Source of the DNA: Guillardia theta CCMP2712
Lineage: Eukaryota > Protista > Cryptophyta
DNA: 64,000 nucleotides
Direction of reading: 5' to 3'
Assembly (NCBI RefSeq): GCF_000315625.1
Contig: NW_005434599.1
Coordinates: 377,175-441,174 of the forward strand
Under the pieces are notes generated by a model that saw only the letters and a list, made by a program, of their open reading frames with translations, ran no database searches and had not been told where the DNA came from. This document shows, piece by piece, positions 1-64,000 of the stretch (its first letter is position 1; every line of letters begins with the position of its first letter). The position numbers and the translations under genes were made by a program.

Positions 1-96
1 ACTTGCTCAGTAACTCTGCGAATTTCCAGGTTGCTCACCATGGAAGAGCTCGTGTATCACCTTGAGATTATGCGAGAAGAGTTGAATGCGCGATAG
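1..96 (+). CDS. Probable 3' end of an upstream gene (...MEELVYHLEIMREELNAR*)
   Basis: Open frame from the window edge to TAG at 94-96, followed by an AT-rich UTR-like stretch. Confidence 0.35.
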   Translation, partial: TCSVTLRISRLLTMEELVYHLEIMREELNAR

Positions 97-243
97 GAGG
101 AGCCCGTTGACTTCAAGACGATTCTGATTCATGTTTATTCTTCCCCCCTTTATTGTTTCACGTACAATCTTTTTAGTTTCGCTCAATACATCTTCTACAA
201 CCCCCTTCTAAATTCAAATATCTCGATCAGAAATTCCGTGTCT

Positions 244-1700
244 TCACTTCTTGGCAGCCGTGTTCGCCTGCTGCTTGAATTTCTTCTCAAGTCTGTCCAT
301 ATCACGTCAGGCAGGCACAGAGCAAGTCAACATCGAGATATCCTACCGAGACTTTGCCGCTTCCTTTCCGTTCGCCACCTTAATCTTCTCTAGTACGTCT
401 TTCGGTCCCTCGTTCACCTCTGCCTTGGCCTTCCCAGCCGTCAACGAACCTTTGGCTTCCTTCCTTGCGGAGAGAGGATTCTCATGCTCAGCAGTAGAGA
501 TCTCGTTCTCAAAGAAGCTGTTCATCTCCTCCTGCACAGTCCATCAGTCAGCTTCAGTTCACGTTACACGTCAAGGGTTTGACCCTTGCAGCGTCGGACG
601 ACAGGTGGACGTTGATGCTGTCCTGCACCGCAAACTTCGACTTCCCCCTGAGTTTTGAGAAGAACTTCTTCTCTTGCATCCGAGCTGCCGCATCCGACAT
701 CTGCTTGCAGTCAACCCGTCGGCGCAGTGCAAGGACGAGGCTCCCGTACCTTGGACTTTCCGTCCTTGCCAGCCGTCACGTGCTGGATGAGATCGTCGTA
801 GAACCCATCGATGTCTGATCGAGCAGTGGAAGACGAGAACTTGTTCCTGCTCATGTCGTGCGAGGCAGAGACTTCACTGTTCTTGGAGGTCTTCGACTCC
901 ACCTTCAGATCCTTTCTGTCCTCGCCACCTGCCTTCTTAGCAGCATCGTGTTGGATCATCTTCAGCTCAGATTTTGTCTTCAAGACTGTCTCGTGAAGAA
1001 TGGCGTCTCTCGTGTTCTTCCTCCTGGCCTCCAACTCCTTCACAGCCGCATGGTTGTCCAGGTTGTCATAGAAACTGTCCATGTCCGCCTTCTCCTTGTC
1101 CACCGACCAGCCTCGATCTTTCGCAAAGGGAGTTTTCGTGCTCCTGCTTGGATGGGATACTATTCGCTGTTGCAACTCGGCTGAAACCTTGTGAGCAAGC
1201 GTCAGCCCAGCAGGTCTCGCTCTTCGTTTCCCAGCAAGCGCCGAAGCCTTTTCTTCAATCCTCTTGGCATTCTCGATAATGGTGTCGGTAATGGAGGCGT
1301 GCGGGCGCTTCTTTTCGGCATGGTTTGCGGCATGACTGTAGCTGAGCGCACTGTTAATGGATGCTACTGTTCGCTTCTCCTTCTCTAATTCCTTTTGTGC
1401 TCTCTGAAGAATATCAGCACCGCTGCTGATTGTCAAATTCCAACCATGCAAGCAACGGAGTGCTTCACCTTTGCAAAAGTTCGACGTTCTCGTTGGAAAC
1501 AAGCTTCCCCGGGTCATTCTTCAGATTGTGAGAACGAGCTCTCCCCCTGATCTCCTGTAGTTGGGCAGCAACACGTCAAATGCAGGTGAGGCGGCAGGGT
1601 GACTTACGGATGGAAGGACAACAAGGAGGGAGCAGACAAGCAACGAGATCCCTCCAACGACCCATCTCCACCTCCTTGTTCTTCTTGTCACTTCCTCCAT
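244..1700 (-). CDS. Hypothetical type II membrane protein (N-terminal TM, K/A/E-rich coiled-coil body), multi-exon
   Basis: RRWRWVVGGISLLVCSLLVVLP anchor; ORFs 711-1517 and 343-537 joined by short GT-AG introns; last exon ends ...NTAAKK*. Confidence 0.6.
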
Positions 1701-2284
1701 CCCGCTCTCTCCATGGCAGCAGCGCTGCTGCAGCTGCTCTTCTTCCTCCCCGTTGTAGCGGCGCATTCTGTCTACCATTCCATGCCCAGGTCCCTTCACA
1801 CCTCTCAGACCACCCTGGACAGTAAGTACCCTACCTCATATTTAGTATTTAAAATTCGTGTTGACAGTACCGGTACACGTATGACCGTACCCATCCATTT
1901 AATTTCAATCTATTTCCGGCAGGGTGGCGCCAATGGTGAAACCAAATTGAGGACGGCGAAGGGGGATAGCATGAAGCATCAGAGCATGCGAGCAGAATGC
2001 TGGAGAAAATTCACTGGAATGTAAAAGGAGGAAGGAAGGCAGGAGGAAGGAAGGCAGGAGGCAGGAGGAAGAGGAGGAAGAGGAGGAAGGAGGGAAACAA
2101 GGGGGCAGTGAAGGCGCAATGGGTGGCGATTTGTTTTGAACAGATTGGTAGCATAGATTTTGAATGAGCATCTGCCTGACTTTGAGTTTGATTTCGTTTT
2201 TGATAGAGATCTGTTTGACTCTTCTACAGGAACTCTTGAACAAGAACTCAGTTGACTCCATCAGGTTTGAGTTCAGTCCCAACG

Positions 2285-3404
2285 ATGCGCAGAGCATTGG
2301 AAGGCCTGGCATGCTTTCTTATCGCTCTTGCCATGCTCTTGGGGACTACTGTGTACAGGGTGCGTCAAAAGTCTCAGGCTGTGCTGCTTCAGTCCAGCCA
2401 GAAGAGCTCATGGGCGGTGGACCCGAAGCATAAGGCGAGAACTAGACTGGCCTTGAAGAAGCTGGAGAGGAACCTCGAGGGAGAGTTGTCGAGTGTGAAA
2501 ACGATCTTGAGCCGGTTAGACTCAAGCCGAGGACAAACGTCCAACACCATGTCGCTCAGCGAGAAGAAAGCTTCAAAGCACGCCCCTCAGGAAACGAGCA
2601 AGGGCAAGACCGAAGAGCAGGACATCATGGTCCCGGATGCTGCATGGAGGAAACGGACGATGCAACAGGGAGCTCTGCGTGGAGACACTGTCAAGAAGCA
2701 GCTCAAGAGAGTGCTGGAGAAAGATTTGCTAGACAAGATCGAGAAGAACACGTAACACCGCCTGATTTCAGGATGTTTCGTTGTTACTGATGGTCTCTAC
2801 AACAGCTCCTGGAAAAGCATGCAAGAGATCGAAAACGCGATCAAGTTTGCAGACTATCTCAAGGCGCACCCGTAAGGCCCCAAGCTCCTCGTGGAGTCTC
2901 GCTGATATTCGTTTGGGCAGGTTGTCTTCCCCTCCCCGTGTGAAACGAAGCACGCTCGACACAGCCACAGCAGCAGAGCCAACGGGAGGAGAGGGAGGGA
3001 GTTCGGGTTCTGACTCGGTGATCAAAGTGCACTTCAAGCGGGAGGAGCACTCGATCTCAGAGGCAGACTACAAGCAGCTGGAAGAAGATCTTATCCGGCT
3101 GTACATCGACCTCAATAAGGACAAGAGTGCGGGGGCAGCGAACGAGGGAGTGCAGGTAGGCTCAGCAGCGAAAGCAGGGGGTGCGGGTATCAAGCAGCTT
3201 TCACAGCAGTTTGTTGGAGGAGCCCAGGGAACTCAGTATGTCGTGCAGCCAGGGGATCGTGCGATCGCCTTGTCGGACGAGTACGGCAGGAAATGGGCTG
3301 CAGATGAAATTCTGCGGGAGCATGGGAACTTTGTTCACCTGCCGAGGAAAGACGAGCTACCTCTAGCAGTTAAGCCATACTGGTACAGCAGTTTGCGAAA
3401 GTAG
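2285..3404 (+). CDS. Hypothetical type II membrane protein, multi-exon
   Basis: MRRALEGLACFLIALAMLLGTTVY anchor; ORFs 2252-2755 and 2781-3404 with short introns. Confidence 0.6.
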
Positions 3405-3470
3405 ATATTCTTTAGCTTGAGGTCGATGCGAGTATTTTTGATTTTTCTCCAATGTTTCAACACTTTTCTT

Positions 3471-5751
3471 CTATTTCCTTCTGATTGATTTCGCCGGCTC
3501 CCGACGTTTCCTCCTCTTCACCAGCTCGCGTGAAATCGCTGCTTTCCTTCGCAGTTTCTTCCTTCGCTCCGTCCGCCTGTTTCCCTTGTGCTGCTTCTTG
3601 ACAGGCTGCAACCCGCTCCTTCGTTCGCCTGCTTGTGCATCGTCTGCGTTCCTTTGAAGGACTTCATCACGAAACGCGTCATGCACCGAAGGATGGGTTC
3701 CCTCCCGAGTGATCTCTCTGACTGCCATGGTTGCGAAGGAGTTTGGGGGGAGCGAGAAGCTGAGGATAAGCCCCTTGAAGGGCAGCTGCTGCTCTTGTGC
3801 TCTCTTCGACTTGCTCTTACCTTGTCCTGACCCTCCCTGCGTCGAATTGAGATGCGAGTCCAGCATCTCGTCGTACAGAACATCAGCTGGCGATCGATAC
3901 GTCACGACCTTCATGCTCAGATTCGAGCAGTTCATGATGAGGAAACGCATCGGGCATACAGAGTCGTCCAGCGGGAAAGGAGCTTTGGATGCTTCGAGGT
4001 CTACCTCCTCAAATGAAAGCCCGTCAGCCTGCAGCGAAGCACGCGCCGACGACCCGACGGCATTCTTAGGGAACAGAAGTTTCTTGTTGCGCGCGAAGAC
4101 AGGGAGAACGACCTGTGCGATGGAGTATCGCCCAGCTGCGACATCCTCTTCCTTCACAACGTCGACGAAAGTCTTGTCGTAGCGTTTCACCTGCAGGCAG
4201 TGAGATCTCAAGCAAGCGGCACGGGTATTCACCGCCACGAGGTCACCAACAACCGCCTTCCTCCTGTCATACTCCATGAGCCGTTTGGTCGCCATTCGAT
4301 TCCAAACGAGCGAAGTGTACGCCTGCCTCCACAGGTCTGCGCGCGCCAGCTTTGAGAACGCCTGCCTCAGCGACTCGTTGACGTTCCTCGAGGTCGCAAA
4401 CGCCTCCTGTCAGGGGGCTCAGCAGAGCCTCGAAGGAGCCGACGAGCGATACCAAAATGCAACGTTCGTCTTCACAGGTGAAGGGAAGGACATCCTCCAG
4501 CAGACGTCAGCTTCCTCCCCTCCTCCTTTCCTCCTCCTCATACCAATGCTGCACTCGCGTTTCCCTGCTCAACGAAGATCTGACGTGCCTTGGCTTCCCC
4601 AGCTGAATGGCAGCGCCGTATGTATTTGGTGCTCATCACCTCCTCTCCAGCTTCTCTCCACCTCTTCCCCAGCAGCAGCCTGCCAACTTCGGTGCTGGGG
4701 ACTGGGCCGGTCCCGAACCTGAGGGTCGTCAACAGACGTGCACGTGCTTCCCGGCAGTATCACCTCTGATGTCCGAAGTAGTTGACAAACCCGAAGCGCC
4801 GAAGCCTCTTTACGGCATCGAAGACTCGAGAGTTGCTGACCGTGATGTTCCTCAGGAGGATGGTGAACCGGTTCCCGCTGCACCTTCTAAGTCAGTAGGT
4901 CGACGCACCCGGAGGCTCCGCACAGCACCTGTGCTCTCCGTATCGCAGCATCCGATCGACCAGCTCGACTGCAGTCGATAAGCAACAACAAGCGCAGCAG
5001 AAAGAAACCACCATCAGCTATCTTGATGCCCTCGAGCTGCTTGTTCAGCCCCATCAGGGCTGTCAAGTCGGACGAGGCCTGCTGGCTGTTGATTGTCACC
5101 TGCACTTCCATCAGGACTGGCGACTCCCTCAGGGCAGACCTTCTGGCACGTCAGCGCCCCCTTGTCCTTGAGGCCGCAGCAACCCGACGTTGCTTTCGAC
5201 AAGCGAATGTTGAGCTTCCGCGCGATCATGGAGACCGCGCTCATTGTGTCCCAGCCAGTCTTCACCAGAGAGAACTGAACGATCTTCCTCCTCCCCCCCT
5301 GGCTCTGCCCTGAGACGTTGACACTTTCAAAGTCCCTGGGCCATACGATTGATCCCCAGGCGTCTAACTCACTGACCCAGAAGTCAGACCACATGCCTTT
5401 AAGCAGGCCGCCTGTCCCAGCATGGCCCGCGGCAGTCCAAGTCTTGTTGCTGGGCACCTTGAGCTCAGATGGGCAGGAGAACACAACTATCCCGACGTCT
5501 TCATCGTCAAACTTTCCATCCTGTGCCTGCTCTGACGAGCTGACCCGCTGCCCCGGCGAGCTGCTCGAGGGAGGAGAACTTTTCAACCTCTTGCATGCTG
5601 ACACAAGTAAGCTCTTGACATGATCGACCTCCATCACGCTCTGCTTGCGAACTTCAGATTTCCGTAAACGAGCGGTCGAGGAGGAACGTCCGGAGGAGAG
5701 CAACGATATCAAACATGCAACGAGTGCGCATCGAGCATATTGAGAAGACAT
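3471..5751 (-). CDS. PUS7: Pseudouridine synthase, TruD/Pus7 family, multi-exon
   Basis: GLLKGMWSDFWVSE, KTGWDTMSA, GLKDKGALTCQ (catalytic Asp motif) and LSFSLPPNSFATMAVREI match TruD/Pus7 motifs. Confidence 0.85.
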
Positions 5752-5912
5752 CACGTAGTGGCTATGATGATGCTGGTAGTTAAAACAAGCACTCCTGTCT
5801 CCATGTGAAACCCGACAACTTCTTCATTCCCAAACCTTGTAAGTTACGACAACAAACACATTCTAGCGACTGTTGCGTTCCACTCGAAATGTTCACACTT
5901 GAACCAAGAAAT

Positions 5913-6293
5913 TTATTTTGTGGGGCTGCCACCCCAGAAAATACGATCTCTTTCTTTCTTGATTTCTTGCTGTCTTGCTTTCAGGCAGTCCTGAGCAGCA
6001 CACACAACTTTCAGTCGCACGGGTAAGATAGGGTTGGCACATGCGGCCTGACCTTGTACGCCTGTATCTCTTTCGAGCAATCTTTCTTCTCGGGGTAGGA
6101 GCTGGTCTGGCACTTCAAAGAGGCTTCCTGCAGGAACTTCACGGGGGGACGAAGGGTAATTAGGACTCACCCTCAGCGACTCTAGGTCACAGACCAATGT
6201 CCATGGTTTCACTGGTTTCGCCTGTTCCTTCTCAATCTTCTCCTGTGTCAGCCTCTTTCCTCCCTTCGACGACGGTGGAATGTCGGTCGACAT
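5913..6293 (-). CDS. Small hypothetical protein
   Basis: 127-aa ORF with coding-like composition; no recognisable motif. Confidence 0.45.
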   Translation of the reverse strand: MSTDIPPSSKGGKRLTQEKIEKEQAKPVKPWTLVCDLESLRVSPNYPSSPREVPAGSLFEVPDQLLPREERLLERDTGVQGQAACANPILPVRLKVVCAAQDCLKARQQEIKKERDRIFWGGSPTK

Positions 6294-6339
6294 CACCTAC
6301 TTAACGTCTTAATTGCCGTGCGACTCAGTAAGAGCTTTC

Positions 6340-7040
6340 CTCTGCCCTCCTTTGCCTATCTCCTCTTCTCCTCTCCTATCCTCTCCTCCTCCTCCCTCTC
6401 CTCCTCTCCTCCCTCCCTTCCCCAAACCCTCCACCTCTCCATCTCTCCCCTTCTCTTCCCCCTCATCAATCCTCTTCCTAACTTCGCTCTTCCCTCGGCC
6501 CCCCCGTTCCCCTCCCCTTCCTCTACTCCTCTCCATTCCTCAGCATCTGGCAAGTCTTTGACATCGGTGGGTCCAAACTGGGGTGGGGTATGAAAGTACC
6601 GGTAGTCTTCAATTATACATTAAGGTAAAGGTGGGGGGTGATAGTTGTTATGACCCCTCAATGAACACGTAGACGAAAAATCAGCGATCAGTCCCTTGGT
6701 TCTTACTCCGCATCGTTCTCATCCCCTCCCCCTCCCCGCCCCTCCCACTACCATCTGCCTAGCACTACCTCTCTCCCTCCACCTCCCTTCCTCTCCCTCT
6801 CTCCCTCCACCTTCCTTCCTCTCCCTCTCTCCCTCCACATTCCATCCTCTCCCTCTCTCCCTCCACCTTCCTTCCTCTCCCTCTCTCCCTCTACCTTCCA
6901 TCCTCTCCCTCTCTTCCTCCACCTTCCTTCTTCTCTCTTCCCTCTCTCCCTTCTTCTGCCCCTCTCCTCTTCCCTCTTCGCATCCCCCGATTTACTTCTT
7001 CTCTCCTCCCTCTTCTGCACTCTCGTCTTCTTCGTCCCCT
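6340..7040. repeat. Polypyrimidine (CT-rich) low-complexity tracts, including a ~28-bp tandem unit (ttcctctccctctctccctccaccttcc) at ~6765-6930
   Basis: Directly visible. Confidence 0.8.
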
Positions 7041-7069
7041 GTTCCTGTTCCACGACGACTTGTAACATC

Positions 7070-10000
7070 ATGGACGAGCAAGAAATCAAGCATATGATAC
7101 ACGAGAGGTTCGAGCAACAGATTCTCGATGAGCTGAGACGAGCTGAGGGCACGAAGAGCAGAGGTTCGAGGGGGGAGGAGGTAGTCTCAGCTGTCGTCAA
7201 TAGCATCGCACATGACGGGAGGTTCCAGTCTTTCCTGCTAGACTTGACAGAATCGCATGGGAAAAAGAGAGGAGCTTCCCCAGGAGCTGCCGCGGGGACT
7301 TTAGTCTGGACGTTTGACTCGGACGATGGAAGCATGGGGAAGGAGGGCCTGGAGGGAGACGATGGATTAAGCTACAGCGGAAGCAGGTCGACGGTGGAGG
7401 AGATCAACGTAGAGGAGAGGAGCAGGATGATGGAAGACTTCGGGGTTGACTCCGAGCTCGCTAGCATCTGTACGCAGCTTGCTCCTACGTCGACTGAAGG
7501 TGATGGTTCATGATGGATAGGCATAGCTGACGTCTTGCTGTGCTGGTAGGGACGCAGCGAGAAAGTCTCGAGGCTCTGATGAACATGCCGCCCGAGGAAG
7601 TGCTAGCAGATGCTAACATCAAGTCGCTCTTCCAGCTGCTCTCGGGTGTTTTCCTCAACAGGAACCTGAGCAGGGAGACCAACAGAGTCTTCTGCAGTCT
7701 CTTTGCTGCCTCTGTTGGTGGGTTTCACAGCGCCGATTTGATTTGTGCGTGGATGCGAGGAATGTTGGGGCACATGTCATCCGTTAATGTCTGCGTGTGT
7801 CAGGCGCAGGAGAAACACCTGATGGATCAGATCGAGAGTTTTTCCTTGCTGTCAAGCTTCTTCGATGGCATTGCTTCTGCTTGGAACACTCTCTCTGAAG
7901 AGCAGATGAACGAAATCTTTGAGTGTCTTTGCAGTTTGTACAACTTGCAAATGAATACCTGTGAGAAATGTTTGCAAGGTGTTCACTCTCCCAGCAATCA
8001 GTGCTTTCCTTCCATGTTCCTCTTTGTGCTGGCTGACTCCTCGTTGAGTTGGATGGAAGTTTTGTTCTCAAGGTCCAGTGCTCGACACGCATTTCTTGTA
8101 CAAGCTTTGAAAGCATCAGTTCTATCCAAGGTCGCGGACTTCCTTTCCTCAGCTGGGGAGCTGGTCGAGTTGGAAGAGGAGCAAGAGAAGGAGGGTATCT
8201 TGTCTAGTTACGATCTCTTCGTCTTCACAACCTACCACAACGTCAACATGTTAGCTCTGCTCACAAGGTATCAGGAGACATGCTGCATGTTCAACAACGA
8301 AGAGGCCCGGGCTGATTGGATTCAACTTCACGACTCAAACGCCGAGCTGCCACGAGTTGAAAACCTCCGACCGTTCGCCTGTGATGCGTGCAAGCTGTTC
8401 GGCTGCTTGCTTACCTCTCGCAGTCAAACTGCGAGCCTGGTCAACGTTCGTCAAGACCTGCTGAGAGGGTTGGGAGAAGTTGTCGGGTCTTCGATCCGAA
8501 GCTTCTGTGGGATGGAACGAGAGGGACGTTCTGCATCAGCCGAGTCGATTGCGACTCGATTCATCCAAGTGACCCTCAGGGTCTGCAAGATGCTCAGAGA
8601 CCTTCTGGAGTCGATCGATACCACGAGACCATCCAAGAGGACCTGTGAACAAGTCTTGTGGATCGCTGAAGTGTGTATGCGAGTTGTTGAGAATGCTGAG
8701 AAGGATTTTCCCGATCTCCTATTCTATGCTCGTCTGAATGGTGAGAGGGAGGAGGGAGATGGAGACAAGCAGCTCATAGAGTGGATGAGAGCGAAGTTGT
8801 CAAAGTCAACTTGGTATGCCGGTCTTGCCGGATCGAAATCTTTCGGAGAAATGTCGGAAGAGATGAATACGTTGTCGCAAGTGGTGGCTGAGAGGGTTTT
8901 CGAAATATCACCAACCGAGCAGAGTGAAAGATTGTTCTCTGTTCTCACTTTCTTCCTTTCCCCTGGTCGGTCAAGGTACTCAATTCATCTCCTCTCCTCT
9001 CGTGCTCGCAGTCATCATTGAAGTTTCCTTGCCAGACTTCATTTATACGCTTCCACCAAATTCAAACATTGGACAAAGGTAATGAAGCTTCTGGCGACGT
9101 GGTCTAGTACATGTATGTTCTCGACTGAATTGAGTTGTATTGTGACGCGCTATATCTACCAGTCGCAGCAAGCAAAGCTGGAATTCCAAAACAGCTGCTG
9201 CAGAGACTTTCCAGGGCAGAACCTTCGTTCGTATCGTTACTTGAGGTGCTCATCGTGTGATGAGTTTTTCAGGCAAGTTGAGAAATCTTTGCAGGGGAAT
9301 GGATGGGAGGATTTGCTTGACAGAGCTCGACTAGAATGCATCTCAGACCTTTTCACGAGAATGGAGAACAGGGCTGATTTTCTCGCTGCTGATTCTCACA
9401 CCACAGACATCAACACTTCTTGGAACCTCGTTATGGACCTGGCTTCCCCTCAACATAATGCAAATGACTGCGCCCTGCTGTGGGACAAGCTGCTTGCGGC
9501 AGTTGTAAACTACCTGGAGGACATAGATAGCAAGGGAAATGACAGCATCCGGCTCTCGTTCATGTGGGCGTTCAAAAGGTCCTTTCTTACACGCCTCGGA
9601 CCCTCTAGCTGAAGGATATTGCCTTGACAGGTTGTGCTGGCTAACCGCCAGCCCTCTAGTGCACAGAGTGTGTAAGGACAGCAAACTTTTGAAGCAGTGG
9701 ATTGAGATCAACATCGACGTCGACGGGGAATCGAAAGAAGAGCATCCCCTTTTGAGGAGGAACCCAGAGCAAGAAACACTCCTCCTGATCCTCTTGCGTT
9801 TCATCTCCCACAACATTTCTCTATGGATCGAGATCCTGACTGAAATCCCAAACTTGAGGTGTTTTTGATCGCTCCTGCGTGCAGCAGGAAATGACTTCTT
9901 GATTCACGTCAGGCTGTACGTCCTTGGGAGGTATCGGGTTGAGGCCGCAGGTGACAAGCTGGCCCCTGCTAGAGGGCATGAGCCGAAGGATTTTGTTCAT

Positions 10001-11204
10001 GAGCTTCAGCAAGCCTTCGATCCCATGTACGGGGAGGACATGACACAGGCGTCTGGGAGTCTCGTGATTGACAGAGAGGCGCTGCTTTGCGATGACATCA
10101 TCACCAGCGGAACTTTCTTCTCCATCGGCCTTGCAGGATCAATCGAGGAGGGACAGCAGGACGTCCTCCGCCTCCCAGCCACGCTGAGATGTATCATTGA
10201 GAAGGAGGGCAAAGTCATCAGCTCCAAAGCAGCTCAGATGAAACCCCCGTACGATCTAGACAGCCTGATTCATTTTCCCACTCAGGATGGTTTCATACAG
10301 GCCTGCCATGGTTTCCTTGCTAGCATTCCAGCAGCAGCAATGGGGACGAGCTCCTTGAGCAGCAGTGGTGCGGAGGAGAGTGAGGAATGGGCGTTGAAGC
10401 ACGGGGAGATGACTTCGTCGCTGTTTTGGACGTTGGCGCTCAAGGCTTGCTCCGATAGCCTCTGTCATGTTGAGAAGGCGCAAGAAGACTTCCAAGGAGA
10501 GCTGAGATATCTCTTGACAGGACAGGTGGGGCGGGGGCAGACGTGTGCGATCTTCACTTCCTTGCTGTACGTCCTCAACGAGTGCTGCATAGACGACGCG
10601 ATGAAGAGCATGTCATGCGCCCTGTCACGGTTGTGCCTCGGCCTGTCGCTCTCTCCTGCGGCAGGTTGCGATAGGTTGTCAAAGTTTGCTGAGGTGAGAG
10701 TCTCGTCGGTCTCTCGCGTTTGCGTGACGTGTCGTTTGCTCAGCTTGTAGCTGAAGAAGAGCTCAAGGACGTTGCAAGGGGCTATAGAGAGCTCGGCGTT
10801 TCCATAGGGATGGTGGCAAGCTGTTGGATATCACAAGCCTTTCTCAACACCTTCGAGTGGCAAGAGGTCTTCGTCTGGCTGCTCCTTCCGGTCAGAAACC
10901 TGAAAGAGTTTGGCACAGGCCGCCAAGACTTTGGCGCTGGCCCTCGTCGAGGGTGCAGAGTTGTTGTCATACACCTGTGTAGTGGCTGTGAAGGTGATGG
11001 AGGTACGTGTGTTGGTTGTGCTTCCTCTCTCTGATTGGATACTAGGCACATACAAGACGACACTATTGCGACGATGAATATGAATTCTTGGAGTTGGGGA
11101 AACAATCGCTTCCAGACTTCAGGCTGTCGCAATGGATTGCTGAAATCAGAGGTCTGGCGGAAAGATACGAGCCTTTATGCAAATCGTTCTTATACAAACA
11201 ATGA
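7070..11204 (+). CDS. TBC1D32: TBC1D32/BROMI (broad-minded)-like ciliary protein, multi-exon
   Basis: N-terminal EALMNMPPEEVL resembles BROMI EALQTLCSAPPSDVL; C-terminal CWISQAFLNTFEWQEV...LPDFRLSQW...LAERY resembles BROMI WITQCFWNYLDWIEI...LHGFRVSDY...LEQNY (recalled alignment). Confidence 0.65.
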
Positions 11205-11298
11205 AAGACAATCTTGCATGAAGAGCTCCTCTTAAACCTCTCGTCTATCCAACCGCAACATCAAAAACCATTTCATTTCTTTTTACAAAACTTCCAAG

Positions 11299-11791
11299 TC
11301 AGAAACCAGAGTGAGACGAGGAGATCCCGGCAGTCGCCTTGTGTCTGTTGTACAACCAGAGCGCCAGCAGGGGCCCAACCACCATGACGACCAGGCAAAC
11401 GCGCTCGAGCATGTCCAGGATCAGGTCAGCCTGTCGCCCCCCCCGCCGCCCCATGCCAGTCGTCAGACACGTCAAACTGCACGTCAAACTTTAGTCAAAC
11501 TGTGAGGTCAGTGCGGGGAGACGGGCCAAAATGGATGACGAAACCTTCCTAACCATGCTCTAGCAGTGAACGATATGCTCCGCTCGTCGATCCTCCTCCT
11601 CCACCACCACCACCACCACCACTACCTCCTCCTCCTCCTCCTCCTCATCATCATCATCATCATCATCATCCTCATCCTCATCCTCATCCTCATCCTCATC
11701 CTCATCCTCATCCACCACCACCACCTCCACCACCTCCTCCTCCTCCTCCTCATCCACCTCCTACACAGCTCCTGCTCCTCCTGCTCCTGCT

Positions 11792-11838
<47 letters not shown>

Positions 11839-12290
11839 AGCTGCTGCTCCTGCGTCCTANNNNNNNNNNNNNNNNNNNNNNNNNNNNNNNNNNNNNNNNN
11901 NNNNNNNNNNNNNNNNNNNNNNNNNNNNNNNNNNNNNNNNNNNNNNNNNNNNNNNNNNNGTCCTCCTCCTCCTCCTCCTCCTCCTCCTCCTCCTCCTCCT
12001 CCTCCTCCTCCTCCTCCTCCTCCTCCTCCTCATCATCATCATCATCCTCATCCTCATCCTCCTCCTCCTTTGCCTGTTCCTTAATCTCTGCGACCACCTT
12101 CTTGGCCAACACTTTCTCCTTCTTCTCCTTCTCCTTCGCTAACACTCCACCATCATAATTTACTCTTCCTGCTGGCCCAGCTCCTCCTTCTTCTTGCTCC
12201 TTTGACAACCCAACATCCATAACATCCCCATAACACAAACCTGCCCCGTGCACGCGAACCTCCATGCAGAGTACACCATGTATCATCCTT
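11299..12290 (-). CDS. Possible acidic low-complexity protein with C-terminal TM; spans the assembly gap
   Basis: E/D/K-rich frame at 11960-12290 and TM-like VCLVVMVVGPLLALWLY at 11299-11487; linkage uncertain. Confidence 0.3.
11590..12070. repeat. Compound microsatellite (CCT/CAC/CAT/CATCCT/CTCCTG)n flanking a 100-N gap at 11860-11959
   Basis: Directly visible. Confidence 0.95.
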
Positions 12291-12449
12291 GCCCTGCCGC
12301 TCGCTCGCTCACTTGCTGCTGCCATTCAATCATCGCCTCTTTTTCTTCGTCTCGCCTCTCGCCTCTCTTGTTGCTTCTGCTCGATTCTGCTTGTTTACTC
12401 GTGATGATTGTATGGCGCAGGGAGTTGGCGTTGGAGGAGCGACTGCACC

Positions 12450-13478
12450 ATGTCCTTTCCAGACAGTCAAGCCGCCTACAGGCTTCTGGTCAAGTCCATG
12501 TCGCCATGGCCGTTGTTCTCTTCCAACTGGTTCCGCATGTTGGAGGGGATACAGCAGATCACAGACGCAGCTGTGCTAGAGAACAAGAACGTGGATAGGG
12601 ACACACAGGCCAGCACAACGCTGTGGGAGAGGAACGAGCTGATAGTTCGATACATCCTCGAAGAAGGGAAGCTGAACCTTACTCTGAGGCTGCTGGTGGA
12701 TTTCAAGGACCTGCAACGGCAGGAGCAGTTTGCGAACAAGCTCTCGGCAGCGAAGCAGGCGGAGCCCAACGCGAGCTTCGACGACTTGTCGACGATCAAG
12801 ATCAAGGCAGCACTGTTCGAACAAACTCTTGGAGTGCTGATACTCTGCTCCATCACGTCGATCGAAGCCTTGCAGGTCATCGACTTTCCACTCTTCATCG
12901 AGCACATTGCTAAGACGTTGGAATTTGCCCTGATGCACCCTGAGATGGTGCGGTCACCCGATTCCTATAGAAGACAAGAAGTCTTGGCTGTCTCCTACAT
13001 ATTTCACATCCTACAAGCCATGGACCAGCTGCAAGAGGATAGAATAATGGAAGTGATGCAAGAGAAGAAAGTTTTCCCGTCCTTGGTCAGGAACATAGCC
13101 ACCTATCACACCTACTACCAGACGAATGTGAAGAAGCATTCTGTCATGGTAGGCTGTGTTGGACCCCTTCCTGAAATCTCACCTTCCTCCCAGGCGGTCT
13201 CTTCCTTTGTCAACACTGAAGCATTCAAGACGAACCCGAAGGCTTTCCTGCAGGACGATGAGACCAAGTCTCTGATCGTCTCGTTGGAGGAGAGTTTAAT
13301 CAAGGTTCTTGTGAGGGAGGGCGAGCCGAGGCCTGATAGGTGGCAGGAACATTTCTCAGACTACTCGAAGAAGAAGTTGATTCGGGTCCGATGTGCTGTC
13401 GTGCCCGATCGTTGAACTAACGTTGCTCACTCGCAGCCTTTGCTAGACTTCATCTTGCGGAACAAGCCCCCCAAGTGA
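12450..13478 (+). CDS. Conserved-looking alpha-helical protein resembling the ZMYND10 N-terminal domain; no MYND finger; 3 short introns
   Basis: ORF 12408-13415; introns 13149-13193, 13305-13346 and ~13386-13436; motif similarity described in findings. Confidence 0.6.
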
Positions 13479-13691
13479 GGACGGGGGAGACAAGCCATCA
13501 AGCGTGGAGAGCAGGGTGGAAGGAAGAAATGAGAGAAGTGGGGAAGAGATAGAGAGGGAAAGAGGGTGAAGGAAGCGAGGTAGAACAGAATCTCAAGTGT
13601 TATTAATCAAAGTCAAAATGTTCTCGGATCCTTGCCGCCAGGTATATTTCTAGAGATACGATAATTTGAAAGGCGAGGCAAGAGAAGGGAG

Positions 13692-16619
13692 TCATCCAAC
13701 CGGAGAGTCGTTCTTCTTGAGCAGCCCGAAGTTCTTAAGGATCTTGATCTGGTGTGCTCGCTTCGTTACGTTGAGATCATCCCAGAGCTGGTCAAGTACG
13801 TCAAGCATGCTTCCGTCGATGCTATTTTCACGGAAAGCTGAGACGTGTTCCTTGAGCTCAATCTGTTCGAGCTTCCGGCAAACGTCATCGACCGTCATGC
13901 TAAAGACTGGAGGCTCTGTCGCTGCGGAAGTCTTGGAGTTTGCAGACGAAGAACTTGACTGAGTTTCCACATCGCTGAGCATCTGCGTCAAAGCCTCCTC
14001 CATTGCTTGTGCATCAGGAAAGCGTTCCTTCTTGTCCTTTTTCAATGCCATGCGAATGAAGTTGTTGCATTTGCTCGAGACGCCTTCGATCAGAGGAGGC
14101 GTGAGGTGGAGGATGTTCAAGCCAAGATTAGAGTGTTCTTCGCGTGTCAGGCAAGCATCTTCGATAGACAGTTCTCCTTCGTTGCTTGTCTGCCCTTTCA
14201 GATTTACAAACGGATGATTTCCTGAGAGCATCTTGTAAAAGATGACGCCAAGACTCCATACATCTGTCCTGATGTCAATGTCCATGGTCACTCCTCGCAC
14301 TTGCTCTGGTGACATGTACAACGGATTTCTCAGCAGATCTCGCGCTTTCGATGTTTCTGGCCTGAGAGGATCATTCTTCTGCATTCCCACATCAATTATC
14401 ACAATTCTATTGTCTTCCGATGATATCATTACGTTCGATGGTTTTAAATCGTAATGTGTTATTCCTCTGTAATGTAAATTTGCCACTCCATGCACAAGCT
14501 GTGATATGAAATTCTTACTATCTTCCCAGGGAAGCGCTTTGTCTTGCATCAAACTTTCTAGAGTAACACCATCTATATATTCCATCACAACTATTAGCTG
14601 GCTGTCAGATATTCCTGCATCCAACACCTTGACAATGTTGCGGTTCTCAACCAGCTGTAATTTCATTAACATTTCCATATCGTGGTCGTTCTCATCTGTA
14701 AATCTTGAGTTACACAATTTGATTGCGACAGTCTCATTGCGCTTATCCCTCCCACGATAGACTTGACTCATCGATCCCACCGCGACTAAAACATCTAGAG
14801 AGTACTTGGTGTCATTCAGGATTATTTGACGGACACTCGATCTAATTGTTGCTATCTTTGTCGGAACACTCCTGCCATACGAACAGTCTGCAGGACACAC
14901 GCCATCAAGAATTCCAGATAAAATATTTAAAATATTTTCGCAAGATTGTTCGAATGTTTTAGGGTCCATCTTCCTGTTTTTCCCTCTATGTAAGAGGAGT
15001 CGGTCACTTTCATTCATCAAGATCATGATATTCTCACGTATGACTGGATCCTGCAGCATTTCTCTGTGTGTAAGGATAGTTCCGAGTGCTGTCACATCCC
15101 ATTTTGTGTAAGATTGTGATAAGATCTTGGTACGTATACTAGATGACTTGACATCACATCGGCTTATTAGATTTCTTGCATTGATATCTTGCCATGAATT
15201 TCCTGTCATGGATTGCCACAGATGAAGAAATGCATCCTGCATGACTTCCGAGCCAAGCTCAGTGATAAGTCTACAGTATTTGCCATAATTCTCTGCATCA
15301 ATTTGTTCTGGTGTTTTTGATTCTTTTCGATTTGCATCTGCATTGATGATGTTATCAAATATGAATGAATTCTGACCAGGCTGTATCGGTGGAACTAGGT
15401 CCAGAGAGAAGGGGCTGCAGATTTCTGCCCATAGAGCAGATTCAAAGTAGGGTGGCCTTCCATTGCTGTCATCGTGAAGATCATCATTACTCTTAGCAGC
15501 AACAGAATGGTCGACTTGTTGTGGAATTACAATCTCTGAAATTTCAGGCTTCTGCTTCTTATTCTTCACCACTCTCTTGGTCCAATCGATTTCAAAAACG
15601 CTTTCACACTTCATAAGTAATTCTAGATAGTAATCAGGTTTGTATTTGGCATCTGCTGTCATGATACTTGATGCAGCTTCTGCAGCGTCCTGGAAGGACA
15701 TATCTTTCTTACCCAATTCTCCTAGTCTGCGCCGAATTTCTTGAATGTAGAGAATATTTGACCTTGGTTTTGCATCTATGATAGAATTTCCATCTTGTAG
15801 AACAAGTTGACGGTTTCTGCACGCTTCCAACGCATTTTCTGCATCTTCAAAATTTACGAAATTCACGAAGGCGTAACCATCCATGAGACGAATTGGCGGC
15901 AGTCCATTGCTTTGCACCAAAGGACCGAATGCACTAAAAGCCTTCTCTAAACTTGATGCATCAGCATCATAAAGATTCATGACGTAAAGAGTAAAGCATA
16001 GCAACGTTTGCTTGATTCCGTCGCATTTGATATAAACAATTGGTACCGGATGATTAGGGTTCTTTTTACGATGTTCTTCTTCAATCCACTTCTCATAATT
16101 ATACTTAGCACGAAGTGCCTCCTCTGAATTACGAAAATTGAAATACACAAGCGGACATCCATAATATCGCGGATCGTTGTCTGTTGCAACAATGTAGAAT
16201 ATTGCCTGCGGGTGAAAATCATTTTTCAGCTTCACACAAATTTCTTCCAATCCATCGTCTTGACGCATCCATTTTAAGCATACTGTTTGGTTAGGTTGAA
16301 AAGGTTGTTGATTATTGTTGTAAGGCTTACTTTTCAAATAAACTATGGGTTTTTCCATACCTCCTGCACCCCAGATCTTTGCATGTTGTACTTCGATCCA
16401 TTCCTCAATTCTCGCACGTGCATTTACAGCTTGTTCATGATCAGCATAATTGAAGAAAACGAGAGCACTTCCCTCATTTTGTGGATCTGAATCCTTGTTT
16501 ATGCACAGTGAGCAGGCTTGTGGCTTGATATTATCGTATATGCTTTGGCAAATCTCCTTCATCTCTTTCACTGGCCTGAGCCATTTGACGCAAACTGTTT
16601 GGTTAGGAGGAAAGAACAT
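13692..16619 (-). CDS. Intronless multidomain protein: RRM-like x3 - putative wHTH - HEPN (DZIP3-like) - Ser/Thr kinase - SAM
   Basis: First ATG at 16619; RNP motifs LYVMNL and GYAFVNF; kinase VAIK, HYDLKPSN, IIDVG, YMSPEQ, DVWSLG; SAM TVDDVCRKLEQIELKEHVSAFRENSIDGSML. Confidence 0.85.
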   Translation of the reverse strand: MFFPPNQTVCVKWLRPVKEMKEICQSIYDNIKPQACSLCINKDSDPQNEGSALVFFNYADHEQAVNARARIEEWIEVQHAKIWGAGGMEKPIVYLKSKPYNNNQQPFQPNQTVCLKWMRQDDGLEEICVKLKNDFHPQAIFYIVATDNDPRYYGCPLVYFNFRNSEEALRAKYNYEKWIEEEHRKKNPNHPVPIVYIKCDGIKQTLLCFTLYVMNLYDADASSLEKAFSAFGPLVQSNGLPPIRLMDGYAFVNFVNFEDAENALEACRNRQLVLQDGNSIIDAKPRSNILYIQEIRRRLGELGKKDMSFQDAAEAASSIMTADAKYKPDYYLELLMKCESVFEIDWTKRVVKNKKQKPEISEIVIPQQVDHSVAAKSNDDLHDDSNGRPPYFESALWAEICSPFSLDLVPPIQPGQNSFIFDNIINADANRKESKTPEQIDAENYGKYCRLITELGSEVMQDAFLHLWQSMTGNSWQDINARNLISRCDVKSSSIRTKILSQSYTKWDVTALGTILTHREMLQDPVIRENIMILMNESDRLLLHRGKNRKMDPKTFEQSCENILNILSGILDGVCPADCSYGRSVPTKIATIRSSVRQIILNDTKYSLDVLVAVGSMSQVYRGRDKRNETVAIKLCNSRFTDENDHDMEMLMKLQLVENRNIVKVLDAGISDSQLIVVMEYIDGVTLESLMQDKALPWEDSKNFISQLVHGVANLHYRGITHYDLKPSNVMISSEDNRIVIIDVGMQKNDPLRPETSKARDLLRNPLYMSPEQVRGVTMDIDIRTDVWSLGVIFYKMLSGNHPFVNLKGQTSNEGELSIEDACLTREEHSNLGLNILHLTPPLIEGVSSKCNNFIRMALKKDKKERFPDAQAMEEALTQMLSDVETQSSSSSANSKTSAATEPPVFSMTVDDVCRKLEQIELKEHVSAFRENSIDGSMLDVLDQLWDDLNVTKRAHQIKILKNFGLLKKNDSPVG

Positions 16620-17049
16620 TCTCGTTGAGTAGGATGCGAGAAAGAAGATGAATCTTCGGCTCGCAACTGCGGAAAAGGAGTAGAAAGCTGTTCCTCGAAA
16701 GGCTTCACAGATATAGAGCAAGTTGATATCAAAGTTGCTGTTGATTCGATGGGATTACGAATTCAGTGATCTGCAACTTAAAGAATTGAGCAACGACTGA
16801 TGGTTTCGTTGTCTTTTTCCTTGTTCCTTCATCACCTTTGCTCTTACTTAGTCTCTGTCACCGTCCACGCTAGAACCCTAATATTTATCTGTCGCCTGGC
16901 CTTTCGCTCTACCTCCTTTCTTCTTGCCTACCACCGAGCGCAAGCAAGATGTCACCCTCAAGTCCTCCCCGCTGTCTTCCCTGCCTCTCCTGTCCACTTC
17001 TTGTCCCTCTTTGTGTTCTTTTTTTGTGTTTTTTTTTCCTCTTTGTTTC

Positions 17050-17800
17050 TAGCCGCCAACCCAGTCCTCTACCCCACCTCTGTACCGCTACCCTTACCTG
17101 GACCCACCCAGGGGCTATGGTACCCCTACCATCAATGTGACCAATGCAATAGGCAACTTGCAAGGATCATCCTTTGATGCCCTTTACTATCTAAATATTC
17201 CAATAAGATCATTATGTTATAAAAGGTATCCATATGGCCTTTGTAAACAACATCCCCCACCCCCACCATATATGAATGCCCACCCCACGATTCATACTAC
17301 CCTTTAGCCGCTTGATTTCCCATTTCTTTTGTACCATCTACCCCCTACCCACACTGACCCAGTACCCCCTCCTCTTCCTATCCTCTTCCCTTCTCCTAGT
17401 AGGACTTTAGAGCCCTTGAACTACCCCACCCTTTTGTTGCACGACTTAGGGAATAGCACCCCACCCTGAACTACCCTACCTAAGTATACCATTGTTCATG
17501 CCATTGCTCGTGCCTCTACCCACCCAACCAACCATACATGTCAAGGTTACTTCACTACCCCATTTAGAAGCCAATACTACCCACCTTCTGGTAAGTTGCA
17601 GCAGATATACTACCCAAAATAATGGATTATAGTACCCCACCCCGCTGTTCATGAAGTACCCACCCCACTTCATATCACGGATTCAAAACTTGGTAGCCCC
17701 CTGGCTACCCTACTCGAAGGCTTCGGCGAACTAAATCGAGTGCTCGCCGACCGGGCCGGGGCCGTGGGCTCAGTTTGTCCGGATCCGGCCGGGCCGCTAC
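17050..17800. promoter_or_regulatory. Divergent promoter region: TACCC-rich block, CAAAACTT (17684-17691), CCGG/GGCC block
   Basis: Motif clustering between divergently oriented genes; the same layout recurs elsewhere in the window. Confidence 0.45.
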
Positions 17801-17853
17801 TTATGCTTCCCTGACTGAAAAGCGATTATGAGCCTCTTCAGCGTGTGTCCGTC

Positions 17854-19012
17854 ATGGTGTGGATAGAGGCACTGGCGGGCGTAGCGTTCGCATCGTTCAT
17901 CATCCCCTTCCTCCTTGCTGCCTTCGTGTGGAAGAGACAGGACCTCAAGGTAGAGCTGCGTCCATGCGCTCTCCCACTCAAGGAGCTGCTGATTCTCATT
18001 CTTCTTTACACCGGTGTTGACCTGAACTTTGCAGAAGAAGTACGATTGCGAGTGGGCGCTGGTCACGGGTGCATCGAGTGGTATTGGGAAGGTTCTCACG
18101 GAGAAACTTTGTCAACAGGTCTATGCCTGCCAGTCTGTTTGTGATTACCCGCTCACTGGACTCATCTTCAGGGAATCAATGTCGTCATGGTAGCCTTGGA
18201 CGATTCTTTGCTCGGTGAGAGCTACGAAGAATTGAAGAAGAGGTGTTTTCTTTTACCATGTTGCTGTACACCATCTGATGTTAACTTCGAAAGGTATCCG
18301 GATGTTCAGATCCGAAAAGTTGGGGCAGATCTTAGTCGTGAAGGATACATGGAGAAAATTAAGGACTCGACGAAGGACATATCCATTACTTGTGTGTTCA
18401 ACAATGCAGGATACATTACCACGGGGATGTTCGCTGATGTTCCAATAGAGAAGCATCTGCTCAACCTTCATTGCAACTCCACATGCGCCGTTCAGATCAC
18501 GCATCACTTCCTGAACAAGATGCTCGACTCTGGCAAGAAAGGGCTGGTCTGCTTCACGTCCTCTCCAGCGGGGTGCATGCCAAGTCCGTTTGCCGCCATC
18601 TATGGATCGTCCAAAGCATTCCTGACAGAGTTCGCAACGTCCTTGGCTCCCGAAGTGAAGTACAACGGCGTCGATGTCCTTGTTGTGCATCCCTCTCCGG
18701 TGGCCTCCAACTTCTACAACTCAGTACACAAGATTTCCTCCATTGCTTTCTTCCAGAAGACTGTCCGGGGCCCAGAGAACATCGTCGAATACATGTTTGC
18801 AGGAGCTGGAAGGACTGTGATTGTGGAAGAGGTATATTGAGTGGAAAGTGCTCTGGTTGTAACTCAGTTCTCAGGGGTATTTCTGCTTCTTCGTGAGAGG
18901 AGTGCTCTTGAAGCTGATTGACGTGGCCTTCCTGACCAACATCATCACTCGCTGCATCCATCTCAACGCTGATTACAAGAAAGTGACTGTCCAGAGGAAG
19001 AAATCCAATTGA
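17854..19012 (+). CDS. Membrane-anchored short-chain dehydrogenase/reductase (17beta-HSD12 / very-long-chain 3-oxoacyl-CoA reductase-like), multi-exon
   Basis: N-terminal TM; WALVTGASSGIG Rossmann motif; NNAG; YGSSK; C-terminal KKSN (KKxx ER retrieval signal). Confidence 0.85.
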
Positions 19013-19136
19013 GCAATGTGGACAGCATATGCTGTAAGTTTCCGACTTGGTTTTAAGAATAGGTTAAATGTTTCATTGAACAAAGCATTAAAAAAGAAAG
19101 GGGTATTTACACAGACATCGATTGAAAGAGCATAGG

Positions 19137-20321
19137 TCATGGAACAAGTGATACAGGAATCTCTGATGCTGCATGTGATTGTTGACCTTTCTTCAGCAGC
19201 TGAAGGTACGGCTCCATTGGGGTGTTAACATAAGGCAGGTGAACTCCGTCCCTCTCTGTCCTCTTGTTGAGAGGAGGAAGCTTACCTGCGTCTAAGCTTA
19301 TGCGCGTGAGATATTTGGGCTTGCCTGGCATGGGATTCTTTTCTCTTGCTTCCTCGGGGCTGAGAATTGAAAAGATGGCCACAGGAATACTGCGCACCTT
19401 GGTAGAATTAAACATTTCCTTGGAGGGGAGGGAGTGACTGTTTGCTGCGGTGATCTCCGACAGCTTCTTCATCTTTGTATCATGGCTGTATGGTGAGACC
19501 GACCTTCTCCCTCTGCCCAGTCCGGAACTTGATCGCTGAGGGACTTCAGCATCCGATCTCACTTTATGCATCCTCCCCACGAGGACCGGCTCTGTCGATC
19601 TCGAACGTTGTTTCAGAAGCGTCTTCTTCCTCTCGTGAGGGCTTCCACTTAGCTGCATCAGCTTGCTGCCGGCAAAGTTCCCCTTCTTGAGGTAGTTGAT
19701 GTCGTTCTGAATCATGATCAGCGCCTGGTCCATCCTATCTGGCATGTTTGCGAATGGCAATTTAGAGCGCGCGAGCCGCTTGCAGGGAGTTTGATGCAGA
19801 GCCTTCCTCTGCGGGAGGGGATTGAATCCTCCCATGGCCGGATCATCCATCCATGGCCGAACCGTCATGGTGGGCTGCTGAGCGAGCTGGGGTTCGGCAT
19901 AGCCCATGTCGAAGCTGCTCTCTGGGGACAAGGAGCTGCGTGACCTCAAGGACAGCTCCTCGAGTGAACCGGTCTCATCGACCGAGTAGAGAGGAATGTC
20001 ACTCTTGCGGATATGGTATGGAGCCTTCCTTTCCTTTCCACCGTTCCCATTCGCCCTTCTCGACGACCTTTTACTTGCGTTCTTGTCAACGGCTGCGGCA
20101 TCAACCTGGTTCTGGGCATCGTGGTCTTCTTCGATTGCTGTGTCCATTCCTTCCACTGAGCTCTCTTCTTGCATCACGATGTCCTTCTCTTGCACCTCAT
20201 CAAAGCTTGCATCACTGCTATCATGGGGCTCTTGGCCTCTCAACTGACTGTCGTCATCCACATCAATGTCATCCCTCTCCTCCTCCCCATCGTGTTGACG
20301 TTGCAAGTTTTCTGCCTGCAT
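19137..20321 (-). CDS. Hypothetical disordered protein (394-aa ORF; start uncertain)
   Basis: Long ORF, acidic N-terminus, basic C-terminus. Confidence 0.6.
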   Translation of the reverse strand: MQAENLQRQHDGEEERDDIDVDDDSQLRGQEPHDSSDASFDEVQEKDIVMQEESSVEGMDTAIEEDHDAQNQVDAAAVDKNASKRSSRRANGNGGKERKAPYHIRKSDIPLYSVDETGSLEELSLRSRSSLSPESSFDMGYAEPQLAQQPTMTVRPWMDDPAMGGFNPLPQRKALHQTPCKRLARSKLPFANMPDRMDQALIMIQNDINYLKKGNFAGSKLMQLSGSPHERKKTLLKQRSRSTEPVLVGRMHKVRSDAEVPQRSSSGLGRGRRSVSPYSHDTKMKKLSEITAANSHSLPSKEMFNSTKVRSIPVAIFSILSPEEAREKNPMPGKPKYLTRISLDAGKLPPLNKRTERDGVHLPYVNTPMEPYLQLLKKGQQSHAASEIPVSLVP

Positions 20322-20627
20322 AGCTGTCCTTCACTTATTCACTTCTTGTCGGCCCCATTGCTTGTTCCTTCCCGGTCTTTATCCTCTTCGCCATGCCCAC
20401 TACTCGTTGCTTCCTCCTCCCTGCATACCGTACTGGTCGGTCCAAAGCTAAACGCCCCTACACTCCCCTGAGTCACTACCCCTGCCCAAAGAGACCCCCT
20501 AGTATGAGCTTCAAACTACCCCCATAATCACATGCCCGTAGAGCGAGGTATTACCCCTACCCCCATCATGAAGGCACAAACAATCATCAGTTAACTTCGT
20601 GCCATGAAAGACAGCACTCACATATGA

Positions 20628-20789
<162 letters not shown>

Positions 20790-21021
20790 TAACTGTTCCC
20801 TCCTCTCCTCTGCTTTGGCTGCTCCTCTGTCTGTCTGCTCTATGTTTCTGCTCGCTTGTTGTAGGCTCACAATCATTCTCTCTCCCAAATGAGCCCGGAA
20901 GATTCACTTGCATCTCCGTCCCATGTCGTTCCTATATCTCCCTCCCTCTCTCCCATATCCGTTCTGGGTGACGTTTCTGTCTTCATATATCTACATGGAG
21001 TGATAGTATTACATTCCCACG

Positions 21022-23320
21022 TCATCGCTGCTGGAAGATCTTGAGGAAGCTCCTCAAGGTCATGACGAACCTTCGCACCTCATGCCAGTCATATGACCTG
21101 ACCGAGCTAGTCACAACCACCTCCTCTCACACTTCCGCCTCCTCTCCCTCCCCCTCCCTCCCCCTCTCATAACCTCCTTCGGCCCCTCCTTTCCCCTCCC
21201 TCCTCCTCTCATTCACCGCAAAAAGTGTGCAACACGCGCGAAGGTCCTGACGAGGCCGCGCAACACTTGTCCAGCCTGCTTTGAGACTTCGCTCTTGAGG
21301 AAACTCGTCCACACTGACAGCAGAATAGCCACGCTCTGCTGACCGCTGCTCTCCTCATCGTGTCCCTTCTCCTCCCCATACACAGAGGATGATGAGGCAT
21401 CTGCGGTCCTGAGGTTGAACGTGCCCTCGGCTCCGTTCTCTCTCAGTTTCAAGCGCTCTTCTCGCAACGCAATCTTTGGCGGGAAAGGTTGCTGAGGACT
21501 TTCCGGCCCCTCGAGAGAGATCGGCTTCAACGGCTGCTCCGCGTCTGCACGCTGCCCCTGCTGCTGCGCCGACGATGCTCGAGAAGATTCGACACTGACA
21601 ACTTCCAACCCTCCGCACGTAGACGACGTCCTGACGTCCTCTGATCCATCAGGCAGAGAAACGGAAGCTCGACACTCTTGAGCAGGCGTAGCCTCGATCT
21701 GGTTTTGCCATCTAGGGCACTTTCCTCCGACCTCGTCCTCCTTCTTGTACTCAAACTTGGTCGCAGGCACAGGGTGTGAGAGAGTGGCCAGAGCAGGCTC
21801 GTCGAGCCCGAGTTTCCGCACGAGCATCTGCAAGGTTGACTCCAAGGTCTTGGACATGGTAGAGAGACCGGCCGCGGTTCCTTGCAGTTGATCTTTCACT
21901 TCATTGAGCTGCCTGGAGACCTGGAAGAAGTCTTAGAGCCAGCAACAACGCCGTCACTCAGATCACCTCGATTGCCTCAAGCTTTCCCTCCAAGCTCTCG
22001 ACTTGCAGTCTTGACATTCTGATGCAACGAGTCAAACGACGTGAGACAGCAGCTACGGAGGAGCTCACTGGATCTCCTGCTCGAGGCTCTTGATCATGCG
22101 GTATTGCTCCATCTGGTTTTCAGTCTTCCGCTTCAGCGTCTCCATCCACATCTCATCTGATTTCTTCATCTTGGCCTCCATATTCTCGATCATTCCTTTC
22201 AGCTCATCCACCTCACTGATCGTGTCCGCACACGCTCGGATCACAGCGCCCTTCATACTTCTCGCCTGTTTCGATCGCGCCGACGTCTGCACCGCTTGAC
22301 GTCCCACGTTTCCTCGTGTGCCCGCGTCTTGTCGTGCTGGATGCGAGTAGCTCGATGATGGACCATCAGCCCCAGCAGCAGCAGGAGCAGCGTCGATGAG
22401 CAGCTGGGCTGCTTTCTTCTTGCCCCACATCTTGGCAATAGACATAGCGCTCTGCCCAGCATTGTTTTCCGCCTGTTCACACAAGTCAGAATCATCAGGT
22501 TATAGTCGACGAGGCATCGGCAGGATACCTTGGCATCTGCTCCAGCTTCAAGTAGGAACTTCACCATCTCCGTGTCGCCCAGAGCAACAGCTTTCATCAG
22601 CGCCGTCCAGCCGTGCATATCCTTCGCGTCCAGCTGCGCTCCCCGAGCCAGGAGCAGGGCGAGAGCTGTGGTGTTGCCGCTGATGGCAGCAAGCATCAGC
22701 GGCGTCTCTCCCATCTCGTTGTGGATGTTCACAGAGGCATGCTCCTTCCGAAGCTCCTCCGTCAGCAACGACGGGTTGCCGGCGAGGGCAGCGCTCATGA
22801 GGTCAGAAGCCGGTCCCTTCAGCTGAGGTTCGACGAGCAGCTTTCCCTGTGCTAGGAGCCCAACCCTGGCATTGGTAAGCATAGAGTTCCATGCTGCACG
22901 CATCTTCTTGTGCCAATCTCGTTCTACTGGTGGCAGAGCACTTCCCTCTCGTGAAGAGCTCATCGCGTCGCTTTGCTCCCTGTGTGTGGTCGTGGCGAGA
23001 GCAGCCAAGTCGTTACCAGATGTCGAGGATCGCTCGAGGAGGCTGACCTTCCTCGTGCTCTCTGATCCTACTCTCCTCATCTTTCTCAGACTCAACTTCA
23101 TTTCTCCTCCCCGAAGCTCCGACGGGAGCTTGAGGAGCCATGAAGGCGGCTGCGTATGATTCCTGACCCCGAGTAGAGGCAGAGGAGAAGACGCTGACGT
23201 TCGAGCCGGTTGCTCGGCCTCGTCCTCCCTGCGAAGAGACTTCACTTGCTGTGCTCCACTGAAGCAGAAGAGGATCGCAGCTGCTGCTGCCATCGCCATC
23301 CCGCCTCCCCTCCCTCGCAT
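21022..23320 (-). CDS. Signal-peptide-bearing ankyrin-repeat / coiled-coil protein, multi-exon
   Basis: GETPLMLAAISG and GWTALMKAVALG ankyrin repeats; hydrophobic N-terminus; downstream coiled-coil exons; 3' end inferred. Confidence 0.75.
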
Positions 23321-23618
23321 CTTCACATACCCCACGGCCGCCCTAGGGAATCCGTGGGAGAATTTCTAGCTGTGAAGCCCGGTGTTGCCCCCCATCCGAT
23401 GACCGCCACTCTCAGTGCGCTGCCTGGTGCGCTGCCAGACTCTTCACGGTGCCGCCGCTGTGCCGCGGCGCACTGCAGATCGGACGGTCACCGGGCTTGG
23501 GGTCGCGACTCAGTGACCAGTCCCGGCACTGGCGGGCCCTCATCACTGATCAGGCTGAGCCGGATCGTAAGGCGGCCGTTTTACGGTGAGGAATTTACCG
23601 AGCCTTCATTTATATGCA

Positions 23619-25074
23619 TCAAGAAGTTTGTAGGGCTTGCATGATCACGCTAACAAGATGGAGCAGGGAGAGGGTGACATCAGACCCGTCGGTCAGCCTC
23701 ATGTCGGTTGTTCCCAAGGCCTTGCAGATGATCGACTTGCTCTTTGCCGAGATACCGAAAGCTTCCTTGCTCATAACCCAATCATGAATCTGCTCGATTG
23801 TCATCAGAACCTGCCGCCAACTCGACTCTAACTCTACCTGCGCGACGACTTGGTTGGCCGGGTACCCATCAGCTATGATATCGTTGACTTTGCTTTGAAT
23901 TTTCTCGAATGAGTTATACTTGCAAGAATTCACAAGGTCCAGAATGACCGAATCAGGAATTGTCTGCGCGTAGGAGAAGTCAGGGTGCCCCTAAATTTCA
24001 CTGCTGAAGAACACTTACAGCAGCGTTCTCAATGATGTCCTGTCCCTTCATCGAGTTCCCGTGCAAGATGTACGTGTTCTGCATCATGGTGATCGCCCGA
24101 CGAAGGTCTCCCCCCGAGATGTTGACCAGAGCATCCGCTGCCTTGAGAGGATTCAGAAACTTTGGAGCCTGATGGGGAGCAACTCACGTCTGAAGGAAGC
24201 TGAAACCCTTCCTTGTCGGCTATCATGTTGAGCCTCTCGAGCATCACCTCGGTGGAGACAGGCTGAAACCGAAACTTCGCACAACGTGAGGCGATGGGTG
24301 AGATGATCCTGACAGGCCGTTCAGAAGGCGGCAACAATCTACAGCCATACAAACCTGCTGACATAATTGCATATGATACAGAAGCGCGTGACACGGGTGC
24401 AGGTTTCCATGGTCCTTCGTAAGGCACTTTGTGCATCAGTCGTCATACAGTCAGCCTCGTCCAGAATAACAAGCTTGAAGGGAGGACAAGGATACGAAGA
24501 GCTGGTACATCGGTCACTTCGAATACGTAGACCGTGACGTCACCTTTTGGAGGAAGAGACGGCGAGCGACGCGAAGTGCTTTATCTTGTTTCTTACAACA
24601 TCAATCCCTCGTTCATCGGACGCATTCAGCTCCAGAACCCTCGACTTGTACAACTCTGGCCCATACAGGTCCTTGGCGAGAGCGAGGATGGTCGATGTCT
24701 TCCCTGTTCCAGGGGGTCCGTAGAAGAGCAAATGAGGGAGCTGAAGAAAAGCTCAGCACATTACACGAATAGTCGATGCATCACAAACATTCACCACCCT
24801 ATGAGAAACCATCTGGGGTACCCCGACAAGAGACATGAAAGAGGTACCAAGGAAAGAGGAGAGGTGGTGGACAAGAAAGGCAAAGAGGAGGGGAAAGAGG
24901 ATGGGGGGAACGAGGGAAGGAGGATGGAGAAGTAGGAGGGAGGAGGAGGAGGAGGAGGCAGACGGATCTCACATTGCCGCTCTCGACAGCCGACGAGAGT
25001 GTGGCGACGACATGGCGCTGGTGGGCGACCTGCGCGATAGAGGACGGGCGATGCTGCTCCACCCACGGCACCAT
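23619..25074 (-). CDS. RFC4: Replication factor C small subunit (human RFC4 / yeast Rfc2 type), multi-exon
   Basis: [55 protein letters not shown]. Confidence 0.92.
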
Positions 25075-25874
25075 GGCAGAGAGACGAGATGACTTCCTAC
25101 AGGGTAGGGGTACTTGGTATACCCCCACTTACTAGTCTAAAAATTACTCGTTCAAGGGGGTAGGGGTAGTTCAAATGTATTGCGGAGGTTGGTAAAACGA
25201 GAAAGCGCGGGAAAGCCCTTCAAGCGGCCCTCATACCGCACAGAAGGCTGGCTGGGGCCGCCGGAGCAGGGCCCGGAGCTCAGTGCGGAGCTACTGAACG
25301 CTAGTCCGTTGCCGACGAAACTCCCGGGCCGACCGCCTCAGACTCCGAGTCACGTATACCATGAATCACCCTCAAGCTCTAACGACTACTTGACCGTACG
25401 GTATGGCCTAGTCAGTCGTGGACTGGCATAGGGAATAGATTGTGCAAGTTGGACTTTTCAAGCCTGAAGCCAAGTTCATACAAATGATCAGGCTGATCAG
25501 ACATGTTATCGTTCTAGACATTGTCTCGCACAAATGAAATTCTCGTATCATCCAATAAACTCTCATGAAGCTGACAGGCACAGCAACACATATTCATGTC
25601 GAATTGAAGTAAAGCTTTCAATGTCATAAGAGCGATTATGGTCTTCCAGAGAAACTACAAATCCTTAGCATAAATGATCCTTTCGCCTCAAATCTGGGCA
25701 TGCCGGTAGAACATGAAAGGAGTAATGCATGACCTTGTTCCTCTTGCTATCCAGACGCCCGAAGCATGGTGGCAAGATGTTGAGGGAGAAGAGGTCGGGA
25801 AGGTAGGATGGTAAGGCCTTATCGCAGTTTGACAAAGAGGAGGAGAGCACGATTCTTTCGGCTACTGAGGTATT

Positions 25875-27820
25875 TTACATGAACTGACCAGGCATGGGGA
25901 ACTTCTGAGACCATTGATCGACCTGCTGCATGTAAGATATGCGTCAAACCAGTCACAAAGCTCTTGCCTCCTTTGCCAGAGTCTTGAGAGAATCAGGTGG
26001 TGATGCATCGAGCAAGGCTTTGAAGTCCTTGAGCTTGTGCTCGGGATGAGCAGACTTGAGCTGCAGAAGAAATCAGCTGATAGTTCTTCACGTATCACTA
26101 GAGTTGCTGCACCTCCATCGTGATCTTGATGGCCCTGTCAACAAAACCAACAATTTCCTCAAAGTCTTTCTCGACAAGTCCACGGCTAGTCGTCAGGATT
26201 GTCAGCAGCAAATCCTTTCCGGCATGCAGCAACTGCACCTGGTCATAGCAGGGGATCCCACACGGAGGCCATGAGGAACCAAAGCACTCTTGTCGCCAGG
26301 CACGGTGTTCTTGTTGCAGTGAATGTTGCACAATTCCAAAATCTGCACTGAGTCACATGCCAGAAAACTTATATCAACTGAGCCACGTACCCTCTCGACA
26401 CGAGCTCCATCAACCCCCTTGTCTCTGAGATCGATGAGGACCTGCATGCGCAACTCAGGACTCCCCACCCATGCACGGCTGTGAAATTGACGAACCAAAT
26501 GGTTTTCTGTTCCACCCGAAACCAAGTTATATCCACGTGCAGTCAAGGCCTTAGCCATGGCCGCAGAGTTCTTGATAACCTGCGCACCTTATGTTCAGAT
26601 TTCATGCAAATCGTCAGGCTTTATCAACCTGCTCCTGGTAGGCCTTGAACTCAGGGGTGGATGCCTGCTTCAGTGCAACGGCGAGAGCGCAGATGGTGTG
26701 GTTGTGAGGACCTCCCTAGGTGGTGGTCAGATAAAAAAGCATGATGGCAACTGAAGGTCAAGTACCTGCAGACCGGGGAAAACAGCCTGGTTGATTCGCT
26801 CTTCATAGTCATACATGATGGACTTTCCTTGCTTGTCCTACCACAATCGATTAGAAACGACAACGACTATATCTCAAGACAAACCTTCGACTTCTCTCCC
26901 TTGCGGAAGAAGATCATGGCACCTCGAGGACCTCTGAGAGACTTGTGGGTGGTAGTGGTGACGATGTCAGCGTACTGGAATGGATCAGGAACAATTCCCG
27001 CTGCCACCAATCCCGAGATGTGAGCCATGTCGGCAAGGAGGACAGCATTAACAGAGTCGGCGATTTCCCTCATTTTGGCATAGTTGTAGTGCCTAGCGTA
27101 AGCTGATGCACCTGCAATGATGATTTTGGGGCGGAAGAGAAGGGCATTTTCAGCAAGTCTGTCATAGTCGATGAGGCCAGTTTTCTCATCAAGGCGGTAG
27201 GGCATCTGTTCGAAGTAGACAGAGGTAGCGGAAATCTTCTTCGTGGGGGTGGAGAATCCGTGAGAAAGATGTCCTCCATGAGGCAAATCCAATCCCATGA
27301 TACGATCGTGCGGCTGGAGGAGAGCCGTGTAAACTGCGAAGTTCGCTGGGGATCCGGAGAGCGCCTGAACGTTGACCCCCCACCGCTCTGGATCCAACCT
27401 GAAGGCAGACAAGGCCCTGGCTCTGCAAAGGTTCTCATTCTTGTCAATAATTTCATTCCCTCCGTAGTAGCGCTGGCCAGGATATCCCTCAGAGTACTTG
27501 TTGGTCATGACACTGCCGAGCGCCTGGCTCACAGCCAGCGACGCGTAGTTTTCAGAAGGGATGAGAGCGATGCCCCGATGCTGACGATTCTGCTCAGCCT
27601 GCCCTCCATGTCAGCGAGAATCCTCCATGACAACCTGATCACGCACCTGAATCAGGTGATGGATCTCCGGGTCCAACTCCTGAAGGGGCTTGTCCCACGT
27701 GGGACGCGCGAACGAGCTCATCGCCCGGACAGAGTAGATCGGAACATGGTTGGCTGATCTGCCCTTGACTGTCTGAAACAACGCAGCTGTTGCCCTTCGC
27801 ATAGAGCTGGAACGGATCAT
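25875..27820 (-). CDS. SHMT: Serine hydroxymethyltransferase, probably mitochondrial, multi-exon
   Basis: [41 protein letters not shown]; R/S/A-rich presequence [15 protein letters not shown]; ends FPMPGQFM*. Confidence 0.95.
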
Positions 27821-28359
27821 CTTGACGAAAGGAAAGCAATCAGTCTTTCTATCGCAAAGCAAGCAGTATCATGAATCACTGGTATTCGTGTATGTCTACC
27901 CCGATTTCCCGTTATTTGCACATAACAAACTTTCATTCTATCCATGCATCTTGAAAGAAAACAGTCTGTGACCCCACCACCCCATCTCATCTTCGACTCA
28001 CCACAAAGCAAATCCCAATAGCACTGCACGAATACCACACCTTTCTCACTATCCATCGCCCTATTCTTCAATTTTTATAAGGGGAATTCGTCTTCATTCT
28101 ATCATCGTTCCATTCTTCATCCTGCCTCTGCTACCATTACCCACATTGTTTAGTTTGCTCCCAATCTGTTCTCTTTTTCTCTTGCGCATCACATGATATC
28201 GTGCCGTATCTCTTGCATGACATCCTCTCTCCATCTCCTCCTCTCCTCCTCTCCTCCTCTCCTCCTCTCCTCCTCCTCTCCTCTCCTCTCTGCTTCCTGC
28301 ATCCTTTTATGCCTCATCGCTTCCTCGCGCCCAAACAAAATCTTGCATGTCGATCCTTT

Positions 28360-29290
28360 ACTACCCACCCCTCCAATCCCCTCAGCACCCTATTACTTTA
28401 CAGACCCTGCAGCTCCCATTACCCCACCCTACCTTTTCTAAAGCATCGAGCCTACAAACTTGAGTACCCCCGCCCTACCAGCAAACCTGTATAACAAACC
28501 CACCCACCCTAGGCCTTCAGAAGGACCCCACCTCAATCCTATGACAGATGTTAAGCACCCTACCTGAAGCTGTCCAGAGAACCCCACCTCTCAACCTACC
28601 CCCTCCCACAGGACCTTGTGGTGTAAAGCGTCTTCTCCCTTTTTTTTTGGGGTACCCACCACACAAACAAGTCTAAGAGGGGGGTACAAGATGGAGGATT
28701 GAGGGTGGGGTGGAGTCACCAGTATCGTTGGTGGTCTCTCTGTCTAGAGGGCTGAGGGGGGTGGGGGTAGGGTAGTCGTGGTCGAATCAATCTGACGGTA
28801 GCCCAAAACTTTACAGCACACTCAGCAAGGGCCGGCGCCGCCCGCCGCGGGGCCGCGGCCCGCCAGGTGATCGGACTCGGACGGATTCCCCGGCCCCGCC
28901 GCCCCCTAAACCGCAGCCTGTGGCAGGTCGGACTCGGTCCGATCAGTACAGGGCCTGCTGCCAGTACAGGGCCTGCTGAGGGCCGGGCCCAGCTGAAGTT
29001 GAGACCGGAGTCCGAGCCTCGAGCCCGGCGGGGCCAGCCTGTGTCGGACACAGTGACTCAGGGCCGCAAACCGATCGACGAACGGCCCGGCGCTAGTAGG
29101 ACCTTGACGGTACCGGTCCGATCACCAGCCGCCCGGCCTAGTGATACCCCGACTTCCCGGATCGGGCGGGCCTGAGTCCGGCTGCCCAGTCCGGCCCGGG
29201 CCAAACGGCCGGGCCCGGGGCGCGGCGGCCGGCCGGGCCGGGCATGGGCCTGCCCGGCCCCTGGCCCGGCCCGGGCTCCCATGCACGGGG
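28360..29290. promoter_or_regulatory. Divergent SHMT/COQ5 promoter: TACCC block, CAAAACTT (28804-28811), extended CCGG/GGCC/GAGTC island
   Basis: Directly visible motif clusters; includes TGACTCA at ~29054 and an 18-bp tandem cagtacagggcctgctg. Confidence 0.5.
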
Positions 29291-29331
29291 GCTGGATGAG
29301 GGCTGGATACGACATAAGTAGCTGCTCAAGC

Positions 29332-30818
29332 ATGGCCACGGTCATGAGGAAGCGGCTGCTGAGCAGCTGCGTGGGATGGTCGACACGATCAGCATGTGGA
29401 GTGCGAAGAGACTTGAGAGAGTTCAGCAGCGAGAAGCAGAACGGTGAGGTGAAGGGAAGCTAGATGTAGCCAGTGAGACCTTGCGTAGGGGAGCAAACGC
29501 ACTTCGGTTTCAAGACTGTCAGGATGGAGGATAAGGCAAAGATGGTGGGAGAAGTTTTCTCGCAGGTAATTACAACGGTCGAACCCTTGTGAGAGTCATC
29601 TGGGCTGACACTCGAGCCAGGTCGCGAGCAAGTACGACCTGATGAACGACGCAATGAGCGGTGGAATGGTGCCCGAGATCAGTTGTCCAAGTCGGTTTCA
29701 CGCTGAGCCTTTCAACAGCACCGCATGTGGAAAGATGATTTTGTTGCGATGTTAGGGTGAGACGAGACTGCTTGTAAGAGTTAGAAAAGCTGAAGAGTTC
29801 GCCAGGCCATGCCGTGGAATGTCGATTGTTGATCTTGCAGGCACCACTTTGGATGACTTGTCGCATACTGAAACGCAGCAGGAGGAACGGGAGACATTTC
29901 CTTCCGTATGATCGATGCTCTTAGCTCACAACGAAAGATCGTCGGTGAGGAGTGCGTTCCTTCCCTCGCCGTGCTCACCCGTGGCTCAGGTAGCGCAGAG
30001 TCTGCTATCGACACGCATGTCACGGTCTGCGACATCAACGCCGAGATGTTGCAGGAGGGAAGGTGACTGACTGAGCTCTCATACATCAGCAGTGGCTCAA
30101 GAAGGTGTTGTGGGTGGCAGGCGGAGGGCGAAGAACGATCGGCCGGCAGTGGTTGATGGGATCTCCCTCCAGTGGGTCCAGGGAGATGCCGAGAACTTGC
30201 CATTCCCTGACGGGTGCGGGAGCGTGTTGAGGAGGAGGGAGGAAGGAGGCGTGTGAGAGGCGTGCGAACAGGTCTGTCGATGCCGTGACCATCGCGTTCG
30301 GCCTTCGAAACGTCTCCCGGACCTGGAAGGCTCTCTCAGAGATCAACCGCATCTTGACTAAGTAAGTCCTGGTCGTTGAAGGGTCTTGCTGCTGACGTGG
30401 CGGTCAGGGGCGGAAGGTTCCTCTGCATGGAGTTTTCACAGGCAGTCTCCTTGCATGTCACATGCTGATCTGATGGCCTTGAGAAGGTCAAGGACCCGCT
30501 CTTGCGTCAGGCATACGATGCTTACTCGTTCAACGTCATCCCGGCCATGGGCGGATTCCTGGCCGGTGACCCTCAGGTATGTTCGCCATCCAGAATGAGA
30601 GGAGGAGGAGATTGAGAGAGTCGCCAGCCTTATCAGTACCTCGTGGAGTCAATACGACAGTTTCATGATCAAGAGACGCTCGCAGACTTGATGAGAGACG
30701 CTGGTGAGAAAAGTTTTGCAGCTTTATCTATCGTGAACAAGTGGCAGGAATGAAACACGTTACTTACAAGAATATCTTGGGCGGGGTAGTTGCTATACAT
30801 TCGGGTTTCCGACTTTGA
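29332..30818 (+). CDS. COQ5: Ubiquinone biosynthesis C-methyltransferase (COQ5/UbiE), multi-exon
   Basis: [68 protein letters not shown]. Confidence 0.93.
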
Positions 30819-30870
30819 TAGCATCACCCATCGGTAATGGGCAATGAATGAATGGCAATGACTGAAATCC

Positions 30871-33477
30871 TTAGCTGGCAAGAGCTGACACTGGTCTGTT
30901 CCTGCTGGACCCTTCCTTCAACTCCCGCGCCTGAAGGGTTCGGGAACTGATATTTTCCTTGGTCCACGTTGATGGAAAGAAGTTCAGGCGTCTGTTGGTG
31001 CCGGTGACATCAGCGACGAGGGACGACACAGACGGCATCATCTTCTGCAGCAACACCCCTTGCTCGCGAGACCGAGGAACCTTGCCTCGTCTGGTCTCAC
31101 TGGTGACTGGCAGGCCCAGAGCATCTCGAGGAGGATGCGCTGCTCTGAGCACCTCGCTGTTCCTGCGCTGCTCCTTATGAACCAAGAACTGAAACCTCCC
31201 CGCGGAAACGCTCGGCCTTCGGTCAAGGAAGTGAGTCTTAGCTGTGTGGGAGAGGGTCCTGGTCTGCAAGATTGCTTCTGCAGAGGTTGGAGGCGAGCTG
31301 AACTTGAACCACTGTTCTCGCTGCTGTCCTCCTCTGCCACCCCACCGCTTGCCCTGCACCACGCGAGTCAGCTCGCTGTGAGACGATACAGTTCACAAAC
31401 CTGTGGGTCTTGCAGGAGCGTTGGTAATCTTTCGTTCGCGCTGCTTGCTTTCGACAGTTTCGTAACAATCTTTGGGATGTCGAAGGAAGCCCATCGCCTC
31501 TGCTTCACCTGAGCTCCAGCAGAGCTTCTCTTGGCTGCCTCGAGCGTATCCTTCGAGAGACTCCCGGGCGACATATCCGTGTCCTCCCTTGCCCTGCTTG
31601 TGCTCCCTCCCATAAGCCGCAGCTCCCCGTCTAGCTCGATGTTACGAGGAGAGCACATCGGTGATGTGGGGGAATTGGGAGAAGTCTGAACGGCATAGTC
31701 GACCTCGATATGCCTCCTCCCGCTCGCTGGTGTCGCGTGGAAAGACTCCCGAGGCAGCGATCTCTTTCCGGTCGTGCGGACAGAGAGAGAAGGGTTAGCC
31801 GCTGTCACTTGGCTTGAAGGCTTGTGACTGGTAACCTTCTTAGCTTCTGAGTTCTTTCTGAAGAGATAGTCGTCGATGGAAAGGTTGTTATCTCGTGTCA
31901 CCCACTGGAACTGAAGCACATTGTAGAATCGCTTCACTTCAAACAGCTTCATCCACTTCCTTGTTGCCTCGTCGTTCTGTGGGAAAATCCTGCGGAATCC
32001 TCCACGCCTCTCATTTTCTTCCTCCACCTCGCGGAGGATGGTAGCATCCTCTGCTGTCAGCTCATCCAGTGCTGACACTTTCCCCGCGCAAACTTGTCGT
32101 CGCCTCGCATTCTCGTCTGAAGTTCGAGAGTAGGCAGATTTCTCCATTCCTTGGAGTCTTCTTGCCTTGTCCCTTTCGAGCTTGTCGGAAAGTTTCTTCC
32201 GGTCGTACTGCTTCACACAAACCATGTTCAACACCTCCGTGACTAACTGATTCTTGATCGACTTGTCAAGAGGGGAATCGGACGCCAGAGACAGTGCGGT
32301 GTTCACCTCAATCAACCATGGGTGTAGATTCGAGTCCAGCATCACATCAAAACCGAACAACTCAAAGCAGTTATTTCGACAAGGGACTGCAAGCTGCATG
32401 TTTGTGTTGATCTGGACCTCGATCGATAGCAAAGTCTTCAAGATCAGATCGTCGATCTTCCCCATGACAGTTGAGACATCCATCTGCCTCTCTCGCATCC
32501 ACTTCCATACAGCCTTCAGCCCCCACTTGTGGCCCTCGTCGTCAACAGATGCATTCGTATTCTTGACAAAGTTTGGATTCTGCTTGTTGAGGCTGTAGTT
32601 GGTCAGATGTCTGAACCGATTCTTCCTTGTCTTGCGACTGTATTTTACTGTACAGAACCTTGCCAACCCGTTCTCATGCACGTAGACACGGAGAGGATTG
32701 AAGCTTGTGATAGCAACATAGATCCTCAGATCGAACTTGGTTTCGTTGATCAAGAACGGGTCTGAGATGTACCTAGAAACAACGCACACGGCCTTCTCCT
32801 TAATCTGAGTGTTCGGGTCCGAGATCAGTCGGATCCCGATACCCCGGCATCCCGCAGGAGGTTTGACGATGTAAGATATGTCACAGTCGTTCTTCTTCAA
32901 CTTTCCCTTCCATTCCTCGTAGTCCTGCAGGAGCTCCGTTCTTTCTCCTGGCAACACAAAAGTCTTTGGCAGGTACTGGAAACTGTCCGATCCAAACACT
33001 CGGCGGAACTTGTTGCAGACGCGGGCAAGATTATCCTTTCTTCCTAGAAGGTATGTGCCAGGGAAGTGATTCACCTTCTGATATTCACACAATTCTTTGT
33101 ACTCTGCTATCTTCAAAGGTTTCCCCCATAAGACATTGAAATTGTTGGAGCTGGTAGGTAAGAATCCTGCTCTTCTGAATGCATTCCGAACGCAGTTATA
33201 CTGTCCGCTCACCGTGAGCTTGTAGTACAGCGCCTTGTCCTTGTTCCTGCACACTTGACCTGGAGTCTTGCGGGCATCCCTATCAAGGCTGAACAACACT
33301 GAGGAACCAATAGTAGTTTCTTCTTTCCCTTCCGACAAATTCTGCTTTCCAGAGCGCTCAGTCTCGTTGCCTGCCTTTAGGGGATATTCAGAATGGTGAT
33401 GACTTTGCTTCGCAGGTATCAGCGGCGACTCATGTTCTGAAGAAGTATGCTCTTCATCTGCAATCAAATTATCGCCA

Positions 33478-33513
<36 letters not shown>

Positions 33514-33677
33514 TCATCATCATCATCATCAAGACCTTCAAGTTCGTTCTCAAAGAACCCTTCATCATAGTATGCCCCATCTATATCGGACTTAGCTGGA
33601 CCTTGCGAGTTGTCTTCAGTGGTGTAAGATCCGGTATCCGAATCAGAATCGTCGACCTCCTCGACGTTAGGAATCAT
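30871..33677 (-). CDS. Tubulin polyglutamylase, TTLL4/TTLL5 family
   Basis: KVNHFPG, YIVKPPAGCRGIGI, KFDLRIYV, HLTNYSLNK, CFELFGFDVMLD, WLIEVN; 47-nt intron joins the 30871-31362 exon; a further 5' exon is possible. Confidence 0.9.
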
Positions 33678-34187
33678 TCTCTCAAACCCGTTCTACTCCG
33701 TTACCAAGGCGACTCATGAAGGAGACCTGTTCAGGCATGCATGGCAAGCTGGGAAGTTGAACTGTTCTTAGCAGAAACGAACAGAAGCTATCTATCCGTC
33801 TGTCAAGAGCTGCCAGTCCTCCATAAAAGCCCAATCGCTCCGTTCCCTCGCCATGCCCACCCAACGGTCGACCCCACCACCCCCATCCACCTGAGAGACC
33901 AACAAAATACTACCCCTACCTCACATAACTCCTTAGAACCACCCCTACCCCCAAAACAACCTTTCAGTACCCCTGCATTTGTCATTTCCCGCCTGAGGTT
34001 CACCACCTACCCCCCTGCAAACCCTCGACGCATGAGGGTCCCCAAGAAATAGATGATTACTCAACAAATGTAAACGGTGCGCCTCAGAGCTCTGTGGTAC
34101 AAAACTTGCACCCGGGGCCCGGGGGCCGGGCGGCCTAGCAAGTTCGGAGTCACTTAGGGACCGTTACATTGTCCGTTATCATCAACC

Positions 34188-34665
34188 ATGGCAGCTTCTA
34201 CGGCGAGGGCAGGTCTGGTGGCGGCTCAGAGGTGGTGGGGGAAGAGAGTTGGGGAGCGACTGCTGTCTTCCTCTCCCTCCCCCTACAACTCTCAGAACAC
34301 TCACTCAAGCCATCCCAACAAGAGCCAGCCCCTCACTCCTCCCCCGCCATACGTTGGTGGCGGCAGCCAGGTGACACTCCTGCTTCAGACCTCGTATGCT
34401 GACCGTTGTCCAGCAGATGAGCAAGGATGTCACTAACATAGAGGATCCTTGGACAGCCGTTTCGGACCCCAAGACTGGTGGGACATACTACTGGAACAGG
34501 TTGACTAATGAAACAACGATGGTTGGCGAAGCGAAGCCTTTGGGCATGTACCGCAATGGACCTCCACAACAGTCGCAGGAGAGCTTCGGAGGCATGCTGA
34601 TCAACTCGCTTGCCATCGGTGCAGGCATCACAGTCGCCTTCTCTTTCGTTAGATTCTTTTTCTAG
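34188..34665 (+). CDS. Small WW-domain protein with C-terminal TM
   Basis: PWTAVSDPKTGGTYYWNRLTNETT (WW); LAIGAGITVAFSFVRFFF tail; R/A-rich N-terminus. Confidence 0.7.
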
Positions 34666-34672
34666 AGTAACA

Positions 34673-37600
34673 TTACACGTCTGCTTTCGGCGTCTGGTCG
34701 AGCCTCAGAACAAGGTCTGCCCTGACATCATGCTTGACAGCTCCAGCTACTAGCTTGTCTCTGCCCGAGACTCCTCTCCTGTTGTCGCCGTCCTGCACTT
34801 CTTTCCTTGCTCGTGCTCTCCGGGATTCATGGTCTGAACGACCGCCATGATGTCGTGCTCCCTGCTGCCTATTGGTTTCCTCATTCTTCATTTCAGCCTG
34901 CTCGCGCCGCTTTGCTGTGATGTTCGAGCGCTGTCTTCTCTCCTCATTGATCTCCTTGCCATGTCTTCTCTCCTTCTTTGGCTCTCTGTCCTGACGTCTT
35001 GCAAACTTGGTGTTGTCCTCAGAGGCATGGGAAGAAGCGCTCATCCTAGTGCTGGAGATGCTGGACAGCTTGTCCACGTCCCTCCGTCTTGCAGCAGTTC
35101 GAGACGTGACATCTCCTGCTTCACTTCGTTCCAATTGATGTGACGCTGTCTTATCGCTCCTCTCCTCCCCTTCCTCTTTGGAACGCGCCCTCCTCCCCTC
35201 CTGAGAGGTCGAAGTTCGAGAGGTGCGGAGCCTGCCATGCTTCGAGACGGGAGTTTCAGATCGGACGTCTGAAGTGACGTCTTGAGGAGCCGGCGGTTTC
35301 AACCCGTTCCCTTTCAGTCTTTCCCTTGACTTGGAGCTGTCGTCTCCTCCCCGGATGAGCGACTTCTTCTCCTTCCCCCTTCTCTCCTGCTCGCCTCCCC
35401 CTCCTGCCGTGTGCTCTTGCTCGTTGCTGGTGCCATCCTTGACATGGTTGCCCGTCGTCTCCGGCGGATCCACCAAGGACTTGAGGTCTGTGGTGCTGTC
35501 GTACATCCTGCTACAATCGTGACTACAACCATGGGGCTCGGAGCCTCCAGCAAGGTTCACCGTGTAAGGGAGCTCGCACGTCGTGACCCTCTCCGTGACA
35601 GCGACCTGACAAGTCGCAGGTCACTCGCAGTGTTGGGTGGGCAAAGGACTCACTTGAGCATTGACTTCCTGCGCTCAGCCTCGGCCAGGAAGCTCGTCTT
35701 GCGTCGGACCTTGACGCACCAAACTTTCCTGGGACGAGGTCATCCATTTTAACGCATATCAGTCATTGGCTACCAGATGTTGGCAAACTGAAGGTAGGTA
35801 AGATTGGCTGTGCCAGGCACGATGGCGATGTTTTTGGTCAGGCCGTAGCCAATCTGAGACATGATGACAGAGACAACGAGGTTGATGACGACGAAGTTTG
35901 CGATGGCGATGAAGAGAGGGATGAAAGCGTAGGCCTGACCAGAGCCGTCAGCTATGAGCGATGGGTCCTGATACTTGAAGGGCCAACTTACCGTCATAGA
36001 TCCGCAGGTAGAGTCGCAGTCTGTCGACCGTGAGCATGAGATCAAGGAGCCGTCGGCGATCTGCGCGGGGGGGACTTAGAAAGAGGCTGCACCACCTGCT
36101 GATCAAACCATCTGCAGCTCTGTCCCGGTCACGCAGCCTTGAAACAGATGTCGGAGCTTAACAAGATAGACCTGATCTCTACCTCAGCTGCACATCTCCT
36201 CATTGCATCCCTGACCTCTTGCTCAAGCGTGTCCTTGGCCGTCCTGCACTGAGCAAGAAGCTCCTTGGCCGCTTCAAGGTAGCCTCCATCGTAGAATCAG
36301 CAGGCGCGAAGGAGATGATCTACCCGCGGTACCTTCCTTGCGAGGGTAGAGCGCAGAGGAGGTCCCGTACATCTTGAGCAGAGGAGACCTGTGCAGATTT
36401 CAATTCTCTCCTCAGGCTGGGACAGCCTACCAGGAATCTCCGCTCGCCATGCGGAAGAGGGTCAGGAACGCAACCCCGAGGTTCCGGAAGGAAGCAGTGT
36501 ACGGGAGGAGGAGCTGGGGTTGGAGCATTCTACATCTGAAGTCCAGAGGATCAGGGGCAAGGGAAGGAGAGCTTGACGCACCTGAACTGATGGATCTCGT
36601 CTCCTTGGACGCACATGTTCCCCATGAAGGAGATACAAATCACCCCGATGCAGAAGAAGAGGAGGAGGAGGAGTGCGCCGAGGTGCATGATCGTGACCCT
36701 CGACTTGACAATCCCTTTCAGCACTTGTCGAAGACTCTTGGGGATCGAAACTCGCTGGGGGAATGAGATCAGCTGCCGCCCTCCCTCAGACCACGTCTCA
36801 TGTACCTTGGATGCTCGGATCAGGCGGATAATGCGGAGAAGTCGGAAAATGCGAGCGAGGTTGGCGTTAAGGATGATGGATTGTGTACCCAGCGACTCGA
36901 TTCCTGTGTTGATGAAGAAGACGATGACGATGCCCCACTCGAGGAGAGACCATCTGTCAGGGCATCTCAGCGACAGGCGGGCCAACCACTCAGTCACTTG
37001 TCGAGGGTGAAGCGAGAGAGGTGGGTGGCGTAGAGCTCCATCGCCGTCATCACTGCGAAGACTTGACCGCAGAAGGAGTTGAGGCCCGTGGCGAGGTCCT
37101 GCCGGAGGTCAACGAGAGAGACCAGGAGATGGAACAAACCTGTTGGCTCGTCGACATCTTGTAACTCGTTGCGGAGAGAGCAACGATCTGCGCGATCACC
37201 ACTAGAGTTGTGAAAGCTTCCATTACGGGATGATTGAGAATCTGGTTGACGATCTGCCGACGGATGGAGGAAGTGCCGAAGATGACAGGGAGAGCTATCC
37301 TCTTGATCTTCTTGCGCGAGAAGTCTGAATCATGTCACTCGGCTCCGGCGCTGCAAGAGCGACTGACCTTGGGTCTCTATCATAGCGAGACGCTCCTTCA
37401 TCTGAGTTTCTCTGAGGGCGATCGAGTAGGATTTGACAAAGATGGCCGTGAACAAGCGCATGATGAAGAAGCCGACCTGCGCCGAACAAACAGGAAGTGA
37501 GTGAAGTGCGGGAGGACAGAAGTGAAAGAGAGTCTTGTGATCGGCTGTGAAGGGAATGGAGTCAACTCTGCGCATACATTACCATGATGATTGTCACGAC

Positions 37601-40600
37601 CGACAACAGCATCATCTGTTGTTGTTTTCACGCATCAGTTCCCTTGCATGCAGCAAGATACATCACCGCAGGGCTGTACCAATTGTAGGGTCCAGTGGTG
37701 ACTCCTAGAAAAAGGCAGGAGGAGGATGAGGAGGAGGGGGCAGGAACTTGATCTCACCTGTCGAGTCGACGGTGTAGAACATGATCTGCTGCCATCCCGT
37801 GTCGAGAGTCCCAATGACGTACATGGTGAGGATCGCGTCTCCGTACCAGTCTGAGCAGCTGGTGAGTGCGAGCAAGCTCCCAGCAGGAGATCCGACCGAA
37901 AGAGTAACTTCTCGACTGCCAGTGTCTCGTTTCCCCCGTCCCGTCCAGGCCCCGGCACTCGGAGTACTCCAACACAGAGGGGTCGGAGCAGTACACCACT
38001 TGCCCGTTGAGGAACTGCCGGCTACTGTCAGAGACCTGTAGTGCCTCTGCTACCCCAACCTGCATGCCGACTATGGCAGGGATGGAGAGAAAAGCGAACA
38101 AGATGACGGAGGTGATGAGGAGAGGGTAAAGAGCTTCTGAGAGGGCAGAGAAGAGCAGCGACAGGCCCTTGAGATGTTTCAAGGCTCTCAGTGGCCGCAA
38201 CCCTCGAAGAAGCCTCAGGACCTGTCATAACTCACTGTCACACCTGCTGGCTCTCTCATCTTCACACACACAACACATCTCATCATGCACAAACATCGCG
38301 CAACGTCTACCTCTCCTCTCCTCTCTCACTTACTTTGAACGCGCCGGTGCCCTGCACTGCCCCGCTGCGAGACAAGATCTCGTCTAACATAGCCGTGCAA
38401 ACAATGACGAAGTCTGCAAGGTACAGGATGTCAAACGAGGAATCAGTGACTTTTAGACGGCACCGAGTCTGTTCCAGTCCTCTTTGAAGTAAGATTCAGC
38501 AGATAGGACAATCACCTGCATGCCCCAAAGTCAGTCGCAGTACCTCAGATCGACCTTCACCTTTGCGAGGAATTCAAACGCGAAGATGAAGTTGAGAACT
38601 GTGTTGGAAGTATCGAGAAAGAGTCGCTCGTTCGGCTGTATTCCCGGCCTGTCCAACAGTCAAGTGTGTGTAGAAGCAGTCACCCGTCATGCCACCTCTC
38701 GAGCGACAGAAGAATGCAGGAGGCCAAGGTACAGAAGGCAATGAGCCGATTGAAGTGTCGGTTCCATATCAACCTCCGAACGAGCTTTCGGAACGGGTGC
38801 AAGGGAGGCAGGAAGTACAAGGAGTCAGGTAGTTCGAGGATGTACCTGTTGCTCTCAAGTCAAGCCCGTACCAACAATCTGAAATAGCCGTACAGATGCT
38901 CTTCCAGCGCCTGCTTTCGTTGTTGCAGTCTGCGAACTTCCGCTAGGTACCTTGAAATGGAATCAGCTCATGTAAAGACGAAGCTTGGGTCAGAGACCAC
39001 TGATGACTTTGCTGGTTTCGTCGAACCTCCTTGGCTTGTTCGTTCAATGTTGCTATCTCTGCCTCCAAGCTCTTTATCACAGTTTGAACCTGAGACGCAG
39101 CCAAAGTATATCGCAGTCTTCTGAATTCCGGAGTATTCCGGAACGTGGACTGCGAACGCGAGTAAGAACAAACAGACGAGAGGATGGAGGACCTCGTCGT
39201 CGAACAAGTGCTCTTTCTGGGCAGCAAGCATCAGCCGCACCATCTTTGCCTGTTTCTTCTGCTCCTTCTTCTTCCACGCAGCTGTTTGAGACTTGTATGC
39301 TTTCTCCCACAGGAAGTTTTGGAACTGCCTTGCTTTCTCAAGAACGTTCTCCTTGAACTCGGCTTCCGCCACTCGCTTCTTTGCCTTTCGGTTCCCTATC
39401 CCTCGCTGCTGCAAGATCGCCTCCGCTTCCAGCTGCTTCAGCGTCGCAAAGCAAGCCTGAAGCACCTCAATCGTCTCCGAGTCCGCGTCGTGCGTCCTCT
39501 TGATGATCGAGTCGATCACAAACGAGTCTCCAGGGCTCGCGAGCACCCCGAGGGAGGTGATGGCGGCGGCTCGCACAGAAGGATCCGGGTCCGAGCTCGC
39601 GTCCACCAGGTCTTTCAGCACAGACGGGTTGTCGTGCTGGCACACCTCGGAGAGAACCTTTGCTGCGCTCTCGCGCACGAACCTCGACGGGTCGTGCAGG
39701 AGCTGCCGGGCCTTGAGCGAGGCCTCCGGGAAGGCTTCACTGAGCTCCACGGGCACGAGGCTGCCCAAAGTCTCGACGGCCTTGGCACGTATGGTAGCGT
39801 GAGAGTCTTCGACCTTGGAGAGGAGAACATCTTGAGACAACATGGTTGATAGTTCAGCGCATGTACAACTAGAGCATAATCTCACCTATCACAGCCTCGT
39901 CTCCCTTCTCCGAGACTATCGCCAGGATCTGTAGGCTGTTGTACCTCTTCTGCCATCGATCGTCACTGATCATCGTCAGCATTTGCAGTCGCAGCCTGTG
40001 GCGCATCAAAGCACAAGATTTGTCTCGGATGAACTCCCTCACTCTCCCATCGGCCTCTTGTCCTTCTCCCTTCACCTCCTCAGACGAGTACGCGTGACTG
40101 CCGAAGTCAACGATGACGATGGCGGTCATGGTGTCAAGCAGAACGAAGCTCCCGACCAGGATCACGAGGAAAAAGTAGGCAGAGATCCCCCAGCCGTTGA
40201 TCTCGACCGCTGTTGACATCAGGTCGTACCAGTCTGACCTGGTGAAGAGCTGGAGGACAGTCAGGCACGACAGGCCGAAGTTGTCAAAGGAGGATCGGAG
40301 GGCGATGGCGGAGATGAAGGGCCGACCAGTGGGTACGTTGTCTATCACATCAGACCACAACAGAAGGTCACACGATGGCGCTGCGAGGTTTGTCGAGCAG
40401 TCGTCAAGCAGGAGATTTTCGTTAAGGCTGCTGCTGTTGAGCCGTCCATGGAAGATCCCTGAGGACACTCCATTGCTTTCCAGCCTCTCCTTCCACGCGT
40501 CCCCGTAGAGCGGCTTCAAGAGGAACCTGTTGCTCTCCTTGGTCGCGTCCAGGCCGACCACGTACGAGGGGACGCCGGGGATGCTGGAGAGGAAGGAGTA

Positions 40601-43351
40601 GGAGGGCCAACGGAGGAAGACGAGGGAGTTGAGGCCGAGATCAGACCTCTGGACGTCACGGCGATAGAGCCTTCCTCCCAACAAGTCCATGCCGAGGACA
40701 GCGAAGCAGAAGAGGGTGATAACAAGGATGCCGCACATGGCGAGGAAGGACTTGAAGCACTTGGCAGCTGCGATGACTTGCTTTGTCAGGCTCTGTGAAG
40801 ACAGTCAGGATTGAAGCTGCTGTAAGATGCGTACCGGAAACATCCGTCTCAACTTGACCAAGCGGATTAGCCTGAGGGTGCGGAACACTTTACCAGCAAT
40901 GTTCTTGTCGTTGCAAGCAAAGGGGTCAGTGCCGTCAGCATGTTGAAGACAGTTGAACTGCTTGACTGACGAAGTGAAGTCCACCATGGAAGTAATGACG
41001 ACAACAGCATCCAGTAGGTTCAGCCACTTTCTCAGATATTTCTTCGGACCAAACCCAACGATCTTCACCACCATCTCCACACAGAAGCAGAAGGCCAACG
41101 CCACTTGTCCAATCTGCAAGACAGCAGAGAATCTGAAGTATTGGCTCGTAGACTTCCACAACCTGCCAACCGCGCTTGACCTCGAGTGCTGAAGAAATAA
41201 GTTCGATCAGCGATGAACTTCCCGCAAGAAGCAAGATTGACCTCTAAGATGATCAAGACAAAGGTGCAACAAACCAGAACAAGAATCACGTTGTTAAATT
41301 TTTTGGAAGAAGCAATATTGAAACAGACAATTCGAACCCGTTGTAACACGGAGATTTTCTGCTCCTCCTGGTATTCGTCGACTTCCAATATGTTGTCTGC
41401 ATACTCGCCCACGACCATGGAGAAGATTGTAGTCTCATACCTGCACACGAGTCAGCGATGGACCATCATTGTGAGGGTTGCTTGACTGAAGAGTACCATT
41501 TGTTCCATGAACGAAACAGGAGCTGATTCTTCAACCTCCGCGCTGTCTTTGATGCAACCGCCTGCTTGTCGCCCAGGCTCGCAAGGTAGCGCTTGTAGTT
41601 CTGCTGCGTCTTCTCGTGTGTGTTTGCAACCCAAAGCTGAAACGGCAGAGCCGTTGTTCGGATGTTTTTCCACCTCGACACGATTCGGTTCACGTTGGCT
41701 GCCAGCGCCTTCGAGCAACCAGTTAGAGTGGGCAAGAGGAAAATTTGCTCCAAGTGAGAGGATGCGAGAGGCACACTTCGTAGCAACTTACCTGATTCCT
41801 CATGTTTTCCAGCCGATGAGCTAGGACAGCAATCAGGGCTTGTCTGAGAAACAGCGGCCCGATCATGATGTAGAAGAGAAAGATTAGCACTTGCTCTTGG
41901 GAATTTGAGTCCATCAGATCGTTCATGACATCCCCCCACCTGGAACAAGTCTCAGCTCATACCCAGCTCGCTCCTCTGTCGACAGACTTTGTTAATGTGA
42001 AGATCTGGAAGGAGGTCACCAACGAGTTGCCGAAGTTGTCAAAGCTGTAATGCCGTCCAGGCAACACCGCAGGGGTGGGCAGGCACGACCAGCAATTGGA
42101 GCAGGACGCTGAGTTCGGGCAATGATAGAGAGCACTAGTCCCACTGACACAAGCAGAAGGTTAGCATGACGTTTGCAAGTCTCCGTCTTACGTCACCTGA
42201 ATACAGCACACGGCCTTTCATACCCTTGCGCCAGTTCTCCGTCGTTAACCAAGTAACAGCGACCATGGAGTTCACCACTGAAGATCTGATTGAATATCAC
42301 TGTGACCAGGAGGATAACGCCAAAGATGAGGATGAAGACATAGAACAGAAGAATCGAAGAATGAGCGAGAAGATCGACTACTAATCGCAAGCTCGGGAAG
42401 AATCGAATGGCTCTAAGGACTCTGATCGCTCGCAAACAACGCAGAGCGTTAACTCGAGCGATGCCTCCAGCTATGAAAATGTCCAGCAGTCCAAACAAGA
42501 TGAGAAACGCATCTAACACATTCCAGCCATCTGCAAGGTAAGTTTTCCCACCCAGCACCAGCCCATGTGCGAGGATTTTCAGAACCAACTGTTAGTTTGT
42601 CAACGTCAATAAGGAGTTGTGGAAGGCATGCACCAACTCATACCTCGAAAAGAAAGAAGAAAGTGCACAGGAAATTGAAGTAGTCAGACGTTTCAAGCTT
42701 TGTGGTGGATGAGACTGGAAAGTATGTGGCTTTCAGGGGGTCGTTGAAGGCCAAGATCAGGGTGCTCAGAAAAATGAAGAAAGTGACTACCCCATGAAAG
42801 ATCTTGCTTTCTACTATAGCGATTGCACACAACCTTACAGGAGATTGCAGATCCAGGCAATAAAGCGCTCTCGATTGAAATCTCTCCCTGTTCGGTTTGT
42901 ACCGCCGGATTCTCTTGACAAGTTGTGACTGTATGGATTCAGAATTGATTTTCCTTCCACCATTCAGCGCACTGTCGATGATGTTTTGCAACACTTCGCG
43001 ACTGGCCTCTACCGCCTCTTGCCGTAGCTTCCTTTGTTCGATGAGCTTCAAAGGGTTCAGCTGAGTCTCCGGATCGTAAGAGCTTTCATTGTCTCTCCGA
43101 ATGGTCTTGAAAGCGATTTCGAATCCCTTGCCTGCCCTTGTTCTTTCTTGCACGTCTGCTTTTCCCTCAGGAAACCGGACGAGGCTGCCATGTGCGTCAA
43201 TCAGATGAATCTGTCTCCCTAGCAATTTTGCTTTCGATTCTATTGGCTCCTGTTGAGAGCCTGCAAGTAGACTAGTCGACATAGCGAAGCGAGCTCTTGC
43301 ACGCTGTTCTGTCTTGTCTCTCTGCGATGCATCCTCGTCGACTTCGTTCAT
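34673..43351 (-). CDS. Four-domain voltage-gated cation channel (Cav/Nav/NALCN superfamily) with HEAT repeats in the II-III linker; many exons
   Basis: Four S4 segments (LRCLRAIRVLRAIR, FRTLRLIRLVKLRR, LRLLRGLRPLRALKHLK, ARIFRLLRIIRLIR), four P-loops (SFDNFG, SFDNFG, SFDWYG, SFRNLG), YLADGWNVLD; ends approximate. Confidence 0.9.
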
Positions 43352-43490
43352 CTTCGTACAGTTGGGCTTCCTCCTACACGAAGCTCTTCTTCCCCTTCCT
43401 CCGCTGCATCATGGCGTCTGACTTGCGAGCACTTCTTACGGCATCACGCGTTGATTAGCCTTGTCAAATTTTGATTAGTTTTTTTGTTGG

Positions 43491-44332
43491 CTCCCCCTCC
43501 TTTGTTTGCTTCGGTTTGTCCTTCTTTTTCAGTCAAATAAAGTTTTTTCACCCCTCCCCGGGCCCCGGGCCTCAGCCCCCCGGGCCCGACTCATGATCAA
43601 AACTTACAGCGCAGACGTTCGACGGATCACATGGATCTTATATAGAGCCCAGACTTGCCGAGCCGCCAAAAACTGAGAAATTGTAACCGTTCTGGAACGG
43701 TACGGTACTCCATTCCGACTATTCGATGGAATGACCAGAGAAAGCATCCTCGGGCTGGACAATACCCCTGGTTATCTGTATATAAGCATGGGGTCCTGTC
43801 TTCCTCTCTCTCTCTCTCTCTCTTCCCTCTCTTCTTCTTTTCTCCTCATTCTCTCTCTCTTCTCTCTTCCTTTCTCACTATCTCTTAATCTTTTTCTTTC
43901 TCCTAACCTCCCCCTCCTTTGTTTGCTTCGGTTTGTCCTTCTTTTTCAGTCAAATAAAGTTTTTTCACCCCTCCCCGGGCCCCGGGCCTCAGCCCCCCGG
44001 GCCCGACTCATGACTTGATCAAAACTTACAGCGCAGACGTTCGACGGATCACATGGATCTTATATAGAGCCCAGACTTGCCGAGCCCAAAAACTGAGAAA
44101 TTGTAACCGTTCTGGAACGGTACGGTACTCCATTCCGACTATTCGATGGAATGACCAGAGAAAGCATCCTCGGGCTGGACAATACCCCTGGTTATCTGTA
44201 TATAAGCATGGGGTCCTGTCTTCCTCTCTCTCTCTCTCTCTCTTCCCTCTCTTCTCACTCTTTCTTTTCTCCTCATTCTCTCTCTCTTCTCTCTTCCTTT
44301 CTCACTATCTCTTAATCTTTTTCTTTCTCCTA
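43491..44332. repeat. Near-identical tandem duplication, ~417-bp unit (43491-43907; 43908-44332)
   Basis: Both units begin ctccccctcctttgtttgcttcgg and differ only by small indels. Confidence 0.95.
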
Positions 44333-44501
44333 TCCTTTCAGTCTCTGTTATCTTCCTATCCTTGCTCTGCTTATAAATACTCTTATCTCAGAAGTCAATT
44401 ACCTACCTGCTCTAACTTCGCTACTGCATACAATCCATCACGTTTCAAGTTCAAGTTCGTATCAGTCGTAACTTAAGCAAGCCGAACTTCTTTCAACCGA
44501 G

Positions 44502-44880
44502 TCAGTACCCCTGACCAGCAGTTACGTATAAACATATCATATTAGTATTGCAGTGACCGCGCCCAATAATATATTGTAACCACCACCTCCACCGCCAGAT
44601 CCACCGTTTGAACCTTGTACGGCACCACTTCCACCCATTCCGCCACCAATTGCAACAAAATTCATATTGGCACCAACGATGGAGCTGTCGAATCCTGGCC
44701 CCCAGCATTCGACTGTTGGCCACCTCTTCCGGGGCCAACTTTTACAATGTAGGTACCAGCACGCATAGTAACGTTGGATTGTTGAATCAGGCCACCAGCA
44801 CCACCACCTAGAATAGCTCTGTCGCTTGAAGGTGGGTTGCCGCCACTGCCACCGGATGATACAACTTGGTTAGGAAATCG
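44502..44880 (-). pseudogene. Frameshifted fragment of a phage/giant-virus-type glycine-rich domain
   Basis: VVSSGGSGG..GGGAGGLIQQSNVTMRAGTYIVKVGPG / DSSIVGANMNFVAIGGGMGG..GGSGGGGG / TAGQGY in three different frames. Confidence 0.65.
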
Positions 44881-45161
44881 ACTACGGTATCTTCGATTAC
44901 GATCAGAGTGTATTCTACGTAATCCGAACCATTGTTTGTGAATTTAAGGTCTCGGATAAGAGTCCGATCGGATCGCCGCTGCCGGCCGGGCCCACAGGCT
45001 GCCGTGTACCGTGACCGTCGGCCGCGGACTCAGCCGGGCTCGGAGGGGCCACTGAGTCAAGGCTGAGCCACTTGTCAAACTGAAAATTCTGGGGCGGACT
45101 CAGAGGAGCGTGGTGCGGTATCCTTTCTTGTCAACGGCTTGGCAGAGCTTTTTACATTAAC

Positions 45162-48100
45162 ATGGCTCGGGGGTGGGGGAAGGTCTTGCTTCCGCAGGCA
45201 GACAGGAAGGCGACAAGGTTGGTGAAGAGCTCGAGCAGCCGCATCGATGACAGCTCTTTGCCTGCTCAGCTCAGACTCATTCGAGAGGTCAGAGCGCTGA
45301 GTGAGTTGATCCTACTGATGGATAAGGAGAGGAGGCTAGAGGCGATGGAACGACTGGAGCGAATACAGTCGGTAGTCGACGAGATTCTCCCCCTCTTTCG
45401 GTCAAACTCAGTCCCTTCGGATATCTCTACGTCAGCATACGACCGGACAAAAGATGGCCTGCTCAAACAATGCGCAGAGCAGGAGAAGATGATCAAGTTG
45501 CTGAGCAACAAGTGTGCAATGCTTCGCAAAGATCTTGATGTTCAGAGTGAGTCTGTCGCTAAACCAGAGCAGCTTCTGTCTGATTCTGTCTGATAGCCAG
45601 CGAGCTTGAGAGGTGGAGGCGAGTTGTCGGAGTACAGCCTTTGTCGGCAGCTGAGGTTCCTGAAAGCAAACAAGACATGCAGCGCGGGGCAGGTGAGAAG
45701 ACGGCGAGCTTGAGGCAATTTCAGGTACAGACATAAGTATCCTGACCTTACCATAAGTATCCTGTTCTAGCTATTAACGCGTTACTCTCTCAGTCTGCGA
45801 TCTCGGTATGGGATGATGAGAAGCTGGTTGCCTCTAGCAAGACCTTACAGTCAACGGCGGAACTCCAGGATTCTTCCCATACACAGGAATTCGAACAAGG
45901 AATTTCCATCGATTACACGGTATTCATGTGACCTTCATTGAAAATATCTTTGGTGCGAATTTCTAGAAAGCAGGAAGAAGACTCTCATACAGACAACGAC
46001 TCGAAGAAACAGGAAGAGAGGTCGTCTATTCTCAAAGGTCCTTGCAAAGTTTATATGCGGAGCTTATGTTCTTGTTCTAGATCTTCTGCCTTTGGGAAAG
46101 TTTGACACCATCGAGAAGTTTATCTTAGATGCATCAAGGTGGAGCAAGAAGAATATTGTTTGCCAGGTGATCCATAAAACCTTGATCTTCAGCTCAACCA
46201 TTTCAGGCCACGAGCATTCTCATTGTTGCTATTGCCGAAAATGGCGCAACCATCCAAGCAGTTCAACATGGAACATTGGTCCAAAGAAGGATAACTAAGG
46301 TATTTCAGATGACATTCATAAGCTTGCATTCGTTGATTGGTGTCCAAGGAGAGTAGACGAGATGCAAACGAGGGGATTGTTTTGAATGCCGCTCGCACTG
46401 GGAAGGTGATTGTGGGTTGGGGCTGACATCTTTTTTTGACGAATGAACCTAGTCTAAGAGGCTGTTTCTGAGTGAAAAGACGGCAGTCATGAACATGGAC
46501 ATCGATCTGATAGGCGTAACTTGGGAGGAGAGGGAGGGAAGAGTGTATGTTGCTTGTTCAACAATTCTGCAGATCCACTAATCACTCTGACAGGTTTATT
46601 CGAGATGGAGAAAATTCTAGATCTCTGAGAAGCATTATGGTAGCTGCTTATCCCCTTAATGAGATCGCTGGTATGTAATTCTCACCTCCTTATATCTGAT
46701 TTCTGACTGCAAAATGACCCAAGGGAGTCTTTGGAAATCGGAAGAACACGAGTTTGAGGAAAGACTCTCCGTTGTCCTGGTTTCGGTCAACAAGCTCAAG
46801 TAAGATGTTTGTTTATTTGTCCTTACACGTTTAAAGCATTCTGATGTCTTGACTTGCTTTTTGGTGCTCGACATCTGTACCATCCTTGCTACAAAGTTAT
46901 GAAAAGTCAGACGCGAATCTCCCAACAAAAACAAGCACGGTTGAGTTCAGCTCTGAAGATGTTCAGGTATATTGTATGAAAGAAGCGAGTCTGAGATTTA
47001 TCCTATTCGTTTTTGCTATCTTCTTATCTCATTCTTTCGCAGCTATCCTCTGAGTTGCTTCGCCATGTGGGCATGTCGTGTACAGTGAGCCCAGGCCTGA
47101 AGCTGCCATGTATTTCCTCCTGACGGCTTTCAAGGCCCACGTCCTGTCTATCAACAGGCTACGACACACGTCAGCATCGGTGGAGGAACTTTGCCTGTGC
47201 TGAAGCTTTACTAAGCTTTCATCAGGCTTGTTTGAACAAGGAGGTCCTTGATCTTCACCAACAAAGAGACAAATATGATCTCGGTGCTCATTCCTCTCAT
47301 GGTTTCATGATGCTGACTTGAATCTGATTACAGCTCGATCAGCGGCGATCAGTTTGAAACGTCTGCTTCAGACGGACAGATCTTTCATGAGGATGGGGGG
47401 GCATGAACTTACAACAAGGCTTCTAATCAGGGACAAGAGTCAAAGTGAAGCATCTGCAATGTTGCTCTCAAGTGCCTTCATACTTTTGCAGGAGAAATCA
47501 CCTTGCTCTGGAAACCTCAGAACGGCATGAAAGCTATCAGGGTGCCCCCGGAAAGTGACGCGTACAAGGCAAGTCATTCCTTCCTCTTGTTCTGGATTCA
47601 TGTTCCGACTTCAGGCGGCCCTCATGAAGCGATCGATACTGAGGAATGATGACGAAGTCACAAACCCTTCAGATCTCACACAGACTTCGAATGCAAAACC
47701 AAGAGAGCCCGCGTCTTGTCTGATGGTTCCAGCTTTCAACAGAGATCAAGAGGTTGAAGGCATTCTCCAGGTAACTTTATTGTGTATCCGAATGCCCAAA
47801 AGATGATTCGATTCAGGTCATGAAGCGAGGCTTGAACTCTCGATTCGACAAAACTGACGTTCTTTCCTTCTTGTGTTGTGGTGTCAGACTGAGCAAAGCT
47901 CGTCAGGTGTGGGTGATTGAAACTTTAGTTCAGCATGTGGGAGTAGCTCTCCAGAACATTGACATACGAGAATCATCTGCGTCGAACTGGCTCAACAAGA
48001 TTGAGACTTTCGAGTACAGGTGAGAGATGAATGTTGCTAGATTGACGTTTGTGACGATGTCTTCCAGCGTCATGGGATCAGTGGTTTCAGCTATCAGGAC

Positions 48101-51100
48101 GTTGCTGGAATGTGAGGTGATGGAATGTTCACGTGGCTGATCTGCTCTGACATGCATGAAGCATGTCGAGATCGTTCCCTTCCTGGAGACTCCGGCGGGT
48201 GCCAGGTGGGGAAACGGAGGGGGACAATCGTGACTTGACATGACGTGATTGACAGGGTTTCACCCTACCTGATAGAGGAGCAGAAATTCATTCCTGCACA
48301 CCAGGTGATTCCTTGTGAGTGTCTCCTTGGGCTGAGACGCTTCGAACAGCTGAGTGTCACTTCCCTTAGAAAGAGTGCAGCCCAGAAGGTCCGGTGTGTT
48401 GAAGAGATGACTGCCACTTGACAGACAGCCACAGGTGGCGATCGATCGAACCTTGTTCATCGTGAAAGACAGCGAGACAGCATCCCGGGTTTGATAGCTC
48501 GCTGTCTCCTCTTCTGCTGAACTCCTTGCAATCAAGTCGATCTCACCCGATGTGGATACTTTGAATTGCTCAGATTTGGACGTTCGGAACTTGTGTGCTG
48601 CCCCATGTCTGCACGGCAAGACAGGACGAGGAATTGCTGCTTTTGACTGATATGACAGTCGATGGATCGCTAGAGGGAGTCTTGCTGGCTTTCAACTCCA
48701 CTACGGGGATTAACTTCGGAAAGAAAGATGAGGCGAATACAATTCATCTTTCTCAACCTAAAGGTGCTGAAAGCATGAGATCAGATCAGATCAGTGAAGA
48801 TAGCAAATGAAGTTGCAACCTTTCTAAGGAACTGCAATGAGTTTGCTAGGGTTCACAAGGAAGTCGAGGTATCTTGACCTGTGAGAGGAATTTGCTCCTT
48901 GATCTCCTTTTTCCACAGCGGCACAAGAATTCTTTGAACAAATACATGTCCGAGATAAAAGTTGATCATTGTGCAATCATGTCAGTAGGATCTTACTGTC
49001 CCTTTGTTTTGTGTCATCAGTACGCTGTCAAGTTGTTCAAGAAGACAACTCTCTCATACAACATCGAAGAAAGCATGGTGAATGCGATGGCTGTGAGACA
49101 AGGAAAGTTCAAGTCCTTTATTTCAGGCACAAGTTCAAAGAATGACTCGCAAATTATTTGAGGTGATTCTGCAATTTTCTTGCAATTGTTGACCCGTCGG
49201 CGATCAGGCCGATTTTGCATGTTTGTATCTGTATGACGAGGAGAACAAACGTAAGCCTGACTCCTCACTCGTGTCACGGCAACTCGATGACTGTTGTGGT
49301 CAGTTCTGCGATGGGTTCCTGTCGGAGTGCAGGTGAGGTCACAAGGTTCAACTCTTGTCTCATAGGGGCCCAGAAAGAAGATCTCGACGCGTACAAGTGC
49401 CATGATACTGGTTTCGCTGCCACGGAGGCGCAGGACTCGGTAGCAGGTCTCCCAGCGCTTTCAATGAGCAGGCCGACCTTGAGCACTTCGTAGGAGCTGT
49501 TGCCCTGAGGGCAAAGAAACTTGAAGTCAGCAAGGGGAAAGTCTTGCACAACAAAGCTGAGCCCAGATCTTGGTATCCAGACTTGCTATACTTCCTTTCA
49601 TCATTCCAATGGTAATCGGCTACCGCAGGGAGGACGGTTTTCTTTCAAGGTGCAAACGGAGCAGGAAGCATCAGACAAATCTTCTCACGCTGCTTGACCA
49701 GTCAGGGGAACGCGTCTGGACCGATGAGATCGTTGGTAGCTGGCAGCATGTTGTGCTATCCTGTTATTGGCTCGAAGTGAGACTAGCTAGCTCCGTCTGC
49801 TTCTCTCTAAAGATTCTTGTTTCAGTGGGAAAGTAGTGGGAGTCCTGCAAGTGGCTCGACTGGCTGAGTCAAGTCCTGAGAGTACTTGCACATGGCCTCA
49901 ACCTTTCAGCAAGAGGTCGAAGGAAATCCTTGACCTCGTCATTGAGTTCCTCCGAGGTAGCTCGTTCGCACCGAGACAAGCATATGCTGATGAGGCTGCA
50001 GGATTGTTGCTCAACCTCCTGTGCCAAGTGGAAAAACAAGACCGCCAACCTCAAGTCTCGGGTTTTCCCACGCAGGAAATTATTGCGAACGACAGGCTGG
50101 TGGTGAAAGTGATTGCAGGTGGTGGATCTGCTTCCAGGCTTGCTCAATCACGGGCCCAAGTGCGTTGGCAGGGAAAGGCCGGTTGATGCAGCTGAAGATG
50201 TTGTACAACAGGGTATGCTTCAATATGGTGCAGAAGACGCAGAAGTGGATGCTTGCAAATTTCGATGCCAATCAGGTCCTGATCTACCTGCTAGATGGTG
50301 GGGTCTTGCCTTGCCTCCTGTTTGGTCTTGACTTGCATGAAGAACGAGAAATGACTTTTGAGCTCTTCTATCAAGACAAGTCGTTCATTGCAGACTTGGA
50401 ATCAGGATTCGCCTGGCGGGCCATGAACGAGCGAGTTTTGAAAAACTCCAAAATCAGTGAAAACAAGTTTGTCAACAAAGAGTGAGTGTTCTCTGTATGC
50501 AGGCAGTAGCGCTTGAGATGTGATTCATCTTTTTTTCGACAGCATCTTTGAGTTCTTGAACTTGTCACCACAACATTCTCTCTGTTGTCCGCTGCGACGA
50601 GCGAATGGAAAACCGTTTGGGGTCGTCGAACTTGTCAGAGATGGTTCTTCTGCGAAGGGGAAAGAAGTGCCCAACTTTAATCGAAAGGAGGAGGTACGTC
50701 AAGAGTTTTCCTGCAGGACAATGTGTCACTCAAAGGTTCTGTAGGTTATGCTGTTTCGTCTCTGTTCGCGCATTTCTCATTCTCTCGAAAATGCTTGGAG
50801 GTATCATGTTGCTATGATCCGCCTGCATGTTTACTTGCATCAAAATCCTCACAGGTTGCGTCTGTTCAGCAAGATTGCAGATTTTCAGAAGAAGAGAATC
50901 GAATTTTCTCTCAATACGGGAAAGCTTTCGGCCCCGGCACTCTTTATCGAGTAATTGCCGTAAAGAGATGTAACCAAGACTTACATGATGCAGAGCACTT
51001 ACAGCTGAATTGGAACGGAGGATACATTGCATGCTCTACAGTGTATATATCTTTGATGGCAGCGACGCGTGGACGGTTGTTCGAGGCGAGTCAGAGCCGA

Positions 51101-51908
51101 TCCGGTTCCCCTTTCGAGGCTCGGGCATTTTCAATGTCGTTGTTGATAATTACTCCACCATGAAGCAGCCTTTCTACATCAACAACAATGCTGCCAACGA
51201 TCAAGACTACCACGATCCGTATGCAGGCAATCGAAGAATCAAGTCAGTCTCTATCCTCGCGATTCCCCTGGTATCGTCTGTCAGCACCAAGAAACGAGGA
51301 ACTAAGGACCAGGAGCCTGATGAGCAAGCGGGTAACTCAGGTCTCAGCCGGCCGTGACCTCTTTGTTCCTGTACTCACTTGACGTGCAGACCCTGCATTG
51401 ATGTCTGTTGTCAAGTCTGCTATGAACAATCGAACAGAAGAGTTCTTTGGGGTGCGGTGATCCTAACGGCTTTTTCATTCTTGACTGCTCGCCTCAGGTG
51501 CTGGTGCTAACTAATCGCCTTGAAGAAAGATCCCGCGTGCATGCCATGAATTGTAACTGATGATTCGACGTCCTCTCAGAGCCTCAACTCTCTGCAGGTC
51601 AAGCTGAGTTAGGAAGCCATCGTCTCCTCGATGCCGAGACTGGCCTCCTTGCCCACCTTCAGTCGAGGGCCTGGAAGAACCATGGCGACGAGTCGCTGTT
51701 CCGATCGCTCTCGTCCAAGAAGAACGCCAAGGGCCTCATGATTCGCAAGTTCACGGACGGGGACGTTGACCTTGTGCAGGCCTTGGTTCAGAATGCCGTC
51801 GCCGGGTTTGATTGCTCCAACTTGAGTAGCGAGCAACCACCAGCCGGTGTTCGGTTACAGAGGGTGGAGAGTTCAGCTGAAGGAGGTCGAGTTACATTCA
51901 ATGACTGA
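45162..51908 (+). CDS. Large multi-GAF-domain protein, very many short exons
   Basis: GAF motifs SCLMVPAFNRDQEVEGILQV..FDKTD..LVQHVGVALQN, CCPLRRANGKPFGVVELV..FNRKEE, SILAIPLV, RKFTDGDVDLVQALVQNA; could be more than one gene. Confidence 0.65.
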
Positions 51909-52087
51909 TGAATGCGAAGCTAGAGCGTGAATGTTTGTTTCATCTACTTCATCTATGAATGAACAGAGGGATAAGAATGACATAAGTGGTTGAAAAACTC
52001 TGTTTTTATTTGATATATGCAGTGTAAAAGGAAATACCTGATCTATAGAGCTCTCGTTGCTCACTCGGTTGATAAAAGAGAAAAATC

Positions 52088-52950
52088 TTATTTCCTGACG
52101 TGCTCAAACACTTTCTTCATCGTCTGGAACTTCTTCTGTCTCTTTAGAGTCTCATCCGCTGCATGCGAGTCGTGTGATGCTTCAAGAGTTTTTGGACCAG
52201 AGTAGTACGCAAACTGAGCCGAAGCACCGCTCAAGACGCCTTCTTCTCTCAACTGCCGCAGCTTCTGCGCTGCCACCTTCTTGTACTCCTCGTCATCTTT
52301 GATAAGGAATCTGTGTTCAATCTCAGTATAAGCCACGGATGAAAGTCTCGAATCGTTGAAAGGCAGCAACGGGAGTGCTTTACGTACCTCTCCTCAAGTA
52401 GTTCGGGGTTCCCTAGTTCTGACGGCAGTAGCCTTACCTCAGTCTTTTGCTGTGAAATGAGATGGTTATGTGTCATATAAGACAATATTTCTGAGTACCT
52501 CGGAAGCTGCTTGTTCCGCGAGACTTTTTGCTCCTGCGGTATCCTTGGAACTAGTCGCTGCAACAGTCTGAATAACGTCTTTGACATCTTTTATCTCCTA
52601 GCAGAAATGTTAGGATATGCGTGACAAAACAATCAAATAGACCAACCTCCTTGCCGCTTTGCTCTTTCAGTGATTGCTTTTCGCCTTGTTGCTTCAAGTC
52701 TTTCAATGATTCTACTTCAGAAATCGTTTCGTCTTGATTTCCAAACGTGAAGTTCAATTTGTTTGTTGGTACTGGCTTGGTTACTTCCAAAACTTTCCGG
52801 TTGTGCTCTTCGATCAGCTTTGCTACTAAACCAGTCTTCTTTCTCACAGGCAACGATGAATCATTCGCAGACAAAGAAACTCCTTCATTCGATACCAGCT
52901 GCTTTGCCACCTGCTCGCTGACCTCGACCCGGGGTGATTCCACCGACTGC

Positions 52951-52982
<32 letters not shown>

Positions 52983-53673
52983 GTGCTGTCCACTGACATC
53001 GACCCGGGCTGGTCCCGCTGGCTCTTGCTTCTCACTGCCCTCCACCCAGGCTGATGCTGCTGGCTTCTGCTGCTCTTGCTTCTCGCTGACGCCGATCCGG
53101 GCTGGTGGTAGTTGTGACAGCTGCTGCTGCTGCTGCTGTGTTGGTTGCTGCTGGTTCTCGCTGACGTCGACCTGGGCTTGTACTGCTGGTTGCTGGCTCT
53201 CGCTGACGTCGATCCGGGCTGGTAGTTGTGACAGCTGCTGCTGCTGCTGCTGCTCTTGCTTCTCGCCGACGTCGACCTGGGCCGGCTGCTGCTGCTGCGC
53301 TGGTTGCTGCTGGCTCTCGCTGACGTCGACCTGGGCTGGTACCGCTGGCTCCTGCTGCTCATCGATCTCGACCCGGGCTGGTACCGCAGCCGGCTGCTGC
53401 TGCTGCTGGCTCTCGCTGATGTCGACCTGGGCTGGTAGTTGTGACAGCTGCTGGTGCTGCTGGTGCTGTCCACTGACATCGACCCGGGCTGGTCCCGCTG
53501 GCTCTTGCTTCTCACTGCCCTCCACCCAGGCTGATGCTGCTGGCTTCTGCTGCTCTTGCTTCTCGTTGACGTCGATCCGGGCTGGTGGTAGTTGTGACAG
53601 CTGCTGCTGCTGCTGCTGCTGCTGTGTTGGTTGCTGCTGGTTCTCGCTGACATCGACCTGGACTGGTATCGCT

Positions 53674-53721
<48 letters not shown>

Positions 53722-56700
53722 GTTGGTTCTTGCTTCTCATCGATCTCGACCCGGGATGGTACCGCAGCCGGCTGCTGCTGCTGCTCTTGCTTCTCGCTGA
53801 CGTCGACCTGGGCTGGTGGTAGTTGTGACAGCTGCTGCTGCTGCTGCTGTGTTGGTTGCTGCTGGCTCTCGCTGACCTTGACCTGGGCTTGTACCGCTTC
53901 CTGCTGTTGTTGCTCCTGCAGCACTGGCTTTTTGTTGCTGATATCGACCTGGGCTGGTACTGCTGGCTTCTGCTGCTGCTGATGCTGCTGCTGCTTCTGT
54001 TGCTGCTGCAGCTTTGCCAAGAGCTGCTGCTGCTGAAGCTTCTGCTGCTGCTCCTGAAGCTGTTGCTGTTGTTGCTGCTGGTGCAGCATCAGCAATTCCT
54101 GCTGCTCCTGGAAATTTTGCTTCGCCGGCTGCTCGCTGACGTCCTTCTTGGCTGAATCTTCCTGGCTATCTACTCCGGCTCCAACAAGTGCAGAATTCTG
54201 ACCTGTGCATTCCATATCTGTGGTCAATTCTGCAGCAAAATAGTGTGTTTGAGACCGTAATGTCACTCCATCTTGGCTTGGGGGATCAGCTTTGAGATCT
54301 TGAGCGGATCTTTCATTGGGTTCCGGTGGAAGTTGAATTGATATAGTGCCTTGATCAGAGTCAAGTGTTGAATCATTTCGCGATTCATTTGAGGCCTTCT
54401 TGCTTGATACAAGTCTAGTCAAGATACTCAATATCACCCTTCTTCGATAACCAATTAGTATCAATGCACCAAGTCCTACAACACCGGAGACAGCAATGAT
54501 GATGATTGAAGTTGACCCAGCCTTTTGCACCTGTTCGGAGGAAGTTGGAATCAAGGCGCTTGCATTTGCAGATGTCTCCGGAGTTGTTGATGGCGGAGGG
54601 TTCTTTGGAACCGCTGTAGGCTTCATTCGGATCGCAAATACGGAAAGTTGATTGATGCTACTTTGTAAGCGATTACTTTCAAGATCGACCTGACTTTCAA
54701 CGTAGTTCCATGTCAAAGTAGCTCCATTCAATGAGTATAGTGCGCACGATGACCTCTGCTCCTCAGGAAATGACGATACATCCAATGACAAGGTTAAGGG
54801 CTTTACCAAAGTTGTTCCTGCTGGGCCAAGAACGATAGTTGGACCGCGTTCTGAAGTTTGTGCCAACGGGACCTGGTCATACAGGAATGCAGAGATGTCG
54901 ATGATGCCTTCAAATGCCATCTCAGGCACAACCAACAAGCCCCAAGACTGTAACAGAATCTCTCCACCCTGAGAACCATCTATCGATTCGACTTGCTTCT
55001 GAATCGGCAAAACAGGCGGGAGTGGACAGTCGGAGTCTACTAGTTGTACTAAACACATCTGTGCGCAATCAGTCCCCAACATTTGTGGGGAGCAACCTTT
55101 TGTTTTGAGTGGAGTACATCGGCTTGCAAGTACACTGTTTCCTGCTTCACATGTGAAAGATTGTTCTTGACGACAATCGGGACTGCATCCATCGTCGCTG
55201 TTCTTGTTTCCATCATCACATTGTTCTTGACCAGTAACTCGCCCATCACCTACATGTCATTAGAACTTTCAAAATTCATAACAATAGATCTTACCGCAAA
55301 CATCGTCGTTTGAAATTGAGACCGCAATCAAACCATTTTGTGCGCAAGTGCAAGATGCTTTGTTTGTTGAAAAGTCAGTAGGTGAACAGAATTCTTTGCT
55401 CCATCCATCGTCGTACAGCACACAATTCCAAAGTACGTGCGTCAGATCTACACTCTTTACAGGAATTTCTGCTGTGAAGATTATTTGGCGTCCTCGCAAA
55501 TTTTCATTGATAGTCGCATCTGTACTCACAACTGCAAAGCTGTACATGTCCGAAATAAAATTTTCTGCTTGCACGTTGAAAGGATTTCTCCACAGATAGA
55601 AATAAACGAGCAGAACATCTCTGACAGAGTTCAATGAAGAGTCACTATCGGAAATGTTCACTGTAGAAAATTGATATGGCACCGAGCTCGCCACCACTTG
55701 CTTTCCTTGAGCGAACTTCTGCTTATACACCACAATTTGAGTGTCTGTTGACATGCAAATAGAGTTGCACAAAAGGTTCTGTGTTGGATCAACAAAGTCA
55801 TAGGTGGAATACGATACAGCAATACGAATGGTTTCCTTGAGTAATTGCAGTAACGTGATCTCTTGAGAGCTGGTCAATCCTATTTGCTGAAAGATCAACG
55901 ATTCAATCACTGAGACCGTGAACAGGACGTTACGCAAGTCTGTATCACTAAAGTCTGGACCTATCACTTGAGGAATCAAACTTGTAGTGTTGTAGATGAC
56001 ACCAACTGCAGCGATCGTCGCTTCCATAGTCAAACCTTCTGTACTATTCACGAGAAATGTCAAAGTACTCAATGTCTCCAGAACATTTCCTGCAGTTGGA
56101 GCTTGTTTTGCAATGATTGTAAAGAGTGACACGATCGTGTTACTCCTAATTTGCACATTATCAGATAAAGAAAAGAGCGAACGGCGAGATCCTGTGGATT
56201 GACTCTCTCGGGATAATTTTTGCGTCAAGGAAACTGCGAAATTACTAAAATCAGAGGTCTTTCCAAGTTGAATAAATGTATCCAGCGCGGCTTGAGCGTC
56301 GTTTGGAGCGATAGTTGATATTGGGAGTACAGATATTGTATTGATCTTGTACAAAGACTGAGCACCAAGGCTGTCAATAACAATGACGGTGATGTTTGCT
56401 TGGCCTGAAGGCAAGTAGAGGTCACGAATAGGCGTTTGTGATGGCGCAAATGAGGGCGACTCTGAGCTGCTGCTTATTTGATAGCTGAATTGAAACGTGA
56501 GTGGAACGTCTGAATCAGAGAAGCTTCCACACTCAACTCGAAACCTTGTCTGCACTTCATATCCAACTGTTGGATTCACTGTGCAGGTTCCTCCAGAAGG
56601 CGCGCGGTTTATCACGAAATCGAAGAATGCCGAGCCTTTGCATAGTCCGTTGCAGAATTGATTCCCTTGGGGTTCCTGATAGCTGTTCACAACAATTGTA

Positions 56701-59700
56701 TACTTTCGACCTTCCAGAAATACTGACGGTGGAATAAAGATTGCATTGGCAGTTCCGGATAGAGTGAAAATGTTTTCTTGATCTTGCAACTCCCATGAAA
56801 ACGAGGTGCAAGACGTACAAGACGTTTCAAGGAGATTCATGATTTGATCTGGATTCAGGTAATTCTTCCCTTTGACCAAGATGGTTGAGAGGGATGTGAT
56901 CGAAGTGGCTGGAACATATTCCTCCACGAACACCATGACCACGCTGCTCGTCGCTGTCCTTGAGTCCTTGCTGACTTCCAATGTGAATTGATAGTTCACG
57001 TTGACATCAAACCCCTCGGTGTACATGCTTAGCCCTGGTTGATTGGGGAATGTGAAAGGTACGTTACTGACTCTGTCCCTGCATATCATGCCAGACACTT
57101 GACAGGACCACTGGAACTGAAGATTAGGATCCGAAGCACCAGCTGGGACGTCAGGGTCGTAGGAGCCGCTTCCATCGAGATACAGATGTGAGCTCCCTCG
57201 CCCAAGTTTGGAATCGCCATTTCGAATCACAGCAACCAGATCCGACGCCATCAGGTGGAACGACACGTCCGCGCTCGTGATTGCAGGTGGGTTGGTTGGC
57301 AAGATCACCAGCAGTCGTAGAGAGTATGGTCCAGGAATACTGAGTGTGCCCTTAGGAAGGAAGAACGTTGGTGAATTACGACCAAGTGCACTATTTGGGA
57401 TATGATTGTTTGTGATTTGGCCTTCCAACTGAAGTTGGGTCCATTGGAATTGGAGCTCCATTTCCTGGCTGCAACTTGAAAACGCTGTCTTAGCTTCAAA
57501 TATGACGTCGTCGAACTTTGAAAACGAGCCGAACCCTGAGAGGCTCACCACCGGAACGGGGAGAGAAGTCTTTTCAAATTGCAAGGCAAGAGTTTCACTC
57601 ACTGCCCCAAGGAAGTTGATTCCGTAGACCTGAACTTCATAAGTCCCCGCTGCATCCACAAAATCAGAGCTTGACAGCAGTATCCTATCGGCAGAGGTGA
57701 GGGACAACTTCGTCTGAGTCACCTGCTGACATTTTAGACACTTCCAAGTAAATATAAGGGGTCTGGCGAAAGATCCTAGCGCCATGATTTCAACAGTGTC
57801 ACAGGGCCCAACCTTTTGAGGACCCACCAATTGAAAGACAGGTTTCTTCAGACCTATGGGAGCTACAACCTGTACTTGACCACTGCAGTATGGTCCGAGG
57901 TTGCTGCTGTCTTTCAAAACCTGGGGATTGATCGAGATTCTATCACTTGGAACAATGCTTGCACCATACGACAAGATAATGCTCAGTGTCATTTCATCAG
58001 TCCATGCACATGAAGCAGATTTTCCTATGTTGTCAATCGTCGAGGTATCAAGGAACACATTACAATCGGATCGCTTGGACGCTTCCAAGGAGAAGATATT
58101 TGTTCGATCAGAGAACGAAATTGAGATGGATGATCCAAACGCATTGAAAACAGCTGTCGTCAAGCTTGGAGCAGCAACATAGCGAAATTTAAGAATTCCT
58201 TGTCGTTTTGTGCTCAAGATGTTAGTGATAGTCAAATCTACTAATGTAGATTTCCTATACATGTTCGTACTCGGTACGAGAACAAGCAAGTACGTCTTCT
58301 GTACTGTTGAATTCACCAGTGCAGAAGCCGTCGCATATTCGGTTCCAAATTGAATTGCAACTTGATCAGAGCTGGTTATGATTCCAAGGTTGGTCACTGA
58401 TAAGAGCAGAATATCCTTTCCATCTATCCCACCTGAGCAATCCCCATCAATCTTTATTTTCTGGTCCAAACTTGACATTCCAGTTCGGTTGCACGTAGTA
58501 CGAATGCTAGAATCAAATGACTCATATGTCAAAAATGTTGATGACTGATATCCATCATTGACTGCTACAGTTGCCTGCTGCATACCAAATGTAAGAGCCG
58601 GCATGATTGCCTCAAGGATAGTTTCTCCAGAACTTGCATCGGAGTAGACAATGCTGGAAACAGCGGCTTTTTGACTCAACCCAAAGCTTATAGTGATATC
58701 AGTTGTTCTCAATTGTTTGGGGTAGTGTGAAATTGTTAATCTCACAACCGTGCCACCCTCCATCGAACCTCGCGATGGGGACAAGCTCAGAACTCTTGCG
58801 ACAGGAGATGTGTACGAGAATGGAACTTGAACGGTCATATCCAACAATTCGCCCGAGGCGAGAGATATCGAAGGAACAATGGAGATTTGCGTATCCGTCG
58901 CGAGATCTGATCTTGGAACGATTAAACTGAAACTATTATACCCATTCACACTCGATACCTTGGAAGGAACATTGCGCAAGTAAACTTGAACATCAAGAGC
59001 AGTGGATATGATGGGAAAATTCTGCAAAGACACTTCAATGATATCCCCTCCCTTGATTGTTGCTGATGTGGGCCGAATCGACAAAACCCCGGGTTTAACA
59101 AAGTAGGAGATTGTGAAGTTCTGCCGATTATCACCATTCACGATTTCAGCTAACATAGTAGAACCACTCGTGTATGGCAAGGTGACTATCTTCAAAGTCT
59201 GGAAGCAGATGTTTGAGGATGTACAACTTGATATGCGCTGAGAGGTCAATTGTGTTCGCTTGAGTCCAGAAGATTGTGATGGCACGTATGCATAAACTAG
59301 GACACTGTCGGTTGTGCCATAGAAAACTACCTGGATCTCAGTCCCTCCCGTCGATGAGGCTCGTCGTGAGAGGGAAGGGGTTGGGGGAGTAGTTTGGAAC
59401 GAGGAATATACATCTTCACAAGTATTCTGGTCCTTGGTAATGCAAAAAGTCACGATGCCGATCGTTTCAATGCTTGGAGTGTTAAATGATATGTAAAGAA
59501 TGCTTGCATTCATGCTTGCTTGTTGGACTGAATTGGGTCGGAGGACCTGACCTAGAAATCGAATGTAGAGCTGAGATCTCAGAAAATTTTCTGCGTTGTA
59601 AAGAATCATATCAACGGAAGTGCTGGTAAGGACAGGGCCAGAAGATGGAAAGATGTATCCGATATATGGAGCAGCTGATACTTCAAATTGAAGATCGATC

Positions 59701-62700
59701 TGGAAATGTTGCCCATTCAAGCCATAAGATCCCAATATTGAAAGAACATACATGCTCTTTGGAAGAATCTGAGAGAACACCACGCGAAGACTCGCAGAGT
59801 TGGAGCTCGCGTCTATAGACACTTCAAACTGTGAAGAGTACGATTTCCCATCTGAAGTTGAAGCCAAGACCGAGTTGAGGACAACGTTCGATGAATAATC
59901 AATCATCCGAGCCTGCAAGCTGACCACATCACCTTCAGTGAACTTACTTGGAAAGATACTTTGTACTCCTGGAGTGGGTGGATTTGTTACATATAGAATG
60001 AAAGGATCGCTTACGAGATATCCGTCATACCAGATCACCCCACTGTAATTTCCAGCCAATGCAGGTGCAACACAACTGATTTGTACTTTAGTCTTTGCCA
60101 TCGTACTGGATACAAGGGTTACAGAAGCTCTGGAATCCAAGTTGAATTGAATGTTTACATCCCCTTCCTTTCCTGCCTTAACCATAGGAAAATTCTCAAG
60201 ATCGATCAAAATTTTGATTGGCTGCGTAGTCAGCACAGAGGTACTTTTGCATGCTTGTGGATTCCCTTTTGTACATCCGGGATAGATGTTAGTAATGATT
60301 GGGGGTCCTTCAATAGGTGCTATATACTCATACTGCACTGACAAACTCCTTCGTGGCAGGCTGTCAACGATGTCGAAGGAGATGATACATGTGCGATTCC
60401 TTCCACAACAGCAGTCCGAACGATATTCTGGTGCTAAGAAACTCACAATCGTATTCGAAGAGCTGTAAACAACTGTACTCGTTTGGACGACGCCATTATA
60501 TGTCACCCGTATTCCACTGTCAATCGATTGCCTTGTTGACAGTAACGTGTCAGATTCCAAGGCAAGCTGCAGCACGTCACCACCCTTTGGGCTGCCACTA
60601 GTTGGTGAAAACGAAAGGAGTTTGGGTGATGGAAAACTCAAGGTATCGAGACAGTACTTCGCATCGCATTTCAGAGATCCTGACGGATCACTTTGAAGGA
60701 GGTAATTGTTTGCCATGAAATTGACATTAGTTGCCGCACAGAACTGGTTGTAATCACACGGGGGTGTGAAAACAAAGGGAATAGGCATGCTATATGTTGC
60801 TTTGTAAACAAGTCTGCCCTGGATGGTTGACTCAATCTTGACATCTGACTGTGCAGGAACGATAGCTGTTAGCAAACCTTCGTTTGAAGAGACTTGAACA
60901 TACGACGACAATGGGGTACTTGCACTACCAAAGGTCAGAGTCCAAGCACTCAAGTTTTGAGTCTGATCTAAGATGTTGATAACGGATATCCGCAATATCT
61001 GTCCACCACCTGTTGAACCCACTGAAGGAAAGAAATATGAGATTCTTGGAATAGAATTCCTGTAATATTCAAATTGGAACAACACGGCTTTGTTTGGTTT
61101 CTGAATCACGCTGATTGAGATGTTAACAAATTGTGCTTCATCCCAAGGGGGAAGCGAGAAAGCAAGTGTAGTTAGTGATGGTGTTGTCGCAGTTGCCTCC
61201 GTGTAGTCATATCCTCCTATGTTTGAAATCCGGTATGTATCTCTGATTCTGATAGAAATTTCATTCGCCTGTGCCCGAGGAAAGTTGCTGACTATCACAG
61301 TCATACCCGTACCAGTAGTCATATCTGCGCTTTGAACAGAGATGTAGTCTACCTTGGGAGTTAGATCAGGCACAAATATGCGAGCAAAAATTGCTTCACT
61401 CTGTCCGACATCATTCTGAGCAACGATTGATACAGAATAAGTGATACCCGGATTCGCGAGATAGGATATGTTGCAATAATTGCTGCATGCCTGCAAAGGT
61501 ACTTCGATTGTACTCGTCAGAGCGCACGAGTCTAAACATTCATGCAGAGAAACAGAGAAGGAGGTAACAGCATTGTAAGAGCTCTTCGATGTAGAGAAAG
61601 GTAAGTCAATATGGCTCCAAATGATGAAAGCTTGTGAATCTTGGTATTGGATTGTCGCACCATATGCTGAGGTTGGAGTACCATACAAATAGAAAGTGAA
61701 TGTCTGCTGTGTGATTGATATCCCTCCATTCAACTCCCCACCATTGTCACGCAGCTGTATGCTCCAGTTAGTTTGACCAAAAGCGCCCGGAATTCGCGAA
61801 AACGTGATATAGCCGTTCAAATCAATTACAGGGATGGCAGTGAAATAGTTCTGTACTCCCGTCAGTTTGATCAAAGTGAAACTCAAAAGCTGATCACTCT
61901 CGTCTTTTGGGCCGGGAGATATCCCAGAAACAATCTTTGTGGATATCGATCCATATAATTGCGTGACTCTGATTGATGGTTGTAATAACGTGAAAATCGG
62001 CGCATCATTCACTGGAAGAATAATAACAGAGAATATCTGTACCTGCGACAAAGATGTACCGTAAACATCACCTCCATTGTCCTGCAGCTGTACTGTCCAA
62101 TTTGACGAGCCCGAGGTATCAGGTAGCCCTTGAAATGTGAGCGCGCCGGTACCATTGATTGTCGGCAAAACATTGAAAATTCCTCTGCTTTCAAGATTGA
62201 TGGAAGAGACAAGAAAGGTCAACTTTTGCCATCTTTCATCTATTGGTCCTGCGGTAATGTCGTAAGCAAATTGATTGTTCACATAGAGGCCATAATCTTC
62301 CACAACCTTTACAATGTTGATGGAAAGTCTGAAGCTGGGCGGATCATTAACAGTCAAAATAAGGATACTGAGATACTTCGGTTGTGATGTGTCAACGCCT
62401 CCAAATAGAGTGCCGCCGTTGTCAGCCAAAATGACAGTGCAATTCACGTAGCCATTGAAGTTAGGCTTGCTTTCGAAAAACAATGTTCCATTTGAAGCGA
62501 TAAAAGGAGCTCGGAGAAACGCAGTAGGCAAATCAGTTGAAACACTGAAGGTCAACTTCTGCCAACTCTCCTCAGGAGACCCTGTTGTGATATCGTATGC
62601 CGTGTAAGGTAGGTTTGCTGGACCTGCGTCTTCCAACACTTGTACGAATCTCAGCAAGGAAAAGGAAGGTGCTGTATTGCTGGATGCCAGCGCAATTGTT

Positions 62701-64000
62701 TTCGAGACATGAACGCTCTCTCCTGCAACATTAAGAACTGAAATTTCCAAGGACACATTCGACTTCAATGGAATGTTTTGAAGTAATGTTCTACAATCCA
62801 ATTCACAAACAGAAGTATTCAAGAACTTATCAAAAGTATCCAAAATTTCACCTACAGAACTTCTGTATTGTACATGAATCTGAAAAGTGATTCCAACCGA
62901 TTTTGCATTAGTTTTGAAAGTGTCAGGATATTGCCATTGTACAAGCACTTCGTCCAAAGACCACTGAGATAGCAAAAGATTTTGCACAGGTGGTGGACTG
63001 TACACAAGAACTGTCGTCAAGAATTTCGGGTCCGAAGTATCAACTCCTCCATTGGTTATTCCTCCATTGTCTCGAGCTAGGATACGGAATTGTGCAGCAC
63101 CTATACCCAAAGAAGCAACATTCATGTATAGCGATCCAGCAGGAGATATTGAAAGCGAACTGAGCTGAAATCCAGTCGGTCCACTTACAAGCGAAATCTC
63201 AAAGGAGATTTGCTGAGTAAGTTCTTCATCAGGAGCACCAGTGGAAATATTTCGAATTGCTCTAGGATATTCAACTGGTCCATATGCAATAATCAAGAAC
63301 GAGGGAATCGAAACTACAAAGCTTGGAGGATCATTGACAGGGAGAACAATTACTTGAAGAAGTCTATCTGCAAAGAACGAAACTTCTCCATCCCATAGAC
63401 TGACATTCAACATGACACTGCCTGAGGAGTCCTGCCTTAAAGAAGAACGAAGGTCTCCATTGAGGGATATAGACGGAATCTCACCAAAAAGAGAGGAACT
63501 CCCTGAAGAAAATGAAATTTGAAAAAACGATTTGGCTGAGATTGAACGAATATTCACCGCAACACTTGAAACGAAATCAAGCGAGTGACTATCCTCTAGC
63601 GCTTGAAGATAACTCCTCGATAAATCAAAAAACAAAGATGGAGCAGGTGTCGGAATAAGTGTGGTGGTAGTAGTGCTCGAGGTCGTCGGCGCCGGCGTGG
63701 TGGTAGTAGTGCTCGAGGTCGTCGGCGCCGGCGTGGTGGTAGTAGTGCTCGAGGTCGTCGGCGCCGGCGTGGTGGTAGTAGTGCTCGAGGTCGTCGGCGC
63801 CGGCGTGGTGGTAGTAGTGCTCGAGGTCGTCGGCGCCGGCGTGGTGGTAGTAGTGCTCGAGGTCGTCGGCGCCGGCGTGGTGGTAGTAGTGCTCGAGGTC
63901 GTCGGCGCCGGCGTGGTGGTAGTAGTGCTCGAGGTCGTCGGCGCCGGCGTGGTGGTAGTAGTGCTCGAGGTCGTCGGCGGCCCACGTATGGTGGTAGAAG
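52088..64000 (-). CDS. Giant single-pass surface protein (5' truncated): T/P/S stalk - cadherin/Ig-like and FN3 - IPT/TIG repeats - REJ - GPS - Myxococcus Cys-rich repeat - ZU5 - TM - Q-rich tail
   Basis: VNDPPSF/VNDAPIF repeats; SPSRGSMEGGTVVRLT (IPT); LDGSGSYDPD and NRAPSGGTCTVNP (REJ); CVLYDDGWSKEFC..CTC (GPS); CGDGRVTGQEQCDDGNKNSDDGCSPDC; TM IIIIAVSGVVGLGALILIGY; intron ~55250-55294 links the two big ORFs. Confidence 0.85.
52900..54110 (-). repeat. Coding poly-Q / PA(Q/R)VD(V/I)SE repeat array with a 480-bp-offset internal duplication
   Basis: Lines starting 52981 and 53461 are identical; CTG runs. Confidence 0.9.
63661..63979 (-). repeat. Perfect 36-bp tandem repeat (~9 copies) encoding TPAPTTSSTTTT, in frame with the giant ORF
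   Basis: Unit gtggtggtagtagtgctcgaggtcgtcggcgccggc; frame continues TTTLIPTPAPSLFFDL into ORF 55269-63635. Confidence 0.95.

Follow-up and report, generated by a model that had tools for sequence, protein, structure and literature searches.

The question raised by this locus was what is encoded by an intact open reading frame of 975 amino acids, found in the cryptophyte Guillardia theta CCMP2712 on the minus strand at positions 13692-16619 of the window, which denotes the whole 64,000-nucleotide stretch of DNA analysed. An earlier note, made from the letters alone, had read the frame as a fusion of three RRMs, a winged helix, a HEPN domain, a kinase and a SAM domain, and had proposed an RNA-sensing defence protein resembling RNase L and PKR.

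Gene and transcript

The coding sequence (13692..16619, minus strand) runs from an ATG at 16619 to a TGA stop at 13692-13694, and its frame stays open back to 16721. A 92%-identical orthologue of 974 amino acids was found in the transcriptome of Hanusia phi. Transcript contigs from three runs covered the region from 13436/13596 to 17035/17057 without a joint, and one of them, of 3440 nt, corresponded exactly to 13596-17035. The mRNA was annotated as a single exon of ~3.44 kb (13596..17057, minus strand), with its 5' end near 17035-17057 and its 3' end near 13596. The 5' UTR of ~420-440 nt includes an upstream ORF of 25 codons (16755..16832, minus strand), which starts with the sole ATG of the transcribed leader before the main start. 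Raw RNA reads in the minus direction piled up over 13505-14047, at the 3' end of the gene. A plus-strand neighbour within 300 bp contains three GT..AG introns of 42-51 nt, which are spliced out in transcript contigs, and the present gene is left uncut; both the intronless frame and the intron-dense surroundings described previously were thereby confirmed. The contigs also remove the concern that the gene might not be expressed. The locus is a transcribed, single-exon nuclear gene with a modular protein product.

Profile matches and structure models together place the domains in the order two RRM-like units, RRM, winged-helix-like segment, HEPN, kinase and SAM. This is the order originally proposed, although the likeness of the winged-helix segment to LOTUS/OST-HTH was not borne out.

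N-terminal head

The first two units (unit 1, residues 1-105, 16305..16619; unit 2, residues 106-205, 16005..16304; both minus strand) carry the PNQTVC motif and share 40% identity over 94 amino acids (E 1e-24), so that by alignment they represent a true tandem duplication, as the earlier note had recognised. Neither unit gave a Pfam match, and a profile search returned weak RRM matches among PDB sequences (E 0.03-1.6), the best being La-like at E 0.03. The structure model of the N-terminal 360 residues was built from a four-sequence alignment and was poor overall (mean pLDDT 44.7). Within it, unit 1 was predicted at pLDDT 60-79 in the order beta-alpha-beta-beta-alpha-beta, and unit 2 was poorly modelled (pLDDT <50). 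Comparison of unit 1 with solved structures ranked RRMs on top, at Z 7.5-8.3 (eIF3b Z 8.3, MTHFSD 8.1, U1-70K, RBM5), with other ferredoxin-like folds scoring nearly as high for this low-to-moderate-confidence model. Given the low-confidence model and the weak profile matches, both units are described here as RRM-like.

The third unit is a canonical RRM (residues 212-271, 15807..15986, minus strand), which matched Pfam RRM_1 (PF00076) with 32.2 bits (cut-off 20.7) and retains both RNP2 (LYVMNL) and RNP1 (GYAFVNF) intact, the very motifs on which its first identification was based. It is followed by a small alpha/beta domain (residues 286-356, 15552..15764, minus strand), which is conserved in a stand-alone paralog, L002, and which had been likened to LOTUS/OST-HTH domains. 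Its low-confidence model (pLDDT 53-62, order a-b-a-a-b-b) resembled winged helices of cullin WHB, MCM8, SelB and DpnI at Z 7.0-8.1. The LOTUS/OST-HTH identity found no support: PF12872 gave no Pfam match at E up to 10, neither a PDB profile match nor a usable atlas feature match was obtained, and LOTUS was absent from the top 50 fold matches. Of the original description, a generic winged-helix likeness is thus retained. A linker (residues 357-437, 15309..15551, minus strand) with no recognised Pfam family connects the head to the remainder of the protein.

A search of a 5.8-billion-protein collection with the head alone found nothing. Elsewhere, the combination of triple RRM and winged-helix-like segment was encountered only in the Hanusia proteins P0001 and P0002, and in L002, which lacks the HEPN-kinase core.

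HEPN domain

The middle domain (residues 438-600, 14820..15308, minus strand) was assigned by hhalign, an AF2 model and a family profile. The query alone gave no Pfam match, and a genome search with PF18738 weakly matched two paralogs, with locus 13692-16619 not among them. When query and orthologue were aligned by hhalign with mollusc, nematode and metagenome members, a probability of 98.0% was obtained (E 2.6e-13, 129 columns); the target was an alignment of non-cryptophyte relatives found by the family profile, of which 4 out of 10 score above the PF18738 gathering score. PF18738 was further matched by six of seven family members and in 33 of the 88 profile matches scanned, the best at 3.4e-28.

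The AF2 model comprised seven helices at a pLDDT of 91.4. Against ESM Atlas clusters annotated as HEPN_DZIP3, it gave TM-scores by query of 0.72-0.81, with 145-157 of 163 residues aligned. Its best solved match was the Csm6 HEPN (Z 9.3), with AbiF, Swt1, sacsin and Cas13 HEPN domains also listed; Foldseek against the PDB returned only chance helical matches (E >1). By profile and by predicted all-alpha fold, the domain belongs to HEPN_DZIP3 (PF18738), so that the DZIP3/hRUL138-type HEPN previously placed at ~15290-14905 lies inside a segment modelled with that fold. The HEPN homodimer prediction scored 0.00 in a run without controls and speaks neither for nor against pairing.

Kinase and SAM domains

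A Ser/Thr protein kinase (residues 614-874, 13998..14780, minus strand; Pfam Pkinase, PF00069, 144.7 bits) follows, within the limits of ~14810-13975 given earlier, and the HEPN domain is packed directly against its N-lobe. The kinase is of Hanks type and retains VAIK, the catalytic Asp and Asn of the loop HYDLKPSN (residues 722-729, 14433..14456, minus strand), the Asp of DVG, and SPE. The loop is a non-RD variant; activation-loop phosphorylation is not needed in non-RD kinases. HYD in place of HRD and DVG in place of DFG were seen only in the query and its Hanusia orthologue, the 13 other members with a recognisable loop having HRD and DFG. The glycine loop reads A-x-G-x-x-S, and this alteration together with DVG might weaken the kinase.

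The best solved matches of the kinase were bacterial Stk/PknB, ULK and CDPK, and its best database matches outside cryptophytes were bacterial Hanks kinases at 26-33% identity. An orthologue of a conserved housekeeping kinase, which had been named as one of three results that would overturn the proposal, was rejected on these figures, the nearest kinases besides the Hanusia orthologue being so distant. The other two results, a segment without HEPN fold and a gene without expression, were likewise not obtained.

The C-terminal SAM domain (residues 909-968, 13716..13895, minus strand), also anticipated by the earlier note, scored above the cut-offs of both SAM_2 (PF07647, 28.1 against 20.5 bits) and SAM_1 (PF00536, 24.5 against 23 bits).

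A HEPN-kinase family in cryptophytes

This HEPN was located at 11 genomic places, all in long open frames and at least ten of them besides this gene, with a kinase directly C-terminal at nine of the 11. Seven of the 15 most similar kinases of the genome belong to HEPN loci, and HEPN and kinase therefore travel together. HEPN-kinase proteins were also found in Hanusia, Geminigera and Rhodomonas, and relatives with a named source were cryptophytes only. These matches define an undescribed, cryptophyte-specific family with a conserved core of HEPN and then kinase.

The N-terminal heads of the family comprise an RRM array, SPRY plus beta-helix, beta-helix alone, ARM repeats or another RRM-like head, and the C-terminal ends vary as well, some members having SAM and others EF-hand domains. 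The SAM-like end is weakly shared with the C-terminus of a giant SPRY-type paralog (E 4e-5). Judged from this variety, the heads are exchangeable, as the Hanusia paralog P0002 illustrates: its RRM head is 50-77% identical to that of the query, but identity falls to 17% in the HEPN and 32% in the kinase. P0002 carries RNxxxH, HRD and DFG, has no SAM, and groups by its core with the beta-helix type in the family tree. The architecture, which the earlier note had not recognised, is thus no singleton, being one head variant of this family.

The HEPN catalytic motif

HEPN RNases work in dimeric form, using an Rx4-6H motif (PMC3710099). At the corresponding position, the query reads S538-D539-R540-L-L-L-H544 (14988..15008, minus strand), a degenerate motif that replaces the R-N-x-x-x-H of the family. 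The R and N columns were at least 90% conserved in a 53-sequence alignment, in which the query has S538 and D539, a register with which hhalign agreed; RNxxxH was present in almost all of 70 homologues inspected. Relative to it, an extra residue is inserted before H544, which is the invariant His of the family and is kept, and R540 provides only Rx3H, outside Rx4-6H. The loss of Arg-Asn is compatible with membership in HEPN_DZIP3, because the catalytic motif is described as "mostly conserved" in this family by Pfam and by the 2013 survey (PMC3710099).

The altered motif argues against canonical RNase activity of this HEPN and makes an RNase output of the RNase L/Ire1 kind doubtful for this member. 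With Arg-Asn lost and His kept, the domain is probably a pairing, regulatory or RNA/nucleotide-binding one, not a canonical endoribonuclease. The loss of activity is nonetheless uncertain, because R540, two residues past the canonical Arg position, is nearby and might substitute for it, and because the Hanusia orthologue reads R538-D-R-L-Q-L-H and keeps Rx5H, within Rx4-6H. Since nearly all relatives keep RNxxxH, the ancestral HEPN module was very probably an RNase.

These observations give some room to an alternative in which the protein would be an active RNase and kinase, a functional analogue of RNase L and Ire1, with paired HEPN domains cutting through H544 together with R540 or another basic residue and the kinase acting as a nucleotide-dependent dimerisation switch. 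The intact and confidently modelled fold is in keeping with it, as is the pattern in giant SPRY-type paralogs, which have no HxDxKxxN loop and yet keep RxxxxH in their HEPN (QRDEFVH in L030), as in RNase L. Against it, besides the substituted and displaced motif of the Guillardia protein, all catalytic residues of the kinase are kept, so that the kinase is no mere scaffold, and the HEPN lies N-terminal to it, so that the geometry of Ire1 and RNase L is not simply transferable. We consider this alternative unlikely.

Comparison with known systems

The human protein DZIP3/hRUL138 is a ubiquitin ligase that binds RNA and is not known to be an immune RNase. From bacteria to animals, conflict systems employ HEPN domains as RNases or as sensors, and both RNase L and Ire1 are built by joining a HEPN to a kinase.

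The closest kinship of the middle domain is with the DZIP3/hRUL138-type HEPN proteins (PF18738, PMC3710099), in which it is homologous and would adopt the same fold. There, as here, multidomain proteins with variable partner domains have expanded lineage-specifically in animals (PMC3710099). The survey lists neither a kinase partner, an RRM head nor a cryptophyte host (PMC3710099), and the present member lacks the RN of RNxxxH. The family is thereby extended past animals and their relatives, and kinase and RRM are added as its fusion partners.

With RNase L and Ire1, the protein shares a Hanks-type kinase fold, a HEPN-superfamily domain and a ligand-sensing head in one polypeptide, and oligomerisation is the expected switch in each. 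However, KEN/Ribonuc_2-5A gave no Pfam match in the 975-residue protein; in RNase L and Ire1 a KEN-type HEPN lies C-terminal to the kinase, whereas here a DZIP3-type HEPN lies N-terminal and SAM comes after the kinase. The sensor would be an RRM array instead of the 2-5A-binding ankyrin repeats of RNase L or the lumenal domain of Ire1, and the HEPN catalytic motif is degenerate. On domain type and order, HEPN and kinase constitute an independent fusion and not descent from RNase L or Ire1. The pairing would then have arisen separately in a secondary-plastid alga, with another HEPN family, the opposite order and swappable heads.

The likeness to PKR lies in N-terminal RNA-binding domains followed by a kinase that is switched on when molecules cluster on RNA, as is proposed here. 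HEPN and SAM are absent from PKR; conversely, dsRBD (dsrm) gave no Pfam match in the 975-residue protein, and no eIF2-alpha kinase was present among the best 60 solved or best 120 database matches of the kinase. The designation RNase L/PKR-like therefore stands as an analogy only, the HEPN being DZIP3-type and N-terminal, and a dsRBD and eIF2-alpha-kinase affinity being absent.

Proposed mechanism and function

As the best explanation of the whole, to which we assign a probability of roughly 55%, an RNA-binding head would cluster a non-RD kinase that provides the main output, with the altered HEPN in a pairing or regulatory part. The RRM array would bind RNA; several copies on one RNA, together with HEPN pairing and self-association of SAM, a property of such domains, would bring the kinase domains together; and the clustered kinase would phosphorylate itself or targets. 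The kinase is taken as the output because all its catalytic residues are kept and it is of the non-RD type. An RNA-sensing signalling kinase is a plausible description of such a product.

What such a kinase would serve is a separate matter. Lineage-specific expansion, head swapping and fast evolution of the core would, as a guess by analogy, fit a role in surveillance or conflict. Carried further, cryptophytes may possess receptors of innate-immune type built on a HEPN-kinase(-SAM) core and convergent with RNase L, Ire1 and PKR, this gene being an RNA sensor in which foreign or aberrant RNA would lead to SAM/HEPN assembly and to a kinase output, possibly with residual RNase activity, that shuts down the infected cell. 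We hold this extension to be unlikely. If the proteins were surveillance receptors, protist innate immunity would be opened to experiment, and the family would offer a natural series (both domains active, HEPN active but kinase dead, HEPN altered beside a non-RD kinase) in which the mutual dependence of the two activities could be studied.

In another account the protein would be an ordinary post-transcriptional regulator, a kinase that binds RNA and has mRNP, splicing or translation factors as its targets in normal gene expression, with no defence role, its HEPN being structural or RNA-binding as in DZIP3. Guillardia and Hanusia have nearly the same head (98-100% identity), the RNP motifs are intact, transcript contigs of the gene are known from several independent studies, and the human DZIP3 named above offers a precedent. 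However, a collection of 5.8 billion proteins yielded orthologues only within the Guillardia/Hanusia lineage, and a lineage-specific, head-swapping and fast-evolving family is unusual for core RNA metabolism, so that we regard this account as rather improbable. Were it correct, with the HEPN a fossil, the gain would be limited to annotating an orphan gene.

Divergence between species

Beyond the conserved head, identity between the Guillardia protein and its Hanusia orthologue is 96% for SAM, 91% for the linker, 88% for the kinase and 82% for HEPN, which thus evolves faster than the disordered linker. Among the inner branches of the family tree, that of the core is the longest (2.4 changes per column), and the S-D, HYD and DVG changes are confined to this lineage within the family. 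In sequence terms, the protein is an odd, fast-evolving member of the HEPN-kinase family, and the long branch and fast HEPN could reflect relaxed constraint rather than function.

Pursued to its end, this would make the gene a decaying or neofunctionalising duplicate, in which duplication or recombination was followed by relaxed constraint on the HEPN-kinase core, with the RRM head alone still functioning. Along with the branch length and the HEPN rate, the alteration of signature motifs in both catalytic domains and an atypically low GC3 (42%, against 56-76% in its paralogs) agree with such a history. We deem it very improbable: the essential kinase residues are all kept, the HEPN is modelled very confidently, the SAM domain has changed little, and the frame of 975 and 974 residues is intact in both species, free of stops and frameshifts.

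Gene and transcript

The query, a 975-residue protein encoded at 13692-16619 on the minus strand of the window (all of its domains, given below by residue number, lie on that strand), is almost certainly a real, expressed, multidomain RRM-HEPN-kinase-SAM protein of a cryptophyte-specific HEPN-kinase family. With a probability of roughly 0.55, we read it as an RNA-binding signalling kinase, in which an altered HEPN domain would pair, regulate or bind a ligand and the SAM domain would promote assembly.

The coding sequence is a single open frame (ATG at 16619, TGA at 13692-13694), free of stops upstream as far as 16721. Transcript contigs from three runs of different studies covered the locus unbroken from 13436/13596 to 17035/17057, one of them (3440 nt) corresponding exactly to 13596-17035. 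These contigs were RNA-derived because three GT..AG introns of 42-51 nt (13148-13192, 13303-13344 and 13385-13435) of the converging plus-strand neighbour gene (12408-13628) were absent from them. Stranded raw RNA reads ran in the minus direction and were heaped at the 3' end of the query gene, and those of the neighbour ran in the plus direction and stopped at 13628, where a poly(A) tail begins. The query gene is therefore transcribed and intronless, as the earlier note had read it, within intron-dense surroundings. The 3' ends of the query mRNA (about 13596) and the neighbour mRNA overlap by ~30 nt, and the two were fused into one contig by assemblers. The 5' UTR, of ~420-440 nt, holds a single uORF of 25 codons (16755-16832, minus strand), read from the transcribed leader, which might exert translational control. 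With a GC content of 42% and a GC3 of 42%, the gene is a compositional outlier relative to its flanks (GC 51%) and its paralogs (GC3 56-76%).

Probable RNA-binding head

A canonical RRM was confirmed at residues 212-271 (Pfam RRM_1, 32.2 bits, over the gathering score), with canonical RNP2 (LYVMNL) and RNP1 (GYAFVNF). The two RRM-like units that had been described as duplicated (unit 1, residues 1-105; unit 2, residues 106-205) are indeed tandem duplicates (40% identity, E 1e-24), but their RRM-like nature is only probable. Neither had a Pfam match. Against PDB sequences, a profile of the units gave eight weak matches, of which five were RRMs (La-like, E 0.03, followed by MIP6, hnRNP Q and nucleolin). 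Residues 1-360 as a whole were poorly modelled by AF2 (pLDDT 44.7), with unit 1 reaching pLDDT 60-79 in the order beta-alpha-beta-beta-alpha-beta; its top solved matches were RRMs (eIF3b, Z 8.3; MTHFSD, 8.1; then U1-70K, RBM5, RBM45 and Hsh49). The strand motifs VCVKW and LVFFNY, followed by E-x-A, resemble those of the canonical RRM. Both units are thus probably divergent RRM-like domains.

The following segment (residues 286-356) was modelled as a-b-a-a-b-b at low confidence (pLDDT 53-62), with generic winged-helix matches (cullin WHB, MCM8, SelB and DpnI; Z 7.0-8.1). The likeness to LOTUS/OST-HTH drawn in the earlier note was not borne out, as Pfam, the PDB profile search and atlas features gave no such signal. 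The segment is conserved in a stand-alone head paralog, L002:1132-2358 (G000:C122). Besides the segment, this paralog has an RRM and a single PNQT unit containing a long insert rich in Pro, but it lacks HEPN, kinase and SAM domains. The query itself may instead be an ordinary post-transcriptional regulator, with no role in conflict, although this is less likely than the signalling-kinase reading.

HEPN domain

Three other large open frames in the genome contain a region resembling that between head and kinase. Seven cryptophyte HEPN copies were aligned and used as a profile, which found 11 places in the genome (87.1 Mb in 669 contigs, the window's being C75) and, in a set of 1.84 billion representatives, 428 proteins with E up to 0.001. 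Pfam HEPN_DZIP3 was matched by six of the seven aligned members, and PF18738 was present in 33 of 88 scanned profile matches (best 3.4e-28); several mollusc, nematode and metagenome matches exceeded the Pfam gathering score, with TPR/Sel1/zf-MYND or nSTAND3 partners. In hhalign, the query and its Hanusia orthologue alone aligned with ten non-cryptophyte members over 129 columns (probability 98.0%, E 2.6e-13). The AF2 model of residues 438-600 was confident (pLDDT 91.4, pTM 0.86) and superposed on models from ESM Atlas clusters that carry a DZIP3-like HEPN annotation (TM by query 0.72-0.81, 145-157 of 163 residues aligned). Its top solved chain was the Csm6 HEPN domain (Z 9.3), clearly ahead of the next matches; lower matches included AbiF, Swt1, sacsin, Cas13, MtlR and a pair of small HEPN proteins. 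Foldseek against the PDB returned no match. These profile and fold matches establish the earlier assignment as a DZIP3-type HEPN.

Nearly all HEPN homologues carry R-N-x-x-x-H. In the query the motif is degenerate, S538-D539-R540-L-L-L-H544: Ser and Asp replace the Arg and Asn, and an additional residue precedes the invariant His. The orthologue has Arg at 538, giving Rx5H, and Asp instead of Asn. At this motif, an active, RNase L-like RNase is an unlikely reading.

Kinase and SAM domains

The kinase (residues 614-874; Pfam Pkinase, 144.7 bits) and the C-terminal SAM (residues 909-968; SAM_2 and SAM_1) both scored over gathering thresholds, in line with the earlier note. Retention of the VAIK Lys, the catalytic Asp and Asn (HYDLKPSN) and the Mg-binding Asp (DVG) indicates that every essential residue is present in what is, by its sequence, a non-RD kinase with Val replacing the DFG Phe; SPE is also kept, and the glycine loop is A-x-G-x-x-S. 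HYD and DVG occur in the query and its orthologue only, HRD and DFG in the other 13 members whose catalytic loop can be recognised; kinase drift parallels the HEPN motif change in this lineage. Outside cryptophytes, the best kinase matches are bacterial Hanks-type (Sorangium, other myxobacteria, Acidobacteriota and Planctomycetes; 26-33% identity), with no eukaryotic kinase family among them, and the kinase of the cryptophyte family could conceivably have come from bacteria. The giant SPRY type ends in a sequence weakly similar to the SAM (E 4e-5).

The longest inner branch of the HEPN-kinase module tree, 2.4 changes per column, leads to the query and its orthologue. The latter, a 974-residue Hanusia phi transcriptome protein, is 92% identical to the query, its sole close relative among 5.8 billion proteins searched; by domain, identity is 98-100% in the three RRM-type domains, 96% in the SAM, 91% in the disordered linker, 88% in the kinase, 86% in the winged-helix-like segment and 82% in the HEPN. 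A decaying core is very improbable, more so than any other reading, given that the 975/974-residue frame is intact in Guillardia and Hanusia.

Cryptophyte HEPN-kinase family

All 11 HEPN places lie inside long open frames and, by Pfam scans, a kinase follows directly C-terminal except on contigs C6, C474, C13 and C33. On the first three, the frame or contig ends before any kinase; on C33, the kinase of an ARM-repeat-HEPN-kinase locus (L025, G000:C33:531500-541499) runs on in a second frame (C33:535189-535755), split by either an intron or a frameshift. Seven of the 15 genome kinases most similar to the query are at HEPN loci, so HEPN and kinase evolved as one module. The heads comprise SPRY and beta-helix with weak Nup98-GLEBS matches (C12, C240, C6 and C474), beta-helix (C22), ARM repeats (C33), or another RRM-like domain with an EF-hand after the kinase (C89, C93 and C71). 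Named sources of HEPN-kinase proteins are Hanusia, Geminigera and Rhodomonas; the remainder are metagenome contigs.

A second Hanusia protein, P0002, shares a triple-RRM head with the query (50-77% identity), its HEPN and kinase being only 17% and 32% identical; it keeps RNxxxH, HRD and DFG, has no SAM, and its core groups with the beta-helix type. This close head and distant core point to recombination of heads and cores or to extreme divergence of one core. A genome search found no P0002 orthologue in the Guillardia assembly.

The SPRY/beta-helix kinases of L023, L030 and L007 (C12, C240 and C6) are probably pseudokinases because they have no recognisable HxDxKxxN catalytic loop. L030 and L007 retain RxxxxH in their HEPN (QRDEFVH), whereas the query shows the reverse pattern. 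A partial HEPN-bearing copy, L008 (G000:C474:3000-6658), is truncated where its contig stops. It differs hardly at all from the C240 gene and may reflect either duplication in the assembly or a very recent gene duplication. Query-like kinases also occur at C37:54026-54619, C186:50363-50956 and C23:175373-175678 in giant frames (2259, 2177 and 2502 aa) that were not among the HEPN profile matches in the genome; these could be additional relatives whose middle domain is different or highly diverged.

Relation to known systems

Members of the DZIP3/hRUL138 HEPN family come mainly from animals, the family being expanded in Nematostella, oyster and Capsaspora, and its entry in the 2013 HEPN survey lists no kinase, RRM or alga (PMC3710099). 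A full-text literature search found no paper connecting HEPN with Guillardia in the HEPN-kinase sense. The proposed likeness to RNase L and PKR stands as analogy, not membership. As in RNase L and Ire1, a kinase fold is joined to a HEPN-superfamily domain, theirs being an RNase; however, their HEPN is a KEN domain C-terminal of the kinase, whereas that of the query is DZIP3-type and N-terminal. As in PKR, RNA-binding domains precede a kinase, but the query lacks a dsRBD and its kinase falls outside the eIF2-alpha type.

What the first reader, a model, noticed from the sequence alone, without database searches (positions are those of the whole stretch)
36431..42010. Four-domain channel with a non-canonical selectivity filter (T/S/D/D plus pore K and R)
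Seen after manual splicing: DI FQIFT-L-T-K-W (across intron 41940-41987), DII LQLFT-R-S-D-W (40229-40243), DIII YVIGT-L-D-T-G-W (37792-37809, one-residue insertion), DIV FRMAS-G-D-S-W (36431-36444). Known: the TxE/DxW position gives EEEE (Cav), DEKA (Nav1), DEEA (Nav2) and EEKE (NALCN). Here it reads T,S,D,D with basic residues beside it in DI and DII, while all four S4 sensors are intact. Inference: novel ion selectivity or a non-conducting voltage sensor.
Basis: partly seen in the sequence, partly recalled or inferred. Interest (0 to 1): 0.75.

Follow-up and report, generated by a model that had tools for sequence, protein, structure and literature searches.

The report
Algal T-type-like channel, T/S/D/D pore
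The alga Guillardia theta has an intact, conserved gene for a voltage-gated channel related to T-type calcium channels that has lost two of its four acidic pore residues and carries a HEAT-repeat domain in a cytoplasmic loop, so it probably passes sodium or potassium rather than selecting calcium, though no one has measured this.

Summary
A minus-strand gene (CDS 43351..35557) can be assembled into 33 exons with 32 GT..AG introns of 41-112 nt. It encodes 2027 aa with no internal stop. The pore ring reads T418 / S909 / D1540 (one-residue insertion) / D1850. K419 sits at DI n+1, R908 at DII n-1 and D910 at DII n+1. All four S4 segments carry 5-6 Arg/Lys.

The gene is not decaying. A 95%-identical metagenome ortholog gives dN/dS 0.137, and every indel lies in an intron or flank. 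Distant, intron-poor relatives from at least four other lineages read S / A / E (same insertion) / D straight through open frames.

The family sits beside E/E/D/D (Cav3) channels in a tree (99/99) and scores best against solved T-type structures. G. theta paralogs read E/T/D/D and E/A/D/?. R908 is ordinary among protist channels. K419 is lineage-specific and pairs with D910; the relatives have G/G there.

New here: a HEAT-repeat solenoid in the II-III linker, conserved and confined to this family. The relatives also carry C-terminal PH domains.

I found no RNA support, and ion selectivity is inferred only. The scan has noted other low-charge pore rings in this genome (Q/S/D/D, S/S/R/D, T/S/S/A, K/D/D/D).

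The parts
35557..43351 (-). Whole coding region of the channel gene: 33 exons, 32 GT..AG introns (41-112 nt), 2027 codons. The 3' end beyond about 35654 is uncertain.
   Evidence: Model built and translated without an internal stop. Pfam Ion_trans matches on the exon ORFs. Collinear with relatives' open frames.
41930..42010 (-). DI P-loop FQIFTLTK|WGD, interrupted by intron 3 (41987..41940). Ring residue T418 (41990-41992). K419 at n+1 (41989, 41988 | 41939).
   Evidence: FQIFTL[T] aligns with Cav3.3 DI FQVITL[E]. Relatives read LLTLSGWG in an open frame. The intron has an in-frame TGA.
40223..40255 (-). DII P-loop LQLFTRSDWYD: R908 (n-1), ring residue S909, D910 (n+1, the 'beacon' position).
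   Evidence: Aligned to Cav3 DII TQEDW. Relatives read TKAGW or SKAGW.
37786..37821 (-). DIII P-loop YVIGTLDTGWQQ with a one-residue insertion. Acidic D1540 (37801-37803) and T1541 at W-2.
   Evidence: Relatives read FALNE[GA]GW with the same insertion. HMMER's gap placement is ambiguous.
36385..36456 (-). DIV P-loop FRMASGDSW|S. D1850 (36436-36438). The W codon is split by intron 26 (36430..36389).
   Evidence: Relatives read LSSGDAWS.
42397..42456 (-). DI S4, five Arg at three-residue spacing.
40844..40891 (-). DII S4 (R, R, R, K, R, R).
38168..38336 (-). DIII S4 (K, R, R, R, R, K), spanning the 112-nt intron 15.
36752..36856 (-). DIV S4 (five R plus K), spanning the in-frame 51-nt intron 24.
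39430..39964 (-). HEAT-like repeat solenoid (aa about 1000-1159) in the DII-DIII cytoplasmic linker. It begins in the same open frame as DII S6 and continues after the 55-nt intron 8.
   Evidence: Pfam HEAT_2 at 70.6 bits against a 27.7 cut-off. AlphaFold2 pLDDT 85-95 over the repeats. alphaRep and HEAT matches. About 40% identical to the relatives' linker. dN/dS 0.082.
38845..39429 (-). Long charged helical / coiled-coil-like stretch (aa 1160-1307) between the HEAT domain and DIII S1.
   Evidence: A 60-residue helix in the model. Conserved and collinear with relatives.
35560..35727 (-). Short basic C-terminal tail with several RRxS/T motifs. Its last exon is uncertain.
   Evidence: The first part aligns with the relatives' FIWTRWRRQ....

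Best explanation
This is a functional single-copy gene of Guillardia theta. It encodes a four-domain voltage-gated cation channel from a lineage that is sister to T-type (Cav3, E/E/D/D) channels.

**Shown.**
- Four complete voltage sensors.
- A pore ring of T/S/D/D, with only the DIII and DIV carboxylates left.
- A Lys (DI n+1) next to an Asp (DII n+1) one level above the ring.
- A HEAT-repeat solenoid plus a long helix in the II-III linker.
- Strong purifying selection.
- Conservation of the ring class and of the HEAT insert in distant relatives.

**Inferred.**
- Depolarisation opens a pore that has lost the high-affinity Ca2+ site of four-carboxylate rings.
- It therefore conducts monovalent cations (Na+/K+), with weak Ca2+ selectivity and weak Ca2+ block.
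- K419 neutralises D910, much as the exon-12a lysine does in Na+-permeable invertebrate T-type channels.
- The HEAT domain, and the PH domains in relatives, tether or couple the channel to cytoplasmic or membrane partners.
For: - **Gene model.** 33 exons, all introns GT..AG, 2027 aa, no stop. Ion_trans on the exon ORFs of all four repeats.
- **Selection.** The ortholog L001 diverges 4.1% in exons and 9.9% in introns, with all indels outside exons. There are 96 synonymous and 44 non-synonymous codon changes, giving dN/dS 0.137 (DI 0.086). The P-loops are unchanged. Splice sites are kept.
- **Relatives.** P0002, P0151, P0152, P0153, P0158, P0159 and L021-L023 read DI TLSGW, DII [TS]KAGW, DIII ALNE[GA]GW and DIV SSGDAW in open frames. 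They carry HEAT between DII and DIII. They are collinear with the model over about 570 and 780 residues at 33-37% identity.
- **Affinity to Cav3.** Best PDB scores are to Cav3.1-3.3: 250 bits, against 178 for Cav1.2, 159 for Nav1.5 and 36 for NALCN. In a careful IQ-TREE, the family plus G. theta paralogs score 100/99 and are sister to rows with Cav3 P-loop motifs at 99/99.
- **Established knowledge.** Replacing ring glutamates in Cav channels lowers Ca2+ affinity and selectivity step by step. Nav DEAA-type rings with two carboxylates are non-selective. A Lys beside the DII n+1 Asp makes Cav3 Na+-permeable (PMC10120453).
Against: - No RNA evidence. In the runs laid, only 8 poor reads came from about 6% of one RNA run, and one unspliced 160-nt contig from another. 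Neither expression nor splicing is shown.
- Selectivity cannot be read from a ring alone. PMC5824947 and PMC10120453 both stress this.
- Outer-vestibule acidic residues, D910 and the large conserved extracellular loops could still favour Ca2+.
- The conserved S6 Asn is replaced in three repeats: Q with a neighbouring R in DI, D in DII and R in DIII. Its effect on gating or conduction is unknown.
- The DIII ring residue is ambiguous (D1540 or T1541).
- No full pore model was made.
Confidence: 0.55

Rival explanations
1. It is a non-conducting or barely conducting voltage sensor. The four S4 sensors move with voltage. The signal passes to a cytoplasmic partner through the HEAT solenoid in the II-III linker, as Cav1.1 signals to RyR1 through its II-III loop. 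The pore is vestigial.
For: - A folded, conserved protein-binding-type domain sits exactly in the II-III linker and is the best-conserved cytoplasmic part.
- The ring has lost half its charge.
- Basic or altered residues replace the conserved S6 Asn in three repeats.
- Relatives add PH domains.
- The gene is silent or nearly so in the RNA runs laid.
Against: - The P-helices, the Thr and Trp anchors, the two acidic ring residues and S6 are kept across lineages 33-40% identical.
- DI and DII pore regions have dN/dS of 0.09-0.17. A vestigial pore should drift.
- Lys substitutions of the S6 Asn in human Nav channels still conduct (own knowledge).
- No partner is known.
Confidence: 0.15
2. It is a sodium-selective channel of independent origin. 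K419, one position above the ring in DI, reaches into the ring. It then acts like the DEKA/DKEA lysine of animal Nav1, giving a net ring charge of -1.
For: - K at DI n+1 occurs in none of the 150 nearest representatives, which mostly have G there.
- It is kept in the 95%-identical ortholog.
- The count of two carboxylates plus one lysine equals that of DEKA.
- The position of the lysine is known to be flexible between DII and DIII in animals (PMC10120453).
Against: - The lysine is not at the ring position.
- The distant relatives lack it (G), so it is not a family feature.
- It co-occurs with D910, where relatives have G/G. This suggests a charge-neutral pair rather than a free lysine.
- There are no functional data.
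Confidence: 0.15
3. It remains a calcium-permeable, T-type-like channel. The DIII and DIV aspartates, the DII n+1 Asp and the outer acidic residues (D after W in DI and DII) still give useful Ca2+ entry for signalling.
For: - It is sister to E/E/D/D channels.
- It keeps the DII 'beacon' Asp that PMC10120453 links to Ca2+ selectivity.
- WGD and WYD motifs follow the filter.
Against: - The beacon Asp is absent in all the distant relatives (G) and is paired with K419 here.
- Two of four ring carboxylates are gone. In Cav1 mutagenesis this strongly lowers Ca2+ affinity (own knowledge).
Confidence: 0.12
4. It is a decaying gene or a mis-spliced model. On this reading the odd residues come from pseudogenisation or from wrong exon choice.
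For: - No RNA reads.
- There are 32 very short introns, several of them in frame and open.
Against: - dN/dS is 0.137, with no stop or frameshift in 1178 shared codons of the ortholog.
- All 32 introns are GT..AG.
- The same residue classes are read in uninterrupted open frames of relatives.
- The model aligns end to end with those frames.
Confidence: 0.03

Closest known systems
Cav3 (T-type, low-voltage-activated) calcium channels, ring E/E/D/D
   Same: - Four-domain architecture with charged S4 in all repeats.
- Asp in the DIII and DIV ring positions.
- Asp at DII n+1.
- Best sequence scores among solved structures.
- Sister position in the tree.
   Different: - The DI and DII glutamates are replaced by Thr and Ser.
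- One extra residue in the DIII filter.
- Lys at DI n+1.
- HEAT solenoid in the II-III linker.
- Long conserved extracellular loops in DII (S5-P) and DIV (P-S6).
- The family is beside the Cav3-motif group, not nested inside it.
Na+-permeable invertebrate Cav3 isoforms (exon 12a; 'beacon' model, PMC10120453)
   Same: A lysine placed next to the DII n+1 aspartate. In those channels it neutralises the Asp and shifts permeation toward Na+.
   Different: - There the lysine comes from the DII extracellular turret, and the E/E/D/D ring is intact.
- Here the lysine is in the DI P-loop, and the ring itself has lost two charges.
Nav2 (DEEA) and DEAA-type mutant sodium channels
   Same: A ring with few carboxylates and no ring lysine. 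Such channels are poorly selective between Na+, K+ and Ca2+.
   Different: - The carboxylates sit in DI and DII there, and in DIII and DIV here.
- Sequence similarity to Nav is lower than to Cav3.
- I did not look for an inactivation-particle motif.
Uncharacterised protist four-domain channels catalogued by Pozdnyakov et al. 2018 (PMC5824947), and G. theta paralogs
   Same: - Non-canonical rings with uncharged DI or DII are on record (A/G/K/E and S/S/K/E in oomycetes).
- G. theta paralogs read E/T/D/D (contig C52) and E/A/D/? (C25).
- The scan's own notes list Q/S/D/D, S/S/R/D, T/S/S/A and K/D/D/D in this genome.
   Different: - None of the ten G. theta entries in that paper's S4 table matches this gene.
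- None of the 150 nearest representatives carries the HEAT insert.
Cav1.1 II-III loop coupling to RyR1
   Same: The same cytoplasmic linker is the site of a protein-interaction element.
   Different: - In Cav1.1 it is a short unstructured motif.
- Here it is a folded HEAT-like solenoid of about 160 residues plus a long helix.
- No partner is known.

Membership tests
[quoted passage not shown] | Four homologous six-helix repeats (Pfam Ion_trans) in one polypeptide | tested here: met
   Ion_trans matches on exon ORFs of all four repeats. The 2027-aa model is collinear with relatives.
[quoted passage not shown] | Arg/Lys every third residue in S4 of each repeat | tested here: met
   5-6 basic residues in each S4.
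[quoted passage not shown] | Re-entrant P-loop with T-x-X-x-W signature between S5 and S6 | tested here: met
   TLTKW, TRSDW, TLDTGW (one extra residue), SGDSW. Aligned to Cav3 P-loops.
Cav3 / T-type calcium channels | E/E/D/D ring | tested here: not met
   The ring is T/S/D/D. Only the DIII and DIV aspartates are shared.
Cav3 / T-type calcium channels | Asp at DII n+1 ('beacon') | tested here: met
   D910 aligns with the D of TQEDW. The distant relatives have G there.
Cav3 / T-type calcium channels | Falls inside the Cav3 clade | tested here: not met
   It is sister to, not nested in, the group with Cav3 P-loop motifs. The union has 99/99 support. Sampling was limited to the nearest representatives, and the tree is unrooted.
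Cav3 / T-type calcium channels | Helix-loop-helix gating brake in the I-II linker | not tested
   The linker (aa about 466-570) was not compared with Cav3.
NALCN | Ring with Lys in DII or DIII (EKEE/EEKE) and charge-poor S4 segments | tested here: not met
   No ring lysine and fully charged S4s. NALCN scores only 36 bits against the relative's DIII-DIV.
Nav1/Nav2 | DEKA, DKEA or DEEA ring | tested here: not met
   The ring is T/S/D/D. Nav scores are lower than Cav3 scores. Nav-like rows fall outside the clade.
HEAT-like repeats (Pfam HEAT_2, PF13646) | Score above the curated cut-off and a helical-hairpin solenoid fold | tested here: met
   70.6 bits against a 27.7 cut-off. The model shows seven helices in hairpins, pLDDT 85-95. 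alphaRep/HEAT matches by sequence and by fold.

The most novel reading that the evidence does not exclude
Cryptophytes and their unidentified relatives may have turned a T-type-like calcium channel into a new class of voltage-gated monovalent-cation channel, or a voltage sensor. They did so by deleting the DI and DII ring glutamates and building a HEAT solenoid into the II-III linker, with PH domains at the C-terminus in relatives. In Guillardia a hard-wired K419-D910 pair would give an independent, non-animal route to Na+ preference. The HEAT domain would couple membrane voltage to a cytoplasmic partner.
Probability: 0.2. Interest if true: 0.8.

Novelty: new variant of a known kind. Interest (0 to 1): 0.55.

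Why it matters
Ion selectivity in four-domain channels is explained almost entirely from animal E/E/E/E, E/E/D/D, DEKA and EEKE rings. This family is a natural, selectively maintained experiment. It is an E/E/D/D-type channel with both DI and DII glutamates removed. One form has a neighbouring Lys-Asp pair (Guillardia) and the other has none (relatives).

The Guillardia protein can be written out from the exon model given here, although that model still needs cDNA confirmation. That makes several things directly testable:
- how many ring charges a T-type scaffold needs for Ca2+ selection;
- the 'beacon' idea;
- whether Na+ preference arose outside animals.

I found no four-domain channel with a HEAT domain in the II-III linker or with C-terminal PH domains in the papers I searched. 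These point to unknown coupling partners in algal excitability.

Tried and rejected
- **RNA support.** One run search and one lay of four runs. X1 is genomic DNA. The raw RNA run X5 was sampled at about 6% and gave 8 reads at 90-95% likeness. X8 gave one unspliced 160-nt contig. No joints were seen, so there is neither support for nor evidence against the splicing.
- **Word search with the DII exon**. It found only the near-identical P0001. The length window hides full-length kin, so I then used the exhaustive search and two more word searches with relatives' open frames.
- **PH domain in the window**. tblastn with the relatives' C-termini found none. The Guillardia gene seems to end in a short basic tail.
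- **Pseudogene or mis-splicing.** Rejected.
- **NALCN-like leak channel.** Rejected: full S4 charges and very low similarity.
- **'Pore R' as a special feature.** Rejected, because R at DII n-1 is common.
- **HEAT insert elsewhere.** A local HMM of the HEAT region against all 159 fetched proteins hit only family members.
- **Second G. theta copy.** An own-genome search with the relative's DIII-DIV found no locus more similar than this one.
- **Joined model.** The joined 2027-aa model was not handed to any search, family-scan or folding tool, so no full pore model exists. It was assembled only inside scripts. There it served for translation, dN/dS, a local phmmer against proteins already fetched, MAFFT and IQ-TREE. 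Tool searches were done exon by exon, by reference.
- **Identity of the relatives.** The organisms behind the ENA, Logan and JGI contigs could not be identified.


Full report
**What is there.**
The finding lies in a minus-strand, intron-dense eukaryotic gene. The genome is 87.1 Mb in 669 contigs. One of its paralogs (contig C52, equal to P0006) carries the S4 strings listed for Guillardia theta XP_005829415 in Pozdnyakov et al. 2018. The organism is therefore G. theta or something very near it.

Pfam Ion_trans matches fall on exon-sized open frames of all four repeats. I read every junction by eye and then assembled the model in a script:
- 33 exons.
- 32 introns, all GT..AG. Thirty are 41-57 nt; the other three are 83, 106 and 112 nt.
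- CDS 43351..35557, 2027 codons, no internal stop.
- The extreme 3' end is uncertain, that is, the last small exon or a stop at 35651-35653.
- One donor in the DIV extracellular loop (intron 28) is also uncertain.

**The observation.**
- DI is FQIFTLTK, then a 48-nt intron, then WGD. The Lys codon is split AA|G.
- DII is LQLFTRSDW.
- DIII is YVIGTLDTGW, with one residue more than T-x-E-x-W.
- DIV is FRMASGDSW, with the Trp codon split TG|G.

Alignment to solved Cav3 channels puts T418 on the DI Glu (FQIFTL[T] against FQVITL[E]). It puts S909 on the DII Glu and D910 on the following Asp (TRSDW against TQEDW).

In DIII the placement of the extra residue is ambiguous. HMMER puts the relative's Gly (our T1541) in the ring column and the acidic residue one position earlier. 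Counting from the P1-helix Thr, the acidic residue is the ring residue.

All four S4 segments have five or six Arg/Lys at three-residue spacing.

**Is it real and maintained?**
RNA evidence failed. The best holders of the sequence are genomic. A raw RNA run sampled at about 6% gave eight poor reads. One 160-nt contig crosses intron 25 unspliced. Support therefore comes from comparison.

A metagenome contig, L001, is 95% identical over window 39371-43471.
- Exons differ by 4.1%. Introns differ by 9.9% and the 5' flank by 10.1%.
- All five indels lie in introns or flank.
- Mismatches by codon position are 31, 17 and 96.
- There are 96 synonymous and 44 non-synonymous codon changes, and no stop in 1178 codons.
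- Nei-Gojobori dN/dS is 0.137 overall: DI 0.086, DII 0.165, HEAT part 0.082.
- The P-loops are unchanged, and all eight shared introns keep GT..AG.

**Distant relatives.**
An exhaustive search with the DII exon found one specific relative beyond L001. That is P0002, which aligns over the whole exon, including its 135-residue S5-P loop. Everything else matched only the P-loop and S6. Following its contig, and making two word searches and one metagenome scan, gave at least four further lineages: L013/L020, L022/P0158, L021/P0159/P0152, and P0153 with the more distant L023.

These relatives are intron-poor. In uninterrupted open frames they read:
- DI LLTLSGWG.
- DII [TS]KAGW.
- DIII FALNE[GA]GW, with the same one-residue insertion.
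- DIV SSGDAW.

The model aligns with them end to end. Identity is 33% over about 570 residues from the DI P-loop to DII S6, and 37% over about 780 residues from the linker to the C-terminal tail. Every exon junction falls in continuous alignment. This validates the splicing, including the K|W junction in DI.

So the ring class is a family character: small hydroxyl or Ala in DI and DII, and carboxylates in DIII and DIV. Those were splicing that restores acidic residues, and an unconserved filter in a decaying gene.

**What kind of channel.**
Against solved structures, the relative's DIII-DIV frame scores 250, 244 and 234 bits with Cav3.2, Cav3.3 and Cav3.1. It scores 178 with Cav1.2, 159 with Nav1.5 and 36 with NALCN. 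The window's DII exon also hits Cav3 first.

I made a careful IQ-TREE of the DIII-DIV region with 44 rows.
- The window and its relatives group at 100/100.
- They join G. theta paralogs C52, C25 and C133 and P0059 at 100/99.
- That clade is sister to rows carrying the exact Cav3 P-loop motifs, and the union has 99/99 support.
- E/E/E/E-type and Nav-like rows fall outside.
- Caveats: sampling was biased to the nearest representatives, there are some long branches, and the tree is unrooted.

The G. theta paralogs read E/T/D/D (C52) and E/A/D/? (C25). The DII Glu was therefore lost in a wider cryptophyte clade, and the DI Glu in the HEAT-bearing family only.

An own-genome search with the relative's DIII-DIV finds no locus more similar than this gene's exons.

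**The basic residues.**
R at DII n-1 is frequent among the 150 nearest representatives with acidic rings (LTRDDW, LTREDW). The relatives have K there. It is not a distinctive pore charge.

K at DI n+1 occurs in none of those representatives, which mostly have Gly there. It is Gly in the distant relatives too.

It co-varies with DII n+1. Guillardia has K419 with D910, and the relatives have G with G. The level above the ring is thus net neutral in both.

The 'beacon' review (PMC10120453) reports that the DII n+1 Asp marks Ca2+-selective channels. It also reports that a lysine placed beside that Asp makes invertebrate T-type channels Na+-permeable.

**New architecture.**
The II-III linker holds a HEAT-like repeat domain.
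- Pfam HEAT_2 scores 70.6 bits against a cut-off of 27.7.
- Its first repeat lies in the same open frame as DII S6. It continues after a 55-nt intron.
- The exon folds with pLDDT 85-95 into helical hairpins followed by a 60-residue helix.
- It matches alphaRep and other HEAT-type repeats by sequence and by fold.
- It is about 40% identical to the relatives' linker, more than the membrane domains are.
- P0159 has Ion_trans and HEAT_2 in one frame.
- A local HMM of this region hits no other fetched channel.

The relatives also end in one to three PH domains. None is found in the window.

None of the ten G. theta channels in the S4 table of PMC5824947 matches this gene. 'HEAT repeat' does not occur in the channel-evolution papers returned by my search. 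That is a weak negative.

**How it most likely works.**

*Shown:* complete sensors, a conserved pore scaffold, a ring with two carboxylates, a Lys-Asp pair above it, and a cytoplasmic HEAT module.

*Inferred from established mutagenesis of Cav and Nav rings (my own knowledge) and:*
- The high-affinity Ca2+ site is gone.
- The open pore should therefore pass monovalent cations, with weak Ca2+ selectivity and block.
- The HEAT domain should dock a partner.

I give this reading 0.55. The rivals are a pure voltage sensor (0.15), a Na+-selective channel through K419 (0.15), a channel still usefully Ca2+-permeable (0.12), and decay or artefact (0.03).

**Known or new.**
Non-canonical rings are documented in protists (PMC5824947). 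Earlier notes of this scan list other low-charge rings in this same genome: Q/S/D/D with a C2 domain, S/S/R/D, T/S/S/A and K/D/D/D. Of these I checked only that contig C218 has Gln in DI.

The ring alone is therefore one more member of a cryptophyte radiation. What is particular here is the loss of both DI and DII glutamates on a T-type-like scaffold, the K-D against G-G contrast, and the HEAT (and PH) fusion. I class it as a new variant of a known kind.

**Limits.**
- There is no cDNA and no functional data.
- There is no full-length structure. It was used only inside scripts.
- The relatives' organisms are unknown.
- The 3' end is uncertain.

Noticed in passing
window 41792-41860 (DI S6), 40100-40180 (DII S6), 37400-37476 (DIII S6): The Asn conserved in S6 of Cav/Nav repeats is replaced. 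It is Gln with an Arg just before it in DI (K in relatives), Asp in DII (N in relatives) and Arg in DIII (K in relatives). It is kept in DIV here (K in relatives). The effect on gating or conduction is unknown.
   Followed up: partly
L023:1830-3689, P0152 aa 872-973, L013:7314-7829: Relatives of this channel end in one to three PH domains, read in the same open frame as DIV in P0152 and L023. The Guillardia gene shows none in the window.
   Followed up: partly
window 35560-35727: The predicted C-terminal tail is short and basic, with repeated RRxS/T motifs (RRKTS, RRKS, RRGS, RRAS). These look like basophilic-kinase sites.
   Followed up: no
window 40256-40680 (DII S5-P loop) and 35992-36388 (DIV P-S6 loop): There are two unusually long extracellular loops, about 135 and 75 residues. 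They have cysteines and motifs conserved with the relatives (PLYG, CDSTCG, GCVT..EL). They are likely a structured dome over the pore mouth.
   Followed up: no
L001 (ENA ERZ930071 contig), aligned to window 39371-43471: A metagenome holds a second Guillardia-like genome 95% identical at this locus. In it the 48-nt DI intron has no in-frame stop, unlike in the window.
   Followed up: partly
G000 contigs C52:7358-9247, C25:325610-327220, C133:9040-10653, C218:29927-31063: G. theta has intron-poor paralogs of the same T-type-like clade with rings E/T/D/D (C52), E/A/D/? (C25) and Gln in DI (C218). The own-genome search returned 51 matching stretches to a DIII-DIV query.
   Followed up: partly
window 34673-35560 (-): A 295-codon open frame of low-complexity, highly charged sequence lies directly downstream of the channel's predicted stop. 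It could be a 3' extension or a separate gene.
   Followed up: no
window 37709 and 40024: The genomic run X1 differs from the window in two places. One is a 1-nt deletion in the pyrimidine tract of intron 18. The other is C>T at 40024 in the linker between DII S6 and the HEAT domain. Each rests on one contig of depth about 5.
   Followed up: no
L013:1-1640, L022:1-260: The relatives' contigs are rich in CA/TG microsatellites and short tandem repeats around and inside the gene. P0159 reads through one such intron. The organisms are unidentified.
   Followed up: no
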